A DNA stretch of 64,000 nt from an uncultured Armatimonadetes bacterium (GTDB lineage Bacteria; Armatimonadota; Hebobacteria; Hebobacterales; Hebobacteraceae). The notes under the pieces are model-generated. The model worked only from the letters and a program-made list of their open reading frames with translations. It had not been told where the DNA came from and made no database searches. Shown one piece after another: positions 1 to 64,000 of the stretch. The stretch spans positions 3,328,001 to 3,392,000 of the forward strand of contig OY970296.1 of NCBI GenBank assembly GCA_963716175.1, written 5' to 3'. Position 1 is the first letter of the stretch. Each line of letters begins with the position of its first letter. The position numbers and the translations under genes were made by a program.

Positions 1-86
1 TCCGCGGCCAACGCCGCCAGCAGCACGACCACCACCACGATGAACAGCGCGCCGGACCGCCGCCGCGCCGGGCCAGCCTTGGTCAT
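1..86 (-). CDS. Partial membrane-anchored/exported protein (runs off window start), next gene of the ModA-like operon
   Basis: ATG at 86 overlaps the TGA of 83..907 (ATGA coupling); translates MTKAGPARRRSGALFIVVVVVLLAALAA, a basic N-terminus plus hydrophobic helix. Confidence 0.65.
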   Translation of the reverse strand, partial: MTKAGPARRRSGALFIVVVVVLLAALAA

Positions 87-907
87 GGTTTCCTCTCCGG
101 GGCCGGGAGCAAGCCGGTGCCAGCCAGTGCCTGGCGCGCTTGCTCGGAGGCCAGAAAATCAACGAACTTCTGGGACGGCTGTCGCTGGCTAGTGCCCTTT
201 AGTATCCCAACCTGGAGCCGCACCGGCGGGTAAGACTCTCGCGGGAACTTGGCCACCACGCGCAGATCCGACTTGGAGGCCTTATCCGGCGCCGTCTCCA
301 GGGGACAGGTGAGATAGGTGATGCCCGCGTCCACCTGGCCTTGGCTCACCAGCTTCACCGCCTCCAGCGGATACTCCCGCAGGCGAAGCTTGCTCTGGAG
401 TGGATCCCAAAGTTTCAGCGACCGCAGCGCCTGCTCGCCATAGAAGCCAATGGAGTTGAACCTGGGGTCCCCCATGCTGATGTACTTGATGCCGGGCTTG
501 GCGAGATCGGCCAGAGTCTCCAGACCCTTGGTCTTGCTGGGGGCGAACACCACGATATCGAGAGAGCCGAAATCCCGCACCGTGCCGGTGTCGATGTACC
601 CCTCCTCCCCGAGCTGGCGCATCTCCAGCTCGCCGGGCGAGATGAAGACATCGGGCCGCTCTCCCTTGCGCACCCTCCGCACCAGCACATTGGCGTTATC
701 GAATACCACCTCCAAGCGAATCTCCGGGTGGGCCTTGCGGAAGATGGCGGTGCCCACGTTCAGGGGCCCGGTCATCCCGCAGGGCGCGAACACCAGCACC
801 GCGTTCGGCGCCGCCGCCTGCCGCTGCCGGGCGCGGCCAATCACCAGTCCGCCCACTGCCACCACCGCCGCCAGCAGCAGGATGATGCTGAACTGCGAAC
901 GGCTCAT
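83..907 (-). CDS. ModA-like ABC substrate-binding protein (atypical, Cys-substituted binding site)
   Basis: Signal anchor; ModA-fold motifs DVFIS, GDP...G.Y..QAL, V..G.VDAGI.Y, KFVDFL.S; canonical AAS/SS/YxSD replaced by PCG/NA/YLTC. Confidence 0.85.
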   Translation of the reverse strand: MSRSQFSIILLLAAVVAVGGLVIGRARQRQAAAPNAVLVFAPCGMTGPLNVGTAIFRKAHPEIRLEVVFDNANVLVRRVRKGERPDVFISPGELEMRQLGEEGYIDTGTVRDFGSLDIVVFAPSKTKGLETLADLAKPGIKYISMGDPRFNSIGFYGEQALRSLKLWDPLQSKLRLREYPLEAVKLVSQGQVDAGITYLTCPLETAPDKASKSDLRVVAKFPRESYPPVRLQVGILKGTSQRQPSQKFVDFLASEQARQALAGTGLLPAPERKP

Positions 908-1822
908 ATCCCGGCCCGCTTCGCACCCATCGGGCTCACCTCTTGCTGGGGCCCCCAGGGCCCAGGGGTGAGCGGGAGATTGCGGTCATTGCGCATGCGG
1001 TTCTCAGCCATGAACTTGATGGTCTCCGGGGAGGTGAGGAAGGTGAGGAACTCCTCCGCGAGCGCCCGCTTCTTCGTCGTCTTCAAGATGCCGACGACAT
1101 TGCGTGGCACGTAGAAGGTGTCGCTGGGGAAGTTGCAGGCGAATAGCACCTTCTGCTTCTCCGCAGTCTCCGCCGTCTTGGGGTCCAGCGGGCAGCCCAG
1201 GAACTGTACGTTCGCCTGGGCCCGGCCGTCCAGGATCCACTTGAAGGAGGACATGCAGCAGCCGGTCACCTTCATCTTGGGCTTCAGCTTCTCCCACAGC
1301 CCCAGGTTCTCCAATGACTGTCGCGCGGCGTAGCAGGCCGCGTTCAAGTCCGGGTCGGAGATCGAGATTGCTTTCACCTCCGGGTTGAGCAAGTCCGCAA
1401 GCTTCTTGATCCCGGCCCGGGTTGGCCTTGGGCACCAGTATCGCCAGATCGTAGCTGCCAAAGGCCACCTGCGTCGTCCCGTCTATGAAGCCCTTCTGCC
1501 GGAGCACCTCGATTTCGTGTCCACCCGGAGACATGAAGATGTCTGGCTTGTCCGCGTTCTCTTGCACCGCTTGCACCATCGCCTCCGGGGTGTCCACCAG
1601 CATCGGGAACTCGACATTGGGGTGGCTGACCTGGAACTTCTCGATCGCCTTCGAAATCGGCAGAAACAGGCCCTGCGGCACCGCCAGGTAGAGGGTCTGC
1701 TTCTGGGAGGCCGCCTTGCCCTCGGCCCCGCCCGCGGCGGTCACCCCGCTCTGAGCGCGCCAGGCGAAGATCGCCCCCGCCGCCACCAGGACCACCAGCA
1801 CGATGATGATCACAGCTCTCAT
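904..1822 (-). CDS. Second ModA-like substrate-binding protein, Cys-rich; +1 frameshift near 1417
   Basis: N-half in ORF 1004..1822 (KPDIFMSPG...LVPKANP) continues in ORF 904..1461 (AGIKKLADLL...ISDPDLNAAC...GCCM...FLGCP); removing one base in the C run at about 1416-1418 joins them. Confidence 0.8.
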
Positions 1823-1851
1823 GTTCTGACCTCCGAGTCCTTACCCCAGCT

Positions 1852-2349
1852 TCATCCAGGTCCGGCCGCGCCGCCCCGCGCGGCCGCCTTCCCCAGCTCC
1901 TTCAGCATCACCTGATGGGGCACCGCCCCTCGCACCCGGCCAATCTCCTTGCCGCCGCTCTCCAGGAAGACCACCGTCGGGTAGCCGCTGACCTCGAGCT
2001 GCCGCTTCAGCTCCGGCTGCCTGTCCCCGTCCACTCGCACCGGCACGAAGGCGCTGCTGGCCGCGACCACGTCAGGGCGGGAGAGCACCTCCTCCTCCAG
2101 GCGCTTGCAGGCAGAACAGCCAACGGTTGATACCTCGACCATCAAGGGCTTGTTCTCCGCGCGCGCCCGGCCCATGGCTTGCTGGTAATCGCTCAGCCAC
2201 GCGATGTGTGGCGAGCCTGCGGCAGTCCCGCCCGGCTGGACAGTAGTTGCGGAGGGGCGGGTGCAGCCGAAGGCCAGAGCCGACAGGGCGGTTATCACCG
2301 CCCACTTCCCAACTCGCACCATCGCTGTCCCGGCGCGGCTCACGGCCAT
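1852..2349 (-). CDS. Lipoprotein thioredoxin-family protein
   Basis: Lipobox LAFGC; W...Y..A...A....KP..V, CSAC active site, cis-Pro loop GYPT; start could also be 2322. Confidence 0.85.
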   Translation of the reverse strand: MAVSRAGTAMVRVGKWAVITALSALAFGCTRPSATTVQPGGTAAGSPHIAWLSDYQQAMGRARAENKPLMVEVSTVGCSACKRLEEEVLSRPDVVAASSAFVPVRVDGDRQPELKRQLEVSGYPTVVFLESGGKEIGRVRGAVPHQVMLKELGKAAARGGAAGPG

Positions 2350-2523
2350 CAACCTCAACCCCCTCGCCCGCTCCCGCGAGCGAGCCTCAGATATCATAGG
2401 GGACAAGTGTGAAACTTCTGTGTCAAATGCAGGGGGGTTGGCCGAACACGCCGCGGCCGCTTGCCACACCGCACGCCCGTTCCCTCCTGGGCGACCGCGC
2501 CCCCGGGCCGCGATCTTCTGCCG

Positions 2524-3084
2524 TCACTCCGGGGGTTTGCCTTCTCCCTTGCCAGGGGAGGCGGCAGGCTTCGCCTTCCCCTGAGAGGAGGCGGGCGCCT
2601 TCGTCTTCGCCACCGCGGCCGCGGGCAGCTTCTCGGTTCTCTTCAGGCTCAGCTCTTTGCCGCCCCGGCTTACCACCACGGTGATCGGCTTGCCCCCGGT
2701 CTGCAGCTCGTCAATCGCGGTGATGATAGCATCTCGAATCCCCTGCTTGGCGCCATTGCACTCCATGATCACATCGCCCGGCTTGACTCCGATCACCTCC
2801 AGAGGAGAGGAACCAGCAGATCCCTCGAAGCCATCCACCTTGAACCCGCGCGGCGATGAGCTCCGGCTGAATCGGATACCGAGCGCGCTGCTCTGCGACG
2901 TTCCCCCGCCGCCCCCTCCTCGCCTCATTGCCATGCCGCCCCCTCTGCCCGCTCCCCTGCGGGCCATCATGGGCGCCGTCTGGCGCGGCGGCTCCTGCAT
3001 GCGGCGGCTGAACACCATGGCCACCAATATCAGGGCTATGATCAACGCCAACACCGCGATGATCGGATGGACCCGCTTAGTCAT
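2524..3084 (-). CDS. Membrane-anchored PDZ-domain protein
   Basis: N-terminal TM helix, Gly/Arg linker, ALGIRF...SPLEVIGVKPGDVIMECNG PDZ signature; GAGAGGAG RBS before ATG 3084. Confidence 0.75.
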   Translation of the reverse strand: MTKRVHPIIAVLALIIALILVAMVFSRRMQEPPRQTAPMMARRGAGRGGGMAMRRGGGGGGTSQSSALGIRFSRSSSPRGFKVDGFEGSAGSSPLEVIGVKPGDVIMECNGAKQGIRDAIITAIDELQTGGKPITVVVSRGGKELSLKRTEKLPAAAVAKTKAPASSQGKAKPAASPGKGEGKPPE

Positions 3085-3245
3085 GCCCCTGCTCCTCTCA
3101 GCTATAGCCGTATCGGCGCTCGGCATCAGTCGGGATTCGTGCTTCGGCTTCGGGAGGCAGATTCGCCGGTAGCCGCCAGGCCTCCTGCCCCGGACGGCAG
3201 GGGAGGAGAGTGAGAGCAGAGAAAACGCTCCCGGTCCTGGGGGTC

Positions 3246-4115
3246 ATGCTCGAACACGTCGAATGCCCGCGCTGTCACGCGCCCAATCTGAAGGCGGAGG
3301 TGATCTGCTTTGCCTGCGGCGCCTCCCTCCGCGCGCTCCCCAAGCACTTGCGGCCTGCGCTCGCGCCGGTGCCGTGGTTGCTCTGGGTGGGCCTGCTGCT
3401 GGGCCTGGTGGTGATCGGCTTCGTGGGCTGGCACATCGCGGGCTGGCTCGCCGGTTACCGGCTGCGCGGGGCGATGCCCTCGTGGTACTTCCCGGCCGCC
3501 GGGGCCGCTTTGCTGGTGGCCGGGCAAGTGGGCTTCGCGGAAGCGCGCCGCATTGATCGGAGATGGTGGGGCTTGAAGCGCGCCCCGCGGTTGCCTCTGG
3601 CCCAGGTCCACACCGGGGATAGTGTGTGGGTGCGGGGGAACCTGACCTGCGACTCTCCGCTGGTGGCCCCGTACACTGCCCAGGAGTGTGCTTACTACCG
3701 GTCCATCCTCCAGGAGCGGCCAGAGGATCGCGCCACCTGGCAGACCAAGGAGCGGGATAGCAACTCCGTGGACTTCAACGTGGAGGAGGGCGGCAGATCC
3801 ATCTACGTCCCGTCCGGCGGGGTGCTCTTCGACGCTGCCTTGTACGCCGAGAGCATGCTCGCGGATAACCTTCGGGTCAAGGTCTGGGCGCTGCCGGTGG
3901 GGCTGCCAGTCAGCGTCTGTGGGCAGGTGGCCGGCGAGAGCGACCATCCCAGGGCGGATGCCCTCGGCGAAGATCTCCCGGTCGTCGCCACCTGGCGGGA
4001 GCCCGCGGACTACGTGGCCCTCACCGCGCGGCGAGCCAGGCTGGCCCTGTGGGCCGGGTGGGCGTTCACGGCCCTCGGCGGCCTGGCCTTGATCGCGAGC
4101 GTCGCGCGAGTGTAG
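3246..4115 (+). CDS. Zinc-ribbon / TM / GIDE(BAM)-like domain membrane protein
   Basis: CPRC-x10-CFAC, two TM helices, then VRG...PLVAPYT..EC.YY...F.VE.GG.SI.V resembling the GIDE domain, C-terminal TM helix. Confidence 0.65.
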   Translation: MLEHVECPRCHAPNLKAEVICFACGASLRALPKHLRPALAPVPWLLWVGLLLGLVVIGFVGWHIAGWLAGYRLRGAMPSWYFPAAGAALLVAGQVGFAEARRIDRRWWGLKRAPRLPLAQVHTGDSVWVRGNLTCDSPLVAPYTAQECAYYRSILQERPEDRATWQTKERDSNSVDFNVEEGGRSIYVPSGGVLFDAALYAESMLADNLRVKVWALPVGLPVSVCGQVAGESDHPRADALGEDLPVVATWREPADYVALTARRARLALWAGWAFTALGGLALIASVARV

Positions 4116-4170
4116 AGCTGGAGGGCGCGCGTGGGAGCCCCGTCCTCGGGCCGGTTCCGGCGACACGCGG

Positions 4171-4303
4171 CTAGAGCGCATTTCATAGCCTAACTGCTGG
4201 CTGGCCGCACCACGCGCTCGCATGAAATGCGCCTGCCACTGCCTGAGGTGGTGCAGTGCTGTTTCATAGCCTCCCCTGGGAAGGTTATGAAACAGCTTCC
4301 AAG
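4171..4303. mobile_element. MITE family A, copy 1 (about 133 bp, double hairpin)
   Basis: Near-identical to 28831..28966; imperfect terminal IRs CTAGAGCGCATTTCATA / TATGAAACAGCTTC; no transposase. Confidence 0.75.
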
Positions 4304-4313
4304 GAGAACTGCG

Positions 4314-4697
4314 ATGCTCATCGAGTACGCGGGCGGCATGAAGCTGATCGCCCGCCACCGCGGCCTGGAGATGATCACCGACCAGGTCAAGGAGCAAGGC
4401 GGAGAAAACAGCGCCCTGACCCCGACCGAGGCTTTTGTGGCCGCGCTCGGGACCTGCGTCGGGGTCTACGTCCTGAACTTCGCCAAGCGGCACCACATCC
4501 CGGTCGAGGGGATGAAGATCGAGGTTGACTACACTTACGGCGAGAAGCCCCGCCGCATCGCCTCAGTACAGATTCGCGTGAAAATGCCCCAGCCGGTGAG
4601 CGAGCAATACCGGGTGGCGCTCCAGAGAGCGGCCGAGCAGTGCCTGGTGCACAACTCGCTGCGCCAGCCCCCGGAGGTCACGATCACGCTGAGCTAG
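4314..4697 (+). CDS. OsmC/YhfA family protein
   Basis: DQ....GG....TP.E..VAALGTC and AEQCLVHNSL two-Cys OsmC pattern; AAGGAG RBS. Confidence 0.9.
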   Translation: MLIEYAGGMKLIARHRGLEMITDQVKEQGGENSALTPTEAFVAALGTCVGVYVLNFAKRHHIPVEGMKIEVDYTYGEKPRRIASVQIRVKMPQPVSEQYRVALQRAAEQCLVHNSLRQPPEVTITLS

Positions 4698-4732
4698 CAG
4701 TAGGTAGCCGGCTGCGCCCCGGCCTTCTGCTG

Positions 4733-6121
4733 CTAGCTCCCTTTCGGATCGCAGGAGGCAAGCTCGGGGACAAACTGGCGGGCCAGCGCTTCCATCTCGG
4801 GATTCGACATGGGCGTGGTGCGGCCGGCGTCGTATTCCTTGGCGATGCATTCGGCGATCCGGGCAATCCCGGGATGGGATTTCTCGATCCCCTGCTCCGG
4901 CCCCAACTCGAAATAGGAGTTGATCCAGTGCGCGATCCCGGCCGTCCCGGAGGTATCGGTGATGGCCACCGCCACCGGGCGGTTGAGGAGCGCGTCGGTG
5001 TCGAAGATGTTGTAGATCTCCTCGTCCTTGAGCAGACCGTCGGCGTGGATGCCGGCGCGGGTGACGTTGAAGTCCTTGCCCACGAAGGGCTGGTTGGCTG
5101 GGATGGGGTGCCCGCACTCCCGCTGCATGTACTCGGCGATCTCGGTCAGCACCTGGGGCCGCATTCCGCTATCCGTCCCGCGCAGGCCCATGTACTCGAA
5201 CACCAGGCCCTCGATGGGGGCATTGCCGGTGCGCTCCCCGATGCCCAGCACCGTGCCGTTCGCGGCCGCGCAGCCATACAGCCAGGCGCTGGCCGCGTTC
5301 ACCAGCACCTTGTAGAAATCATTGTGCCCATGCCACTCCAGCCACTCGCTGGGCACCCCCGCGTGGTGCACCAGCCCGTAGACGATGCCCTGCACGCTCC
5401 GTGGCATGGAGGCTCCGGGGTAGGTCACCCCATAGCCCAGAGTGTCGCAGGCCCGCACCTTCACTGGCAACTTCGCCTGCTCGGCCAGCCGCATCAGCTC
5501 CTGCACGAAGGGCACCACGAACCCGTAGAAATCCGCCCGGGTGATGTCCTCCAGGTGGCAGCGCGGGGTCACGCCCGCCTCCAGCGCCGCCCGCACGATG
5601 CCAAGATAGTCATCCATCGCCTGGCGCCGGGTCTTGCGCAGCTTCAGGTAGATGTGGTAGTCCGACACCGAGGTCAGGATCCCCGTCTCCTGCAGCCCCA
5701 TCTGCCGCACCAGCTTGAAGTCCTCTTTGTGGGCGCGAATCCAGCCGGTGATCTCGGGATAGCGGAACCCCTGCTCCAGACAGGCCGCCACCGCCTTCTT
5801 GTGGTTGTTGGAGTAGAGGAAGAACTCGCAGGAGCGGATCACCCCGTTGGGGCCGCCCAGCCGATGGAGCATGGTGTACAGGTCCACGATCTGCTGCACC
5901 GTGAAGGGCGGACGCGACTGCTGTCCATCCCGGAAGGTGGTGTCCGTGATCCAGATCTCGTCCGGCGGCTCCATGGGCACATGCCGGTGGTTGAACGGGA
6001 TCTTCGGCGGCTGAATGTAGGGGAAGGTCTCGCGGAACAGGTTGGGCTGCGCGGTCTCCTGCAGCTCATAGTGGTAGGTCTCCTGCTCCAGGGTGTTGCG
6101 CCGTTTGTTGAACGAGATCAT
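4733..6121 (-). CDS. Re-citrate synthase (DRE-TIM / LeuA-like family)
   Basis: ITDTTFRDGQQ, EFFLYS, ETGILTSVSDYHI, RCHLEDITRAD, EWHGHNDF, GIGERTGN, AGIHADG; PNLFRE.FPY N-terminus typical of the Syntrophus/clostridial Re-citrate synthase clade; no LeuA regulatory domain. Confidence 0.8.
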   Translation of the reverse strand: MISFNKRRNTLEQETYHYELQETAQPNLFRETFPYIQPPKIPFNHRHVPMEPPDEIWITDTTFRDGQQSRPPFTVQQIVDLYTMLHRLGGPNGVIRSCEFFLYSNNHKKAVAACLEQGFRYPEITGWIRAHKEDFKLVRQMGLQETGILTSVSDYHIYLKLRKTRRQAMDDYLGIVRAALEAGVTPRCHLEDITRADFYGFVVPFVQELMRLAEQAKLPVKVRACDTLGYGVTYPGASMPRSVQGIVYGLVHHAGVPSEWLEWHGHNDFYKVLVNAASAWLYGCAAANGTVLGIGERTGNAPIEGLVFEYMGLRGTDSGMRPQVLTEIAEYMQRECGHPIPANQPFVGKDFNVTRAGIHADGLLKDEEIYNIFDTDALLNRPVAVAITDTSGTAGIAHWINSYFELGPEQGIEKSHPGIARIAECIAKEYDAGRTTPMSNPEMEALARQFVPELASCDPKGS

Positions 6122-6212
6122 GGAATCCGCTCCTCGCGCGGCAACCAGGCCGCGACAGAAAGCTTACCTGAAACCAGCGGGTCCTGTCCAGAACCGGGGG
6201 CGGCGGGTGCGC

Positions 6213-6926
6213 TCAGTAGCGCGGCGCCTTGGCGGGCATGGGGAAAGCGACGGAGGCCTCCAACTGCTCGTCCTGCACCACGAGGCTGAGGCTGCTGACT
6301 TCCGGGCCAATCGGCGGGAATCCCGGGCTCCCCTGAATCGGGAAGTGCATATCATAGCCGTAGAGGGCCGAGGGCAGAGTATCGGGGGCATCCAGGGCCG
6401 TCGCCACATCTCGCAGGTAGACTGGCGCGTCTACCGAGAGGGGAGGATAGGACTGACCGCTGCTGGTCCGCATCAGGAAGCGGACGGAGCTGGGATCATA
6501 CCCCCTCTGGATCTGCAGCACGAGCGAGAACCCCACCTCCCGCTCCGCCTGTCTGCGCGCGTTGCGCGCCGCCCGATTCACCGCGTCGTCGCTGCGATCA
6601 TTCTGCTTGGCGATGGCGAAGGCGATCTCATCCTGAGGCCAGCAGCAGGCCGCTTCCCGGATGGTGACCTGGGGTGTCACCCGCAGCGGCTGCTGCAAGC
6701 TGAACCTGAAGGCCTTGTAGGGATCGCCTCCGACCAGGCTCCGCCCTCGCTCCACCGCCCGCTGGTAGTCCTCCTGCTCCAGGCGGAGCGCCGGGTTGAG
6801 TGCGTCCTGACTGCTGCAGCCGGGGCTCAGCAGCGCGGCCAGACCCAGGGCCAGCGCGGAACAACGCGACAGCCACCGCCCTGCCTGCCACCGGCCGCCC
6901 AACCTCCCGCCGCGCGACCAGCGCAC
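6213..6926 (-). CDS. Hypothetical lipoprotein
   Basis: GGAGG RBS, basic N-terminus, hydrophobic stretch and LSPGC lipobox-like motif; codon usage is gene-like. Confidence 0.65.
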   Translation of the reverse strand: MRWSRGGRLGGRWQAGRWLSRCSALALGLAALLSPGCSSQDALNPALRLEQEDYQRAVERGRSLVGGDPYKAFRFSLQQPLRVTPQVTIREAACCWPQDEIAFAIAKQNDRSDDAVNRAARNARRQAEREVGFSLVLQIQRGYDPSSVRFLMRTSSGQSYPPLSVDAPVYLRDVATALDAPDTLPSALYGYDMHFPIQGSPGFPPIGPEVSSLSLVVQDEQLEASVAFPMPAKAPRY

Positions 6927-7053
6927 TCCTAGCCTCCGTTCCCCTCAGCACGCCGTCCTCGCGCGATACTACCAAAGCCCGCCGCCGAAGTCAACGCGGC
7001 CGCGGCATTGCTTGCACCGGCAGAGCGCCTCCTGGCGCCATCCGGCTTCCGCG

Positions 7054-7797
7054 CTAGGCGGCGTACTTCGCCCCGAAGGGCCGGTGCGAGACCGGCGCCA
7101 CCCGCACGAATCCGTCCCCTAGCAGGTTCTCCAGATCGAAGTCGAAGGCCTCAGCGAAGGCCGCCAGGTGGGGCCGGAGGCGGGCCCGCTCGCTCTCCTG
7201 CGCCGGCGCCAGCGCCGCGAACTCGGTGGCGATCTGGTTTGGGTCCACCTCCCCCCGCAGGTAGATCTCCCCCCCGTGCATGCCGGTGGCGCACCAATCC
7301 CCGACCAGGGGCTCGCCCTTCCTGCGACCCAGCCCGAGCACGACCAGCAGGCCCCCGGCCATGTACTCCCCCAGGAAATCCCCGGCCACGCCACCGGCGA
7401 TCACCACCGGCCGGCGGTCGCGGAAGGCCTTCATGTGAATGCCCACCCGGTAGCCCACAGGGCCGCGCACGAACACCTCGCCCCCTCGCATTCCATATCC
7501 CAGCACATCGCCGGCGTGACCGTGGACGATGATGCGGCCCGCGTTCATGGTGTTGCCCACCCCGTCCTGGGCGTTACCATGCACCCGGATGGTGGGGCCG
7601 TCCATGAATGCCCCCAGGTCATTGCCCGGGACGCCGTGGATATCGAGGGTGATCTCGCCGCTGATCCCATCGGCCAGGTAACGCTGGCCATTCACATGCA
7701 CCAGCTCCAGCTTCTTCTCTCCCGCGGCCACCGCCTCGCGGATGCGCGCGTTGAGTTCCCGGTAGTGCATGTTCGCTGCGTCTATCCGCACTGCCAT
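7054..7797 (-). CDS. Glutamate synthase GXGXG subunit (GltB3-type)
   Basis: Repeated G..G..M.GG beta-helix motifs (GNDLGAFMDG, GDFLGEYMAGG, CATGMHGG). Confidence 0.9.
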   Translation of the reverse strand: MAVRIDAANMHYRELNARIREAVAAGEKKLELVHVNGQRYLADGISGEITLDIHGVPGNDLGAFMDGPTIRVHGNAQDGVGNTMNAGRIIVHGHAGDVLGYGMRGGEVFVRGPVGYRVGIHMKAFRDRRPVVIAGGVAGDFLGEYMAGGLLVVLGLGRRKGEPLVGDWCATGMHGGEIYLRGEVDPNQIATEFAALAPAQESERARLRPHLAAFAEAFDFDLENLLGDGFVRVAPVSHRPFGAKYAA

Positions 7798-7858
7798 GCT
7801 CTCCCGTCCCTTCCGCAAGCGATGGGACACAGGCTGGGAGCCTGTGCCACCCGGCTGG

Positions 7859-9438
7859 TCAGGCGCCTACGCCCGCCGGCTTCACGCCCAATATCTGGCA
7901 GGTCCGTTCATCCAGGCCCACCGCGCGCAGCCGCTCCCGGCTGCCCCGCAGACTCTCGATGGCGTTGACTCCCATCGCTCCCAGGATCTCCTCCAGCTCG
8001 GCGCTCCACGCCCGCACCAGGTTCATCAGCCGCTGGGATCCCAGGTAGGGATCGAGGCGGCGGGTCAGCGCCGGGTCCTGGGTGGTGATCCCCCAGGAGC
8101 AGCGGCCGGTGTAGCACCTCTGGCAGAGGGTGCAGCCCAGCGCCAGCAGGGCCGCGGTGCCGACCGCCACCGCGTCCGCGCCCAGGGCGATGGCCTTGGC
8201 GGCATCGGCGCTGGAGCGGATCCCGCCGGCCGCGATCAGGGAGGCCTGATTGCGGATGCCCTCTTCCCGCAGCTGTTGATCCACCACCGCCACCGCGATC
8301 TCGATGGGGATGCCCAGGTGATCGCGAATGGTGGTGGGGGCGGCGCCGGTGCCGCCGCGGAAGCCGTCCAGGTAGATGATGTCGGCCCCGGCGCGGACGA
8401 TGCCGCTGGCGATGGCGGCCACATTGTGCACCGCCGCGATCTTCACCGAGATCGGCTTCTGGTAATCGGTCGCCTCCTTCAGCGCATAGATCAGCTGGCG
8501 CAGGTCCTCGATGGAGTAGATGTCGTGCTGCGGCGCCGGGGAGAGGGCGTCGCTGCCCGCCGGTATCATCCGGGTCTCGGAGATCGCCTGCGACACTTTT
8601 TCACCGGGGAGATGGCCGCCGATGCCCGGCTTGGCCCCCTGTCCGATCTTGATCTCCACCGCCGCGCCCGCGTTCAGGTAATCGGCGTGCACCCCGAAGC
8701 GCCCGGAGGCGCACTGCACGAAGGCGCGGTGAGCATAGGGGCTCAGCTCCGGGTGCAGCCCGCCCTCGCCGGTGTTCCACAGGATGCCGCACTCCCGCGC
8801 CGCCATCGCGAGCGCCTTCTGCGCGGGCAGGCTGATGGAACCATAGGACATGGCGGCGAAGAGCAAGGGAGTCTCGAGCTGGAGGGATGGGGCCAGCTCT
8901 CCGGACAACTGCGGCTCTCCATCTCGCCAGGTGAGGGGGCGCGATCGGGCTTGCTCCCCAGAAAGGTCCGCAGCTCCATCGGCTCCCGCAGCGGGTCAAT
9001 GGGGGGATTGGTCACCTGGCAGGCGTCCAGCACCAGGTTGTCCCAGAGCACGGGGTAGGGGAGGTCATTGCCCATCGCCGCCAGCAGCACCCCACCGGTC
9101 TCGGCCTGCAGCCAGATGTTGCGCCGGTGCGCCTCCGTCCACAGCGGATGGGGGCGGAAGTACTGCGGGTTGGGCCGAATGGTGATCGCCTGCTGCGGGC
9201 AAAAGGCCTCGCAGCGATGGCAGCCGACGCACTTGGCGGGATCGACTACGGGCCCGTCCTCCCACGAGATCGCCAGGAATCCGCACTGCTGCACGCACCG
9301 CTTGCAGCGGGCGCACCGCTCCGCATCGTTCTCCCACCGGAAATCGTGAGGCTGGTAGATGGGCACCCGCGCGCTGCGCGCCCGCCGCGTTGCCACCATC
9401 GCCGCCGTGCCCTGTCGGCTGCCAGATGAACTGCTCAC
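7859..9438 (-). CDS. Glutamate synthase FMN-binding subunit with N-terminal 2x[4Fe-4S] (GltB2-type); -1 frameshift near 8937
   Basis: CARCKRC..C and CVGCHRC..CP; AMSYGSIS, NTGEGG, QCASGRFG, EIKIGQGAKPGIGGHLPGEKV, GCTLCQRCYTGRC.WGI; halves 8743..9438 and 7859..8908 join by adding one base to the G5 run at 8935-8939. Confidence 0.88.
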
Positions 9439-10589
9439 CTCAAGCCTCCCTTCGTCATCGCCGTTGGCTCAGCGCCTGGATCTCCCACCACCCGCTCACT
9501 CCCCAGGCGGCCGATCACTGGCCGGCCCGCCCGCGGCGCCCAGATACGATCGGGGTCAGGGCACATGGCGCGGATCCCTGCCTCCTCGCTGGAGAGGTAG
9601 AGCCAGCTATCCCTGCGCGCCGCCACCAGGGGCCGCAGCTTGACGCGGTCGTTCAAGCCCACCATCTCTCCCTGCCGGGCGAAGATGATGGCGAATGGCC
9701 CGTTCACCAGCGCGCTGGCGTACACCTGACGCAGCGTCCGGTAGAGCCCCTGCCGCGACTCCGGCATGCGCTCGATCTGCTGCCAGAAGGGGGCCGCCAG
9801 CACATCACAGGCCAGCTCCACCGAGAGCTCGTGCCGCCGGATCAGCAGATCGAGCAGGTAGGCGATCACCTCCGTGTCGGTACGCATGGTGCACTGGTAG
9901 CCGAACATCTCCAGGTAGCGCTTGTTGATGCCGTAGGAGGAGATCTCCCCGTTGTGCACCACCGCCCAATCCAGCAGAGTGAAAGGATGCGCGCCTGCCC
10001 ACCAGCCCGGCGTGTTGGTGGGGAAACGGCCGTGCCCGATCCAGATATAGGCCTGGTACTCCTCCAGGCGGAAGAAGTCCGCGATCTCTTCCGCATAGCC
10101 CACGGCCTTGAACGCACCCATGTTCTTTCCGCTGGAGAAGACGTAGGCGTCGGCGATCTCGCTGTTGATGTGCATCACTCGCCGCATCACGAACTCCTCG
10201 ACGGAGAGGCCGGAGTGGCTCAATTCCGCCGGTCGCGGCAGGACGAAGTAGCGCATCAGGATGGGCGGATCAAGGATGTTGGGGTGAGGGCGGGTAGGGA
10301 TGCGCTCGTCGTGGCGGACCTCGAAATCGCGCTCCAGCGCCGCCTCTGTCCGGCCCTGGGCCTCGGGGGAGTAGAACATGAGGTGAAGCGCGAACTGGTC
10401 GGCCCGCTGGGGGTAGATGCCGTAGCCGGCGAATCCGCCGCCCAGCCCGTTGCTGCGGTCGTGCAGCAGTGCGATGGAGGCGCGGATCGCCCTCCCGTCA
10501 ACCCGATCGCCGGTCAGGCTCATCAGCCCGCTCAGGCCGCAGCCCGAGATCATGCGGTTGCCGCGGTCAAACTCGGATCGCTTCATCAC
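9435..10589 (-). CDS. Glutamate synthase amidotransferase subunit (GltB1-type, class II GATase)
   Basis: SG-CGL N-terminal nucleophile, DRSNGLGGG, HGRFPTNT, AHPF, HNGEISSY, TDTEV, DRVKLRP. Confidence 0.9.
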   Translation of the reverse strand: MMKRSEFDRGNRMISGCGLSGLMSLTGDRVDGRAIRASIALLHDRSNGLGGGFAGYGIYPQRADQFALHLMFYSPEAQGRTEAALERDFEVRHDERIPTRPHPNILDPPILMRYFVLPRPAELSHSGLSVEEFVMRRVMHINSEIADAYVFSSGKNMGAFKAVGYAEEIADFFRLEEYQAYIWIGHGRFPTNTPGWWAGAHPFTLLDWAVVHNGEISSYGINKRYLEMFGYQCTMRTDTEVIAYLLDLLIRRHELSVELACDVLAAPFWQQIERMPESRQGLYRTLRQVYASALVNGPFAIIFARQGEMVGLNDRVKLRPLVAARRDSWLYLSSEEAGIRAMCPDPDRIWAPRAGRPVIGRLGSERVVGDPGAEPTAMTKGGLR

Positions 10590-10600
10590 CGCCTAACCCT

Positions 10601-10727
10601 GTAGCGCGGGCATGTGGCTAGGTCGCCGGTGGGCAACCGCTGGCTAGGCCGGCAAAGCCGGCCGCCATCCCGGCCCTATCGGGCCTAGGGACATCCCGGC
10701 CTTCAGGCCTAGGGACCCATGCCCGCC
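10601..10727. repeat. Nested palindromic repeat cluster
   Basis: Outer GTAG-CGCGGGCATG...CATGCCCGC arms enclose a TGGCTAGGCCGGCAAAGCCGGCCGCCAT element and two tandem ATCCCGGCC...GGCCTAGGGAC units. Confidence 0.7.
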
Positions 10728-10731
10728 GACC

Positions 10732-12075
10732 TCATCGGCGTTCATCTGCGGTTGATTCTCCCTCCCCCAGCAGCTCTCGCAGCTCCTCTGCCGGCGCCGG
10801 CGGCACTGGCGGCAGACCCAGCCGGCGCCGCTGCGCCACCGAGCCCTCGGCCATCCGGCCTGTCTCCCTGAAGGCGCGCAGGCCCTCCCGCACTGCCTCC
10901 GGCGCCAGCCCTCGCGCCATCGCCAGGCTCTTGGCCACCCGCAGGATGGTCATCTGGTCATACTTGTTGGGGCACAGCTCGGCGCAGGTGTAGCACTCCA
11001 CGCACTTCCAGAGCTGCGGGGAATGCAGCACCGTCTCCAGCTCGCCGCTCGCCAGGGCGCGCACCACGGCATTGGGGTCGAAGTCCGGGTCGGCCCGCGC
11101 CACCGGGCAGTCGTCCACACAGGCGCCGCACTCGGCGCAGGCGCGCAGCAGGGGATAATCCCAGTGCTCTCGCACTGAGTCAATGCGCTGCCGCCGTTCC
11201 TCCCAGTTCGCCAGGAAGGGAGCCACCGACACCCGGTGCCGGTCCAGGGCCAACTCTTCGGGTCCCAGGCCCAGTGCCAGCCCGAGCAGCTCCGGATAGT
11301 AGAGCACCGGCAGGTTCAGCTCCTCCCCGGCCCGCTGCAGCACATGCTGCACATTGTCGTACTGCAGCATGCAGGAGGGGCAGACCAGGGTGAGGGCGTC
11401 CGCTTCCCGTGCTGCTATCTCCCGCAGCTTGCTCCGGCACATCGCCTGGGCTGTCTCCTCTTGCCCGGCCCGCAGCAGCAGGTTGCCGCAGCAGTCCATC
11501 TTCGAGGGGTAGGGTATGCTCTCCGCCCCCAGGGTCGCGACCAGTTGATCGAACTTGGTGGGCCAGAACGGGTCATCGAACATCAGCTCTTGGCTGGGCC
11601 GCAGCAGGTGACAGCCATAGTGCACCGCGATCTTCATCCCGGTCAGCGGATAGAGGATCCGATCCCGCAAGGCGCCAGCAGCGGCCTCCTGGTCAATCAC
11701 GTCCAGAAGATGAAGCACCTCCACGGTGCCGTGATAGCGGCGGCCGACCCGGCCCAGCGCGTGGTTCACTTCCTCCGCCAGCGCGGGGTCGGATCGGAGC
11801 TCCACATTGGCACCCTTCAGGGTGGAGAAGCAGCCCGTGCAGGGAGTGACGAAGTCCCGGCCGGCTTGCTCGGCTACGCTGAGATTGCGGGCGGCCGTCA
11901 GCAGCCACAGGCGGTGGCTCAAGTTCCGGACCGCGGTCTTCTCGGGGCAGCAGGTCAGATCCGGCAGATCCACCACGTCCACCCCCAGGCGTCCCAGCAC
12001 CGCCCGGGTTGACTTCTCCATGAAGGGCAATCGCCCGGGAATGTAGCAGCCCCAGAAGTATGCGTAGGATGCCAC
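10732..12075 (-). CDS. HdrB-HdrC fusion (two CCG domains plus 2x[4Fe-4S])
   Basis: WGC..TCCP..PCTGC and YGCH..DCCG..VCPSC CCG motifs, then CAECGACVDDCP and CVECYTCAELCP; GGAGG RBS before GTG 12075. Confidence 0.88.
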   Translation of the reverse strand: MASYAYFWGCYIPGRLPFMEKSTRAVLGRLGVDVVDLPDLTCCPEKTAVRNLSHRLWLLTAARNLSVAEQAGRDFVTPCTGCFSTLKGANVELRSDPALAEEVNHALGRVGRRYHGTVEVLHLLDVIDQEAAAGALRDRILYPLTGMKIAVHYGCHLLRPSQELMFDDPFWPTKFDQLVATLGAESIPYPSKMDCCGNLLLRAGQEETAQAMCRSKLREIAAREADALTLVCPSCMLQYDNVQHVLQRAGEELNLPVLYYPELLGLALGLGPEELALDRHRVSVAPFLANWEERRQRIDSVREHWDYPLLRACAECGACVDDCPVARADPDFDPNAVVRALASGELETVLHSPQLWKCVECYTCAELCPNKYDQMTILRVAKSLAMARGLAPEAVREGLRAFRETGRMAEGSVAQRRRLGLPPVPPAPAEELRELLGEGESTADERR

Positions 12076-12468
12076 CACAGCCTCCACACTGCCGCCGAAG
12101 CCAGCATCACGAAGGTCCCGGCCGGCAGTCGGCAAGTTACTGCCGACAGGAGGATTATACCTGTGGGGCGTCTGCTGGTCAAGCCTGAGCCGGCAGCAGC
12201 AGGCTTCCGCTCGCATCCTTGGCTCGCGTCCCGCCCTCCGTCCTGGGCGGGACTGTTCGGGTTACCCTCGCGGGGCTCACAAGTGCGTCTGGACCGACAG
12301 GGGTGGCTTCATGCCGGAAGCGAGGAGGGTAAAATACTGCGAGCCGTTGAACCCGGGTCACCGGCGGTTCGGGGTCGCGGTTGGTGCTGGCTGGACGCCA
12401 CCCGGAGGTGGTGTGGCAGGGCAATCCGCTCCACCTCCAAGTGAGGAATCCAGCCCGAGGTGTAGACC

Positions 12469-13430
12469 ATGGTGTGGCTTGACAAGCTGCTGCGCCTGAG
12501 ATCGGTCGCCTACATCGTAGTGATCGCTTTTGTCGGCTTCGCCATCTGGCAACTGCTCTTCCACGTGATCTTCATGGTGGTGCTGCGGGTCCACAGCATG
12601 CTGGCCCAGCATCTTCATCTCTCTCACGGTGGAGACTGCGGGGGCAGCTACCCTGACCGTGATCGTGGTGAGAGCGGTGCTGCAGGCCAATAGGGAGCTC
12701 ACGGAGCTGCATCGCGAGAAGGACATGCTCACCAGCATCATCGTGCACGACCTCCGCCAGCCTCTGACCGGGCTGATCGGAGGCCTGGCCGGGGCCGCCG
12801 CCGACCCTTCCCTTCCGACCCAGACCCGGGAGATGCTGGCCCTCGCCCGCGAGAGCGGCGGAGAGCTGATCCAGATGGTGAACGACCTGCTCGACATCAG
12901 TCGGCTGGAGGCCGGCCAGCCGCTGACCGAGAAGCGCGCGGTGGCCCCCGATGAGTTCATCCGCCAGGGCGTACGCGACCTGGAGCAGGCGGCCCGGTTG
13001 GGCCGGGTCGAGCTCTCTCTGGCTCTGCCCGAGGACCTGCCGCAGATCGTGGGCGACGCGGGCCGGCTTCGCCGGGTGGTGGCGAACTTGGTGGGCAACG
13101 CGGTCAAGTTCACCCCCGCCGGCGGCCGGGTGGAGGTCGAGCGCGCGCAGCGATCCCTCCCGCCAGAGGCTGCTGGTCAGTGTGGCCGATACCGGGATCG
13201 GAGTTCCTGCCCACCTCCGGCGCCGCATCTTCGACAAGTTCGCGGTATACGAGTCCCGTTCCTCTGGCCGCGGCTCCACGGGCCTGGGCCTGGCCTTCTG
13301 CAAGATGGTGGTCGAGGCTCACGGCGGGACCATCCAGCTCGAAGGGGAAGAGGGCCACGGCAGCACATTCAGCTTCTCACTCCCCCTCTTCGCGGGGTCA
13401 GCCCGGAGGGCGGCCGCGGGAGGACCCTAA
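12469..13430 (+). CDS. Membrane sensor histidine kinase 1; two frameshifts (about 12614 and 13138)
   Basis: Pieces in ORFs 12469..12693, 12629.. and 12951..13430: TM helices, VHDLRQP H-box, NLVGNAVKF, DTGIG, GLGLAFCK. Confidence 0.8.
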
Positions 13431-14359
13431 TGGGCCGTCGCCTGGCACGATTCCGTCTGGGTCCGGTGGTGACCGGGGTGCTGCTGGCCTTCGTGGTGTT
13501 CTCGCTCTGGCAGTTCGTGGATCACTGGCTGCTGGCCGAGCGCTTCAGGCTGCCTCTCCTCGCCGAGTACTCGGTTGACGACCTGGTGGAGACCGCTTGC
13601 GCCAGCGTGGTGATCGCCTTCGTGATCAGAGCACTCGCCGGCCGTAACCGGGAGTTGGCCGAGCTCAGCCGCCAGAAGGACACCCTGACCGATTTTCTGG
13701 TGCACGACCTGCGGCAGCCGATCACCGCCCTGCTCGCCGGGCTCTCCGTCGCTCGCGCCGCGCGGTTGCCGCCGCAGGCCAAGGCCTCGATCCAGATCGC
13801 CGAACAGGGTGGCGCCGAGCTGCTGGGAATGGTGGACGACCTGCTGGATATCACCCGGCTGGAGGCAGGCCAGCCCCTGATCGAGAAGGCGGCCGTCTTC
13901 CCGGCCGAGTTCATCGAGGTCGCAGTGAGAGATGCGGAGCAGCTGGCGCGGCAGAAGGAGATAGACCTGAGGCTGGACCTCGCCCAGAACCTGCCGCGGA
14001 TTGCGGGTGATCGGCAGAGGCTGGGGCGCGTGGTGATGAACCTGTTGAGCAATGCCGTCCAGTACACCCCGGAGAAAGGGCGGGTCCAGGTGCGCGCTCG
14101 CCTCGATCCCGGCAGCGCCCAGGTCCTGGTCAGCGTTTCCGACAACGGGATCGGCATCCCGAGGCAGTTCCAGCAGCGGATCTTCGACAAGTTCGTCGTG
14201 ATCGGGACCCGCCTCTCCGCCGGCCGGGGCTCCACCGGGCTGGGCCTGGCCTTCTGCAAGATGATCGTGGAAGCCCATGGCGGCACCATCTGGCTGGAGA
14301 GCGAGGAAGGTCAGGGCAGCACCTTCACTTTCGCTCTCCCCGTCTCCGGGGGCGCCTGA
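13430..14359 (+). CDS. Membrane sensor histidine kinase 2 (paralog of the upstream gene)
   Basis: ATG overlaps upstream TAA (TAATG); two TM helices, VHDLRQP, NLLSNAVQY, DNGIG, GLGLAFCK. Confidence 0.9.
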   Translation: MGRRLARFRLGPVVTGVLLAFVVFSLWQFVDHWLLAERFRLPLLAEYSVDDLVETACASVVIAFVIRALAGRNRELAELSRQKDTLTDFLVHDLRQPITALLAGLSVARAARLPPQAKASIQIAEQGGAELLGMVDDLLDITRLEAGQPLIEKAAVFPAEFIEVAVRDAEQLARQKEIDLRLDLAQNLPRIAGDRQRLGRVVMNLLSNAVQYTPEKGRVQVRARLDPGSAQVLVSVSDNGIGIPRQFQQRIFDKFVVIGTRLSAGRGSTGLGLAFCKMIVEAHGGTIWLESEEGQGSTFTFALPVSGGA

Positions 14360-14697
14360 CACAGCGGCTGATGCATCGTGTCTGCCTGGTTGTCTGGGCG
14401 AGGTCCTGACCTGTCTGGTGGCCGGCAGGCCAACCGCAGGGGCGGACCTGGGGCCGGCCTGCGGGCGATGGGGGCCTGTCGCGCTTAAGCGCGGGAAGAC
14501 CTGTACCTTTCGGCAGAGCTGTGGTATACTCTCGCGCCGTCCCGCGGTATGCGAGCGGCGGCGAGGCGAGGGCCTTCGCTCCCTTCCACGCCAACCGGCA
14601 CTCAGCCGGCGGGTGATCTGAGGGAGGCTGCGCCCTAGATGTGGTAACACAACCTGCACACATCTGTGACACGGCCGCCTGGCCGGGGCCGTCCGGG

Positions 14698-14709
14698 AAA
14701 AGGAGGTGA
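14698..14709 (+). promoter_or_regulatory. Orphan extended Shine-Dalgarno in leader of barrel gene 1
   Basis: AAAAGGAGGTGA 77 nt upstream of ATG 14787, preceded by hairpin ACGGCC...GGCCGT; no suitably spaced start codon. Confidence 0.5.
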
Positions 14710-14786
14710 GGGGCAGATCTGATTTCAGCTACCAGATGGGCCGCAGATGGTGCTGTGGCAACGAGAGGTGAAAGGAAGAAAGGAAG

Positions 14787-15692
14787 ATGAACAAGAGAGT
14801 GTGGGCACTTCCCGTCCTGGTTGCCCTGTTGCTGGCGGTAGGGACCGGCGTTGGGTTCGCCATCCCGTCGCTGGGTGGACCAACGGGAATCGTCAGCCTG
14901 CCGACGGCAGAGATCGCGCCTCAGAACCAACTGCAGACCGCGCTCAGCTACCAGAAGTTCACGGTGACGAGCGTAGTCGAGAGCACTGGGATGTACGGGC
15001 AGCCAGCGCCAGCAGAAAGCTCCGACGACTTCACATCCTGGTCCCTCCAGGCCTTGGCAGCAGTGACGAAGGAGGCGGAACTTTGGGCAGCCTACTCGTC
15101 CGTCAAGAACTCGGATGATACCAGCGTGTGGGGAATCGGGGGCAAGGTGCAGTTGACGAAGGAGTCCGAGCAGGGCGCTGACGTCGCCATCGGGGCCAGC
15201 TTCCAGAGCGCCACCGAGACTGTGTTGGAGTCCATCGGGATGTATGGTGAGAGCCAGGAGGTCAGCATTGATGTGGACGTGGATGTGTGGAAGGCCTACC
15301 TGGTCGCCACCAAGGACTTCGCACAGATGAAGGGCGAGATGTCGGAAGGGGCTCGACCTCGCATGCTGGGCAGCCTCGGCTTGCTCTACCTCAAGGTCAA
15401 CGCCTCGGCCAGCGCCTACGGGGTAAGTGTAAGTGAGGACGAGAGCCTGACTCGGCCCTTCATCGGGTTCGAGTTTGTGCAGCCTCCTGCGACCAGTCTG
15501 GGCCTCGAGTATCGCTGGAGTGACGACAACCTGGACGCTAAGGCCGTGTTCTCGGCCGTGCTCCGGCAGAAGCTCTCGCCGGAGGTGACAGCCGAGATCG
15601 GGACCACCAACGCCGACCCCCTCGGCCTTGGGCTCGACGATCAGAACATCTTCGTGCGCGTAGGGTATAGCTTCCCACTTAAGGGGTATTAG
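14787..15692 (+). CDS. Outer-membrane beta-barrel protein, YjbH-like N-terminus, paralog 1
   Basis: Signal peptide ending GFA; PSLGGPTGIVSLPTA motif; amphipathic beta strands; C-terminal RVGYSF beta-signal-like motif. Confidence 0.75.
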   Translation: MNKRVWALPVLVALLLAVGTGVGFAIPSLGGPTGIVSLPTAEIAPQNQLQTALSYQKFTVTSVVESTGMYGQPAPAESSDDFTSWSLQALAAVTKEAELWAAYSSVKNSDDTSVWGIGGKVQLTKESEQGADVAIGASFQSATETVLESIGMYGESQEVSIDVDVDVWKAYLVATKDFAQMKGEMSEGARPRMLGSLGLLYLKVNASASAYGVSVSEDESLTRPFIGFEFVQPPATSLGLEYRWSDDNLDAKAVFSAVLRQKLSPEVTAEIGTTNADPLGLGLDDQNIFVRVGYSFPLKGY

Positions 15693-15732
15693 CGGGTAGC
15701 GCTTCCGCAGCCTGCTGAGCACGGAGAATTGC

Positions 15733-15761
15733 GACAAGGAACGCTTCTGGCGTTCCTTGTC
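15733..15761 (+). terminator. 12-bp hairpin after barrel gene 1 (terminator/REP-like)
   Basis: GACAAGGAACGC-TTCTG-GCGTTCCTTGTC perfect inverted repeat; no clear U-tract. Confidence 0.55.
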
Positions 15762-16214
15762 CGCGTGAGCAGGCTCGCGGGCGGCGTGACGTGTGGTGGC
15801 GGCGCCAGGCAGGCCTACCGGGTGTGCCAGAGGGTGACTGCTCAGGAGCCTGTGATGAGCATGCCGCCGAGTGAGGTATACAAGGCTGTGCCAGAAACCC
15901 ATCGGCCCTGCCCCAGCGCCGGATTGCGCCGCAGAGCCTGACACGACGTGGGAGGTGCCGGGGACCGCTCACGGCGCTCGCCAAGCGAGGAAGGGAGGTG
16001 GGGTCCCAAGGCGGTATTCTTGGGCAGTTTCACCTCGCAGCCGGCTGCAGTGCTGTGTCTCGGGATAGCTTGGTATAGGGCGCCGGGGCTGCCATCTGGC
16101 AACACGAGAGGCAGCCGCGCCTCGCGCTTGCGCCGCCTCAGGCGGGGGCGAGGCCGGACCGGAAGGGCATCTGTGTGGCGGCACACTAGCGAGGAGGACT
16201 GAAAGGAAGAGAGG

Positions 16215-17106
16215 ATGATGAACAAGAGACTGTGGGCACTTCCCGTGCTGGCGGCCCTGTTGCTGGCTGCGGGGGGTGGCGTCGGGTTCGCCATGCCATC
16301 GCTGGGCGGGCCAACGGGAATCGTCAGCGTGCCGACGGCGGAGATCGCCCCGCCCAACACGCTGCAGACTGCGCTGAGCTATCAGGCCTTCAAGGTGAAG
16401 GAGATAGAGGCGGCCGGCATGTACGCGCCTGCCACCACCCGCAACGAGGACTTCACGGCGTGGTCGCTGCAAGGCCTGGCGGGCATCACCGATATGGCGG
16501 AACTCTGGGCAGCCTATACGGCCGTCAGGAATGAGAACGACTCCCACGTCTGGGGCATCGGCGGCAAGTTCGCCTTCACCAAAGAGCCTGAGGACACCGC
16601 CGCGCTCGCCATTGGGGCGAGCTATCAGAGAATGGGTGGACGGTCTGGAGATCGCCACCACCAGCATGTATGGCGGTGTCCCGGAGACCATCACTACTGA
16701 CGCCAAGGTGCTCAAGGCCTACCTGGTCGCCACCAAGGACTTCACCCCGATGAAGAGCGAGAAGTGGGAATGGGGTCCAGGTGCAGGCACCCGCATGCTG
16801 GGCACCGTGGGCCTGCTGTACCTGCGGGCGGACCCAGGTGTTGGCGAGGCGGAAACCCTGACCCGTCCCTTCATTGGCTTCGAGTTCCTGGGCGCGGGCG
16901 GCACCAGCATTGGGCTCGAGTATCGCTGGCAGGATGACAATCTGGACGAGAAGGCCGTCTTCTCTGCCGCGGTGCAGCACAGGTTCTCAGACCAAGTCAG
17001 TGTCGAGATCGGCACCACCAATGCGGACTCGCTCGGCATCGGTACGGGCGATCAGGACTTCTTCGCGCGCGTGGGCTACAGCTTCAAGATGAAGGGCGTC
17101 TACTAG
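16215..17106 (+). CDS. Outer-membrane beta-barrel protein, paralog 2; +1 frameshift near 16630
   Basis: ORF 16215..16700 then 16531..17106 together align end to end with paralog 1 (KAYLVATKDF, GLEYRW.DDNLD, EIGTTNAD, RVGYSF). Confidence 0.78.
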
Positions 17107-17150
17107 GCCTCACGCCTGCTCTCGCGGTCCTCGCGGCCGCTGCTGAGATT

Positions 17151-17180
17151 GACAGGGGACGGCTCCAGCCGTCCCCTGTC
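17151..17180 (+). terminator. 13-bp hairpin after barrel gene 2 (terminator/REP-like)
   Basis: GACAGGGGACGGC-TCCA-GCCGTCCCCTGTC perfect inverted repeat, homologous position to 15733..15761. Confidence 0.55.
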
Positions 17181-17375
17181 CGCATTTCCCTCCTGATGCA
17201 TCGGGCCGGGGCCTCTCCGGTGGGCGCTCAGCGGACTGAGGGGCAGCCGCCTTGGTGGGGGGTGCCGCGAGCTGGCGGGAGCCGCGCCGCTCTCTCCACC
17301 CCGGACTTGCGGTGAAGACTGCAGGTGAGGTATAAGGGCACGGCGAACAGGCGGCCTCGGCCAGGTCGCGGCAGG

Positions 17376-17387
17376 AAAAGGAGGTGA
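17376..17387 (+). promoter_or_regulatory. Orphan extended Shine-Dalgarno in leader of barrel gene 3
   Basis: AAAAGGAGGTGA 134 nt upstream of ATG 17522, after hairpin GCGGCCT...AGGTCGC and a GTGAGGTATAA -10-like box. Confidence 0.5.
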
Positions 17388-17521
17388 GTCGCAGGCCCGA
17401 CAGCGAGTGAACGGGACGCAGAGGCAGTTGCCTGCTGACAGGGGCTCCGGCTCCGGTTGTGCTCTCGCCACCGCTGCGGTGGATGGGTCAGAGTCGCCCA
17501 CAGGGAAAGGACAAAAGCAAG

Positions 17522-18418
17522 ATGACCAACAGAAGCTGGTTGCTTGCCGTGCTTGCCGTATGTTTGATCGCGCTTTGCAGTGAAGCTGGATTCGCCATCC
17601 CGTCCCTGGGCGGGCCGACGGGAATCGCCACCCTGCCCAACGCGGCCATCGCGCCCATGAAGGTGGTGGACACCGCCCTCACCTATCAGAAGGCCAGAGT
17701 GAGCAACCTGGTGGCCAGCTCGAGCATGTACGGCGGCCCCACCACGCTGGTGCGAAAGAGCGAGGATCTCAGAGTGTGGTCCTTGCAGGCCCTGACCGGG
17801 GTCACGGATGAGGCGGAACTCTGGGCAGCCTACTCCACGGTCAGGGATGCTACGGACTCGCACGTCTGGGGCATCGGCGGCAAGATGCTCCTACCCCGGC
17901 TCATCAGGCTGCCGGGGACCTCGCTGGCCGTCGGCGCCAGCTACCAAGACTGGGTGGGCGCGGTCGCGGAGGTGGGGGTCACCGGGGGCGGCCCGGCTCT
18001 CCTGGTGGCCGACCAGAAAGTAACGAAGGCCTATCTGGTCGCTACCAGGGACCTGAGCCAGCCCAAGGGCGAAACCCCGCGGTCGGGTCCGCGGCCCGGC
18101 ACTCACCTGCTTGGAAGCGCGGGTCTGCTCTACATGCGGGTGGCGCCAGGTATCGGTGACAGCGATACCGTGATCCGGCCCTTCTTCGGCCTGGAAATCA
18201 AGGGCGAGGACGGAGCCGAGCTTGGTCTCGAGTATCGCTGGAGAGATGACCATGTTGATAGCAAGGCCGTGACCTCTGCCTTCCTGCGCTATCGGTTCAG
18301 CTCTGAGTCCACCATCGAGATCGGCACCAGCAACGCCGGGCCCACGGGTACCGGCCTGGACGACCGCAAGCCGTTCATCCGGGTGGGCTACTCCATCCCC
18401 ATCGCCGCCCTGTACTAA
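17522..18418 (+). CDS. Outer-membrane beta-barrel protein, paralog 3
   Basis: Signal peptide ending GFA, IPSLGGPTGI, ELWAAYS, GLEYRW, RVGYSI. Confidence 0.78.
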   Translation: MTNRSWLLAVLAVCLIALCSEAGFAIPSLGGPTGIATLPNAAIAPMKVVDTALTYQKARVSNLVASSSMYGGPTTLVRKSEDLRVWSLQALTGVTDEAELWAAYSTVRDATDSHVWGIGGKMLLPRLIRLPGTSLAVGASYQDWVGAVAEVGVTGGGPALLVADQKVTKAYLVATRDLSQPKGETPRSGPRPGTHLLGSAGLLYMRVAPGIGDSDTVIRPFFGLEIKGEDGAELGLEYRWRDDHVDSKAVTSAFLRYRFSSESTIEIGTSNAGPTGTGLDDRKPFIRVGYSIPIAALY

Positions 18419-18518
18419 AGAGCTTCGCCGAATGGAGTAACACAGCGAAGCTCAAGAAGCGGCCCAGACAGACACAGGGGGATGTTCGCACATTGCTTCG
18501 TTGTGCGAACATCATTAG
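18415..18518. mobile_element. MITE family B, copy 1 (104 bp, double hairpin)
   Basis: Near-identical to 28963..29066, same length; starts at the TAA stop of barrel gene 3 and ends in TTAG. Confidence 0.75.
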
Positions 18519-18661
18519 AAGACCGCTTGTGTCAGGATGACCAGGTCGGTGATGCCGATGACGAGGGACGGGGAAAGCCGTCCCTCGTTCGCGGTGGGGC
18601 CCATGCTGCCGGGCGCGGGATCTCGCGTTGAGGCAGCAGGACAATGGCGCGCCCATCGTGT

Positions 18662-18690
18662 TTGACACTCGCACCTCAGGGGCCTATAAT
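18662..18690 (+). promoter_or_regulatory. Consensus sigma70 promoter for polyprenyl synthase operon
   Basis: TTGACA-17 bp-TATAAT, 32 nt before ATG 18723. Confidence 0.85.
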
Positions 18691-18722
18691 CGCGGCTGAC
18701 TCGCAGAGCAAGCGAGGGAGGC

Positions 18723-19739
18723 ATGGCTGACGGGACCACACGGGGCTTTCAACTATCGCCCGTGGATCTGACCGACCTGTACCCACGACTTGGTGACCTC
18801 CTGGCCCGGGTGGAGGTGAAGACTGAGCGCGTCTGGGCGCAGGAGCCGGGCTTCCTCGCCGACGCTGCTCGCGATCTGCTCTCAGGGAGAGGCAAGCGCC
18901 TGCGGCCCACCCTGTTGCTGCTCGCCGCGGAATGCGCCGGCGGCGCCACCGACAGCAGCATTGCTATAGCCAGCATGATCGAGGTGGTGCACGCCGCTTC
19001 GCTGGTCCACGACGATGTGATAGATGACGCCCCCTCCCGCCGCGGGCGCCGCTCGGCGAAGGTGGTCTGGGGGAACAAGGTCTCGGTGCTGCTGGGCGAT
19101 TACCTGATCGCCCGCGCCTTCAGCTTGCTCGAGCGCGAGGACAGCCACTGCCTGATCGGGCCTCTCTGCGATGTCGCCGCCCGCATGTGCGGCGGACAGG
19201 TGGGCGAGCTCCGGGCCGCGGGCCGGCGCGCGACCGAGCCCCAGTACCTGGAGATTGTACGAGACAAGACCGCCAGCCTCTTCGGCTTCTGCGGGCAGGC
19301 CGGGGTGCAGACCGCGCAGGGGCCGCCGGCGCTGGCTCGGGCCCTGGGTCTGTTCGGTGAGAGCTTCGGGGTGGCGTTCCAGGTGGCCGACGACATCCTC
19401 GACCTGGTGGGCAGCAACGGGCGCTCCGGAAAGCCCGAGGGGCGAGACCTGGCGGAGCGGAAGTGGACCCTGCCCCTGATCCGCGCCTACGAGCGCGGCA
19501 CGGAGGAAGAGCGCGCCCGGCTGGGGGAGCTGCTGGGGGCCGACCAGGTTTCGGCCCGGGAGGTGGAGCTGGTGAGGGAGATGGCCCGCGCCGCCGGGGC
19601 CATTGACTACGCCTGGCATCGGGTGGAAGACTGGCTGCGGAAGGCGCGAGAGCAGCTTGCTCTGGTCCCGGACAGCGGAGCCAAGCAAGCGCTGCTGGTG
19701 CTGGCGGGAGAGCGCTTTCCGCTGCCGGTCATGACCTGA
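18723..19739 (+). CDS. Polyprenyl diphosphate synthase (IspB/HepT family)
   Basis: GKRLRP, first DDxxD (HDDVIDD)...RRG, KTASLF, second DDxxD (DDILD). Confidence 0.93.
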   Translation: MADGTTRGFQLSPVDLTDLYPRLGDLLARVEVKTERVWAQEPGFLADAARDLLSGRGKRLRPTLLLLAAECAGGATDSSIAIASMIEVVHAASLVHDDVIDDAPSRRGRRSAKVVWGNKVSVLLGDYLIARAFSLLEREDSHCLIGPLCDVAARMCGGQVGELRAAGRRATEPQYLEIVRDKTASLFGFCGQAGVQTAQGPPALARALGLFGESFGVAFQVADDILDLVGSNGRSGKPEGRDLAERKWTLPLIRAYERGTEEERARLGELLGADQVSAREVELVREMARAAGAIDYAWHRVEDWLRKAREQLALVPDSGAKQALLVLAGERFPLPVMT

Positions 19740-19744
19740 ACGGA

Positions 19745-20919
19745 ATGAGATTCGCGCCTCTCATGCTGCTCGCGGCGGCGCTGCTGACGGCGTCGCCGCG
19801 ATTTGCCGGCCCCGCGGCGGCCGGAGTCGGCGGCGAATTCGCCGACCTGGAGCAGCGCATCCGTGAGCAGCCCCTCGACGCCGATGCTCGCAGAGAGCTG
19901 GCCGAGGCCTACGCCGAGCGGGGCTTCGTGGAGGAGGCGGTCGCGGCATACCTGGCCTTGCTGGCGCAAGACCGCGAGGACGCGCAAGCTCGGGACCGGG
20001 TGCGGGAGCTGGTGGCGGAGCGCGTGCCGGAATGGCTGCCGGCTCAGGCCAGTGAGCTGGCCCCCTTCCCTCATGCCCTTTTCGAGCTGAAGCTGGCCGA
20101 CCCGGCCGGGACCGGCGGAACGACCGGCTACCGCGTGCTCCGGACCGTTCAGGGCTTCATCTCGGCGGGCGACCGGGAGCGGCGCGATCCGCTGCATAAG
20201 TGGCCATTCCCCTCCAGCGACCACGCCTACCTCTGGAACCCGAAGACTTCCCGCTGGGTGCTCAAGGCGCACGCCTATCGCGGTCCTCAGGTCAACCCGT
20301 CTCTGGCCGACGGCGCGCTGGTCGCCCTGATGTGCTTCTACTGCGTGGCGCGGGAGTACCTCCAGCGCGATCCCACCGCGCCCCAGGGGCAGCCCATCAA
20401 CCTGTGGTTAGCTGCAGATGGACAGCCCGGCGCGCGGGCCGTCGGCAGGGATCTCTACCTCTACGCGGTGGAAGTGGAACGCGCCCCGCGGAATGGCTGC
20501 GGGAGATCGCGCACGAATACGGGCACACGTCCCTCGCCGGGATCGGCGGGTTCACCGGCACTGATGACCCCTGGGCAGATGGCGAACTCGGCGAGCTGCT
20601 GTTCATCAAGTGGCTGGCGGCGAACGGGGCAGGCTCGTCGGCGGCGCTGCCCTGGTCGGCCGAGGAGGCCGAGAAGATCGCGCGCCCGCGGCGCCAGCTT
20701 CTGATCGCAGCAGCGCGAGGCAAACCCGACTGGGCGCGCCTGAAGGGTGCTGACCTGAACGCGCGCGACTACTTTCTGGGCCTCGCCCTGCGGATGGAGG
20801 AGACTGCCGGCCCGCGCTTTCTGGCCGAGGCCCTCGCCCGCTGCCCGCGGGGAACCGCGGCCTGCTTCGTCAGCGCGGCCGACGCGCTGGCGAAGGAGCG
20901 CAAACTCGCCCTCTGGTGA
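19745..20919 (+). CDS. Exported TPR-containing hypothetical protein; -1 frameshift near 20488
   Basis: Signal peptide and TPR-like helix pair in 19745..20704; continues as AEWLREIAHEYGH (HExxH) in 20200..20919. Confidence 0.65.
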
Positions 20920-20941
20920 GGCCTGGCGGCAGGGCCTCCGT

Positions 20942-21856
20942 TCAGTACCTGCAGCTCACAGACAGGAAGGTCAGGTCGTTCGCCGACCTCACGGTAGTGC
21001 CGGGGATGAGCACCTCTCCGTGGCCGACGCTGAGCTGCGCCAGATCCACCGACCAATCTCCCATCCGGTAGCCGATGCCATAGCTGAGATTTCCCGCGGC
21101 GGAGCCAAGGCGCAGGGCGAAGCCGTTGTCGAAGCGATACTCGGCCCCCGCCATGGTCTGCTGCTGTCGCCGCCCATCCCCGGCGATCCCGAACAGGTCC
21201 AGCGCGACAGTGCAACGGCCCGCCTCGTACGCCGCGCCCACTGTGCCCGTGGCGACGGTATGCCCCCCGGTCACGAGCAGATTGTCCCACTTGAGGCCGA
21301 GGGCGAGGTTCTGCTGGCGATGGTAGAGCAAGCCCAATCCGAGCAGGCTCGCATCCATGGCGCGGGTGGATTCCGCCGCCGCGCCCCACGTCCACCTGCT
21401 GCCCGGCGCGCACCGTCGGGCAAAGCCGCAGCGAAGGCTCTCGGTGTCGGGCACTCGCTCCGGGCTGGGCAGGGGAGCGGGATACGGCGCGTTCGCCTGG
21501 GCATCTTCGGGCTCGGGGCTGGCCGGCGCGATGGGCCACTTGGTGGGGCTCCCATCGGCCTCGGGCGCGTCGTACATCTCCAGCGCGGCCACCATGTCGG
21601 CGTCGAGGTAGCCGATGATGACCTCCTGCTTCTCCGCCCACATCGCTCCTGCCGGGTTGCAGAGCGTCTGATCTCTGGCTCCGGATAGAGCCGCGCAGGC
21701 GCCTCCCATGCCCCAGACGCGCGCATTGAGGGGGCGATCGCTGGTGAGCACGTTCGGGGGGAGCGGGGCGTCGGCTCGGGCCAGGGCGGCCCACATGGCG
21801 AGCAGCGCAAGCGTGGATGCAGCAACGACAGCGATACTCCGGGGACGACCCAACAT
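20942..21856 (-). CDS. Outer-membrane beta-barrel, PorV/FadL-like N-terminus
   Basis: TAAGGAGG RBS; signal peptide; ARVWGMGGA..A......NPAG motif; beta strands; terminal Tyr. Confidence 0.65.
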   Translation of the reverse strand: MLGRPRSIAVVAASTLALLAMWAALARADAPLPPNVLTSDRPLNARVWGMGGACAALSGARDQTLCNPAGAMWAEKQEVIIGYLDADMVAALEMYDAPEADGSPTKWPIAPASPEPEDAQANAPYPAPLPSPERVPDTESLRCGFARRCAPGSRWTWGAAAESTRAMDASLLGLGLLYHRQQNLALGLKWDNLLVTGGHTVATGTVGAAYEAGRCTVALDLFGIAGDGRRQQQTMAGAEYRFDNGFALRLGSAAGNLSYGIGYRMGDWSVDLAQLSVGHGEVLIPGTTVRSANDLTFLSVSCRY

Positions 21857-22368
21857 CACATGCCTCCTTAGAGAGCCTGCCACCGGGCTGCATCAGAGCC
21901 AACGCGGCTGCGCCGGCAAAGGCTTGCAGGGCTCTGATAGAGCTCGTGTGGGGCGGGAACAGAAATGGGCACGCCGCTCACGACCGGCTAGCGTGCCCTC
22001 TCACTCCCTACCTGTTCAGGCGCCCCGGAGTCTGGTGCTACGCAGCGAAGTCTCGCCACTTCGCAGAGTAGCAAAGGGCGATGATAAGTTGACGAGCACA
22101 GGCGCGGCCAGCGCCGCTCATCTACCTGCTATCCCCGGCCATCGTCTCCTTTTCGCACGGGTGGTAGAAAGGCGGGACTCTGGTATCATTATCACTGTTC
22201 TCGTGCCGCTCGTTGCCTCCTCTCTCGCGTGCCGGTCTGGCCACGGCGAGATTCACCGCGGAGGCGCAAAGGACGCGGAGAGTGCGAGTGGGGGTGCTGT
22301 AGGGCGGGGGGGCTACTAGGTGGACGTGGCAACGTGGTATGATGGCGATGGGCTGAGAGGAGGACAGA

Positions 22369-22578
22369 GTGCTCAAGATCGAGGCCTACCACGATGGTGA
22401 GAAATGGTGCGCTCGCGGCATCGGCGCGGATATCTTCACCCAAGGCGACACCCTCGATGAGCTGATAGCCAACATCAAGGAGGCAGTGGCCCTGCACTTC
22501 GAAGACCAGGCGGAAGTGCCAGACGTGCTTGTGCTGTCAGAGGTCAAGGTGCCGCATGCCAAGGCTGCCGCAGGCTAG
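22369..22578 (+). CDS. hicB: HicB-family antitoxin (short form)
   Basis: TQGDTLDELIANIKEAVALHFE HicB signature; overlaps hicA. Confidence 0.85.
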   Translation: MLKIEAYHDGEKWCARGIGADIFTQGDTLDELIANIKEAVALHFEDQAEVPDVLVLSEVKVPHAKAAAG

Positions 22579-22798
22579 CGGGCAGGCACTGGTACGCCTG
22601 CTCAGGTCGCTCGGATACCAGGTCCTTCGACAGCGCGGCAGCCACGTACACCTCACGAGGGCCACGCCTGTCGGGGACCACCGGATCACTGTGCCGATGC
22701 ACCGCAACGTAGCCAAAGGCACTCTGCATGATATCCTGTCGCAGGTCAGCCTCCGTACCGGCGTGTCCATGGAAGAGCTCGTCCGCCGACTTGGGTAG
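22556..22798 (+). CDS. hicA: HicA-family mRNA interferase toxin
   Basis: L..LGY...RQRGSH, ITVPMH....GTL..IL. Confidence 0.88.
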   Translation: MPRLPQASGQALVRLLRSLGYQVLRQRGSHVHLTRATPVGDHRITVPMHRNVAKGTLHDILSQVSLRTGVSMEELVRRLG

Positions 22799-22974
22799 GG
22801 GCTGCGATTCGTAAGGCAGCAGCAAGTCTCCTGCCCTGATGCAGCGCGTACGCCCGCCCTACAGTTGCCATCCGCGCTCATCTGTGTTCATCTGCGGTTG
22901 GATTGCGGTGTCTTTGCGCTCGGCCTCTCTCCTATGTTAGAATACGCCCCACCAAGTTCCGGAGGTATGCGACG

Positions 22975-24052
22975 GTGCTGAAGATCGCGGTGATTCCCGG
23001 TGATGGCATTGGGCCGGAGGTGGCGCGGGAGGGGTTGAAGGTGCTGGAGGCGGTGGCGGGGCCCACCGGGCTGAAGTACGACGCTCACCGAATACGATTA
23101 CGGCGGCGACCGCTACCTGCGCACCGGCGAGGTGCTGCCCGCGGGCGCGCTGGAGGAGCTGCGCCAGTTCGACGCCATCTACCTGGGCGCGGTGGGGCAC
23201 CCCGAGGTGAAGGCCGGCATCCTCGAGAAGGGGCTGCTGCTGGCGATCCGCTTCGGCCTCGACCAGTACGTCAACCTCCGCCCGATCAAGCTCTATCCCG
23301 GTGTCTGGACGCCGATCAAGGACAAAGGCCCGGCCGAGATTGACTTCGTGGTGGTGCGCGAGAACACCGAGGATATGTACATCGGCACTGGCGGCTTCAT
23401 GCACTACGGCACCAAGGACGAGGTGGCGATCCAGGTGGCCTCCTATAGCTATAAGGGCACGGAGCGCATCATCCGCTATGCCTTCGAGCTGACCCGGGCG
23501 CGCAATAGGGCGAAGAAGCCCACCACACGGCCGGCGGGCAAGCTGACTCTGTGCGACAAGTCGAATGTGCTCACCTTTGGGCACGATCTCTGGCAGCGGG
23601 TGTTCAGAGAAGTGGGCGAGGACTATCCCGATGTGACCAAGGACCACGCCTATGTTGACGCCACCTGCATGTGGATGGTGAAGAACCCGGAGTGGTTCGA
23701 TGTGATCGTCACCACCAACATGTTCGGGGACATCATCACCGACCTGGGGGCGATGATCCAGGGCGGGATGGGGGTGGCCGCCTCCGGCAACATCAATCCG
23801 GAGGGGGTCTCGATGTTCGAGCCCATCCACGGGTCCGCGCCTAAGTACGCCGGCACCAATAAGGCGAATCCGCTGGCCGCGATCTGCGCCATCGGCATGC
23901 TGCTGGAGCACACCGGCCACGAGCAGGCCGCGGCGCGCATCGAGAAGGCGATCTCCGATACCCTGGCCGCGGGCAAGATCCCGGACCTGTCGGCCGGAAA
24001 ATGCCCGCCGACGAGCGAGATCGGGGACATGATCGCGGGCGCGGTGGCGTAG
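22975..24052 (+). CDS. leuB: 3-isopropylmalate dehydrogenase family; +1 frameshift near 23082
   Basis: [13 protein letters not shown] in first frame; then [39 protein letters not shown]. Confidence 0.8.
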
Positions 24053-24249
24053 GGGCGATGATCACCGCAGAGGCGCAGAGAGCGCAGAGGGGCGGCTGCT
24101 TGGCCAGGCCTGCCCAAATCTTCTCCGGCTCTTCATACTTATTTCACAGCAGGGCCACATAATGTCCTATGGAGAATCGCATCTCCCACACCGGACGGGC
24201 GGCGCGCGAGGGCGGATAGCGGCGGGTGTGACCCGCCGGAGGCGGGCAA

Positions 24250-25317
24250 GTGCTATCAGTGCAGTTCGGCAAGCAGCTTCGGGAGTTCGAGCTCGAGATC
24301 GGGTTCGAGGTGCGGCCCGCCGAGACCCTGGTCGTGATCGGGCCCAGCGGCTGCGGCAAGACCACCACACTCAATGTCATCGCCGGCCTGGTGGAGCCGG
24401 ATGAGGGCCGCATCGCCCTGTCAGATCGCGTGCTCTGGGATCGAGAGGCCGGGGTTGACGTGCCGACCGAGGGCCGCAATGTCGGGTATGTGTTCCAGGA
24501 TTTCGCGCTCTTCCCCCATATGTCGGTGAGCGAGAATGTGGCCTACGGGCTGCGTGCTCGCAAGGCCCCCAGGGACAGTATCAAGGCGCGGGTGAGCGAG
24601 GCCCTGGCTTTGCTGGGCATAGAGCACCTGCGGGAGCGGCGGCCGGGGGCCCTTTCCGGGGGCGAGCGGCAGCGAGTGGCGCTGGCGCGCGCCATCGCCT
24701 GCCAGGCCGGGATCTTGCTGCTGGACGAGCCCCTGGGATCACTCGACGCCCAGACCCGCAATCAGGTGCGGGGGGAGCTGCAGCGGATGCTGCGCCTGGT
24801 GCGCCGGATCGTGATCATGGTGACCCATGATTACATTGATGCTCTCACCTTCGGCGATCAGATTTGCGTGCTGGACCGGGGGCGGATCCTCCAGATCGGC
24901 AACCGGAGCCAACTGCTGCGCCACCCGAAGTCGCGATTTGTCGCGGAGCTGACCGGGGTCAACTTCTTCGAGGGCGAGATCACCGCCCTGCCGCCCGAGG
25001 GGGCGGCCGAGATCACGGTGAACGGGGCCCAGCTCTACGCGGTCTCCGGTCAGCAGGAGACCGGCCACACGCTGGTGGCGTTCTTCCCGAGCGATGTCGC
25101 GATCAGCCGCGAGGCCCCGGACTCCTCCGCGCGGAATGTCTTCCAGACCGAAATCAGAGAGATCGTCCACCTCGGGGACAAGGTGCGGCTGTCGTTGAAC
25201 GGGGCCTTGCCCATGTGCGCCGAGATCACCGCCGGGTCGCTGGACCGGATGGGGCTGAGGGAAGGCGACGCAGTCTACGCCTCGCTGAAGGCGACGGCGA
25301 TCAAGACCTATCGCTGA
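24250..25317 (+). CDS. ABC ATPase, ModC/WtpC-like with TOBE domain
   Basis: GPSGCGKT, LSGGERQRVALAR, LLLDEP, SSARN...TOBE ending LKAT. Confidence 0.9.
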   Translation: MLSVQFGKQLREFELEIGFEVRPAETLVVIGPSGCGKTTTLNVIAGLVEPDEGRIALSDRVLWDREAGVDVPTEGRNVGYVFQDFALFPHMSVSENVAYGLRARKAPRDSIKARVSEALALLGIEHLRERRPGALSGGERQRVALARAIACQAGILLLDEPLGSLDAQTRNQVRGELQRMLRLVRRIVIMVTHDYIDALTFGDQICVLDRGRILQIGNRSQLLRHPKSRFVAELTGVNFFEGEITALPPEGAAEITVNGAQLYAVSGQQETGHTLVAFFPSDVAISREAPDSSARNVFQTEIREIVHLGDKVRLSLNGALPMCAEITAGSLDRMGLREGDAVYASLKATAIKTYR

Positions 25318-25335
25318 GCACGGAGTCGTGGTGTG

Positions 25336-26149
25336 ATGGGAACGCGCAGGATCATCGTCATCACTCTGATCTGCATCGCCGTGGTAGCAGGCGTCTTGCT
25401 CTTCGCCTGGTCGGGTAACGCCAGGGACGAGATCAGGCTGCTGGCCCACGCCGGCGCTGGAATCCAGCCTCCGCTGGACGAGCTGGGGGCGATGTTCGCC
25501 AAGAGGACGGGCATCGGCGTGGACTACAGCTACAAAGGGTCGGGGTGCTTGCTGCCCGACATCGTGATCTCGCAGAAGGGCGATATCTACATCCCGGGCG
25601 AGCTGTTCTACATGCAGCAGGCGGTGGATCGCGGCCTCATCAGCAAGTACCGTCCCGTGGCCCAGATGAGCACGGTTGTGATCGCGCAGCACGGGAACCC
25701 GAAGAAGATCGCCGGCCTCAAGGACCTGGCGCGGCCGGGGCTGCGGGTTGGGCTGGGGGATGCCAAAGCCATCGCCATCGGGCGCGCCGCCAGGATGGTG
25801 CTCGAAGAGGGCCAAGCTGCGGGATCGGGTGGAAAAGAACGTGTGCATGTGCTGCATGAACGTGGTGGAGCTGGGCAATGCCGTGAAGCTGGGCCACCTG
25901 GATGCCGCGATCGTGTGGGACGGCACCGCCGCGCTCTACGGAGAGGCCATCACCACCATCCCCATCCCCGCGGCCTACCGGGAGACCAGCACTATCCCCG
26001 TGGGAGTGCTGAGAGTCTCCAAGCACCCCAGGGAGGCGGCGCAGTTCATGGACTTCCTGGCCAGCAAGGAAGCGGCGCCGATCTTCCGCAGGCACGGCTA
26101 CGCGGTCCCCGAGGGCGCCGCGAAGAAGGTCGCGGGCGGGAAGCTTTGA
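25336..26149 (+). CDS. ModA-like substrate-binding protein 3; +1 frameshift near 25804
   Basis: HAGAG, YKGSGCL, GNPK.I..LKDL, AIGR in ORF 25333..; continues CMCCMNVVE...DAAIVWD...FMDFLAS...F..HGY in 25748..26149. Confidence 0.82.
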
Positions 26150-27066
26150 GCGCGGTGGAGGCGGCGCGACCGCGAGGGAATCTCAATAACTCGCTGTTCG
26201 CGGCCCTGCTCGTGAGCGTGCTGATCGTTTTCCTGGCCGCTGTTGCCCTGGTGCTGCTGAGCAACGTCTGGTACCTGGCCGGGCCTCACCCCGCGGTAGG
26301 CAAGAGCGGCTGGCAGCTGTTCCTGGCCGGACTGCAGGACCCGGAGAACCTGTTCGCGATCAAGCTCAGCGTGCTCATGTCGGCGATCACCGCCCTCATC
26401 TCCATGCTGGTAGCAATCCCCGCCGCCTACTCGCTCTCCCGCTTCCGGGTAGTGGGCTCTTCCATTATTGACACTCTCCTGGACCTGCCCATCGTGGTCC
26501 CGCCCCCGGTGCTCGGGCTCAGCCTGCTGATGTTCTTCCAGACCGCGGCGGGCAGAGCGGTGAACGATCTCACACCCCAATGGTTTGTCGGCTCCATCAA
26601 CCTGGTGCTTTCTCACATTCTGGGGCAGCCCATCCGGGATGATCAGAACTGGGTGTACTCCACCCGCGGCATCGTGCTGGCACAGTTCTTCGTCGCCTGC
26701 TCTTTTGGCGTGCGGGCGGTGAAGGCCGCGTTCGACACCATCGGCACCAGGCACGAGGAGGTGGCGCGCACTCTGGGCTGCACCCGGCGCCAGGCCTTCT
26801 TCCGCGTGGTGCTGCCGATGGCCCGCACCGGGATCGTCGCCGGCGCGGTGATGACCTGGGCGCGGGCGGTGGCGGAGTTCGGGCCGGTGCTGTTCTTCTG
26901 CGGAGCCACGCGGCTGAAGACCGAGGTGCTGCCGATCGGAATGTTCCTGCTCTACTCGGCCGGCAAGCTAGAGCAGGCGGTGGTGCTGCTGCTGATCATG
27001 CTCATCATCTCCACCTTGACGCTGCTGACGTTCAAGAGACTCGGGGGCAAGGGTTATCTGTGGTGA
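26146..27066 (+). CDS. ABC permease, ModB/WtpB-like
   Basis: TTG overlapping upstream TGA; DLPIVVPP.V.GL.LL, EEVARTLG EAA loop, WARAVAEFG. Confidence 0.88.
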   Translation: MSAVEAARPRGNLNNSLFAALLVSVLIVFLAAVALVLLSNVWYLAGPHPAVGKSGWQLFLAGLQDPENLFAIKLSVLMSAITALISMLVAIPAAYSLSRFRVVGSSIIDTLLDLPIVVPPPVLGLSLLMFFQTAAGRAVNDLTPQWFVGSINLVLSHILGQPIRDDQNWVYSTRGIVLAQFFVACSFGVRAVKAAFDTIGTRHEEVARTLGCTRRQAFFRVVLPMARTGIVAGAVMTWARAVAEFGPVLFFCGATRLKTEVLPIGMFLLYSAGKLEQAVVLLLIMLIISTLTLLTFKRLGGKGYLW

Positions 27067-27100
27067 GCCGCGCTGATAAGACGCCGATAGACACAGCAAC

Positions 27101-27155
27101 TGTACGGCGGGCATTCCCATGCCCGCCAGGCGGGCGTAGGCACGCCCGCTCTACA
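27101..27155. repeat. REP-like doublet (GTAG family)
   Basis: TGTAC-GGCGGGCAT..ATGCCCGCC followed by inverted GCGGGCGT..ACGCCCGC-TCTACA. Confidence 0.75.
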
Positions 27156-27171
27156 CAGGAGGTTGGTCCGG

Positions 27172-27444
27172 ATGGTTAAGTTGAGGTTGTTTTCCAGTCT
27201 GCGTGAGATTGCAGGGTCGAAGGAGGTGGAAATCGAGGCCGACCGGCTCTCGGTCAGGCAGGCGCTCGAGCGGTTCGCGGAGCGCTTCGGAGAGCGAGCG
27301 AAAGAGTGCCTCTTTGATAAGCAGGGACAGCTCTTCCCCAGCGTGCTGCTGCTGGTGAACGGTGAGGCGGCCGAAGGCGGCCAGGAGACCCAGGTCAGGT
27401 CGGGGGACGTGGTCTCGGTGCTGCTGCCCACGGCCGGGGGGTAG
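27172..27444 (+). CDS. MoaD/ThiS/SAMP ubiquitin-like sulfur carrier
   Basis: LFSSLRE, LVNG, GD.V...P..GG C-terminal di-glycine; AGGAGG RBS. Confidence 0.9.
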   Translation: MVKLRLFSSLREIAGSKEVEIEADRLSVRQALERFAERFGERAKECLFDKQGQLFPSVLLLVNGEAAEGGQETQVRSGDVVSVLLPTAGG

Positions 27445-27564
27445 GGAGAGGACACAACTGCAGATGGAGGCAGATGAACGCAGATAGGGGAGCAAGGGAC
27501 AGAACCCCAGAGTCGGGCGGAAGGTCCGGCCCAACCTGGACGCGGCAGAACGGGGGCGACGGCC

Positions 27565-28626
27565 TTGGCGGCTGAGGCGCTCATTCAGGTGCGCGGGGTC
27601 TCGATCACGCTGGGCGAGTTCGCCGTCCGCGACGCATGCCTGGCGGTGGAGGCCGGGGAGTATTTCGTGCTGCTGGGGCCCACCGGGGCGGGGAAGACCG
27701 TGCTGCTGGAGTGCATCGCGGGGCTGCACCGGCCCCATCAGGGCGAGATCCTGGTGGCGGGACGGCGGGTGAACGAGGTGCCGCCAGAGCAGCGGGGGCT
27801 GGGCTATCTGCCGCAGGACTACGCCCTCTTCCCGCACCTCGACGTGGCCCAGAACATCGGCTTCGGCATGCGCCTGCGCCGGAAGACGCGAGCAGAGATC
27901 AGCCGGCGGGTGCAGGAGCTGGCCGAGCTGCTGGGCATCACGCATCTGCTCGCCCGCTCACCGGTGCATCTCAGCGGAGGCGAGAAGCAGCGGGCGGCGC
28001 TGGCCCGGGCGCTGGCCATCGAGCCCCAGGTGCTGCTGCTCGACGAACCCCTGAGCGCGCTCGACGAGCAGACGCGGGAGGCGCTGTGCGTGGAGCTGCG
28101 CCGCGTGCACGCGCAGCTTCGCACTACCACCGTGCACGTCTCGCACAACTTCGAGGAAACTCTGGCGGTGGCCGACCGCATCGGGGTCATCCACCAGGGG
28201 CGGATTCAGCAGGTGGGCACTCCGGAGGAGGTGTTCCATCGGCCGGCCTCCGAGTTCGTGGCCCGCTTCGTGCGATCCGAGAACATCCTGCGGGGCCGGG
28301 CCCAGCGAGGGGCCGATGGCGTGCTGGTGAGCGTAGGCCTGGTGAATCTGAAGGCCGCGGACGGACCGGAGGGCGATGTCTTCCTCACCGTGAGGCCGGA
28401 GGATGTGGAGGTGACAACGCCGATGCCTGATCGCCCCAACACGGTCACCGGCCCCATCGTGAGCATCGTGGATCGGGGGCCGCTGGTGCGGGTGGATATC
28501 AACGGCGGAGTGAGCATGACGGCGCTGGTGACGAGGCGGACCTGGCAGGCCGAAGGGTTCCGGGTGGGGGAGGTGGTGAGCGCGCACTTCGAGCCGGGGG
28601 CGGCGCACGTACTCAGGGCGGACTGA
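27565..28626 (+). CDS. Second ABC ATPase, WtpC/ModC-like with TOBE domain
   Basis: GPTGAGKT, LSGGEKQR, LLLDEPLSALD, C-terminal TOBE. Confidence 0.9.
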   Translation: MAAEALIQVRGVSITLGEFAVRDACLAVEAGEYFVLLGPTGAGKTVLLECIAGLHRPHQGEILVAGRRVNEVPPEQRGLGYLPQDYALFPHLDVAQNIGFGMRLRRKTRAEISRRVQELAELLGITHLLARSPVHLSGGEKQRAALARALAIEPQVLLLDEPLSALDEQTREALCVELRRVHAQLRTTTVHVSHNFEETLAVADRIGVIHQGRIQQVGTPEEVFHRPASEFVARFVRSENILRGRAQRGADGVLVSVGLVNLKAADGPEGDVFLTVRPEDVEVTTPMPDRPNTVTGPIVSIVDRGPLVRVDINGGVSMTALVTRRTWQAEGFRVGEVVSAHFEPGAAHVLRAD

Positions 28627-28830
28627 GCAACGTCGCGATTTGCGCGCGTCTTGGGCGGGACGCCGCTTGACAGGCGACCACACTGTGAGTCAGCATCGTG
28701 CCCTAGGGACACGCCCGGCGGAGGCGGACAAGCCCGCCCGCGTGCGGGCGTCGTTCGCGGAGTGGCCGGGCCCTTCGGGCCGCCATGGCGGTCGGCTCTG
28801 CCGACCCAGCCACATCCGGGCCCCGCGGGC

Positions 28831-28966
28831 CTAGAGCGCATTTCATAACCTACCTGCTGGGTGGCCGCGCCACGCCCTCGCATGAAATGCGCCTGCCACC
28901 GCCTGACGTTGTGCGGTGCTGTTTCATAGCCTCCCCTCCCTGGGAGGGTTATGAAACAGCTTCTAG
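28831..28966. mobile_element. MITE family A, copy 2
   Basis: CTAG-bounded at both ends; near-identical to 4171..4303. Confidence 0.78.
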
Positions 28967-29066
28967 GGAGCTTCGCCGAATGAAGTAACACGGCGAAGCT
29001 CAAGAAGCGGCCCAGACAGGCACAGGGCGATGTTCGCACATTACTTCGTTGTGCGAACATCATTAG
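28963..29066. mobile_element. MITE family B, copy 2 (abuts family A at a shared CTAG)
   Basis: Near-identical to 18415..18518. Confidence 0.78.
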
Positions 29067-29076
29067 GGAGTGTGCG

Positions 29077-30129
29077 ATGGTCGATCAACCGAGGCGGGAT
29101 CCAGACTACCAGCCGGAGCTGCGCAAGAACCTGGTGACCAGGGAGTGGGTGATCATCGCCAAGGGCCGGGGCAAGCGGCCCTCCGATTTCGCGCCCGAGG
29201 AGGGGGCGGCGGCGCCTGTGCCGGAGCGGGACGAGCACTGCCCCTTCTGCCCGGGCAACGAGGCGATGACTCCACCCGAGGTGTTTGCGGTGCGAGATGG
29301 AGAACCCAGGAATGCCTCGCCGTGGAAGGTGCGGGTGGTGCCCAATCGTTTTGCGGCGCTGCGCATTGACGCCTCGGACCGGGTGAAGGAGGTCGGGATC
29401 TTCTCGGCCCGGGACGGGTTCGGGGCGCACGAGGTGATCGTGGAATCGCCCCGGCACAACCAGGACCTGTGGGAGATGGACACCGACCAGGTGGAGGCGG
29501 TGGTGGAGGCCTACCGGCAGCGCTTCCTCGCCTTCGAGGCCGGCGACGCCCTGCGGTATGTGCTGATCTTCCGGAACCACGGGCTGAGGGCGGGGACATC
29601 GCTGGCGCATCCGCACTCCCAGTTGATCGCGGCCCCGGTGATGCCGCGGCAGGTGCAGATGGAGCTGCGAGGCTCGGCCGACTACTTCGAGTACCTCGGG
29701 CAGTGCGCGTTCTGCGCGCTGGTGCATGCGGAGAGCCGGGGCGACGAGCGGACGGTGCTGCAGACCGACCACTTCATGGTGGCCACCGCCTTCGCGGGAC
29801 GCTACCCGTTCGAGACCTGGATCCTGCCCAAGCGACACGCCATTCGGTTCGCTGACATGAGCGAGGCCGAGGCCAGCGATTTCGCGCGGGTGCTGAAGGA
29901 GACGCTGGGCCGGATCGCGCGGTGCCTGAACCGCCCCTCCTACAATTACGCCATTCACAGCGCGCCCGCGGCCGAGCACAACGTGCGCGCCTACCATTGG
30001 CACATGGAGATCTTCCCGCGCGTCACTACTCTGGGTGGCTTCGAGTTGGGGAGCGAAATCTACATCAACGTGGTGGCCCCGGAGGACGCCGCGCGGTACC
30101 TCAGGGAGGCGCAGGCGCCGGCGGCGTGA
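29077..30129 (+). CDS. galT: Galactose-1-phosphate uridylyltransferase family
   Basis: ELR....EWVIIA..R.KRP, CPFCPGNE, G.HEVIVESP.H, FRNHG..AGTSLAHPHSQ catalytic HPH. Confidence 0.9.
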   Translation: MVDQPRRDPDYQPELRKNLVTREWVIIAKGRGKRPSDFAPEEGAAAPVPERDEHCPFCPGNEAMTPPEVFAVRDGEPRNASPWKVRVVPNRFAALRIDASDRVKEVGIFSARDGFGAHEVIVESPRHNQDLWEMDTDQVEAVVEAYRQRFLAFEAGDALRYVLIFRNHGLRAGTSLAHPHSQLIAAPVMPRQVQMELRGSADYFEYLGQCAFCALVHAESRGDERTVLQTDHFMVATAFAGRYPFETWILPKRHAIRFADMSEAEASDFARVLKETLGRIARCLNRPSYNYAIHSAPAAEHNVRAYHWHMEIFPRVTTLGGFELGSEIYINVVAPEDAARYLREAQAPAA

Positions 30130-30137
30130 GCTGCCCC

Positions 30138-30164
30138 GGCGGGCATGGGTATGCCCGCCCTACA
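30138..30164. repeat. REP-like palindrome (GTAG family) between convergent genes
   Basis: GGCGGGCAT-GGGT-ATGCCCGCC-CTACAG. Confidence 0.75.
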
Positions 30165-30168
30165 GAAG

Positions 30169-30672
30169 CTACCGACGGCGTACGAACGCGATCTCGCAGC
30201 CCGGCGCGCCCGCGCAGGCCATGGCCGCCATCTCGAACTGATAGCGGTTGCCGAACTCCGCACACCAGGCCTGCCCTTCGGTGGGGCAGATGGTCTGCGA
30301 GACCCTGGCGGCGAGATGCTCGCGGTTGCTCTTGCGCAGCAGCTCCAGCCAGGGACACTGGTCAATCCGGAAGCGCACTCCGCTGGGCCCGAGTGCGACC
30401 GCAAAGCGGTGGCCGTCGGCCGTGAGCTTGAGAGAGAAGCAGCGCGCTAGCTCCTCGGGGGCATGACCGGCGCAGCCGGTCAGCTCGCGGGCTTCGCGGG
30501 CCTGGATCTTGGCGACCACGGCCCACACCCGAGCATCTAGCTCCAGGGCGTGATCGAACCCGCGGCTCTCCTCCTCCAGCATGAACCAGAGGCCGTCAAC
30601 CGCGTGGTAGGACCGGCGCAGAAAGCGCGCCACCGTGTCGGCGTCGAAAGAGGGCAGCTCCGCGGGCCCCAT
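30169..30672 (-). CDS. DUF6125-like protein (Cys-ligated V4R/ATC-hydrolase-like fold)
   Basis: AVDGLWF...E...G.D.A..LD..VW, CPW, IC, C....C pattern. Confidence 0.7.
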   Translation of the reverse strand: MGPAELPSFDADTVARFLRRSYHAVDGLWFMLEEESRGFDHALELDARVWAVVAKIQAREARELTGCAGHAPEELARCFSLKLTADGHRFAVALGPSGVRFRIDQCPWLELLRKSNREHLAARVSQTICPTEGQAWCAEFGNRYQFEMAAMACAGAPGCEIAFVRRR

Positions 30673-30802
30673 GTGATGTGTGCTTCGGCGGCCTGGTGGT
30701 AGTTCCTGTTGGCGCGGGAGGTAGCGATCCGTCGCCCGGCGAAAACCACAGGCGAAGGGGGCCCGGTGCGGGCCCCCGTGTGCTTGCTGTCAGGAGAGAA
30801 TA

Positions 30803-31573
30803 TTGCCTCGTTTGATCCGGGCCGATTGGCACATCCACAGCAGCCTCTCAGATTGCGGTCACCCCGAGGCGACGCCGGAGGCGATCGTGCGGGCGGCCCA
30901 GGAGGCGGCATTGGAGGCGATCGGGATCACGGATCATGTGATCTTCGCCAAGGACCGCCTCCGGGCCGGCCTGATCCGCCGACAGCTTCCGGCCCAGGTG
31001 GGTGGACTGCGCATCTGGGTGGGATGCGAGGCGGACATGCAGTCCGCCACCCGGGCCTCCATTGATGCAGAGTTCGCCGCCGGTCTGGACTACGTGATCA
31101 TGTCGGCCAGCCATCTCTTCGATGTGGGGATGGAACAGCGAGCGGACCTGGATGCCAAGGGAATGGTGAGCTTCATCCTGGAGCTGATGGACGGCGCCAT
31201 TGCCAGCGGCCTGGCGGATGTTATCGCCCATCCCTTTGGGGTGCCGGAGTGCCCGTTCGCCTGGGAGGAGCTGATCGCCGCGGTGGATCAGACCGCGCTC
31301 TCCCGCACGGCCCAGGCCGCGGCCCGGGCTGGCGTGGCGTTGGAGTTCAACCCCCGCTACCTGAGGCAGTCGCCGGAGGCGACCCGGTGGCTGTTTCGCC
31401 GGGTGCGGGAGGCTGGCTGCAAGCTGGCGCTCTCCAGCGACGCTCACCACCCGACGCACATCGGCTGCCGGGGGCCCAGGTACGCCAGCGAAGCGGAGAT
31501 CCGCGACCTGGGGATCAAACCAGAAGATCTCTGGAGTGTCGAACATAGGGTGAGCGCAGGCAGATCCGGTTGA
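30803..31573 (+). CDS. PHP-domain phosphoesterase
   Basis: DWHIHS, GITDH, GCE, IAHP, LEFN, SSDAH. Confidence 0.88.
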   Translation: MPRLIRADWHIHSSLSDCGHPEATPEAIVRAAQEAALEAIGITDHVIFAKDRLRAGLIRRQLPAQVGGLRIWVGCEADMQSATRASIDAEFAAGLDYVIMSASHLFDVGMEQRADLDAKGMVSFILELMDGAIASGLADVIAHPFGVPECPFAWEELIAAVDQTALSRTAQAAARAGVALEFNPRYLRQSPEATRWLFRRVREAGCKLALSSDAHHPTHIGCRGPRYASEAEIRDLGIKPEDLWSVEHRVSAGRSG

Positions 31574-31682
31574 GGCCTACGCCGCCGCGCTCTCGCGCGC
31601 ATTGGACGGCCGCTTCGGAATCAGGGTAAACTAGCTTCAGCGCCAGGGGCCCGCCACACGGCCGGCGGGCGAGCAGTCCAGG

Positions 31683-33971
31683 TTGCAGACCATGTCAAAG
31701 CCGTCGCGCCGGTGGTTCGCGTTGGTTAGAAGTCAACCGCAGTCAGCAGGAATCGGTTTCGGCCGCGTTGCGCTAGCTCTCGCTTTCGGGCTTCTGTTAT
31801 CCCTTCCCGCGTTCGCTGGCCCGGACCTACCCATCCCGATTGCACCCGGGACCAGCTACCGGCGACTTTACCGGCCGGAGGGGCCCTGGGCGATCAATGT
31901 GGTGGAGGCCGAGCTCTCCCAGCAATACCTTGAGCTGCACAGTGTGTTGGGGGGTGGGACAACCGTGGGGCGCCAGCCGGTGTCGCGCATGGTGAACGGG
32001 CAGGCGTCGGCCGCGGGCACGGGCGGGCCTGCTCTCCAGCAGGTGGCGGCGGTGAACGGAGACTTCTTCGCCATGGCGGGGGGCGCGTATACCACTATCC
32101 CGCTTGGCTTGCAGGTGGAGAACGGCGAGCTGGTGACGCTGCCGAACCCCGACCGCTCGGTTTTCTACCTGCTGGCCGACGGCAGCGCTCATATCGGCCG
32201 GGTGAGGGCGAGCGTCTGGCTGCGGGGGCCGGGAGGCCTGCTGTACCCGGTTGCCGGGGTCAACAGGCCCCCCGAGCACGGGGAGCTAGTGCTGTTCACG
32301 CCCCGGTTCGGGAAGGAGACGCGCGCCTACGACTCGGTGGCGCAGCTCACGCTCACCGGGCTTTCAGGGCCGGTCAAGCCCAAGGGCGAGGTCTCGGGCA
32401 CCATCGCCAACGCCGCCGTGGGCGCGACCCAGCCCATCCCGTCGGACGGCCTGGTGCTAGCGGCCAACGGCGTTGCCGCCTATGCGCTGCGCCGCCTGCA
32501 GGCGCGGGATCAAGTGCGGATCTCGGTGGAGATGACCCCCGATGTGGGAGAGATCCGGATGGCCGTGGGGGGAGGACCGCGCCTGGTGCGAGACGGTCAG
32601 ATCGCGGTGGAGCATCGGGCCGAGAGGTTCCACGACAGCTTCGCCACCCGGCGCCACCCGCGCACCGGGGTGGGGGTGCGCGAGGGTGTCATGATGATGG
32701 TGACGGTGGATGGGCGCCAGCCTGGCTACAGCGACGGGATGACGCTGCGGGAGTTCGCGCAGCTCTTCGTGGACCTGGGGTGCAAGGAGGCGATGAACCT
32801 CGACGGCGGTGGCTCGTCCACCATGGTGGTGCGCAGCCAGGTGGTCAACTCCCCCTCCGATGGGGCCGAGCGCAGAGTAGCCAACGCGCTCGCCCTCTTC
32901 CTCACTGTCCCGCCCACTGGCAAGCCGGTGCGGCTGGCGATCGAGCCCGCGGAGGCGAGCGTGCTGTGCCAGGAGAAGCTGCCACTGGTGGCGCGGGGCC
33001 TGGACGAGTACTACAACCCGGTTCCGGTGGAGGCCAGCGCGGTGCGATGGGAGACCGGTGGGATGGGTCGCATGGACGAGCAGGGGAACTTCATCCCGGC
33101 CCCGGTGTCGGCGCCGACCGCAGGCTTGATCACGGCCCGCTACCAGGGCATGGTGGCCTCGAGCGTGGTGTGCGTGGTCCCGGCCCCGACCCGGCTGACC
33201 ATCACCCCGAATCGCGTGACGGTGGCGGCCAAGGGCAGGCAGCAGTTCGTGGCGCGAGCCTTCGACCAGGACAGCCGCCCCATTCGCCTGGTGCCCGGTC
33301 AAGTGATGTGGAGCTGCGAGCCGGCGGCCGCTGACGCGAAGATTGACAGCAGGGGCCTGCTGGTGGCGCCGGCGCGGGAGGCCGCGCTCCGGGTGGTGGC
33401 GCAGGTGGGGGAGGTGAGAGGGGAAGCGGAGGTTCTGGTCGGGGTGGTGACGACGGTGCTGGCGGATTTCGAGCAGCCCGGGAGCTGGTCGTACGCCAGC
33501 ACGCCCGCGGGACTGCCCGGCGGCGTGGCCGTGACAGAGGATCCGCTGAAGAAGGGCAACAAGTGCCTGCAGCTCAAGTACGATTTCTCCCAGGGGCCGG
33601 ATACGCGCATTGCGGAGGCGGTGCTCAACTTGGGGCTGGGCGAGACCAGGACCATCTCGGTGCGCGCCGTGGGGGATGGCCAGGGAGGATGGCTGCGGGC
33701 GCGGGTGCGGGATGCGGCCGAGCGCCGGTTCATCGTTGACCTGGCGCCGAGGGTGGACTGGTCGGGGCAGTGGCGCCGGCTCACCGGCTGGCTGCCCGAG
33801 GAGTCGGAGGCCCCGTTGACCCTGGAGACGATCTACCTCACTGAGTACCACGCGGACCGCAGGCCGGTGGGAACGGTCTACCTCGACGATATCGGCGCAG
33901 AGTCACTGCCGAGCACGAGCCAGAACCCGGCGCACAAGGACGCGGCCGGGCCGAAGGCGAAAGGCAGCTAA
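31683..33971 (+). CDS. Exported phosphodiester glycosidase (NAGPA/DUF2233) with Ig-like and CBM-like domains
   Basis: AAVNGDFF, GGGPRLV, RHPRTGVG, VDGRQ, AMNLDGGGSSTM, NSPSDG.ER.V.NAL. Confidence 0.88.
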   Translation: MQTMSKPSRRWFALVRSQPQSAGIGFGRVALALAFGLLLSLPAFAGPDLPIPIAPGTSYRRLYRPEGPWAINVVEAELSQQYLELHSVLGGGTTVGRQPVSRMVNGQASAAGTGGPALQQVAAVNGDFFAMAGGAYTTIPLGLQVENGELVTLPNPDRSVFYLLADGSAHIGRVRASVWLRGPGGLLYPVAGVNRPPEHGELVLFTPRFGKETRAYDSVAQLTLTGLSGPVKPKGEVSGTIANAAVGATQPIPSDGLVLAANGVAAYALRRLQARDQVRISVEMTPDVGEIRMAVGGGPRLVRDGQIAVEHRAERFHDSFATRRHPRTGVGVREGVMMMVTVDGRQPGYSDGMTLREFAQLFVDLGCKEAMNLDGGGSSTMVVRSQVVNSPSDGAERRVANALALFLTVPPTGKPVRLAIEPAEASVLCQEKLPLVARGLDEYYNPVPVEASAVRWETGGMGRMDEQGNFIPAPVSAPTAGLITARYQGMVASSVVCVVPAPTRLTITPNRVTVAAKGRQQFVARAFDQDSRPIRLVPGQVMWSCEPAAADAKIDSRGLLVAPAREAALRVVAQVGEVRGEAEVLVGVVTTVLADFEQPGSWSYASTPAGLPGGVAVTEDPLKKGNKCLQLKYDFSQGPDTRIAEAVLNLGLGETRTISVRAVGDGQGGWLRARVRDAAERRFIVDLAPRVDWSGQWRRLTGWLPEESEAPLTLETIYLTEYHADRRPVGTVYLDDIGAESLPSTSQNPAHKDAAGPKAKGS

Positions 33972-34015
33972 CTCCCCCGACACCGGGTGAGGCCGCCGTG
34001 GGAAAGGGGGCGAGC

Positions 34016-34699
34016 ATGCCCGAGTTGCCAACCTACGTCTGTCGCCGGACGCCGGACCCGATCAAGATTGACGGCGTGTTGGACGAGTCGGTCTGGTCGC
34101 GGGCGGCCTCGGTGGGGGACTTCAGACTGGCCAACGGGCAGGGCGAGCCCAGCCTCCCCACCGAGCTGAAGCTGTGCTGGGATGATGCGAACCTGTATCT
34201 CGCCTTCGTCGCCATTGACACCGACATCTGGGGCACGATGAGGAAGCGAGACGATCCCCTCTACGAGGAGGAGGTGGTGGAGGCGTTCCTCTCCACCGGG
34301 GGCATCCTCAGCCAGTACTATGAGTTCGAATGGAGCCCCCACAACGTGATCTTCGATGCCAGGATCGAGTGCCCGGAGTCCGGCGACCGCAGCCAGATGA
34401 TCGCGGACACGTCGTGGGATTGCGAGGGGTGCCAGTCGGCGGTGCGGGTGGTGGGAACCCTCGACCGGCGAGACGATCTGGATCAGCAGTGGACGGTGGA
34501 AGCGGCGCTGCCGTTTTCGCAGATCGGGCGCGGCGGAAGACCGCCGGCGGAGGGAGAGGTGTGGCGGGCGAACTTCTTCCGGATTGACCGCGCGGGCGGG
34601 GGCGAGTTCAGCTGCTGGTCTCCCACTCTGGCCAGGCCCGCGAACTTCCACGTCCCGGCGCGGTTCGGGAGGCTCGTCTTCTCGCAAGAGAACTGGTAG
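34016..34699 (+). CDS. Carbohydrate-binding family 9-like protein
   Basis: IKIDGVLDE..W, WDD.NLY, E.VE.F, YYEFE.SP, WTVE.ALPF, WRANFFR, FHVP..FG. Confidence 0.85.
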   Translation: MPELPTYVCRRTPDPIKIDGVLDESVWSRAASVGDFRLANGQGEPSLPTELKLCWDDANLYLAFVAIDTDIWGTMRKRDDPLYEEEVVEAFLSTGGILSQYYEFEWSPHNVIFDARIECPESGDRSQMIADTSWDCEGCQSAVRVVGTLDRRDDLDQQWTVEAALPFSQIGRGGRPPAEGEVWRANFFRIDRAGGGEFSCWSPTLARPANFHVPARFGRLVFSQENW

Positions 34700-34763
34700 G
34701 TCGCGGGTTGGGCAGGAGCTGGGCTCCTGCCCAGTGAGCTGTAGCGGGGGCGGAGGGGAAGAG

Positions 34764-36095
34764 ATGAAATGGCTGAAGGCGAAGGTCTGGCTGGCGCTGG
34801 TGATGGTTGCTGCCGCCGGGCCGGCGGTGGCAGGGGTGGAAATGGTATCACCCCGGGAGGGGGCGGAGCTGAGCGGGCAGGTGGAGGTGACGGCCCGGGT
34901 GGTGGCGCCGAAGGGGGAGCGGCTGGAGCGAGTTGTGGTGCAGGGGCAGACCGGGGAGCAGGTTAGGCTCGCACCCACGCGGCCTGATACCTATTCGGCG
35001 ACGCTCGACACCAGCAAGCTGCCGAACGGAAGGCAGCCGCTGCTGGTGATCGCCTCCGTGAAAGGGGCCGACGTCTCCAGCGCCAGGCCTGCGGAGAATG
35101 CCTGGGAGAGCCAGAAGCGCACTTTCATGGCCGAAGTAACGGTCGTGGTGCGCAATCCCTATGGTTTCTTCTGGGGCGACCTCCACGCCCACACCAGCTA
35201 CTCCGATGGCAGCTTGCTCCCCGCCGATGCCTACGAGTACGCGCGGGACAGAGCCAGGATTGACTTCTTCGCGGTCACTGACCACAGCCAGCAACTCACC
35301 TTCGACGAGTACGCGGACGTGATCGCACAGGCCGATCGCTTCGATCAACCGGGGCGATTTGTGGCCCTCTACGGCGTCGAGTCCACAGAAGAGACAGGCC
35401 ATCTCTGCTTCTATCTCTCCCCCACACCGCGCTTGCCCTCCGGGCGGGATGAGATCTACCAGGTGCTGGGGAGGATGCACCTGTTGGGGCACTTCAACCA
35501 TCCCAGCATGACCGCCAACCCGAAGCAAGACTGGAAGGATGACTTCGAGGGGTTCCACTACGCCCCCACGGCCGACCAGTCCATGGCCCTGGTGGAGGTG
35601 CGGAACCTGGCCGAGGAGGCGGCCTATATCGCGATGCTGAACGCGGGCTGGCACGTGGGCGCGGCTGGATGCGAGGATCACCACGAGGCGAAGTGGGGAA
35701 GCGGCCCCACCTGGACCGTGGTCCTGGCGCGAGAGCTGACGCGAGAGGCCATCCTCGACGCGCTCTGGTCGCGGCGGGCCTACAGCGCTGCCGACCGCAA
35801 TCTCCGGCTCACCTTCACGCTGGACGGCGAGGACATGGGCGCGCAGGTGGCGCGGCGGGCGGGGAGGGTGGACTGCGTCGTGATTGCGGAGGACCCGGAT
35901 GCCGGCGATGCCATTGACAGCATTGATCTCTTCCTGGATGGCCGATTGGTCGAAACGGTCCGCCCGAAGCTGCGGAAGTACGCCTGGGCAGTGCCGGTGA
36001 GCCTGACCGCGGGGCGGCATTACTGCTTCGTCCGGGTCACACAGGCCGGGGGACGGATGAGCTGGTCGAGCCCGGTGTGGGTGAGCGCACATTGA
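34764..36095 (+). CDS. Exported CehA/McbA-like PHP metallohydrolase
   Basis: Signal peptide, Ig-like domain, WGDLHAHTSYSDG, AVTDH, FNHP, GWHVG....D.H. Confidence 0.85.
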   Translation: MKWLKAKVWLALVMVAAAGPAVAGVEMVSPREGAELSGQVEVTARVVAPKGERLERVVVQGQTGEQVRLAPTRPDTYSATLDTSKLPNGRQPLLVIASVKGADVSSARPAENAWESQKRTFMAEVTVVVRNPYGFFWGDLHAHTSYSDGSLLPADAYEYARDRARIDFFAVTDHSQQLTFDEYADVIAQADRFDQPGRFVALYGVESTEETGHLCFYLSPTPRLPSGRDEIYQVLGRMHLLGHFNHPSMTANPKQDWKDDFEGFHYAPTADQSMALVEVRNLAEEAAYIAMLNAGWHVGAAGCEDHHEAKWGSGPTWTVVLARELTREAILDALWSRRAYSAADRNLRLTFTLDGEDMGAQVARRAGRVDCVVIAEDPDAGDAIDSIDLFLDGRLVETVRPKLRKYAWAVPVSLTAGRHYCFVRVTQAGGRMSWSSPVWVSAH

Positions 36096-36105
36096 ATGGG
36101 AACAA

Positions 36106-36681
36106 TCACCAGTCGGGGCCTTGCAGGTCCACCTCTTGTGCCACGAAGCGCTCGCCGGACAGCCCGCCACACGGCCGGCGGGCAAGCTCAGTCACCATGG
36201 TGATGTTCTCATCTATGATGGGGGCCGGCTGGCCTGTCTCGTCGCGCATGGTGACACGGGCTTCGATCCTGAACCAGTCGAGGGAGTGATAGAAGCGCTC
36301 CAGCCCGGGCACGCAGAAGAGCATCCCGAACCGTATCTTCCTCCTCGCCGCTTCCGCGGCCGCTTCCCGCATGAGCTGGCGAGAGAGGCCCTTTCCCCGC
36401 AGCCGCGGCGTCACGGCCAGATTCTGCACCCCCGCGATCATCACGGGCCGGCCGTCACATCGGATCTCGCGCAGCACCACGCCGACATGTCCCAGGACCC
36501 GATCCCCCTCCTGGTAGCAGAAGCTGTAGGCCGGCACCGAACCGTGCCAGTACCGGCTGCGCGACAGGGGTTCGACCAGGTCGGGGTGGCATTCGCAGAG
36601 GAGGGCGCGAATGGCAGCATCGAGCGCGGGCGTCATTTGCCGCTCGTCCACAAAGGTCAGATCATACTGCTCCGCGGGCAC
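36106..36681 (-). CDS. GNAT-family N-acetyltransferase
   Basis: GHVG...GVQNLAV.P..RGKGL motif A, FY..L.W; start uncertain (36681 preferred over 36834). Confidence 0.85.
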   Translation of the reverse strand: MPAEQYDLTFVDERQMTPALDAAIRALLCECHPDLVEPLSRSRYWHGSVPAYSFCYQEGDRVLGHVGVVLREIRCDGRPVMIAGVQNLAVTPRLRGKGLSRQLMREAAAEAARRKIRFGMLFCVPGLERFYHSLDWFRIEARVTMRDETGQPAPIIDENITMVTELARRPCGGLSGERFVAQEVDLQGPDW

Positions 36682-36845
36682 AGTTGGCCTTTCACTGGCG
36701 TCGCCGGCAGGATTCTGCGCCTTCGGGCCGGCCTCCTGGCAGCGGGAGGAGCGTGCCTCAACTGCCGATGGCCGCAGTTGGCGGCAGGCATAGGCCGGCG
36801 GAGGCGGCGAAACTAGCCCCGGACTGAGATGCAAGGAGGCAGGCG

Positions 36846-38582
36846 ATGAGGCCGCTTCGGATTGCGCTGGCCCAGATCAACGTCACCGTAGGCGATGTAG
36901 AGGGAAACGTCGGGCGGATCGTGGCCGCCACCACAGAGGCGGAGGCGCTGGGTGCCGACATTGTGGCCCTGCCCGAGCTGGCGGTCACGGGCTATCCGCC
37001 CGAGGACCTGCTGCTCAAGCCGGAGTTCATCGCAGCCAACTGGCGGGCGCTGGAGGCGATCGCGGCCAAGGCGCAGTCGGCGGTAGCGATCTGCGGCTTC
37101 GCCCACCGGGAGGACGACCTTTTCAACGCGGCCGCGCTGCTGCACGGGGGGCGGATCGCGGCAATCTACCACAAGAACTTCCTGCCCAGCTACAGTGTGT
37201 TCGATGAAGACCGGTATTTCCGCGCGGGCCAGGGGCGGCCCGTGTTCGAGATCGCGGGAGGGGTGGTGGGCATCAGCATCTGTGAGGATATCTGGTATGC
37301 CGACGGCCCGCCCATCACCCAGGCGCTGGATGGCGGGGCCGAGTTGCTGGTGAACATCTCCTCCTCTCCCTACTGCGTGGGGCGATTCGAATCGCGGCGC
37401 CGCATGCTGGCCACGCGGGCGGCCGACACCTGCGCGTTCGTGGCCTACGTCAACCTGGTAGGAGGACAGGATGAGTTAGTGTTCGACGGGCAGAGCCTGG
37501 TGCTGGCGCCGGATGGAGAGGTGATAGCGCGAGGACCGGCTTTCGAGGAGGCGCTGGTGGTGGCCGATATTGACCTGGAGGCGGCCTTCCGCCAGCGCTT
37601 GCATGACCCGCGGCGCCGGAAGTATGCACGCCGGCGCGATGTGCCTCGCATCCAGGTCTCCGGCGCACCTCGCGGGGACAAGCCGGGGCAGGGCCCGCCG
37701 GTGATGGCGGCGCCGCTGTCGCCGGAGGAGGAGGTCTACCGCGCGCTTGTGCTCGGAACCCGCGACTATGTGCGAAAGAACGGGTTCGAGAAGGTGGTGA
37801 TCGGCTTGAGCGGCGGGATAGACTCATCACTGGTGGCCGCCATCGCGGTGGACGCGCTGGGGGCTGCGAATGTGGTGGGGGTGGCTATGCCGTCACGCTA
37901 CTCCTCACCGGGCAGCCAGACTGATGCCGCCGCGGTGGCCAAGAACCTGGGGATAGACCTGCGCATCGTCCCGATCGAGCCGGTCTTCGCTTCCTATCAG
38001 AAGCTGTTGGCCGGCGAGACCCAGGGCGGCGCCGGGATCGTGGAGGAGAATCTGCAAGCGCGCATCAGAGGCAACATCCTGATGGCGATGTCGAACGCGC
38101 ACGGCTGGCTGGTGCTGACCACGGGGAATAAGAGCGAGATGTCCACCGGCTATTGCACACTCTACGGCGACATGGCCGGCGGGTTCGCGGTGATCCGGGA
38201 TGTGCCCAAGACCCTGGTCTACCGGTTGGCGGCCTACCGGAGTCAGGCGGCGAAGCGAGAGCTGATCCCGCGAAGCGTGATGGAGAAGCCGCCCTCGGCC
38301 GAGCTGAAGCCGGATCAGAAAGATACCGATAGCCTGCCGACATACGAAGTGCTGGATCCGATACTCCAGGCCTATGTGGAGGAGGACCGGCCGGTGGCCG
38401 AGATTGTGGCGATGGGCAATGAGATCAGCGCGGTGGCGAAAGCGACCTGGCTGGTGGATCACAGCGAGTACAAGCGGCGGCAGGCCCCGCCCGGGGTGAG
38501 GATCACTCCCCGCGCGCTGGGGCGGGACCGCCGGCTGCCGATCACTAATCGCTTTCGCGGCCGGCCGGTGGAGGGACAGTGA
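36846..38582 (+). CDS. nadE: Glutamine-dependent NAD+ synthetase
   Basis: Nitrilase domain (PEL, K, ICED) plus GLSGGIDS, ENLQARIRG, TTGNKSE, YCTLYGD, EYKRRQAPPG. Confidence 0.95.
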   Translation: MRPLRIALAQINVTVGDVEGNVGRIVAATTEAEALGADIVALPELAVTGYPPEDLLLKPEFIAANWRALEAIAAKAQSAVAICGFAHREDDLFNAAALLHGGRIAAIYHKNFLPSYSVFDEDRYFRAGQGRPVFEIAGGVVGISICEDIWYADGPPITQALDGGAELLVNISSSPYCVGRFESRRRMLATRAADTCAFVAYVNLVGGQDELVFDGQSLVLAPDGEVIARGPAFEEALVVADIDLEAAFRQRLHDPRRRKYARRRDVPRIQVSGAPRGDKPGQGPPVMAAPLSPEEEVYRALVLGTRDYVRKNGFEKVVIGLSGGIDSSLVAAIAVDALGAANVVGVAMPSRYSSPGSQTDAAAVAKNLGIDLRIVPIEPVFASYQKLLAGETQGGAGIVEENLQARIRGNILMAMSNAHGWLVLTTGNKSEMSTGYCTLYGDMAGGFAVIRDVPKTLVYRLAAYRSQAAKRELIPRSVMEKPPSAELKPDQKDTDSLPTYEVLDPILQAYVEEDRPVAEIVAMGNEISAVAKATWLVDHSEYKRRQAPPGVRITPRALGRDRRLPITNRFRGRPVEGQ

Positions 38583-38745
38583 AGAGAGCGACACGCGATG
38601 GGGCAGCGGACACGCTCGCCGGAGACGGGCAAGCTCCTGCCCTCCGAACGGCGAACTGCCTTACGGAACCGCAGATGAACGCAGATTGACGCCGATTATC
38701 CACTGGCAGAGGCTTGCCCCTGTCCAACGGAGGAGGCCGCGGCGA

Positions 38746-40089
38746 ATGGCATATAACATCACCCTGCTTGGCGCGGGCAGCAGCTTCTTCACTCCCGGAC
38801 TGATGCGGCTGCTGGCCGGATCGCGAGTGCTGCGGGGCAGCACTGTCACCTTGATGGACATTGACCCACACCGGCTGGAGGTGATGGACAAGCTGTGTCG
38901 GCAGGTCGTGAAGATGGCCGGGGTGGAGCTGGACATCAGGAGCACGACGGATCGGCGGCAGTCCCTGACCGGGGCGGATTTCGTCATCACCTCGATTGCG
39001 GTGGGGGGCTTCGAGGCCTGGGAACACGACATCGAGATCCCGGGCAAGTACGGGATCTACATGACCACCGCTGACTCTATCGGGCCTGGTGGGATGATGC
39101 GCGCGCTCCGGCATATCCCGCCTCTGGTCGAGATGTGCCGGGAGCTGGAGGAAGTCTCGCCGGCGGCCTGGGTCTTCAACTACACCAATCCCGCGACCGC
39201 GAACGCGATGGCGATGAGGAGGTCGAGCCGGCTCAAAAAGGCAGCGGGCAACCGCCGCCCCCCTCGAGTGGTGAGCCTGTGCAGCGGCACCGTGCTGCCC
39301 CGGAAGGGCGGCTGGGGGATGGGCGGCCTGGGGCCGGAGGAGGTGATGCTGCCGGCGCCGGCGGGAGGGCTCAACCACTGCGCGGCAGTGCTCGAACTCA
39401 GGTTCGAGGATGGGCGCAACGCATTGCCCGCGGTGCGGGAACGGATAGATTCGCCCATCGCCCAGTGGGTGCTGGACACCTATGGCGTGCTTCCCTATCC
39501 CGCGAGTCATTGGGCCGAGTTCTTTCCCTCACTCTGCCGGCTGGAGGAGCCGTATCGGGGGCGACTGCAGGGGCTGAAGATGGCCTATGGGCTGCGGGTG
39601 CATGACATGCGCCACGACAGCGACCGGGTCAGGCAGTGGGAGCAATTGGCAGACCAGTGGGCCCGCGGCGAGGAAAGGGAGATCCCGCGTGAACTCGTTC
39701 CCGAATCGGAAGAGCTGGAAGTCGTGGAGATCATCGAGGCCCTGGTCGAGAATCGCAATGGGATCTATGTGGTGAATGTGCCGAACCAAGGAGCAATCCC
39801 GAATCTGCCAGCGGAGGCGGTGGTGGAGGTGTCGGCGGTGGTGGACGGCTACGGCATCCGGCCGGTGCGGGTGGGCCCGCTGCCGGAGCCGCTGGCCGCG
39901 GACTTGAGGCAGCACATCGCGGTGCAGGAGCTGACGGTGGAGGCGGCGCTGACGGGAGATCGCAAGGTAGCCCTGCAGGCATTCCTGACAGACCCACAGG
40001 TGGCGGCGAAGCTGACGCCGGGCGAAGCGGAGAGGTTGCTGGAGGAGATGCTGAAGGCGCACGCCGAGCACTTGCCGCAGTTTGGGTAA
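38746..40089 (+). CDS. Glycoside hydrolase family 4 (NAD+-dependent)
   Basis: GAGS, GADFV, D..GPGG..RALR, NYTNP, LC, GLNH, N..NQGAI.NLP. Confidence 0.88.
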   Translation: MAYNITLLGAGSSFFTPGLMRLLAGSRVLRGSTVTLMDIDPHRLEVMDKLCRQVVKMAGVELDIRSTTDRRQSLTGADFVITSIAVGGFEAWEHDIEIPGKYGIYMTTADSIGPGGMMRALRHIPPLVEMCRELEEVSPAAWVFNYTNPATANAMAMRRSSRLKKAAGNRRPPRVVSLCSGTVLPRKGGWGMGGLGPEEVMLPAPAGGLNHCAAVLELRFEDGRNALPAVRERIDSPIAQWVLDTYGVLPYPASHWAEFFPSLCRLEEPYRGRLQGLKMAYGLRVHDMRHDSDRVRQWEQLADQWARGEEREIPRELVPESEELEVVEIIEALVENRNGIYVVNVPNQGAIPNLPAEAVVEVSAVVDGYGIRPVRVGPLPEPLAADLRQHIAVQELTVEAALTGDRKVALQAFLTDPQVAAKLTPGEAERLLEEMLKAHAEHLPQFG

Positions 40090-40259
40090 GGAGGGACCCG
40101 CCGGAGGCGGGCAAGCCGCCGATGCACGCCGATGAACGGGGATAGGGGGCAGGAGGCAGGTGGCAGGTGGCTAAGCTCGCCCGGGGCGGGCCGCCACCCC
40201 GGGCGCCGGAGGCGAGCTAGGGGCTCCTGCCCAACACACTGAGCATTCCCGCGGTTCGT

Positions 40260-40288
40260 TTGACCCCCCTCCTGCCAGGTGTTAGAAT
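40260..40288 (+). promoter_or_regulatory. Sigma70-type promoter for MNT-HEPN
   Basis: TTGACC-17 bp-TAGAAT with TG extension. Confidence 0.6.
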
Positions 40289-40331
40289 CGCGCTGGAACG
40301 CGGAGGCGCGACGGGAGTGCGGCAAACAGCT

Positions 40332-41045
40332 ATGACCGCGAACCTAAGGACAGTCCTATCGGAGCTGCGAGCGCGGCTGGAGCATGTCTACGGTCCCCGG
40401 CTGCTCAAGCTGGTGCTCTATGGCTCACAGGCGCGCGGCGACGCCGAGGAGGGCTCCGACATTGACGTGCTGGTGGTGCTCGAGGGTCCGGTACGCCCAG
40501 GCCAGGAGATTGCCCGTACAGGACCTGACGTAGCCGGAGTGTCGCTCGCCCACAACGTCGTGATCGCGTGCATGTTCGTGTCTGGGGAGCAATTCGAATC
40601 GGAGCAGAGCCCACTCCTGATTAACGCGTGCCGGGAGGGCGTTCCCGGCATGACCGAGCAGCAGAGCGCTTTGGTCGAGAAAGCAAAGGAGAGCTTGCAG
40701 GCAGCCCGCTTGCTGCACGAGCATGAGCAGTACAGTTTCGCGGCCTCTCGCGCCTACTACACGATGTTCTACTTGGCCGAGGCCATGCTGTTGGGCGACG
40801 GGCTGGCCTTCTCGAAACACAGCGCGGTGCACGCGGCGTTCGGAGAGCGCTATGCCAAGACGGGGCGTGTGCCCACTGGACTGCACCGTTACTTGATAGA
40901 GGGAATGGAGACACGCCACCTGGCCGATTACTCGACGACCCCGGTCGCCGCGGAGGAGGCGGCGCAGCAGATTGCGCGGGCAGAGGAATTCCTGGAGGTG
41001 GTGAGTCACTACTTGGGGTATCCGCAGCACAATGACCAGGCGTGA
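40332..41045 (+). CDS. MNT (minimal nucleotidyltransferase) plus HEPN toxin-antitoxin pair, apparently fused
   Basis: LYGSQARGD....SDID MNT motif; from ATG 40650 a HEPN domain (SRAYY.MF, KH..V...F, R..ADY). Confidence 0.85.
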   Translation: MTANLRTVLSELRARLEHVYGPRLLKLVLYGSQARGDAEEGSDIDVLVVLEGPVRPGQEIARTGPDVAGVSLAHNVVIACMFVSGEQFESEQSPLLINACREGVPGMTEQQSALVEKAKESLQAARLLHEHEQYSFAASRAYYTMFYLAEAMLLGDGLAFSKHSAVHAAFGERYAKTGRVPTGLHRYLIEGMETRHLADYSTTPVAAEEAAQQIARAEEFLEVVSHYLGYPQHNDQA

Positions 41046-42504
41046 TGACAGTGCGGAGGAAAGTCTATTCCCCGAGGCCTGCCCTGAGCGCAGCCGAAGG
41101 GAGCGCAAGGCGGCGCACGAGGCCGAGGGACGGCACGTGCCGCTGGCCGCCCGGATGCGGCCGCGCTCCCTCGAAGAGTTCGTGGGGCAGGAGCAGATAG
41201 TCGCGCCTGGCACCTATCTCCGGCACGCCATCGAGCACGATGAACTGTCCTCCGTGATTCTCTACGGGCCGGCCGGCACTGGCAAGAGCACCCTCGCCCG
41301 CATCATCGCCCGCTACACCAGAGCCCACTTCGAAGGCTACAGCGCGGTCACCTCCGGGGTGGCCGATATCCGCCGGGTCACCGCGCAGGCCGCAGAGCGG
41401 ATGAAGCTGCGGGGCCAGAAGACCATCCTGTTCGTGGACGAGATCCATCGCTTCAACAAGGCCCAGCAGGACGCGTTTCTGCCTTTCGTCGAGGACGGGA
41501 CCATCATCCTGATCGGGTCCACCACCGAGAACCCATACTTCGAGATCAACGCGCCACTGGTCAGCCGCTCGCGCATCTTCGTGTTCGAGCCCTTGACCGA
41601 GGAGCAGATAGGGCTGATTGTGGATCGCGCGCTGGCCGACCCCGAGCGGGGACTGGGGGCAGGTCGCGGACCCGCCCTACGGCTGGCGCCGGAGGGGCGA
41701 GCGCACGTCATCAACCTGGCCAATGGCGATGCGCGGGCGGCACTCAATGCCCTGGAGGCGGCCGCGCTCCAGGCAGAGGAGCAGCAGGGTGGCGACCGGG
41801 TGATCACGCTGGAGATGGTGGAGGACGCGGCGCAGCGGCGAGCCCTGAAGTACGACAAAGAGGGCGACACGCACTATGACGTGATCTCGGCCTACATCAA
41901 GAGCTTGCGCGGTGGAGACCCCGATGCTGCGCTCTACTGGCTGGCGCGCATGATCTCGGCGGGAGAGGACCCGCGGTTCATCGCCCGCCGGCTGATCGTG
42001 CAGGCCGCGGAGGATGTGGGCAACGCGGACCCGATGGCCCTGGTGGTGGCGACGGCGGCGGCGCACGCGGTGGAGTACGTGGGCCTGCCGGAGGCGCAGA
42101 TCCCGCTGGCCCAGGCCACCATCTACGTCGCCACCGCGCCCAAGAGCAATGCCTCCTATCTGGGCATCGCGCGCGCCATGGAGGATGTGCGCAACCGCGT
42201 GGTTCCGCTGGTGCCAAAGCACCTGCGAGACTCCAACTACCCTGGGGCGGCCAGGTTCGGCCATGGCGAGGGCTATCAGTATCCGCACGACTTCCCGGGA
42301 CACTTCGTGCCGCAGGAATATCTGCCCGAGGGCACCAGGTCGCGGGCCTATTACGAGCCGGGTGAGCTGGGCTATGAGAAGCGAATCGGGGAGCGGATGC
42401 GGGAGTGGGAGCGGCGGCGCAGAGAAGCGGTGAGCCCAGAGGAGGGGCGCGAGTCCGCGGAGGACGGCGGGCATGGGCAGGCCCGCCCTAGAGATGAAGC
42501 CTGA
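41032..42504 (+). CDS. rarA: Replication-associated recombination protein A
   Basis: PLAARMRP, GQ, GPAGTGKS, DEIHRFNKAQQD, TTENP, SAYIKSLRG.DPDA, EDVGNADP, Y.YPHD. Confidence 0.95.
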   Translation: MTRRDDSAEESLFPEACPERSRRERKAAHEAEGRHVPLAARMRPRSLEEFVGQEQIVAPGTYLRHAIEHDELSSVILYGPAGTGKSTLARIIARYTRAHFEGYSAVTSGVADIRRVTAQAAERMKLRGQKTILFVDEIHRFNKAQQDAFLPFVEDGTIILIGSTTENPYFEINAPLVSRSRIFVFEPLTEEQIGLIVDRALADPERGLGAGRGPALRLAPEGRAHVINLANGDARAALNALEAAALQAEEQQGGDRVITLEMVEDAAQRRALKYDKEGDTHYDVISAYIKSLRGGDPDAALYWLARMISAGEDPRFIARRLIVQAAEDVGNADPMALVVATAAAHAVEYVGLPEAQIPLAQATIYVATAPKSNASYLGIARAMEDVRNRVVPLVPKHLRDSNYPGAARFGHGEGYQYPHDFPGHFVPQEYLPEGTRSRAYYEPGELGYEKRIGERMREWERRRREAVSPEEGRESAEDGGHGQARPRDEA

Positions 42505-43609
42505 GCGCATCGCCGTCGCCATGAGCGGCGGGGTGGACAGCTCGGTGGCGGCGGCGCTGCTGGTGGCGCAGGGCTGCGAAGTGGTGGGCCTTACCATGCA
42601 GATCTGGCCGCGGGAGGAGCGGGCCGAGGTTTGCCCCGGCATACGGTCTCCTCGGCTGGGCTCAGGCCAGGCCTGCTGCGGGTTGGACGCGGTGCAGGAC
42701 GCGCGCCGGGTGGCCCGGGCGCTGGGCATCCGGCACTATGTGCTCAACTTGCGGGAGGCCTTTCAGCGGCAGGTGATTGATGTCTTCTGCGACGAGTACC
42801 TGCGGGGCCGGACGCCTAACCCCTGCATTCTCTGCAACACCTATGTCAAGTTTGGTGATCTGCTGCGGCGCGCCCGCGAGATCGGCGCCGAACGGCTGGC
42901 CACCGGCCACTATGCGCGCGTGGGCTGGGATGAGAGCAGGCAGCGGTGGGTGATCCGGCGCGCCGTTGACAGGGCCAAAGACCAATCCTATACTCTCTTC
43001 GACCTGCGGCAGGAGCAGCTCGCGAGGGCGCTTTTCCCGGTCGGGGACATGACCAAATCGGAGACGCGCGCCGAGGCGGCGCGGCTCGGCCTGTCAGTGT
43101 CGCACAAACCCGAAAGCCAGCAGATCTGCTTTGTATCCGGCCGCAGCTATGCGGAGTACCTGAAGCAGCAGCGCCCAGGGGCCGCCAGGCCGGGGCCGAT
43201 CGTGGACCGGGAGGGGCGGCAGATAGGAAGACACCAGGGGGTGATCTTCTATACTGTGGGGCAGCGACACGGGCTTCGGGTGGCGGGGGGAACTCCGTGG
43301 TACGTGACCGGGATTGATGCTGAGGCGAACCGGGTGATCGTGGGCGGGGAAGAGGAGCTGCGGGCGCGGGGGTTGTGGATGCGGCCGGTGAACTACGTGG
43401 CGCTGCCTGAGCTCCCCCAGGAGGGCGCGAAGCTACAGGTCAAGATCCGCTACGGCGCGCCGCCGGTGGCCTGCCGGGCCTGGGCGGAGGACGGGGGTGT
43501 GGCGCTGCGGTTCTGGCGGCGGCAGCGGGCGGTAGCGCCAGGACAGGCCGCGGTGTGCTATGATAGAGATGCCGTCGCCTTCGGCGGACTGATCGAGTCC
43601 GCCAGGTGA
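42494..43609 (+). CDS. mnmA: tRNA 2-thiouridine(34) synthase
   Basis: AMSGGVDSS, TPNPC..CN..VKF, ATGHY, KDQSY, ESQQICF, YTVGQR, APGQA. Confidence 0.95.
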   Translation: MKPERIAVAMSGGVDSSVAAALLVAQGCEVVGLTMQIWPREERAEVCPGIRSPRLGSGQACCGLDAVQDARRVARALGIRHYVLNLREAFQRQVIDVFCDEYLRGRTPNPCILCNTYVKFGDLLRRAREIGAERLATGHYARVGWDESRQRWVIRRAVDRAKDQSYTLFDLRQEQLARALFPVGDMTKSETRAEAARLGLSVSHKPESQQICFVSGRSYAEYLKQQRPGAARPGPIVDREGRQIGRHQGVIFYTVGQRHGLRVAGGTPWYVTGIDAEANRVIVGGEEELRARGLWMRPVNYVALPELPQEGAKLQVKIRYGAPPVACRAWAEDGGVALRFWRRQRAVAPGQAAVCYDRDAVAFGGLIESAR

Positions 43610-43621
43610 GAGAGTGAGGTC

Positions 43622-44032
43622 ATGTCAGAGATCGCAGCCATAGCGGTTACCATTGCGGCGCTGGCCGTGCTGGCGTTAGTGATCCGGGTCTTCCTGCTCG
43701 CAAGGCGGGTGCAGAAGGTGTGGGAACGGCTGGATCGGACCATCGAGTCCGAGTTGACGCCGGGTATCCGGGCCTGGGGGGACGCCGGACGAGGTGTTCA
43801 GCAGGCGGCCGGGAAGCTCGCCAACGGGCTCTCCGTGCTCACCAGGGTGATCGAGCGGGCCGACCGGGTGAGCGAGAAGCTGGACTCGGGAGTGCTGCTG
43901 GCGCCGGTGTTGACCCGGGTGAGCTCCTGGCTGGCGGGGGTGCGGAGGGGACTGCAGGTGCACCAGCACAAGGGATCCGGCCGCGGGCGGGGTGGACATC
44001 CTGCGGAGGAGGAAGGAGAGCCAGGTGACTGA
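43622..44032 (+). CDS. Membrane-anchored coiled-coil protein (DUF948-like)
   Basis: N-terminal TM helix followed by amphipathic helices; directly upstream of the anti-sigma operon. Confidence 0.6.
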   Translation: MSEIAAIAVTIAALAVLALVIRVFLLARRVQKVWERLDRTIESELTPGIRAWGDAGRGVQQAAGKLANGLSVLTRVIERADRVSEKLDSGVLLAPVLTRVSSWLAGVRRGLQVHQHKGSGRGRGGHPAEEEGEPGD

Positions 44033-44033
44033 C

Positions 44034-44387
44034 ATGGCAACCCCACTCAAGATCGAGTCCCGCCCGGCGGGAGAGGGCGCGGTGGTGCTGGCGCTGATCG
44101 GCGAAGTGGATGTGTCCAACACCGCGCAGGTGAGAGAAGCCGCTTTGAAGCTGCTCTCTGATGGCGTGACGAAGCTGGTGATTGACCTGACCGCGACTGA
44201 GTACATGGACAGCGCGGGGCTGGGTATGCTGGTCGGGCTGCAGAAGCGGATGAAGGAGTCAGGCGGGCGGATGGCAATCGCGGGAGCGGGGCCTCGTGTG
44301 GAGAGATTGTTTGCCATCACCGGCCTCAACCAAATCTTCGCGCTGTACGGCGAGGTGGCGGCAGCGCTGAAGGAGGTGGGCGGATGA
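44034..44387 (+). CDS. Anti-sigma factor antagonist (STAS, RsbV/SpoIIAA-like)
   Basis: L.GEVD, IDL....YMDSAGLG.L phospho-Ser motif, F.ITGL. Confidence 0.92.
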   Translation: MATPLKIESRPAGEGAVVLALIGEVDVSNTAQVREAALKLLSDGVTKLVIDLTATEYMDSAGLGMLVGLQKRMKESGGRMAIAGAGPRVERLFAITGLNQIFALYGEVAAALKEVGG

Positions 44388-44824
44388 AAGCGGTGGTGCC
44401 GTCCCAGGTGGAGCTTCGCATCCCGCGGAGCTGCGAGTTTGTCCGGGTGGCGCGCAAGACCGCGGCCGCGTTAGCACACCAGCTCGATTTCACCATCCAC
44501 GACGTGGCCGATATCGAGCTGGCGGTGAGCGAGGCCTGCACCAACGCGGTGGAGCACGTGGCGTCGGAGGAGTGCAGGGAGATCCTGGTCCGGTTCTCGG
44601 TGACCCTGGAGGAACTGGTGGTGGAGGTGGTTGACCAGGGGCCGGGGTTCGACCCCGCCCAGCCGGCGGCCGCGGAGGAGGATGGGGAGGGGTATGGGGG
44701 CCTGGGCCTGCTGGTGATCCGCGCGCTGATGGATAAGCTCGACGTCAAGTGCGATGCGGAGACCGGCACCTGTGTGCGGATGGCGAAGTACCGACGGGAC
44801 GCGGGCGGAGCCCGCGGCGACTGA
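44384..44824 (+). CDS. Anti-sigma factor Ser kinase (RsbW-like)
   Basis: DIELAVSEACTNAVEH, D.G.GFD, GGLGL..I..LMD. Confidence 0.92.
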   Translation: MKAVVPSQVELRIPRSCEFVRVARKTAAALAHQLDFTIHDVADIELAVSEACTNAVEHVASEECREILVRFSVTLEELVVEVVDQGPGFDPAQPAAAEEDGEGYGGLGLLVIRALMDKLDVKCDAETGTCVRMAKYRRDAGGARGD

Positions 44825-44873
44825 GCCTGCAGTGGGCTGCAAGCGGGAGTTTGGCTCTCGCAGGAGGCGGTAA

Positions 44874-45707
44874 GTGGAGGCGCGGGAGGCAAGAACAGAG
44901 CGGCCCGCGGAGGGTGAGGGGACTGAGCCGAAGGTGGCGCTGCCGCGGAGCGGGAGAGCGGATGCCGCTACGCCGGAGCTGTTCGCCGAGTTTCAGCAGA
45001 CCCGCGATCCCAAGGTGCGGGAGAAGCTGATTCTGGCACACATGAACCTGGTGCGCTACCTGGCGCGCAAGTTCGCCAACCGGGGGGAGCCGCTGGAGGA
45101 CCTGATCCAGGTGGGGATGATCGGGCTGATCAACGCCATTGATCGCTTCGAACCCGAGCGAGGGATTCGTTTCGCCACCTATGCCACCCCCACCGTCGTG
45201 GGCGAGATCAGGCGTTACTTCCGCGACCGGGGCTGGGCGATGAAGGTGCCGCGGCGGCTGCAGGAGCTGAGCCTGGCAACTACCAAGGCGGCAGACGAGC
45301 TGACCCAGGAGCTGAACCGCGCTCCGACCGTCAGCGAGATCGCAGCCAAGCTGCAGGTGAGCGAGGAGGAAGCACTGGAGGCGGTGGAACTGGGCGACCT
45401 CTACCAGCTTCCGTCCCTGGACACCGCGCTGACGGAGGATGACGAGGAGTCGCACGCGGTGTTGGCAGATTACGTGGGCGAGCTGGACGTAGAGATGGAG
45501 CGGTTCGAGCGGCGAAGCCGGCTTGCTCAGGCGGTGAACTCCCTGCCGCCGCGAGAGAGGACGATCATCGAGCTGCGGTTCTTCCGCAATCTCTCGCAGA
45601 CGGAAGTGGCGCGGCGCATGAAGATCTCGCAGATGCACGTATCGCGGCTGCAGCACCGCGCGATCGAGCGGCTCCGGGAGCTGGTGAAGGAACAGGAGAA
45701 CGTGTAG
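44874..45707 (+). CDS. SigB/SigF/SigG-family RNA polymerase sigma factor
   Basis: EDLIQVG.IGL..AIDRF, F.TYATPT..GEIRRYFRD, SQ.EVA....ISQMHVSRL. Confidence 0.93.
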   Translation: MEAREARTERPAEGEGTEPKVALPRSGRADAATPELFAEFQQTRDPKVREKLILAHMNLVRYLARKFANRGEPLEDLIQVGMIGLINAIDRFEPERGIRFATYATPTVVGEIRRYFRDRGWAMKVPRRLQELSLATTKAADELTQELNRAPTVSEIAAKLQVSEEEALEAVELGDLYQLPSLDTALTEDDEESHAVLADYVGELDVEMERFERRSRLAQAVNSLPPRERTIIELRFFRNLSQTEVARRMKISQMHVSRLQHRAIERLRELVKEQENV

Positions 45708-45863
45708 GCCGGAATCTCGGATCTGAGATCCTGGATTCGAGATGAACGGCAGGTTCGCCGGGCCAGGGGACTGGCTCCGCCGGACGTGGCATATTGGGGG
45801 AAACAGGGCAGGAGAGATGCTCCTGCCTTACCTGTCTGTTATCCAGGTTCGCGGAGGGAAGGC

Positions 45864-47063
45864 TTGGATCTGCCAGCCGCGCTGGCGGCGCTGATCGTGG
45901 TGGCGGTGGTTTCCTACGTGGTCACCATCATCCACGCGGCTACCACGCGGGCGCTGGCCAGGCGGGGCGAGGGCGGCAGGCCCGAGGAGGGCCTGCTGGT
46001 GTGGCCCAGGTGGCTGACCGGGCTGGTGGCGGGTCTGCTGGTGGTGTGGCTGCTCTACCGCGTGCGCGCCATCCTGCTGCCGTTCGTGGTGGGAGCGATT
46101 GTCGCCTACCTGCTCAATCCTGCCATTGACCGGCTGGAGCGTAGGCGCTGGCCTCGCACCCACGCCATCGGGCTGGTGTTCGGGGTCTTCCTGCTGATCT
46201 TCGTCATCGCCATCCTGCTGGTGGTGCCGGCGGTGGCCTCGCAGGCGCAGGACTTGAGCAGCGGCTACAGCGCTTACGCCAAGGACGCGCGGGACCTGGT
46301 GGCGCGGGCGCGGGAGAAGGCCGAGCTCTGGGGCCAGGTGCTGGGGCTGGTCCCGAACCAGACACGGGAGGCCTTCGAGAACGTGGGGGCAAGGGCCCAA
46401 AGCTACGCGCTCAGCCTGCTCAATGAAGCCCTGGGTATGGTGAACCGCTCCCTGGTAATCGTGTCTCTGCTCATCATCTCCCCGGTGGTGGCGTTCTGGC
46501 TGCTGCGAGACTACCACGACCTGGGCCGGCGGGTGCTGCGGGTGCTGCCGGAGCGACAGCGGGAGCCCGCGCTGGTGATCCTGAGAGACATCAACCAGGT
46601 CGCTGGCGGCTATCTGCTGGGCATGGCGATGATGGCCCTGATCGTGGCCATCTACGCGGTGGTGGTGCTGACCATCGCCGGGGTCCCCTTCTCGGTGCTG
46701 CTGGGTGTGATGACAGGGGTGCTCTATATCATTCCCTATGTGGGATATCCCACCGCGGTGGTGGTCGTGGGCCTGACCATGCTGGTGACGGACAGGAACC
46801 TGGGGTTCATCTTGATCGTGCTGGCGATCCTGGTGGCGGGGAACGTGATCTCGGACTATGGCCTCTATCCGCGGGTAGTGGGGAGACGGGTGGGGGTGCA
46901 TCCACTGGTGGTGATCTTCGCCCTCCTCGCGGGGGGAGCGCTGTTCGGGTTCATCGGCGTGGTGCTAGCGGTGCCGGTGGCCGGGGCCATCAATGTCGTC
47001 GCTCAGCATTTCTGGCCGGAGCTCTACGAGCCTGAGCCGGCGGGCGCGCCCGGCAGCTCTTGA
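45864..47063 (+). CDS. AI-2E family transporter
   Basis: PF.....AYLLNP, multiple TM helices, IPYVG, P.VVG...G.HP......LAGG.LFG..G..LAVP. Confidence 0.9.
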   Translation: MDLPAALAALIVVAVVSYVVTIIHAATTRALARRGEGGRPEEGLLVWPRWLTGLVAGLLVVWLLYRVRAILLPFVVGAIVAYLLNPAIDRLERRRWPRTHAIGLVFGVFLLIFVIAILLVVPAVASQAQDLSSGYSAYAKDARDLVARAREKAELWGQVLGLVPNQTREAFENVGARAQSYALSLLNEALGMVNRSLVIVSLLIISPVVAFWLLRDYHDLGRRVLRVLPERQREPALVILRDINQVAGGYLLGMAMMALIVAIYAVVVLTIAGVPFSVLLGVMTGVLYIIPYVGYPTAVVVVGLTMLVTDRNLGFILIVLAILVAGNVISDYGLYPRVVGRRVGVHPLVVIFALLAGGALFGFIGVVLAVPVAGAINVVAQHFWPELYEPEPAGAPGSS

Positions 47064-47088
47064 CAGGTAGGATCGTCTATGGCGTAAT
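47060..47088 (+). promoter_or_regulatory. Sigma70-type promoter of the aspS T-box leader
   Basis: TTGACA-17 bp-CGTAAT. Confidence 0.6.
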
Positions 47089-47110
47089 GCCAGAGAGAAT
47101 CTGGGATGGC

Positions 47111-47405
47111 AAAAGACCGGGAAGGGGAGGAGTAGGCGCCTGCCTGGGGCACAGAGAGCTGGGAGGAGGTGAGAGCCCAGCGCCTAGTGGCGCTGAAGGA
47201 CACCCCGGAGTCGCGGGCTGAAATCCGCAGCAGGAGAGACGGAGACTAGGCCTGGCCGGAACCCCTCCGTTATCGGGGGATGGCATGGGGTGAGAGCCCC
47301 GTGCCGGAAAGAGCGGGAGCGCAGCCGCGCTCCAAGCGGGGTGGCACCGCGAACGGCCTTTGGCCCTTCGTCCCCAAGTGGGAGACGAAGGGCTTTCGTC
47401 ATTTC
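47111..47405 (+). ncRNA. T-box riboswitch, Asp (GAC) specifier
   Basis: AGTA, AGAGAG and GGTG stem I motifs; GAA-G-GAC-A specifier loop (GAC at 47199-47201); CCGTTA; T-box AAGCGGGGTGGCACCGCG at 47334-47351; terminator GCCCTTCGTC...GACGAAGGGC-TTT. Confidence 0.92.
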
Positions 47406-47439
47406 ACGGCGGCTGACAGAACCGAAAGGAGGGAACATC

Positions 47440-48726
47440 ATGCCGCGGACTCTCAGCAGGGAGGTGGCGGGTCGCGCCGGCGAAGTGGTGACGGTAAAGG
47501 GATGGCTCCACAACGTGCGTGCGCTGGGCGGAGTGACCTTCGCGCTGGTGCGGGATCGCGCCGGCCTGGTGCAGGCAGTGACGGAGAATCCGGCCGACGC
47601 CGATCTGCTGCGCGACCTGGGCGCGGAGTCCGTGGTAGAGGTCTCCGGCGAGGTCGTGCCTGAGCCAAGGGCGGCGATGGGTGTGGAGATCAGGATCGGG
47701 TCGGTGGTCGTGATCTCGCCGGTGCGGCAACCGCCGCCCCTCCAGATCAACAAGGCCAGCTTGCTGGCCGGCCTGGACGCGCAGCTCGATCACCGCGCGC
47801 TCAGCCTGCGCGCTCCCCGTCTGCGCGCCATCTTCCGGGTGCAGCACGAGGTGGCCGCCTCCTTCGCCGAATTCCTGACTGCGCAGGGCTTCACCCGGAT
47901 TCACACCCCGAAGATCGTCTCCGCGGCCGCGGAAGGCGGAGCCGACCTGTTTGCGGTGGACTACTTCGGCCGCACGGTGTATCTGGCGCAGAGCCCACAG
48001 CTCTACAAACAGATCATGGTCGGGGTCTACGAGCGCGTGTTCGAGGTGGCGCCGGCCTATCGCGCGGAGAAGCACGACACCGCCCGGCACACGAACGAGT
48101 TCACCAGCCTGGACCTGGAGATGGGCTTCATCGAGAGCCACGAGGAGGTGATGGCGATGGAGAACGCCTGGCTGCGCCACCTGGCGGGAGCGCTGCGAGA
48201 GCGCTGCGCGAAGGAGTTCCGGCTGCTCGAGGCCGGCGTGCCGGAGGTGCCTGAGCGCATCCCGCGGGTCCGGCTGGCGGAGGTGCAGGAGGCGATCCGC
48301 CGTTGTCAGGGGGAGCCCGACCTGGACCCGGAGGGCGAGCGCCTGGCCTCGGCCTGGGCGCAAGAGCGCCTCGGCTCGGAGTGGCTGTTCGTCACCAACT
48401 ACGGGATAGAGAAGAGGCCTTTCTACACCATGGAGGATCCCGAGCAGCCCGGAACGGCGCGAGGCTTCGACCTGCTGCTGCGAGGGTGGGAGGTGACCAC
48501 TGGCGCGCAGCGCCTCCATCGCGTGGAGGACTACGAGCGGACGCTGCGGGCGCGGGGCATGGACCCCTCACAGTATGAGTTCTATCTGGAGACATTTCGG
48601 TATGGTATGCCGCCTCACGGAGGGCTCGGCGCTGGCCTGGAGCGAATCACCGCGCGGCTGCTGAACCTGTCGAACCTGCGGGAGGCGACACTGTTCCCGC
48701 GAGATCGCAAGCGCGTGTCGCCGTAG
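47440..48726 (+). CDS. aspS: Aspartyl-tRNA synthetase, short archaeal-type (probably non-discriminating)
   Basis: GWLH..R..GG..F...RD OB fold, HTPKI....EGG, YLAQSPQLYKQ, YRAEKH.T.RH.NEF, YGMPPHGG.G.GLER, LFPRD. Confidence 0.93.
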   Translation: MPRTLSREVAGRAGEVVTVKGWLHNVRALGGVTFALVRDRAGLVQAVTENPADADLLRDLGAESVVEVSGEVVPEPRAAMGVEIRIGSVVVISPVRQPPPLQINKASLLAGLDAQLDHRALSLRAPRLRAIFRVQHEVAASFAEFLTAQGFTRIHTPKIVSAAAEGGADLFAVDYFGRTVYLAQSPQLYKQIMVGVYERVFEVAPAYRAEKHDTARHTNEFTSLDLEMGFIESHEEVMAMENAWLRHLAGALRERCAKEFRLLEAGVPEVPERIPRVRLAEVQEAIRRCQGEPDLDPEGERLASAWAQERLGSEWLFVTNYGIEKRPFYTMEDPEQPGTARGFDLLLRGWEVTTGAQRLHRVEDYERTLRARGMDPSQYEFYLETFRYGMPPHGGLGAGLERITARLLNLSNLREATLFPRDRKRVSP

Positions 48727-48893
48727 GCAAGATCGGCCGGCGGGCATGCAAGGCACGCCCGCGCTGCAGCAACGGCCCCGATGCAAGGGGCGAGCGAGTC
48801 TGCTATAATCACCAACACGGCGCCCGCCTTCCGCCGCCGCTGAAGCTATGGCGGACAAGCTGGCGGGCGTGGCCGTTGGAGGAGACTTGGGGC

Positions 48894-51554
48894 ATGACTA
48901 GCCGCCAGCTGCGGCAGAGCTTCCTCGATTTCTTCGCGGGGCACGATCACCACGTGCTGCCAGGCTCGTCTCTGGACCCGGGCCCCCGAGACCGGACTAC
49001 ACTGTTCACCAGCGCGGGGATGCAGCAGTTCGTGCCCTGGTTCCGCGGCCTGGTGCCGGCCGCCTATCCCCGGGTGGTCACCTGCCAGAAGTGCTTGCGC
49101 GCCGATGACATCGAGAACGTCGGCCTCACCCCCTGGCACTGCACCTTCTTCGAGATGCTGGGCAACTTCTCATTCGGTGATTACTTCAAGGAAGGGGCCA
49201 TCGAATACGCCTGGGAGTATGTCACCAAGTGGCTGCAGATCCCCGCCTCGCACCTGTGGATCACGGTCTACCCCGAGGACGAGGAAGCTCCGGACATCTG
49301 GAGACGGGTGTCTGGCCTTCCCCGGGACCGTATCACCAATGACCCGACCAACTTCTGGGCCCTGGCGGCAACCGGGCCCTGCGGCCCAGATACGGAGATC
49401 CACTTCGACCGAGGCGCAGAGTTCGGCTGCGGCCGGCCGGACTGTGACCCGACTTGCAGTTGCTCCCGGTTCACCGAGCTCTGGAACCTGGTATTCCAGA
49501 CCCGCAACCGGACCGAGCAGGGCCAGCTCGAACCCCTCCCCACGCCAGGCATAGACACCGGCATGGGGTTCGAGCGCGTGGCCGCGGTGCTGCAGGAAGC
49601 GCCCTCAATCTACGAGACGGATTTGCTGGCGCCAATTGTGTCGGCGGTGACCGAGATCTCTGGCGGGCGTGGGAACGCCCGCCCTACAACATCGGATGAG
49701 CGCCAGAACCTCGCGGTGAAGGTGATCGCAGAGCACACGCGGGCGCTCGCTTTCCTGCTGGCTGATGGCTTCACGCCCTCGAACGAGGGCGCAGGGTACG
49801 TGGTGCGGCGGGTGCTGCGGCGCGCCTACCGGTTCGGTCGCACGCTAGGGCTGGAGGAGCCGTTTCTGTACCGCCTCGTGCCCTCCGTGATCGGAACTGT
49901 GGGCGACGTCTATCCCGAGCTGCGGACCACCCAAGAGCGGATCACGAGCTGGGTGCAGCAGGAGGAGAAGCAGTTCGAGGAGACGCTGGAGCGGAGCTAC
50001 GCGCCGCTGATGGCGGTGATCGAACGCGCCAAGCAGGCCGGAAGCAAGGTCTTGGCCGGTGAGGACGTTTTCAAGCTCTACGACACCTATGGGATGCCAA
50101 GGGAGCTGGCCGCGGAGATCGCGGCCGAGAATGGCCTGGAGCTGGACGAGGTCGGCTTCGCGCGGGCGATGGAGGAACAGCGACAGCGGGGGCGGGCCCA
50201 TGTCGAGCAGGAGTTCGGGGCCCAGGTGCGCGCCGGGTATCAGGGGTTCGTGGGCAAGACCGAGTTCGTGGGCTATGAGGCCACGACCGCGCCAGGTGTC
50301 GTGGTCGGCATCCTGCGCGGCGGGGAGGCCGTCGAGTCGCTCAAGAGCGGGGAAGAGGGCGAGGTCTTCCTCGATCGCACGCCGTTCTACGGCGAGGCCG
50401 GCGGACAGGTGGGCGACCGCGGGACCTTTGTAGGGCGGGCACGTCTCAGCATGCCCGGCGGAGGCGAGTTGGCCGCTGACGTTCTCGACACCTACTATCC
50501 TGTGGAGGGCGCACACGCGCACCGGGTGCGCGTGCAGCAGGGAGAAGTCCGGGTTGGGCGAGAGGTAGAGGCAGTGGTTGACCGCCCGCGCCGCCAGGCG
50601 ATTGCCCGCGCGCACACCGCCACTCATCTGCTGCACTTCGCGCTGAGACAGGTGCTGGGGCCGCACGCGCTGCAGTCCGGCTCTCTCGTGGAGGCGGATC
50701 GGCTGCGGTTCGACTTCGCCCACTTCGCCGCGCTCACGCCGGAGGAGAAGCAGCGGATAGAGGACGAAGTGAACCGGCTCGTGCTGGAGGACGATGTGCT
50801 CGGCGTGCGGCAGACCAGCATTGAGGAGGCGCGGGCCCAAGGCGCGGTGGCGCTCTTTGGCGAGAAGTACGGCGAGGTGGTGCGCCTGGTTCAGGTCGGC
50901 GACTACAGCAAGGAGCTATGCGGGGGTACGCACCTTGCCAGAACCGCGGCCATCGGCCTGTTCGCCATCACTAGTGAGGGCAGCATCGGGTCCGGGCTGC
51001 GCCGGATCGAGGCCGTGACCGGCAGGGAGGCGCAGGCGCTGGTGGTGCGGCAGAGGGAGATGCTGCTCGCGGCGGCGCACACCCTGGGGGCTCAGCCCGA
51101 GAAGGTGATCGAGCGAGCGGAGGCGCTGCAGGCCGAGCTGCGGCGCGCGCAGCGCGAGATCGCGCGGCTGCAGCAGAGGAGCGCGGGAGCGCTGGCCGGC
51201 AACCTGGTGAAGACCGCGGTCGAGGTGAACGGAGTCAAGCTGCTGACCGCAAGGGTGGAGTTGGCGCCGGAGGCATTGCGCAACCTGGCGGATGACCTCG
51301 TGAGACGCCTGGGGTCCGGGATCGTGGTGCTGGGGTCGGAGTTCGAGGGGCGGGCGCAGTTCGTGAGCGAGGTGTCACAGGACCTGATCCCGGCCGGCTT
51401 CCACGCCGGGAACCTGATCCGGGAGGTGGCGAAGGTGGCCGGTGGCGGTGGGGGAGGAAGGCCCGATTTCGCCCAGGCCGGGGGTAAGAACCCGGAGCGG
51501 CTGGATGAAGCGCTGGCCAAAGCGAGAGAGCTGGTTGCGGCCCGTACCAGGTAG
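48894..51554 (+). CDS. alaS: Alanine--tRNA ligase
   Basis: LFTSAGMQQF, HCTFFEMLGNFSFGDYFK, DTGMGFER, HTATH, ELCGGTH, GGGGGRPDFAQAGG; TGCTATAAT extended -10 at 48801. Confidence 0.97.
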   Translation: MTSRQLRQSFLDFFAGHDHHVLPGSSLDPGPRDRTTLFTSAGMQQFVPWFRGLVPAAYPRVVTCQKCLRADDIENVGLTPWHCTFFEMLGNFSFGDYFKEGAIEYAWEYVTKWLQIPASHLWITVYPEDEEAPDIWRRVSGLPRDRITNDPTNFWALAATGPCGPDTEIHFDRGAEFGCGRPDCDPTCSCSRFTELWNLVFQTRNRTEQGQLEPLPTPGIDTGMGFERVAAVLQEAPSIYETDLLAPIVSAVTEISGGRGNARPTTSDERQNLAVKVIAEHTRALAFLLADGFTPSNEGAGYVVRRVLRRAYRFGRTLGLEEPFLYRLVPSVIGTVGDVYPELRTTQERITSWVQQEEKQFEETLERSYAPLMAVIERAKQAGSKVLAGEDVFKLYDTYGMPRELAAEIAAENGLELDEVGFARAMEEQRQRGRAHVEQEFGAQVRAGYQGFVGKTEFVGYEATTAPGVVVGILRGGEAVESLKSGEEGEVFLDRTPFYGEAGGQVGDRGTFVGRARLSMPGGGELAADVLDTYYPVEGAHAHRVRVQQGEVRVGREVEAVVDRPRRQAIARAHTATHLLHFALRQVLGPHALQSGSLVEADRLRFDFAHFAALTPEEKQRIEDEVNRLVLEDDVLGVRQTSIEEARAQGAVALFGEKYGEVVRLVQVGDYSKELCGGTHLARTAAIGLFAITSEGSIGSGLRRIEAVTGREAQALVVRQREMLLAAAHTLGAQPEKVIERAEALQAELRRAQREIARLQQRSAGALAGNLVKTAVEVNGVKLLTARVELAPEALRNLADDLVRRLGSGIVVLGSEFEGRAQFVSEVSQDLIPAGFHAGNLIREVAKVAGGGGGGRPDFAQAGGKNPERLDEALAKARELVAARTR

Positions 51555-53705
51555 ACGGTGGGGCTGCCTCCAGTTGGCGGCATCGGTCGCGCTGGCGCTG
51601 TCCGTAGTATCTCCGATCTCCGCGGCCCCCCCGCGCGCCGAGGACGTGCCTCGCTATGCTCGCCGGCGCGTGTACGGGGAGAGACCGGGGCCGCGGATGC
51701 TGATCGTCACCCTGGCCGGCGCCACTTGGTCTGATTTCCGCAGCTCGGCCATGCCCAATCTGGGCCGCGTCATCCAGCGGGGCGATGTTGGCCTGATGCC
51801 GGTTGCCAGTCTCTCAGACCCCGACCGGTATCGCACGTACGTTGCCCTGGGTGCGGGGCGCGAGGCCGCGGGGAGCGCGGCTGCCGGGCGGGCCAGGAGA
51901 TTGCCCGACGGCTCCCTCGAAGTGGACGTGGCAGCGATCGCCGGCGCTAATCGGCAAGCCAGAACCGGTGCCACGCCTGGAGTGCTTGGCAGCCAATGGC
52001 ACGATCACGGCCTGACTACGGCGGTGGTTGTCGCCCAGGCGCTTCCCAACGGAGTCGAGACGCCACTTCCCGAGGCCGCGATGGTGATGGACGAGGCCGG
52101 GAGGGTGGATGGCTGGTCGGTGGCAACGGTGATGCCCAATGAGGCGGCCACGGAGCTAGACCGCGCAGCCATCAGGCGCACAGTGGACTCCGCCCTGACT
52201 CAGTACGATGTCGTCGTGCTGGACCTGAGTGGCACCAACAAGAGCGAGGCTCACGGCCGGGTCGGTTCTCCCACTAGCATTGACCGTTACGTCGAGAGGC
52301 GAGAGTGGTATCGCGCCGCCGATGGGATCATCGCCGACGCCGCGGCCGCCATCGCCAAGTACGACGGTCTGCTGGCCGTGCTTGGGCCCGCTGCGCCCGC
52401 CTACTCGGCGCCCTTCCGGAATCGGTCTCTAGGCCCAGTCGTCCTCTACGACAGCTCGCGCAAGGAGCCGGGCGGGCTGCTGTATTCAGTACGCACGCGC
52501 TGGCCGGGGATCGTGACCGCCTCCGATTTCGCTCCCACGGTGCTGGCCTGGTGGCAGATCGAAGGCGCGGGCACGCCGCTGCAGACCAGGCCCGGCGGGC
52601 CTGAGAAGCTGGACCGGCTGGATAGGATGATCGCTGACCGCTATCGTCTCCGGGTCCCGATGGCAGCGGGGTACGGGCTCTATGGGGGGCTGGCCGCGCT
52701 GCTGGGTCTGGCCCTGGCGACACGTCCGCGGCGCTCTAGGGTCGCAGGTGGAGTCGCACTGGGCGTGACACTGGTGCCGCTGGGGCTGGTGATCGCCGCC
52801 CCGATTCCGCCGGGCCAGGACGCCCTCTACCTGCTCGCGTCCGCGGTGATTGCAGTCGGGCTGGGACTGATCGCGGCCTCTGCGACTCGCTCGCCGGCCG
52901 AGGGGCTGGCCGTAGCCTATCTGGTGGGAGCCGCGGTTATCGTCTCGGATGTTCTCCACGGCTCGCCGTTGATGCGGAAGTCCGCGCTCGAGATGGGGCT
53001 GATGATGGGATCCCGGTTCTACGGGATTGGGAACGAGTATATGGGAGCGCTGGTGGGGATGACGGTCATCGGGCTGGGCGCGTGGCTTCAGATGGCGCGG
53101 CGGAGCGGAAAGCTGGTGGCCCTGGTCGGCGCGTTTGTGGTGCTGGTGATCGGGGCCCCGTTCTGGGGCGCGAACTGGGGCGGGTCGGTCACCGCGGCCA
53201 CCGGGATGGTGGCGCTGTGGCTGCTCAGCACGCCTCGCAATACGTGGCGGCAGGTCTTGGGCGGGGCGACCCTGTTGCTGTTGAGCGTGGCGCTGCCGGC
53301 CGCCTTGGACATGATCGCACCGCCGTCGGAGCGCTCTCACATCGGGGCCGCGGCCGGTGCACTGCTCGCAGGCCATGCCGGGAGCCTCGCCGAGACCGTG
53401 GCGCGAAAGGCCGGCCTCGCGCTGCAGGTAGTCAAGACAGTTCCATGGAGCCTGGCGGGCGCGCCGCTGGCGGCGGCGGTGTTCTGGCTGCAGTTGCGCG
53501 CGGGGGGCCGGCACGACGAGCGCTGGGGGCGCAGCGGGCCCTCGCTGCCGGGATCTGGGCGGCGCTGATCGCCGGAGTGGTGGCGATGGTGGTGAACGAT
53601 TCGGGCCCCGGGGCCGGGTTTGGGGCGGTACTGGCAGCGATGGGTGCGGTAGTGTTCCTGGCGGCGCGCGGCCAGAGGTGGCAACGTGATCGCGTTGGGC
53701 ATTGA
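51535..53705 (+). CDS. Alkaline-phosphatase-like extracellular domain plus multi-TM membrane protein; -1 frameshift near 53508
   Basis: G.L.S..TR.PG.V...DFAPT, RFYGIGNE, GAN.GG, SHIG; C-terminal NDSG motif lies in ORF 53082..53705; start uncertain. Confidence 0.7.
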
Positions 53706-54087
53706 TCTGGGAGAGCGGCGAATCGGCATCGCGGTCAGTGACGCACTGGGGATGGCCCATCCCGTGATCGTGATCGAGCATAGCTCGCTGCGGGGGGATA
53801 TCGCCCGGGTGGCAGACCTGGCGGCGAAGAGGAAGGCAGGGATGATCGTGGTTGGCCTGCCGTTGAGCATGGACGGATCGTGGGGGCCAATGACGCGGAG
53901 GGCGAGGCGCTTCGCCAATGCCCTCAGGCGCGCATTGGGGATAGCGGTGGAAATGTGGGATGAGAGGTTGACTACGATAGAGGCGGAATCTCGGATGAAG
54001 GGCGCGGGCCGGCGGCGCGAGGAGATGGATAAGATGGCAGCGGCGGTGATGCTGCAGAGCTACCTGGACGCGCACCGGCAGGCTTAG
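53686..54087 (+). CDS. ruvX: Pre-16S rRNA nuclease / Holliday junction resolvase-like YqgF
   Basis: LGIDLGERRIGIAVSD, VVGLP..MDG, WDERLTT..AE, D..AA...LQSYLD. Confidence 0.93.
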   Translation: MIALGIDLGERRIGIAVSDALGMAHPVIVIEHSSLRGDIARVADLAAKRKAGMIVVGLPLSMDGSWGPMTRRARRFANALRRALGIAVEMWDERLTTIEAESRMKGAGRRREEMDKMAAAVMLQSYLDAHRQA

Positions 54088-54091
54088 CGCG

Positions 54092-55126
54092 ATGAGAGGG
54101 AGGCGCGGGAGAGTTGAGCCGCTGCGGCTGGTGAGCCGGCTGCTCGCGTCCGCGGCGGCGGCGCTGCTGATGGCGGCAGTGGGCTGGGTGCTGCTGGCGC
54201 CGGTGGGCAAGGGGCAACCTCAACTGGTGGTGGTGGCGCCGGGGGAATCGGTCTCGGAGACGGCCTCTCAACTGGGCCAGCAGGGGCTGATTCGCAGCCC
54301 CAGGGTGTTCGCGGCGGCCGCTTATGTGACGGGCAAATGGCGGCGCATTCAGGCCGGGCGCTACGACCTGACTCCCGGCATGAGCGCGATGGAGATGCTG
54401 GACGCGCTCTGCCGGGGCACCCGCAAGGCCTGGCAGTGGGTGACCGTCCCGGAGGGATACACCCTCAGGCAGATCGCGCAGGAGCTAGAGAAGCAGGGGC
54501 TGGTTTCGGCGGCAGAGTTCATCGGCGAGGCGGAGCAGGGGCAAGATCCGGACCCTCGGTTTGCGCATCCCGCGGGGAGCCTGGAAGGCTACCTGTTCCC
54601 GGACACCTACCGCGTGGATGTAGGGGAGACCGCGGCCGACATCGCGGGGCAGATGCTGCGCCGGTTCGGCCAGGTGGTCGCGCAGGGCATGTTTCATAGC
54701 AAGCCGACCTATGGAGATCGCAGCTTGCGGGAGATCGTGATCCTGGCCTCCCTGGTGGAGGCGGAGGCGAAGAGAGAGAAGGAGCGGCCGCTGATCGCGG
54801 GAGTGCTGATGAATCGGCTGCGGCGAGGCATGAAGCTGGAGTGTGATGCTACGGTGCAGTTCGCGCTGGGAGACGGCCGCAAGTCCCGGCTGACGCACGA
54901 GGACCTGCTGATCGACAGCGAGTACAATACCTACCGGCATCCCGGTCTGCCCCCCGGACCGATCTGCAACCCGGGAGAGGCCAGCCTCCGCGCGGCGATG
55001 GATCCCGCCAGGGTGCGCTATCTCTACTACGTGGCGCGCGATGATGGGTCCCATGTGTTCAGCGAGACCTTCGCGCAACACCAGGCCGCGATCGTGCGGG
55101 TGCGCAGGGGAGATCAAGGGCAGTGA
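54092..55126 (+). CDS. mltG: Endolytic transglycosylase
   Basis: TVPEG.T, LEGYLFPDTY, LASLVE.E, NRL..GM.L..DAT, YNTY...GLPPGPICNPG, YLYYV. Confidence 0.93.
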   Translation: MRGRRGRVEPLRLVSRLLASAAAALLMAAVGWVLLAPVGKGQPQLVVVAPGESVSETASQLGQQGLIRSPRVFAAAAYVTGKWRRIQAGRYDLTPGMSAMEMLDALCRGTRKAWQWVTVPEGYTLRQIAQELEKQGLVSAAEFIGEAEQGQDPDPRFAHPAGSLEGYLFPDTYRVDVGETAADIAGQMLRRFGQVVAQGMFHSKPTYGDRSLREIVILASLVEAEAKREKERPLIAGVLMNRLRRGMKLECDATVQFALGDGRKSRLTHEDLLIDSEYNTYRHPGLPPGPICNPGEASLRAAMDPARVRYLYYVARDDGSHVFSETFAQHQAAIVRVRRGDQGQ

Positions 55127-55968
55127 CCCAGTGGCCCACGAGAACCGGACCGCCCGCGGCTCCTCCCAGCAGGGAGATGTGGCCCACCCACCGGCGGCCG
55201 CGCCGCGCCCTGATGCCGCAAGTGCTGCAGCTCATCGCCATCCTGGTGTTCCTGGTAGCCGCTTACGAGCTCGCGGTGTGGGGCTGGGAGAGGACAGCGC
55301 CCAGGGAGGTGAACGTGCCGCGCATCGTTGGCCTCCAGCAGAAGGAGGCGATGTTGCTGCTCGACGGCGCGGGGCTGACCGGGGAGGTGATCGCCGAGAA
55401 GGCGAGCGAGAAGGCGAAGGAGGGGGTGGTGCTGTCGGCCGAGCCTGGGCCGGGCAGGAGTGTGAAGGCCGGGCGGATCGTGCGCCTCACCGTGAGTTCG
55501 GGATCGCGCTGGGCGAAGGTGCCCGATGTCAGCGACATGTCAGTGGATCGCGCGCGGGCGCTGCTGCGAGAGGCGAAGTTGGTGGTCCGCCGGGAGAAGG
55601 CGCGCTATCATCCCAAGGTGCCGGTGGGATACGTGCTGGGGCAGCAGCCCGCGCCGGGCGAGAGAGTGCCGCGGGGGACGGAGGTGGATCTGGTGGTGAG
55701 CAAGGGCCCGCAGCCCGAGACGGAGGTGGCGGAGGAAAGGCCCGCCGACGAAGGGGTGCGAAGCACCGACATTGAGCTGACTGTGCCCCCGGGCGCCAGC
55801 CTTCAGGAAGTGAGGATCGTAGTGGTGGATAAGGGGGGCGAGCACGTGGTGCTCCGGGAGTATCGCCAGCCTGGGGAGAAGGTGACGCAGACGGTCTCGG
55901 GCGAGGGGCCCAGTGTGGTGGTGCGAGTCTACCTCAGCGGCCTGCTGGTGCAAGAGAAGACGATCTGA
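55123..55968 (+). CDS. Membrane-anchored PASTA-domain protein
   Basis: TM helix then two PASTA repeats (VP.IVG...A...L...GL; VPDV....A..LL...L, Q.P.PG, V.LVVSKG). Confidence 0.88.
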   Translation: MTQWPTRTGPPAAPPSREMWPTHRRPRRALMPQVLQLIAILVFLVAAYELAVWGWERTAPREVNVPRIVGLQQKEAMLLLDGAGLTGEVIAEKASEKAKEGVVLSAEPGPGRSVKAGRIVRLTVSSGSRWAKVPDVSDMSVDRARALLREAKLVVRREKARYHPKVPVGYVLGQQPAPGERVPRGTEVDLVVSKGPQPETEVAEERPADEGVRSTDIELTVPPGASLQEVRIVVVDKGGEHVVLREYRQPGEKVTQTVSGEGPSVVVRVYLSGLLVQEKTI

Positions 55969-56032
55969 GGTCCGGCAACAGCCCCGCCCCTGCTGTGTGG
56001 GGGTAGGCTGCGAGCGTGGCACGCGGGAGACC

Positions 56033-58192
56033 ATGGCCAGCTATCGCATCGGGATTGATGTCGGCGGCACCTTCACTCATGCGGTGGCGCTGGAGGCGGC
56101 GAGCTTCGGGCTCGCCGCCCAAGTTAAGGTCCCCACCACACACCGCGCGGCGCGGGGCGTGGCCGAGGGTGTGATCCAGGCGCTGCGCTTGCTGCTGGAT
56201 GAGTCCAGGATCTCCCCGGCCGATATCAGCTTCCTCGCCTACAGCACGACGCAGATCACGAACGCCCTGCTGGAGGGCGATGTGGCGCCTGTGGGCATTA
56301 TTGCCCTGGGATCGGGGCTGGAGGGCAGACGCGCCGCGGGGGAGACACGCGTCGGCGACCTGGAGCTGGCGCCGGGCCGGCGGCTGCGAACAGCCCACAC
56401 TTATCTCGACCGCGATAAGCTGGACGAGAGCTTGGTCCGGGCGGCGATCTCAGAGGTGAGCAGCCAAGGCGCAGCGGCAATCGTGGCGGCGGAAGCGTTC
56501 TCGGTGGATGATCCCTCGCGGGAGCAGTTGGTGATGGGTGCGGCGCGCGCCGCGGGTCTGCCGGCCACCGGCACTCATGAGATCTCGGGTCTGTACGGCC
56601 TAAGGGTGCGCACTCGCACTGCGGTGATCAACGCCAGCTTGCTGCCTGAGAGCATTGCCACGGCCGACCTGACGGAAATGGCCGCCCGAGAGGCCGGCAT
56701 TACCGCGCCCTTGATGGTGGTGAGAAGCGATGGCGGGGTGATGACGATTGGCGATATGCGGCGGCGGCCCTTGCTGACATTGCTGTCCGGACCGGCGGCG
56801 GGGGTGGCGGCGGCGCTGATGTACGTGCGGGTGAGCGATGGTATCTTCCTGGAGGTGGGTGGCACCAGCACGGACATCACCGCGATTCAGCACGGGAGAG
56901 CACTGCTGCGCACGGCCGAGGTGGGAGGGCACCGGCTGTTCCTGCGGACACTGGATGTGCGCACCATCGGCGTGGCGGGCGGCTCCATGCCCCGGGTGCA
57001 TGCGGGTGCGGTGGCGGAGGTGGGCCCTCGCAGCGCGCATCTGGCCGGGCTGCGGTATGCCTGCTTCGGCAGGCCCGAAGAGCTGGCCCGAGGTGGAGAG
57101 CTGCGGGCTGTGCTGCTGTCTCCGGTGGAGGGCGATCCACCCGATTACGCCGCGCTCGAGAATGGGGCCGGCGAGCGCGCGGCGGCCACGCTGACCTGCG
57201 CCGCGAACGCGGCCGGGCGAGTGCCGGAGGGGGATTGGGCGCGGGGCGACGCGCAGTCCGCGCAGATGGCGCTGGCCGCGCTGGGAAAACTCGTGGGCGA
57301 GACCGGAGAGCAGGCCGCGCAATCGGTGATGGAGGTAGCGGCGGCGAAAGCGGCGCGCACAGTGGAGGCACTGCTGGCCGACCGCGGGATGAGCCGGGAC
57401 ACCACCTGGCTGGTGGCGGGTGGCGGCGGGGCCAGCGCGCTGGTTCCGGCGCTAGGGAAGGGGCTCGGTTTGCCGGTTCGCCTGGCCGCGAACGCGGCAG
57501 TGGTCTCGGCGATAGGGACGGCGCTGGCGATGGTGCGGGAGGTAGTAGAACGGACCGTGCCGCAGGCGGGGGAGGTGGAGGTGCTGCAGATCAGGCGGGA
57601 GGCCGCGGAGGGGGCGGTGCGGGCCGGCGCCGACCCGGACAGCGTGACCGTAGAGGTCGAATACGATGCTCGCACTGCGGTGCTGCGTGCGGTTGCCACC
57701 GGTCAGACGGAGCTGCGAGAGCGTGACCTCGCCCAGGCCGCGGCGAGCGACGAGGAACGGCTGGCCGCGGCGGCGAATTCAATGCGGCTCGAGCCAGGTG
57801 AAGTGGAAGTGGTGGCGGACAGCGGCCTGCTGCGCGCCTATCATGGTCGGAGAGAGCGCAAGCGGTTGCTCGGGTTGCTGAAACGGCACGATCGACGGCT
57901 CGCGCTGGTAGACGAGCAAGGAGTGGTGCGGCTGGTGCTGTCGGGAGCGACGGCGCGGGTTTGCGAAGCCGGCACCGGCCGAGAGGCCATCGCCGAGGCG
58001 CTGGAGGAGCATACCAGGTACGGCGATGCAGGAGCGGAGCTGCCGCGGCTCTTCCTGGGAGTGCGGGGCCGCGTGGTCAACCTGTCCGGCCTGGTCAGCG
58101 CGGCCCAGGTGCTGGCGCTTGCTCAGGCAGAGACCGCCAGTCTGGCGCAGGACGAGCAGGTGATGGTGGTGGCGGCGGCGCGGGGGCGCTGA
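56033..58192 (+). CDS. Hydantoinase/oxoprolinase (HyuA-like) family protein
   Basis: IGIDVGGTFTH, STT..TNALLEG, RT.TAVINA, LSGPAAG, EVGGTSTDI, G.AGGS, VGPRSA. Confidence 0.88.
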   Translation: MASYRIGIDVGGTFTHAVALEAASFGLAAQVKVPTTHRAARGVAEGVIQALRLLLDESRISPADISFLAYSTTQITNALLEGDVAPVGIIALGSGLEGRRAAGETRVGDLELAPGRRLRTAHTYLDRDKLDESLVRAAISEVSSQGAAAIVAAEAFSVDDPSREQLVMGAARAAGLPATGTHEISGLYGLRVRTRTAVINASLLPESIATADLTEMAAREAGITAPLMVVRSDGGVMTIGDMRRRPLLTLLSGPAAGVAAALMYVRVSDGIFLEVGGTSTDITAIQHGRALLRTAEVGGHRLFLRTLDVRTIGVAGGSMPRVHAGAVAEVGPRSAHLAGLRYACFGRPEELARGGELRAVLLSPVEGDPPDYAALENGAGERAAATLTCAANAAGRVPEGDWARGDAQSAQMALAALGKLVGETGEQAAQSVMEVAAAKAARTVEALLADRGMSRDTTWLVAGGGGASALVPALGKGLGLPVRLAANAAVVSAIGTALAMVREVVERTVPQAGEVEVLQIRREAAEGAVRAGADPDSVTVEVEYDARTAVLRAVATGQTELRERDLAQAAASDEERLAAAANSMRLEPGEVEVVADSGLLRAYHGRRERKRLLGLLKRHDRRLALVDEQGVVRLVLSGATARVCEAGTGREAIAEALEEHTRYGDAGAELPRLFLGVRGRVVNLSGLVSAAQVLALAQAETASLAQDEQVMVVAAARGR

Positions 58193-58206
58193 CCGCAAGG
58201 CCGAAG

Positions 58207-58234
58207 CGGCGGGCATGGGTAGGCCCGCCCTACA
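58207..58234. repeat. REP-like palindrome (GTAG family)
   Basis: GGCGGGCATGGGTAGGCCCGCCCTACAG, one mismatch from 30138..30164. Confidence 0.75.
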
Positions 58235-58247
58235 GGTGGAGGGGATC

Positions 58248-58544
58248 ATGGAGCCGGTGCGCTTGACAAAGGATGAATGGGACGACCTGGAGCCGCGGCT
58301 GGCGGAGGCGGAGCGCGTGGCGCACGAGCGCTACCTGCAGAGCCCGGAGACGCGGGCACTGGTGGGGGACAGCGATAAGACGCCCGGCTATCTGCTGCTG
58401 CAGCGGCTGAAGGCGCTCAAGGACAACGAGGCGGTGAAGCTGTTCCGGGCGGTGGAGATGTACCATCACGAGCTGACCCGGGCGGACATCGCGGCCGCCT
58501 TCGCGCGAGGCCGGGAGATTGGAGAGGGGAGAGGTGAGGGGTGA
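58248..58544 (+). CDS. Small hypothetical helical protein
   Basis: GGAGG RBS, gene-like codon usage, co-directional with neighbours. Confidence 0.6.
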   Translation: MEPVRLTKDEWDDLEPRLAEAERVAHERYLQSPETRALVGDSDKTPGYLLLQRLKALKDNEAVKLFRAVEMYHHELTRADIAAAFARGREIGEGRGEG

Positions 58545-58569
58545 AAGGTGAGCGAGAGGGGAGAGCGCG

Positions 58570-60342
58570 GTGCGGACTGAGCATTTCTTTGCGCCCACAC
58601 TGAGGCAGGTGTCGGGGGAGGTGGAGATGGCGAGCCACCGCCTGCTGCTGCGCGGCGGATTCATCCGGCAGGTGGCCGCGGGTATCTACTCACTGCTGCC
58701 ATTGGGGCTGCGGGTGGTGCGCAAGATCGAGACCATCGTGCGGGAGGAGATGGACGCGGCGGGCGCGCAGGAGGTGTTCCTGCCCACTCTGCATCCGCTG
58801 GAGCTGTGGGAGAAAAGCGGCCGCACTGCCTACTGGGGGCCTGAGCTGATGCGCCTGGAGGATCGCAGCGGCCGGGCCTACTGCCTGGGAGGCACCCACG
58901 AGGAGGTGATCACGGACCTGGTGGGCTCGGCGGTGAAGTCCTACCGGGAGCTGCCTTTCACCCTGTACCAGATCCAGGTCAAGTTCCGCGACGAGGTGCG
59001 GCCCCGGGGTGGACTGGTCCGCGCCCGCGAGTTCACGATGAAGGATGCCTACAGCTTCGACCGCGATGTGCCCGGCCTCGACCACTCCTATGACGCCATG
59101 CTGGGCGCCTATCGCAAGATCATGGAGCGAATCGGGATTCCCCATTATCTCGCCGACGCCTCGGCCGCCGGCATCGGGGGCTGGGACACGCGGGAATTCG
59201 TGCTGCCCTGCGAGAGCGGAGAGAGCTATTATCTGAGGTGTGACACCTGTGATCGTCATGCCGCGCCGGAGGTGGCGGAGTTCGCCCCGTCTCCGGTCGC
59301 GGCATCGCCAGAGTCGCCGGCCCCGGTGGAGCCGGTAGCCACCCCTGACCAGCGAACCATCGAGCAGGTGACGGCCTTCCTGGGAGTGCCAGCGCGGCGG
59401 CTGGTGAAGACCCTGCTCTACCGGGTGGCTAGCTCTTCGACCGCCATGGCGGCCGGCAAAGCAGGCCTAGCCACGGACGGGCGGGTGGTGGCGGCCTTGG
59501 TGCGGGGCGACCGCGAGCTGAGCGAAGATAAGCTGAAGGCGGCGGCGGGGGCGAGTAAGCTGCTGATGGCCGACGCGCTCACAGTGCAGCAGGTGAGCGG
59601 GGCGCCGGTGGGATTCGCGGGCCCGGTGGGATTGGGGGACGTCGAGATCATCGCCGACGAGGAGCTGCGGGGGGAGCGCAACTTCGTGACCGGCGGAAAC
59701 GCAGCCGATCTGCACCTGCGCAATGTGAACTGGGGGCGCGATTTCGCCGTCTCCCGGTGGGCGCAACTGCGCCGGGGAGAGGCGGGCAACCTCTGCGCCG
59801 GGTGCGGCCAGCCGCTCCAGGGTTACCGCGGCATCGAGCTCGCCCACATCTTCAAGCTGGGCAGCATCTACAGCGAGCCGTTAGGGGCCTACTACCTGGA
59901 TGAGGAGGGCCAGCGCAGGCCGATTATAATGGGGTGCTATGGGTTCGGCAGCACCCGGATGATGGCGGCGCTGGCGGAGCATTTCCATGATGATTCGGGG
60001 CTGATCTGGCCGGCTTCAGTGGCGCCTTTTGACGTGGTCGTGATTCCGGTGAATCATGATGACACGACCCAGCGCGAGCTGGCCGAGCGCATCTACGGCG
60101 AGCTGGCAGGCGCCGGGCTGGATGCTCTGCTGGAGGACCGGCCGGAGCGACCTGGGGTGAAGTTCAAGGACGCGGATCTCATTGGCATCCCGGGGCAGGT
60201 GGTGGTGGGGCGGCTGGCCGGGGAGGGTAAGGTCGAGGTGAGGCGGCGGGGAGGGGAGAGCAGGACGGTGGAGGTCGGCCAGGCGCTCGGCGCGGTGCAA
60301 GACCTGCTGGGGAGAAAGCAGAAAGGAGAGGGAAGAGAGTAG
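58570..60342 (+). CDS. proS: Proline--tRNA ligase (bacterial type with INS editing domain)
   Basis: SH.LLLRGG.I, THEE, YQIQ.KFRDE.RPRGGL.R.REF.MKDAYSFD, VKTL, G..GPVG, HIFKLG, MGCYG.G. Confidence 0.97.
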   Translation: MRTEHFFAPTLRQVSGEVEMASHRLLLRGGFIRQVAAGIYSLLPLGLRVVRKIETIVREEMDAAGAQEVFLPTLHPLELWEKSGRTAYWGPELMRLEDRSGRAYCLGGTHEEVITDLVGSAVKSYRELPFTLYQIQVKFRDEVRPRGGLVRAREFTMKDAYSFDRDVPGLDHSYDAMLGAYRKIMERIGIPHYLADASAAGIGGWDTREFVLPCESGESYYLRCDTCDRHAAPEVAEFAPSPVAASPESPAPVEPVATPDQRTIEQVTAFLGVPARRLVKTLLYRVASSSTAMAAGKAGLATDGRVVAALVRGDRELSEDKLKAAAGASKLLMADALTVQQVSGAPVGFAGPVGLGDVEIIADEELRGERNFVTGGNAADLHLRNVNWGRDFAVSRWAQLRRGEAGNLCAGCGQPLQGYRGIELAHIFKLGSIYSEPLGAYYLDEEGQRRPIIMGCYGFGSTRMMAALAEHFHDDSGLIWPASVAPFDVVVIPVNHDDTTQRELAERIYGELAGAGLDALLEDRPERPGVKFKDADLIGIPGQVVVGRLAGEGKVEVRRRGGESRTVEVGQALGAVQDLLGRKQKGEGRE

Positions 60343-60403
60343 GAAAGACCAGCCAACCCTGTCGGTCGCTTCTCTACTTTCCACTCTCTGTTCTCCAACT
60401 GAC

Positions 60404-61057
60404 ATGCCCTATCCCGTTGATGTGCTGATCAAGATCATACTGGCGGCGGTGTTCGGAGGGGTGGTGGGGTGGCAGCGGGAGGCGCGCTTCCGGCCCGCGG
60501 GGCTGCGCACGCACGTGCTGGTGTGCGTGGGGTCGGCGGTCTACACTCTCGCCTCGGTCAGCTTCTCGGGCAACGCCGACCCCAGCCGGATCGCCTCCCA
60601 GGTGGCCACCGGGATGGGTTTCCTGGGGGCGGGCACCATCATCCGTCATGGCAGCATCGTGCGCGGTCTGACCACGGCCGCCAGCCTCTGGGCGGTAGCT
60701 GCGGTGGGCATCTGCGCGGCGCTGGGGGGCCGGCTGTTCTGGGTGGCGGGGATCGCGACGGTGGTGGTGCTGATCACGCTCACGGTGCTGCGGCAGGTGG
60801 AGCGGAGGGTGCTGGCCCGGGGACACTTCGCCACCCTGGTGCTGCAGCTGCCTGACGTCAGGTCGCGGATCGGCGAGATCCATCGCGCGCTGCAGGCGAA
60901 GGGGGTGCGAATGGACTCGCTGCAGATCACCGAGGTGGGGCCTGGCGGCCTGCAGGAGATGGAGATCAGCATCCGAGTGGCGCCGGATGCCGACCTGAGC
61001 GCAGTGCTCGCCGACCTGGCGCGAATGGAGGGGTTCGCCTCTCTGCGGCAGGAGTGA
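60404..61057 (+). CDS. MgtC/SapB family protein
   Basis: PAGLRTH, DPSRIA.QV..G.GFLGAG.I, GLTTAASLW, C-terminal ACT-like domain. Confidence 0.92.
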   Translation: MPYPVDVLIKIILAAVFGGVVGWQREARFRPAGLRTHVLVCVGSAVYTLASVSFSGNADPSRIASQVATGMGFLGAGTIIRHGSIVRGLTTAASLWAVAAVGICAALGGRLFWVAGIATVVVLITLTVLRQVERRVLARGHFATLVLQLPDVRSRIGEIHRALQAKGVRMDSLQITEVGPGGLQEMEISIRVAPDADLSAVLADLARMEGFASLRQE

Positions 61058-61153
61058 CGTAGTGGGTGCCTCCTCCCTTGCTGTATTCGAGAGGGGAGGG
61101 AGGCCCCTGTCTTCTCGATGCTCTCCCCACCCCTTCGTCAGGGGGTGGGCTGC

Positions 61154-61182
61154 TTGTCAAGAGGAGGGGGCTATGCTATACT
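61154..61182 (+). promoter_or_regulatory. Sigma70 promoter of nusA-infB operon
   Basis: TTGTCA-17 bp-TATACT with TG extension. Confidence 0.75.
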
Positions 61183-61221
61183 GATGCCGCGGGCTGGATT
61201 TGTCGCACTCGTGCGTGACCG

Positions 61222-61246
61222 AAGAGTGGGCGTAGTCCCACTCTTT
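61222..61246 (+). terminator. rimP/nusA-leader-type attenuator hairpin
   Basis: AAGAGTGGG-CGTAGT-CCCACTCTTT between promoter and nusA. Confidence 0.75.
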
Positions 61247-61316
61247 GGCGTTACAGTGTGGTTTCGGGCCCGGAGGCCCGAAGCCTGGGACGGTGCTGCG
61301 AGGAAGCGGAAGAACG

Positions 61317-62585
61317 ATGCAAGTGGACTTCGTCCAAGCCTTGCGAGATCTGGGCCGGGAGAAGGATATCCCGCTCGAAACCCTGAGCGAGATCATCGAA
61401 GCGGCACTGGTCTCCGCCTATAAGAAGCATTTCGGGGCGGCCTCGGAGATCCACGTGGACATTGACTGGGATGCGGGGACGGCGGTGGTGTTCGCCCGGA
61501 AGCGGGTGGTGGAGCACGTAGAGAACCCGCATGCCGAGATGTCGCTGGCCGAGGCGCGTCGGCTGGACCCCACAGTGGAGGAGGGAGAGAGTCTCGATAT
61601 CGAGGTGTCGCCGGCGGAGTTCGGGCGGATTGCGGCTCAGACCGCGAAGCAAGTGGTGGCTCAGCGCGTCCGGGAGGCGGAGCGGGAGATCATCTACACC
61701 GAGTTCAGCAACCGGGATGGGGATGTGGTCACCGGTGTGGTGCAGCGGCGGGAAGGCCGCACCGTGCTGATTGACCTGGGGAAGGTGGAAGCGGTGCTGC
61801 CGGTCTCCGAGCAGAGCGCGCTGGATAGCTATCGCTTTGGCGAGCGCCTGAAGGTCTACATCCTGGAGGTGAAGCGCACCACGAAGACGCCGCGGGTGCT
61901 GGTGTCCCGCAGCCATCCGGGTTTGCTGCGGCGGTTGTTCGAACTGGAAGTGCCCGAGGTGCACGATGGAGTGGTGGAGATGAAGGCCCAGGCGCGTGAA
62001 GCGGGGGCGCGCAGCAAAGTCGCGGTCTGGTCCCGCCAGGAGAATGTGGACCCGGTGGGGGCGTGCGTCGGACACCGCGGCAGCCGGGTGCAGTCGGTGG
62101 TGGATGAGCTGCGGGGTGAGAAGGTGGACATCGTGCGTTGGAGCGACGAGTCGGCGAAGTACGTGGCCAGCGCGCTCAGCCCGGCGAAGGTGAGCAGAGT
62201 CATCATCGATGAGAGGACCAGGTCGGCGACGGTTGTGGCGCCGGATAACCAGCTCTCGCTGGCCATCGGGCGGGAGGGGCAAAACGTGCGCCTGGCAGCG
62301 CGGCTGACGGGCTGGCGCATTGACATCCGCAGCGAAGCCCAGATGGCGGAGCAGGAGGCGGCGGCGCAGGCCGCGGCGGCCGCTTCCAGGGGCGAGCAGG
62401 CGCCCGCGGTGGAGGCGCCGGTGGAACAGGCACCGGAGATAGGAGAGACCGCGGCCCCCGGGCTGGCCGAGGAGGCGGAAGCTGCGGCGCTGGCTGGCGA
62501 AGGGGTGGCGGGCGTGGGAGTGCCTGCTCTGAAGGACAGTGGGACGGGGGGAGACTCCTCGTCGTCTGCTGAGGCACAGCAATGA
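61317..62585 (+). CDS. nusA: Transcription termination factor NusA
   Basis: FGRIAAQTAKQV, S1 domain, LFELEVPE, RE.G.RSK, GACVG.RG.R, LSLAIGREGQNVRLAA.LTGW.IDI. Confidence 0.97.
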   Translation: MQVDFVQALRDLGREKDIPLETLSEIIEAALVSAYKKHFGAASEIHVDIDWDAGTAVVFARKRVVEHVENPHAEMSLAEARRLDPTVEEGESLDIEVSPAEFGRIAAQTAKQVVAQRVREAEREIIYTEFSNRDGDVVTGVVQRREGRTVLIDLGKVEAVLPVSEQSALDSYRFGERLKVYILEVKRTTKTPRVLVSRSHPGLLRRLFELEVPEVHDGVVEMKAQAREAGARSKVAVWSRQENVDPVGACVGHRGSRVQSVVDELRGEKVDIVRWSDESAKYVASALSPAKVSRVIIDERTRSATVVAPDNQLSLAIGREGQNVRLAARLTGWRIDIRSEAQMAEQEAAAQAAAAASRGEQAPAVEAPVEQAPEIGETAAPGLAEEAEAAALAGEGVAGVGVPALKDSGTGGDSSSSAEAQQ

Positions 62586-62887
62586 CGCCTCCCAAGCACG
62601 TGCCCCAGCGAAGTTGCGTAGCCTGTCGCACCGCGCGGGGGAAGTGGGAGCTGGTGCGGGTGGTGCGCACGCCGCTGGGTGCGGTGCAGGTGGACCCGAC
62701 GGGGAAGCTGGCCGGGCGCGGCGCCTACCTCTGCCGGAACGAGGCTTGTCTGGCGCAGGCCGTGAAGCAGAAGAAGCTGAACCGGGCGCTGGGAGTGGCG
62801 GTGGAGGCGGGGCTGGCGGAGGAGTTGAGGCAGCAGTTGAGCGGGAGCCAGGGAGTGCAGGCGAGGGACAGGCGAGGCGAGCGCTAG
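62582..62887 (+). CDS. ylxR: YlxR/RnpM family RNA-binding protein
   Basis: PQRSCVACR, L.R.V, GRGAYLC...C. Confidence 0.92.
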   Translation: MTPPKHVPQRSCVACRTARGKWELVRVVRTPLGAVQVDPTGKLAGRGAYLCRNEACLAQAVKQKKLNRALGVAVEAGLAEELRQQLSGSQGVQARDRRGER

Positions 62888-64000
62888 ATGAGGGTATATG
62901 AGCTCGCAAGAGAACTGGGCGTGCCGGGGAGGGACATCCTCCTGCTCCTGGAGGAGCTGGGGGTGGGGGGCCGCACGGCCAGCTCCAGTCTGCCGCCGGA
63001 ATATCTGGATGTGATCCGGGTGCGACTGGGCCATGGGCCCAGGGCAGCCGCCCCAGCGGCCCCAGCAGTGGCAGAGAAGCCGAAGGAGGCGCCGGCCCCA
63101 GCTGCTCCTCCGCCTGTGGTTGAAGCCCCGGCCGAACCGGCGGTGGTGATGGAAGAGGAGACCGGGACCCTTACTCTGAAGCCGCCGGTGAGCGTAGCCG
63201 TCTTCGCCACTGCGCTCGACACCGATGCCGAGAACGTGATCAGCGCCGCCGCCGGCCTGGGGGAGTCGGTGGGAGAGCAGGATGCTATCTCGGCGGAGCT
63301 GGCGGTGCTGATCGGTGAGCAGTGGGGCTACACGATCAAGATCGAGGCACCGGCCGTGGTGGAGGAGGCGCCGCCTCCAGTGGCGGCGCCGGCGGCAGAG
63401 GCGCTGGCGGCCGAGGTCGTGCTGCCGAGAGCGGCTGCGCCTGCCGCGGTGGCACCGCTCCCGCCCAAGCGAGTGGTGCCCAGGCGAGTGGCGGCGGCAG
63501 ACGCGCCCATCAGGCCGCCGGTGGTCACCGTGATGGGGCACGTGGATCACGGGAAGACCACGCTGCTGGATGCTATCCGCGAGACCAATGTCGCGGCCAG
63601 CGAGGCCGGGGCGATCACTCAGCATATCGGGGCCTACCAGGTGGAGGTGAACGGGCGGCGCATCACTTTCATTGACACCCCCGGACATGAGGCCTTCACC
63701 GCGATGAGGGCGCGGGGCGCCCAGGTGACCGATATCGCGGTGCTGGTGGTGGCAGCGGATGACGGGGTGATGCCCCAGACGCTGGAGGCCATTGACCATG
63801 CCCAGGCGGCGGGCGTACCCATCATCGTGGCCATCAACAAGATCGACCGCCCCAACGCCGGCGTGGAGCAGATCAAGCAGCGGCTGTCCGAGAGGAACCT
63901 GGTGCCGGAGGAATGGGGCGGTGAGACCCTCTACGTGCCGATCTCGGCCTTGCAGAAGGTAGGGGTGCAGGAGCTGCTGGAGATGATCCTGCTGGTGGCG
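62888..64000 (+). CDS. infB: Translation initiation factor IF-2 (partial, runs off window end)
   Basis: [12 protein letters not shown]-terminus; [46 protein letters not shown]. Confidence 0.97.

Follow-up and report, generated by a model that had tools for sequence, protein, structure and literature searches.

Organization of the locus

The locus lies at the beginning of a 64,000-nucleotide stretch of contig OY970296.1 (positions 3,328,001 to 3,392,000, GenBank assembly GCA_963716175.1) from an uncultured Armatimonadetes bacterium of the Hebobacteraceae, and this whole stretch is referred to below as the window. The following genes are found there:

1..86, minus strand: g3, only the 5' end of which is within the window (the whole gene, 169 aa, occupies L001 14577-15086)
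83..907, minus strand: SBP1, a 274-aa binding protein of the ModA fold, anchored in the membrane by its N-terminus (PF13531, TIGR01256)
904..1822, minus strand: SBP2, a binding protein of the same fold and likewise membrane-anchored at the N-terminus, read in two frames, with PF13531 matching both halves
1852..2349, minus strand: a thioredoxin-like lipoprotein with a CSAC active site (PF13899, PF13098)

The pair of coupled tandem ModA-like genes accompanied by a co-directional thioredoxin lipoprotein, described in the initial annotation, is confirmed by the minus-strand gene layout and the Pfam matches; SBP2 and SBP1 overlap by ATGA at window positions 904-907, as do SBP1 and g3 at 83-86. The ATG at 2322 is a possible alternative start of the lipoprotein gene.

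The gene order thioredoxin–SBP2–SBP1–g3 is conserved in five out of six loci of family f1. The locus is adjoined by rodA, and the synteny with RodA and DUF1844 is conserved in f1, the RodA synteny being limited to this family. A GAF gene between g3 and rodA was considered as a part of the system and left out, because it had no tblastn match in any of 16 related loci. ABC genes are absent from the 15 kb on the left of the locus and from the 3.6 kb on its right, and no permease or ATPase gene adjoins it in the source genome.

Binding proteins and the mapping of their cysteines

SBP1 is a ModA-family protein both by profile (136.4 bits against PF13531 with the cut-off 25; 98.4 bits against TIGR01256, above the ModA equivalog cut-off of 62.5) and by structure, as its AF2 model (pLDDT 92.9, dropping below 50 in the loop of residues 205-210 past C201) has ModA structures as the top Foldseek matches, with TM 0.77-0.81. 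The two halves of SBP2 match PF13531 with 35.5 and 60.7 bits. As assembled, this gene carries a frameshift caused by one extra base at window position 1410, which is missing in two related metagenome runs (a single covering contig in each); a near-identical, intact counterpart of SBP2, P0125, has 305 aa and scores 61.2 bits against TIGR01256, marginally below the cut-off of 62.5.

The ligand set of ModA comprises Ser12, Ser39, the NH groups of Ala125 and Val152, and Tyr170 (PMC8895017). Alignment with HMMER to the E. coli ModA chains reproduces the motif replacements noted initially by eye in SBP1, that is, AAS to PCG, SS to NA, PAG to SIG, and DV to YP, and yields YLTC in place of YGSD, followed by a seven-residue insertion; similarly, the motifs PQG, TP, AAC, GCC, and FLGC of SBP2 are recovered in the domain alignment. 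ModA ligand positions 12, 39, 125, 152, and 170 are occupied by Gly, Ala, Ile, Pro, and Tyr in SBP1, and by Gly, Pro, Ala, Cys, and Phe in SBP2, so the full oxyanion ligand set is absent from both proteins.

The cysteine pair of SBP1 consists of C43 (in APCG) and C201 (in TCPL). SBP2 lacks the cysteine of lobe 1 and instead has a CC pair, C188/C189, at the positions of ModA residues 151/152, retaining C210. According to the alignment to the solved E. coli ModA, the cysteines thus fall at or beside the anion-contacting positions 11/12 and 151/152, and directly past Tyr170. The claim that cysteines occupy ligand positions therefore stands in that they are on or beside the anion site, with the correction that C43 corresponds to Ala11, a neighbor of Ser12, and not to Ser12 itself. 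In three dimensions the cysteines would be expected to converge, judging from these homology-mapped positions.

Conservation of the cysteines in homologs is near-invariant and far above chance. In the SBP1 family, C43 is present in 105 out of 106 sequences and C201 in all 106, while the Tyr170 equivalent is Tyr in 87 and Phe in 19. In the SBP2 family (92 sequences), the counts are 91 for C188, 92 for C189, 91 for C210, 83 for C229, and 42 for C163. All 27 segments with the cysteine of the first motif (P-C-G/V) also carry the second cysteine in the domain alignment, and a quick tree unites all Cys-pair domains with SBP2 in a single group (35 rows, SH-aLRT 93). SBP2 is a derived Cys-pair member, with signatures P[Q/M]G, TGCC, and GCP[L/M]D. 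Selenocysteine at these columns, raised as a possibility in the initial annotation, did not materialize: none of the in-frame TGAs that the genome searches flagged, which come from nine loci with in-frame stops (L015, L021, L022, L049-L054), is at a cysteine column, all being terminal stops or, in L053, lying at a non-cysteine column.

Thioredoxin-fold partners

The lipoprotein matches PF13899 (59.2 bits) and PF13098 (52.5 bits), and its lipobox cysteine, CxxC, and cis-Pro motif ([YL]PT) are conserved in six out of six f1 orthologs. The profile, CxxC, and cis-Pro together place it in the redox-active thioredoxin superfamily.

The second partner, g3, combines a membrane anchor with a thioredoxin-fold domain devoid of CxxC. 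It has no Pfam or NCBIfam matches; its fold is seen from the AF2 model (pLDDT 90.9), for which the best 50 VIA rows (Z 8.9-6.9) are, with the exception of one arabinanase, thioredoxin-fold proteins or a thioredoxin fusion, and Foldseek gives weak rows only, the best with E 2e-3. Its active-site motif is x-x-x-[C/W]-H, with W77 in the source g3, and a cysteine occupies the cis-Pro position in the family (C119 in 42 out of 46 sequences, followed by A120 in all 46). Other families have 684-aa proteins in which g3 and binding-protein domains are joined in one chain.

Linked permease and ABC genes

In the family of the source bacterium, the parts of the system are scattered. The remaining candidate components of the source genome (G000) are:

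25333..26149 of the window, plus strand: SBP3, the binding protein of the ABC part, a ModA-family member of the non-cysteine type (PF13531 matched in two pieces, each in another frame)
26215..27066 of the window, plus strand: a Mod/Wtp-type ABC permease of the ABC part (43-52% identity to the permeases in the L045, L047, and L039-L042 clusters)
27565..28626 of the window, plus strand: an ABC ATPase (top model tungstate WtpC, NF040840, below the cut-off)
G000 4024812-4025972, apart from the SBP locus: an ArsP/SaoE-like cysteine-rich permease

These assignments follow from gene linkage in relatives. In 37 out of 41 matching genomes, that is, Armatimonadota with a match outside the family and order of the source bacterium (f1, f2), a Cys-pair binding protein is encoded at most about 1.6 kb from the cysteine-rich permease, and these genomes represent 14 families. 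Counted without correction for shared ancestry, the permease (E at most 1e-75) is present in 47 out of 56 genomes with the binding protein, and occurs alone in three. In other families, the permease and the binding protein are often clustered with g3 and Mod/Wtp-type ABC genes; the latter sit within the Cys-pair clusters of L045, L047, and L039-L042.

The ABC genes of the window resemble those of the clusters. SBP3, frameshifted near 25770-25810 as assembled, is 41-47% identical to SBP3 genes or domains within Cys-pair clusters of other families, and the ATPase (386.9 bits against NF040840, cut-off 440) is 52-54% identical to the ATPases of the L045 and L047 clusters. The L045 ortholog of the ABC permease scores 203.5 bits against TIGR01581, whose cut-off is 210.3. 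Elsewhere in the genome, a canonical binding protein and ModB pair is found (G000 4209646-4211158).

The linked permease matches PF03773 with 156-178 bits (156.2 in G000) and has a cysteine pair (CSC) in an early transmembrane segment, as is characteristic of the ArsP family, where such a pair is functionally essential. Six cysteines, C17, C18, C74, C76, C378, and C380 (motifs CC, CSCN, and CxC), are invariant in 43 sequences. Among NCBIfam models, the permease scores best against SaoE and the SO_0444 Cu/Zn efflux family, with 59-86 bits against cut-offs of 300-325; for SaoE (NF040736, cut-off 325), the scores are 65.5 bits in G000 and 86.2 bits in L039. Prediction of a complex of SBP1 with the G000 permease (score 0.02, mark 0.32) speaks neither for nor against their interaction.

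The genes next to the G000 permease include no ars genes. In G011, ArsD (96.6 bits) and a redoxin flank the pair of the permease and the binding protein; ArsD was rejected as a general partner, being present in 11 out of 301 genomes and beside the cluster in one only. Cysteine desulfurase is a neighbor in two loci, and a ThiF/MoeB-family gene occurs in f32 and, in G000, next to a paralogous module.

Possible function

Recognition of anions by hydrogen bonds alone is the textbook feature of the ModA family. Conserved cysteines at or beside the anion site, together with thiol-rich partners, favor a cargo that binds thiols over plain hydrogen bonding of an oxyanion, and we give about an even chance to SBP1 and SBP2 capturing a sulfur-loving cargo through thiols, as parts of a conserved transport system. 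The two proteins would form a separate ModA branch, in which the hydrogen-bonding oxyanion site has been rebuilt around cysteine thiols, contributed in SBP1 one per lobe, by C43 at position 11 and C201 directly past the Tyr170 equivalent, and in SBP2 by the CC pair at 151/152, straight across the cleft, and C210. Tethered, like g3, on the outer side of the cell membrane, SBP1 and SBP2 may close on a sulfur-loving, probably anion-like cargo held by two thiolates; the CxxC lipoprotein would keep their thiols reduced, and g3 might serve as a docking or hand-over partner. The SBP locus would then be one piece of a larger system including the ArsP/SaoE-like permease and the Mod/Wtp-type ABC transporter.

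The proposal of a thiophilic ligand, made initially, thus gains from the conserved cysteines and thiol-rich partners, but does not displace molybdate or tungstate, the binding of which would still be feasible. The term "uptake system" is not supported, as no permease or ATPase is encoded at the locus and the family of the linked permease is known for efflux; the direction of transport and the heteromeric pairing proposed initially are both conjectural. Some observations count against thiol-based capture: SBP1 passes the ModA equivalog cut-off, the assembly has a frameshift in SBP2 as well as in SBP3, disulfides are common between paired cysteines of the periplasm, and the neighboring genes (ArsD, cysteine desulfurase, ThiF/MoeB) point in different directions.

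As to the cargo, our first guess is thiolated or thiol-reactive Mo/W species, and the second, As(III)-type metalloids. Thiomolybdate and thiotungstate dominate in sulfidic wetlands and sediments. Tentatively, and with a rather low probability, the Cys-pair ModA branch, thioredoxin-fold partners, permease, and ABC transporter may constitute dedicated acquisition of Mo/W from these species, with protein thiolates, and not hydrogen bonds, holding the metal–sulfur anion. In 2024, tetrathiomolybdate was reported to be able to feed a methanogen, no dedicated transporter being named in the available part of the report (PMC11484787).

An explanation closer to the current annotation is that SBP1 and SBP2 are ordinary or redox-gated molybdate/tungstate binding proteins, where backbone NH groups and the tyrosine still hold the anion, an inter-lobe disulfide of the cysteines serves to tune the affinity or to lock the protein closed, and is reset by the thioredoxin lipoprotein. 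We regard this as unlikely, although the TIGR01256 score of SBP1 exceeds the equivalog cut-off, the Tyr170 equivalent is conserved, and Mod/Wtp-type ABC genes occur in the same clusters in other families. NH donors at positions 12, 39, and 125 persist in SBP1 along with the tyrosine, hence ordinary binding of molybdate or tungstate is still conceivable; however, both serine side-chain donors are gone and Val152 is replaced by Pro, so that the backbone NH is lost there. Redox effects on a ModA are known, as a redox-sensitive disulfide in ModA of Acinetobacter baumannii cuts its affinity to molybdate about 170-fold, according to the part of the study available (PMC11734730), and an engineered 11-153 disulfide tolerates anion binding. 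On the other hand, the genome already encodes a canonical binding protein and ModB pair at 4.21 Mb, and this explanation accounts neither for the almost universal link with a non-ABC permease rich in cysteines nor for the fact that the cysteine of SBP2 has moved across the cleft rather than been lost.

The permease, in turn, suggests a role in detoxification, in which the tethered Cys-pair proteins would act as periplasmic thiol chaperones, receiving or buffering outside the membrane a soft metal or metalloid, e.g., trivalent (organo)arsenic, antimony, Cu(I), or mercury-like species, exported by the ArsP/SaoE-like permease. To our knowledge, binding proteins of the ModA fold serve in import and not in export, and Mod/Wtp-type importer genes in the same clusters also argue against efflux, which we consider improbable to a similar degree. 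Characterized relatives of the permease export methylarsenite and roxarsone(III), as far as the available part of the source goes (PMC6205960), in agreement with its PF03773 membership, its top matches to SaoE and the SO_0444 family, and the ArsD and redoxin genes in G011; but the SaoE and SO_0444 scores are far under the cut-offs, the G000 permease has no ars neighbors, and ArsD is rare and clustered only once. Finally, it is very unlikely that the ModA-fold domains have no transport role and are redox-sensing or protein-folding clients or partners of the envelope thioredoxin-fold proteins, since, despite the absence of a transporter gene from the locus, the RodA and DUF1844 synteny in f1, and the membrane anchoring of all three proteins, none of which is free, the RodA synteny does not extend beyond f1, the permease is a constant neighbor across 14 other families, and ABC transporter genes recur in the clusters.

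If thiol-based capture is correct, a clade in which serines have been swapped for invariant thiols would represent a new recognition chemistry for the ModA fold. The name under which these proteins are now annotated, "molybdate ABC transporter substrate-binding protein," is probably incorrect or covers only a part of their function. A thiolated Mo/W cargo would bear on the metal supply in sulfidic habitats and explain in molecular terms how anaerobes acquire their Mo in places where molybdate fails to persist, whereas an arsenic-type cargo would mean a new periplasmic arm of metalloid handling.

Comparison with known systems

SBP1 shares with ModA/WtpA (PF13531, TIGR01256; PDB 1AMF/1WOD, 4KD5, 7TAV, 8ZJ6) the two-lobe fold, the Tyr170 equivalent, and the helix-N-terminus architecture. 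It differs from them in the replacement of Ser12 and Ser39, the Val152 to Pro substitution, and the seven-residue insertion, and the Cys-pair proteins in general, in having invariant cysteines at positions 11, 151/152, and past Tyr170. Moreover, these binding proteins carry membrane anchors, lack a neighboring modBC at the present locus, and show linkage to a cysteine-rich permease that is not of the ABC type.

In ModA of A. baumannii (PDB 8ZJ6/8ZJ8), as in the reading proposed here, function is tied to a non-canonical cysteine pair and its redox state; there, the cysteines C141 and C189 are both in lobe B, remote from the ligand residues, are unique among the species compared by the authors, and molybdate is bound at 0.18 nM, according to the accessible part of the paper (PMC11734730). 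The cysteines of SBP1, in contrast, are located, one in each lobe, on or beside the ligand positions, and are the mark of a whole clade. A cysteine at the exact position of C43 exists in PDB 3AXF, which is E. coli ModA engineered with A11C/R153C, where the disulfide traps perrhenate bound by the normal residues. This protein is artificial and its cysteines are paired as a disulfide; nevertheless, the 11-153 disulfide shows that the cleft can be bridged from position 11 to position 153.

Like the ArsP/SO_0444/YraQ proteins (PF03773, TC 2.A.119), the linked permease has a CSC motif in an early transmembrane segment, but adds invariant CC and CxC and, in the source genome, is found outside an ars operon. 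It also pairs with periplasmic binding proteins, which are not mentioned for that family in the available portion of PMC7176098. A literature search, partly unselective and excluding supplements, retrieved neither a Cys-type branch of ModA nor an ArsP-family permease with binding proteins.

The SAO locus of Clostridioides difficile and other anaerobes combines SaoX with converging cysteines including CC, the ArsP-family SaoE, the thioredoxin-like SaoT, and ABC subunits, as described in the accessible part of Haft (2022, bioRxiv 10.1101/2022.07.06.499078). None of SBP1, SBP2, the thioredoxin, g3, and the permease reaches the cut-off of a Sao NCBIfam model, the Sao binding-protein and SaoT models are not among the listed matches of the first four, and no MerB-like or DsrE-like genes were seen in the loci read. 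Still, the likeness to SAO drawn in the initial annotation is apt as an analogy, since, as far as the published description of SAO is available, the Cys-pair system consists of the same kinds of parts, and SaoE is the top NCBIfam match of its permease, though with 65-86 bits against a cut-off of 325. What sets the two apart is that the Cys-pair binding proteins come from another fold family and their hosts belong to another phylum.

Gene organization of the locus

Four genes, all on the minus strand and thus in the same direction, form the locus at the edge of the window (G000:C1:3328001-3392000 in the coordinates of its own genome, G000). They encode a thioredoxin-like lipoprotein, two tandem ModA-fold binding proteins (SBP2 and SBP1), and a third product, g3.

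Genes of the locus (window coordinates; domains by Pfam)
1852-2349, minus strand: thioredoxin-like lipoprotein, PF13899/PF13098
904-1822, minus strand: SBP2, in two halves, PF13531 (35.5 and 60.7 bits)
83-907, minus strand: SBP1, PF13531 (136.4 bits)
from 86, exiting the window, minus strand: g3, 169 aa, no Pfam or NCBIfam match (14577-15086 of L001, the stretch that includes sequence left of the window)

Gene layout and Pfam matches confirm the gene set of the initial annotation, i.e., tandem ModA-like genes, an exported third gene, and a lipoprotein thioredoxin. SBP2/SBP1 and SBP1/g3 share ATGA overlaps (904-907 and 83-86, respectively), the usual mark of coupled translation, and SBP1, SBP2, and g3 each carry, as read from the sequence, an N-terminal hydrophobic anchor with no evident cleavage site. 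To the left of g3 lie genes for a GAF protein, then RodA and DUF1844, and to the right of the locus, a PDZ protein; no transporter gene adjoins the locus. The GAF-domain protein (201 aa, Cys-rich; L001 13912-14517, minus strand, between g3 and rodA, directly left of the window) had no tblastn match in 16 related loci, and thus is probably an insertion specific to the lineage.

In this assembly, the SBP2 reading frame is broken by one extra base at 1410. This base is missing from the sole covering contig in each of two metagenome runs with related strains (96-98% alike over the stretch, from mismatch counts), and the protein collection holds an intact, near-identical homologue of 305 aa (P0125); thus, the gene is intact in close relatives. 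As SBP3, the second ModA-family gene of the window, is also split between frames (about 25770-25810), and marker completeness of the single-contig G000 assembly is only 90.85%, an assembly error is plausible. Another single-contig assembly, G265 (completeness 65%), has a split gene for the PF03773 permease; together, the split genes and low completeness of both genomes suggest indel errors typical of long-read assemblies.

Conserved cysteines and their mapping onto ModA

The cysteines that the initial annotation had singled out are conserved among homologues. In SBP1 (n = 106 with SBP1 itself; 105 homologues, being the first 110 matches minus five shorter than 250 aa), position 43 is Cys in 105 and position 201 in all 106 sequences. 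For SBP2 (n = 92; one sequence below 270 aa dropped, two weakest matches left out), the counts are 91 for C188, 92 for C189, 91 for C210, 83 for C229, and 42 for C163. SBP1 positions were mapped by HMMER alignment to solved E. coli ModA chains, whose anion-contacting residues are, according to PMC8895017, Ser12, Ser39, Ala125, Val152, and Tyr170.

SBP1 positions and their E. coli ModA counterparts (HMMER alignment)
C43: Ala11
G44: Ser12
A72: Ser39
I153: Ala125
P180: Val152
Y198: Tyr170
C201: three residues past Tyr170, opening a seven-residue insertion

Among these chains, 3AXF is by its title the ModA mutant A11C/R153C, and PMC8895017 describes it as carrying a disulfide linkage; therefore, a link between positions 11 and 153 can span the cleft. 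In SBP2, the Cys of position 11 is missing (P-Q/M-G), CC occupies positions 151/152, beside 153, and the second Cys is kept. The SBP2 thiol has thereby crossed over to the facing wall of this spot, which argues for a functional cleft thiol and against a Cys that is there by chance or for structure alone. The AF2 model of SBP1 (pLDDT 92.9, with low confidence at residues 205-210, directly past C201) has ModA proteins as its top structural matches, and from homology we infer that the Cys thiols converge at the cleft.

Across 16 related loci of the phylum, numerous domains of binding proteins share the motif pair [V/A]PCG ... C[P/L], which is absent from canonical ModA (AAASL, ASS, YSSD) and from the third type, SBP3. 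In a quick maximum-likelihood tree, all Cys-pair domains and SBP2, the latter on a long stem, form one group (35 of 48 rows, SH-aLRT 93). G000 has three further Cys-pair paralogues (at 442623, 1109021, and 2397819). A second module, outside the window at G000:C1:2396370-2399881, comprises genes for a ThiF/MoeB-family protein, a paralogue of g3, a binding protein with the Cys-pair motifs LPCV ... RDCL, and an MFS transporter. The initial annotation had also raised selenocysteine at the Cys columns; none was found in the nine loci with in-frame stops that were checked for in-frame TGA. In L053 (G101:C35, ~931-1110), the second gene copy for a Cys-pair binding protein of the permease type has an in-frame TGA where the alignment column is arginine, and is likely a pseudogene rather than a selenocysteine gene.

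The third gene, g3

Small in size, the g3 family comprises 86 of 1.84 billion representatives (E <= 0.001); five members are in G000. The best 50 VIA matches of the g3 AF2 model (pLDDT 90.9, residues 54-169 aligned; Z 8.9-6.9) are, one arabinanase excepted, thioredoxin-fold proteins or a thioredoxin fusion, including DsbA, ScsC, thioredoxins, and glutaredoxins; Foldseek yielded like kinds of protein, weakly. CxxC is absent from the 46-sequence family alignment: the CxxC helix starts with Cys then His (37/46 each), and the cis-proline site of thioredoxins has Cys-Ala instead (C 42/46, A 46/46). In the g3 of the window, the first family Cys is replaced by Trp.

In family f32, one 684-aa protein unites g3 with a Cys-pair and an SBP3 domain (L039-L042, e.g., L039 7874-9928), and in G038 g3 is fused to one Cys-pair domain. 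Such joining in single polypeptides argues for joint action of g3 with the binding proteins. The f32 fusion genes are followed by genes for a Mod-type ABC permease, a ferritin-like protein, and a DUF6785/DUF6784 protein.

Distribution and linkage to a Cys-rich permease

SBP1 homologues are placed in Armatimonadota (by source names and one named locus), where 56 of 301 genomes have a match at E <= 1e-30. Of the 14 matching genomes in f1, the family of G000, 11 have, by coordinates, the SBP2-SBP1 tandem; the order thioredoxin-SBP2-SBP1-g3-RodA is kept in five out of six loci examined, the exception being G151, without thioredoxin and SBP2.

Outside f1, a permease of 400-430 aa (PF03773, ArsP_1, 165-178 bits) is the constant neighbour. 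Excluding f1 and f2, 41 genomes have a match; in 37 of them, spanning 14 families (all but G146, G155, G232, and G176), about 1.6 kb at most separates the permease from a Cys-pair binding protein. The permease lies away from the binding protein in the sole f2 genome and in every f1 genome, e.g., at 4024812-4025972 in G000, with no ars genes around it. At E <= 1e-75, it accompanies the binding protein in 47 of the 56 genomes; among the other nine, five have split or partial matches (G124, G160, G212, G265, G271), G146 and G155 (84% and 80% complete) only weaker ones of 33-34% identity, and G232 and G272 (61% and 55% complete) none. Three genomes have the permease alone. As relatives are not independent, these counts are descriptive only.

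Six Cys are invariant in 43 permease sequences: a CC near the N-terminus, the two of CSCN, located in an early membrane segment, and those of a C-terminal CxC. In NCBIfam, SaoE and the Cu/Zn efflux family SO_0444 score highest, each far under its cut-off; source annotations read YraQ/UPF0718 or "permease."

ABC genes and other neighbours

A Mod/Wtp-type ABC permease and an SBP3 gene or domain occur within the clusters of L045 (G011), L047 (G243), and the f32 loci, L045 and L047 additionally having an ATPase with tungstate WtpC as its best model. The G000 orthologues of these cluster genes (43-54% identity) are in the same window, at 25333-28626.

The Mod/Wtp-type ABC set (window coordinates)
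24250-28626, plus strand: entire set
24250-25317, plus strand: ATPase
25333-26149, plus strand: SBP3, non-cysteine binding protein, frameshifted, one open frame running on into the permease (to 27066)
27565-28626, plus strand: WtpC-like ATPase

SBP1 and the ABC genes are 130-640 kb apart in other f1 genomes, and thus the 23-kb distance in the window is probably incidental. At 4.21 Mb, G000 has a separate pair of genes for a canonical binding protein and ModB.

Other neighbours point in several directions. An operon in L045 (G011:C12, 10601-13692) encodes a redoxin (split or fused), the Cys-rich permease, a Cys-pair protein, and ArsD (PF06953, 96.6 bits); ArsD is present in 11 of 301 genomes and adjoins the cluster only in G011. 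In G203 and G043, the clusters adjoin genes for NifS-type cysteine desulfurases, and a ThiF/MoeB-family gene lies beside the f32 permease and beside the g3-Cys-pair module of G000 (2396370-2398502). G000 has three CcdA/DsbD-type membrane reductant carriers, none at the SBP locus, which could supply reductant to the lipoprotein thioredoxin. Outside the window, at G000:C1:2338500-2343500, a CcdA-type carrier adjoins a fragment of PF03773 that has an in-frame TGA; close by is a fragment that by eye resembles an arsenite methyltransferase.

Proposed function and comparison with known systems

The initial annotation had proposed uptake of a thiophilic ligand, perhaps by a heteromeric pair of binding proteins: conserved Cys at the mapped site make such a ligand likely; uptake and the pairing stay conjectural. 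Fold, Cys conservation, mapped Cys positions, and gene linkage are established by the sequence and model comparisons. We favour, with doubt and confidence about evenly balanced, thiol-based capture of a sulfur-loving, anion-like species in a multi-part transport system. The SBP thiols would ligate the cargo, the CxxC lipoprotein would hold them reduced, and cargo may pass between the binding proteins and g3 or the permease. Mo or W as cargo is suggested by descent from ModA and by the Wtp/Mod-type ABC genes. The metagenome runs sharing this stretch come under the labels wetland and sediment, potentially sulfidic habitats, and Mo and W exist as thio-anions in sulfidic water, according to PMC11484787. 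A trivalent arsenic-type cargo is suggested by the permease, being of ArsP type, and by the single ArsD.

The SBPs belong to the ModA family by profile, whereas their ligand residues and operon differ from it. A redox-gated but otherwise ordinary molybdate binder, as reported for A. baumannii ModA (PMC11734730), is rather unlikely. Equally improbable is a periplasmic chaperone serving an efflux route; ArsD and the SaoE and SO_0444 matches speak for it, the Wtp/Mod-type genes of the clusters against it. An envelope role outside transport is very improbable given the permease linkage.

Our literature search, partly unselective, returned no described Cys-type ModA branch, nor an ArsP-family permease paired with binding proteins. 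Although the present proteins reach none of the SAO family models in NCBIfam and showed no selenocysteine in the loci checked, the SAO system of Clostridioides difficile (Haft, bioRxiv 2022) is built from like kinds of parts.
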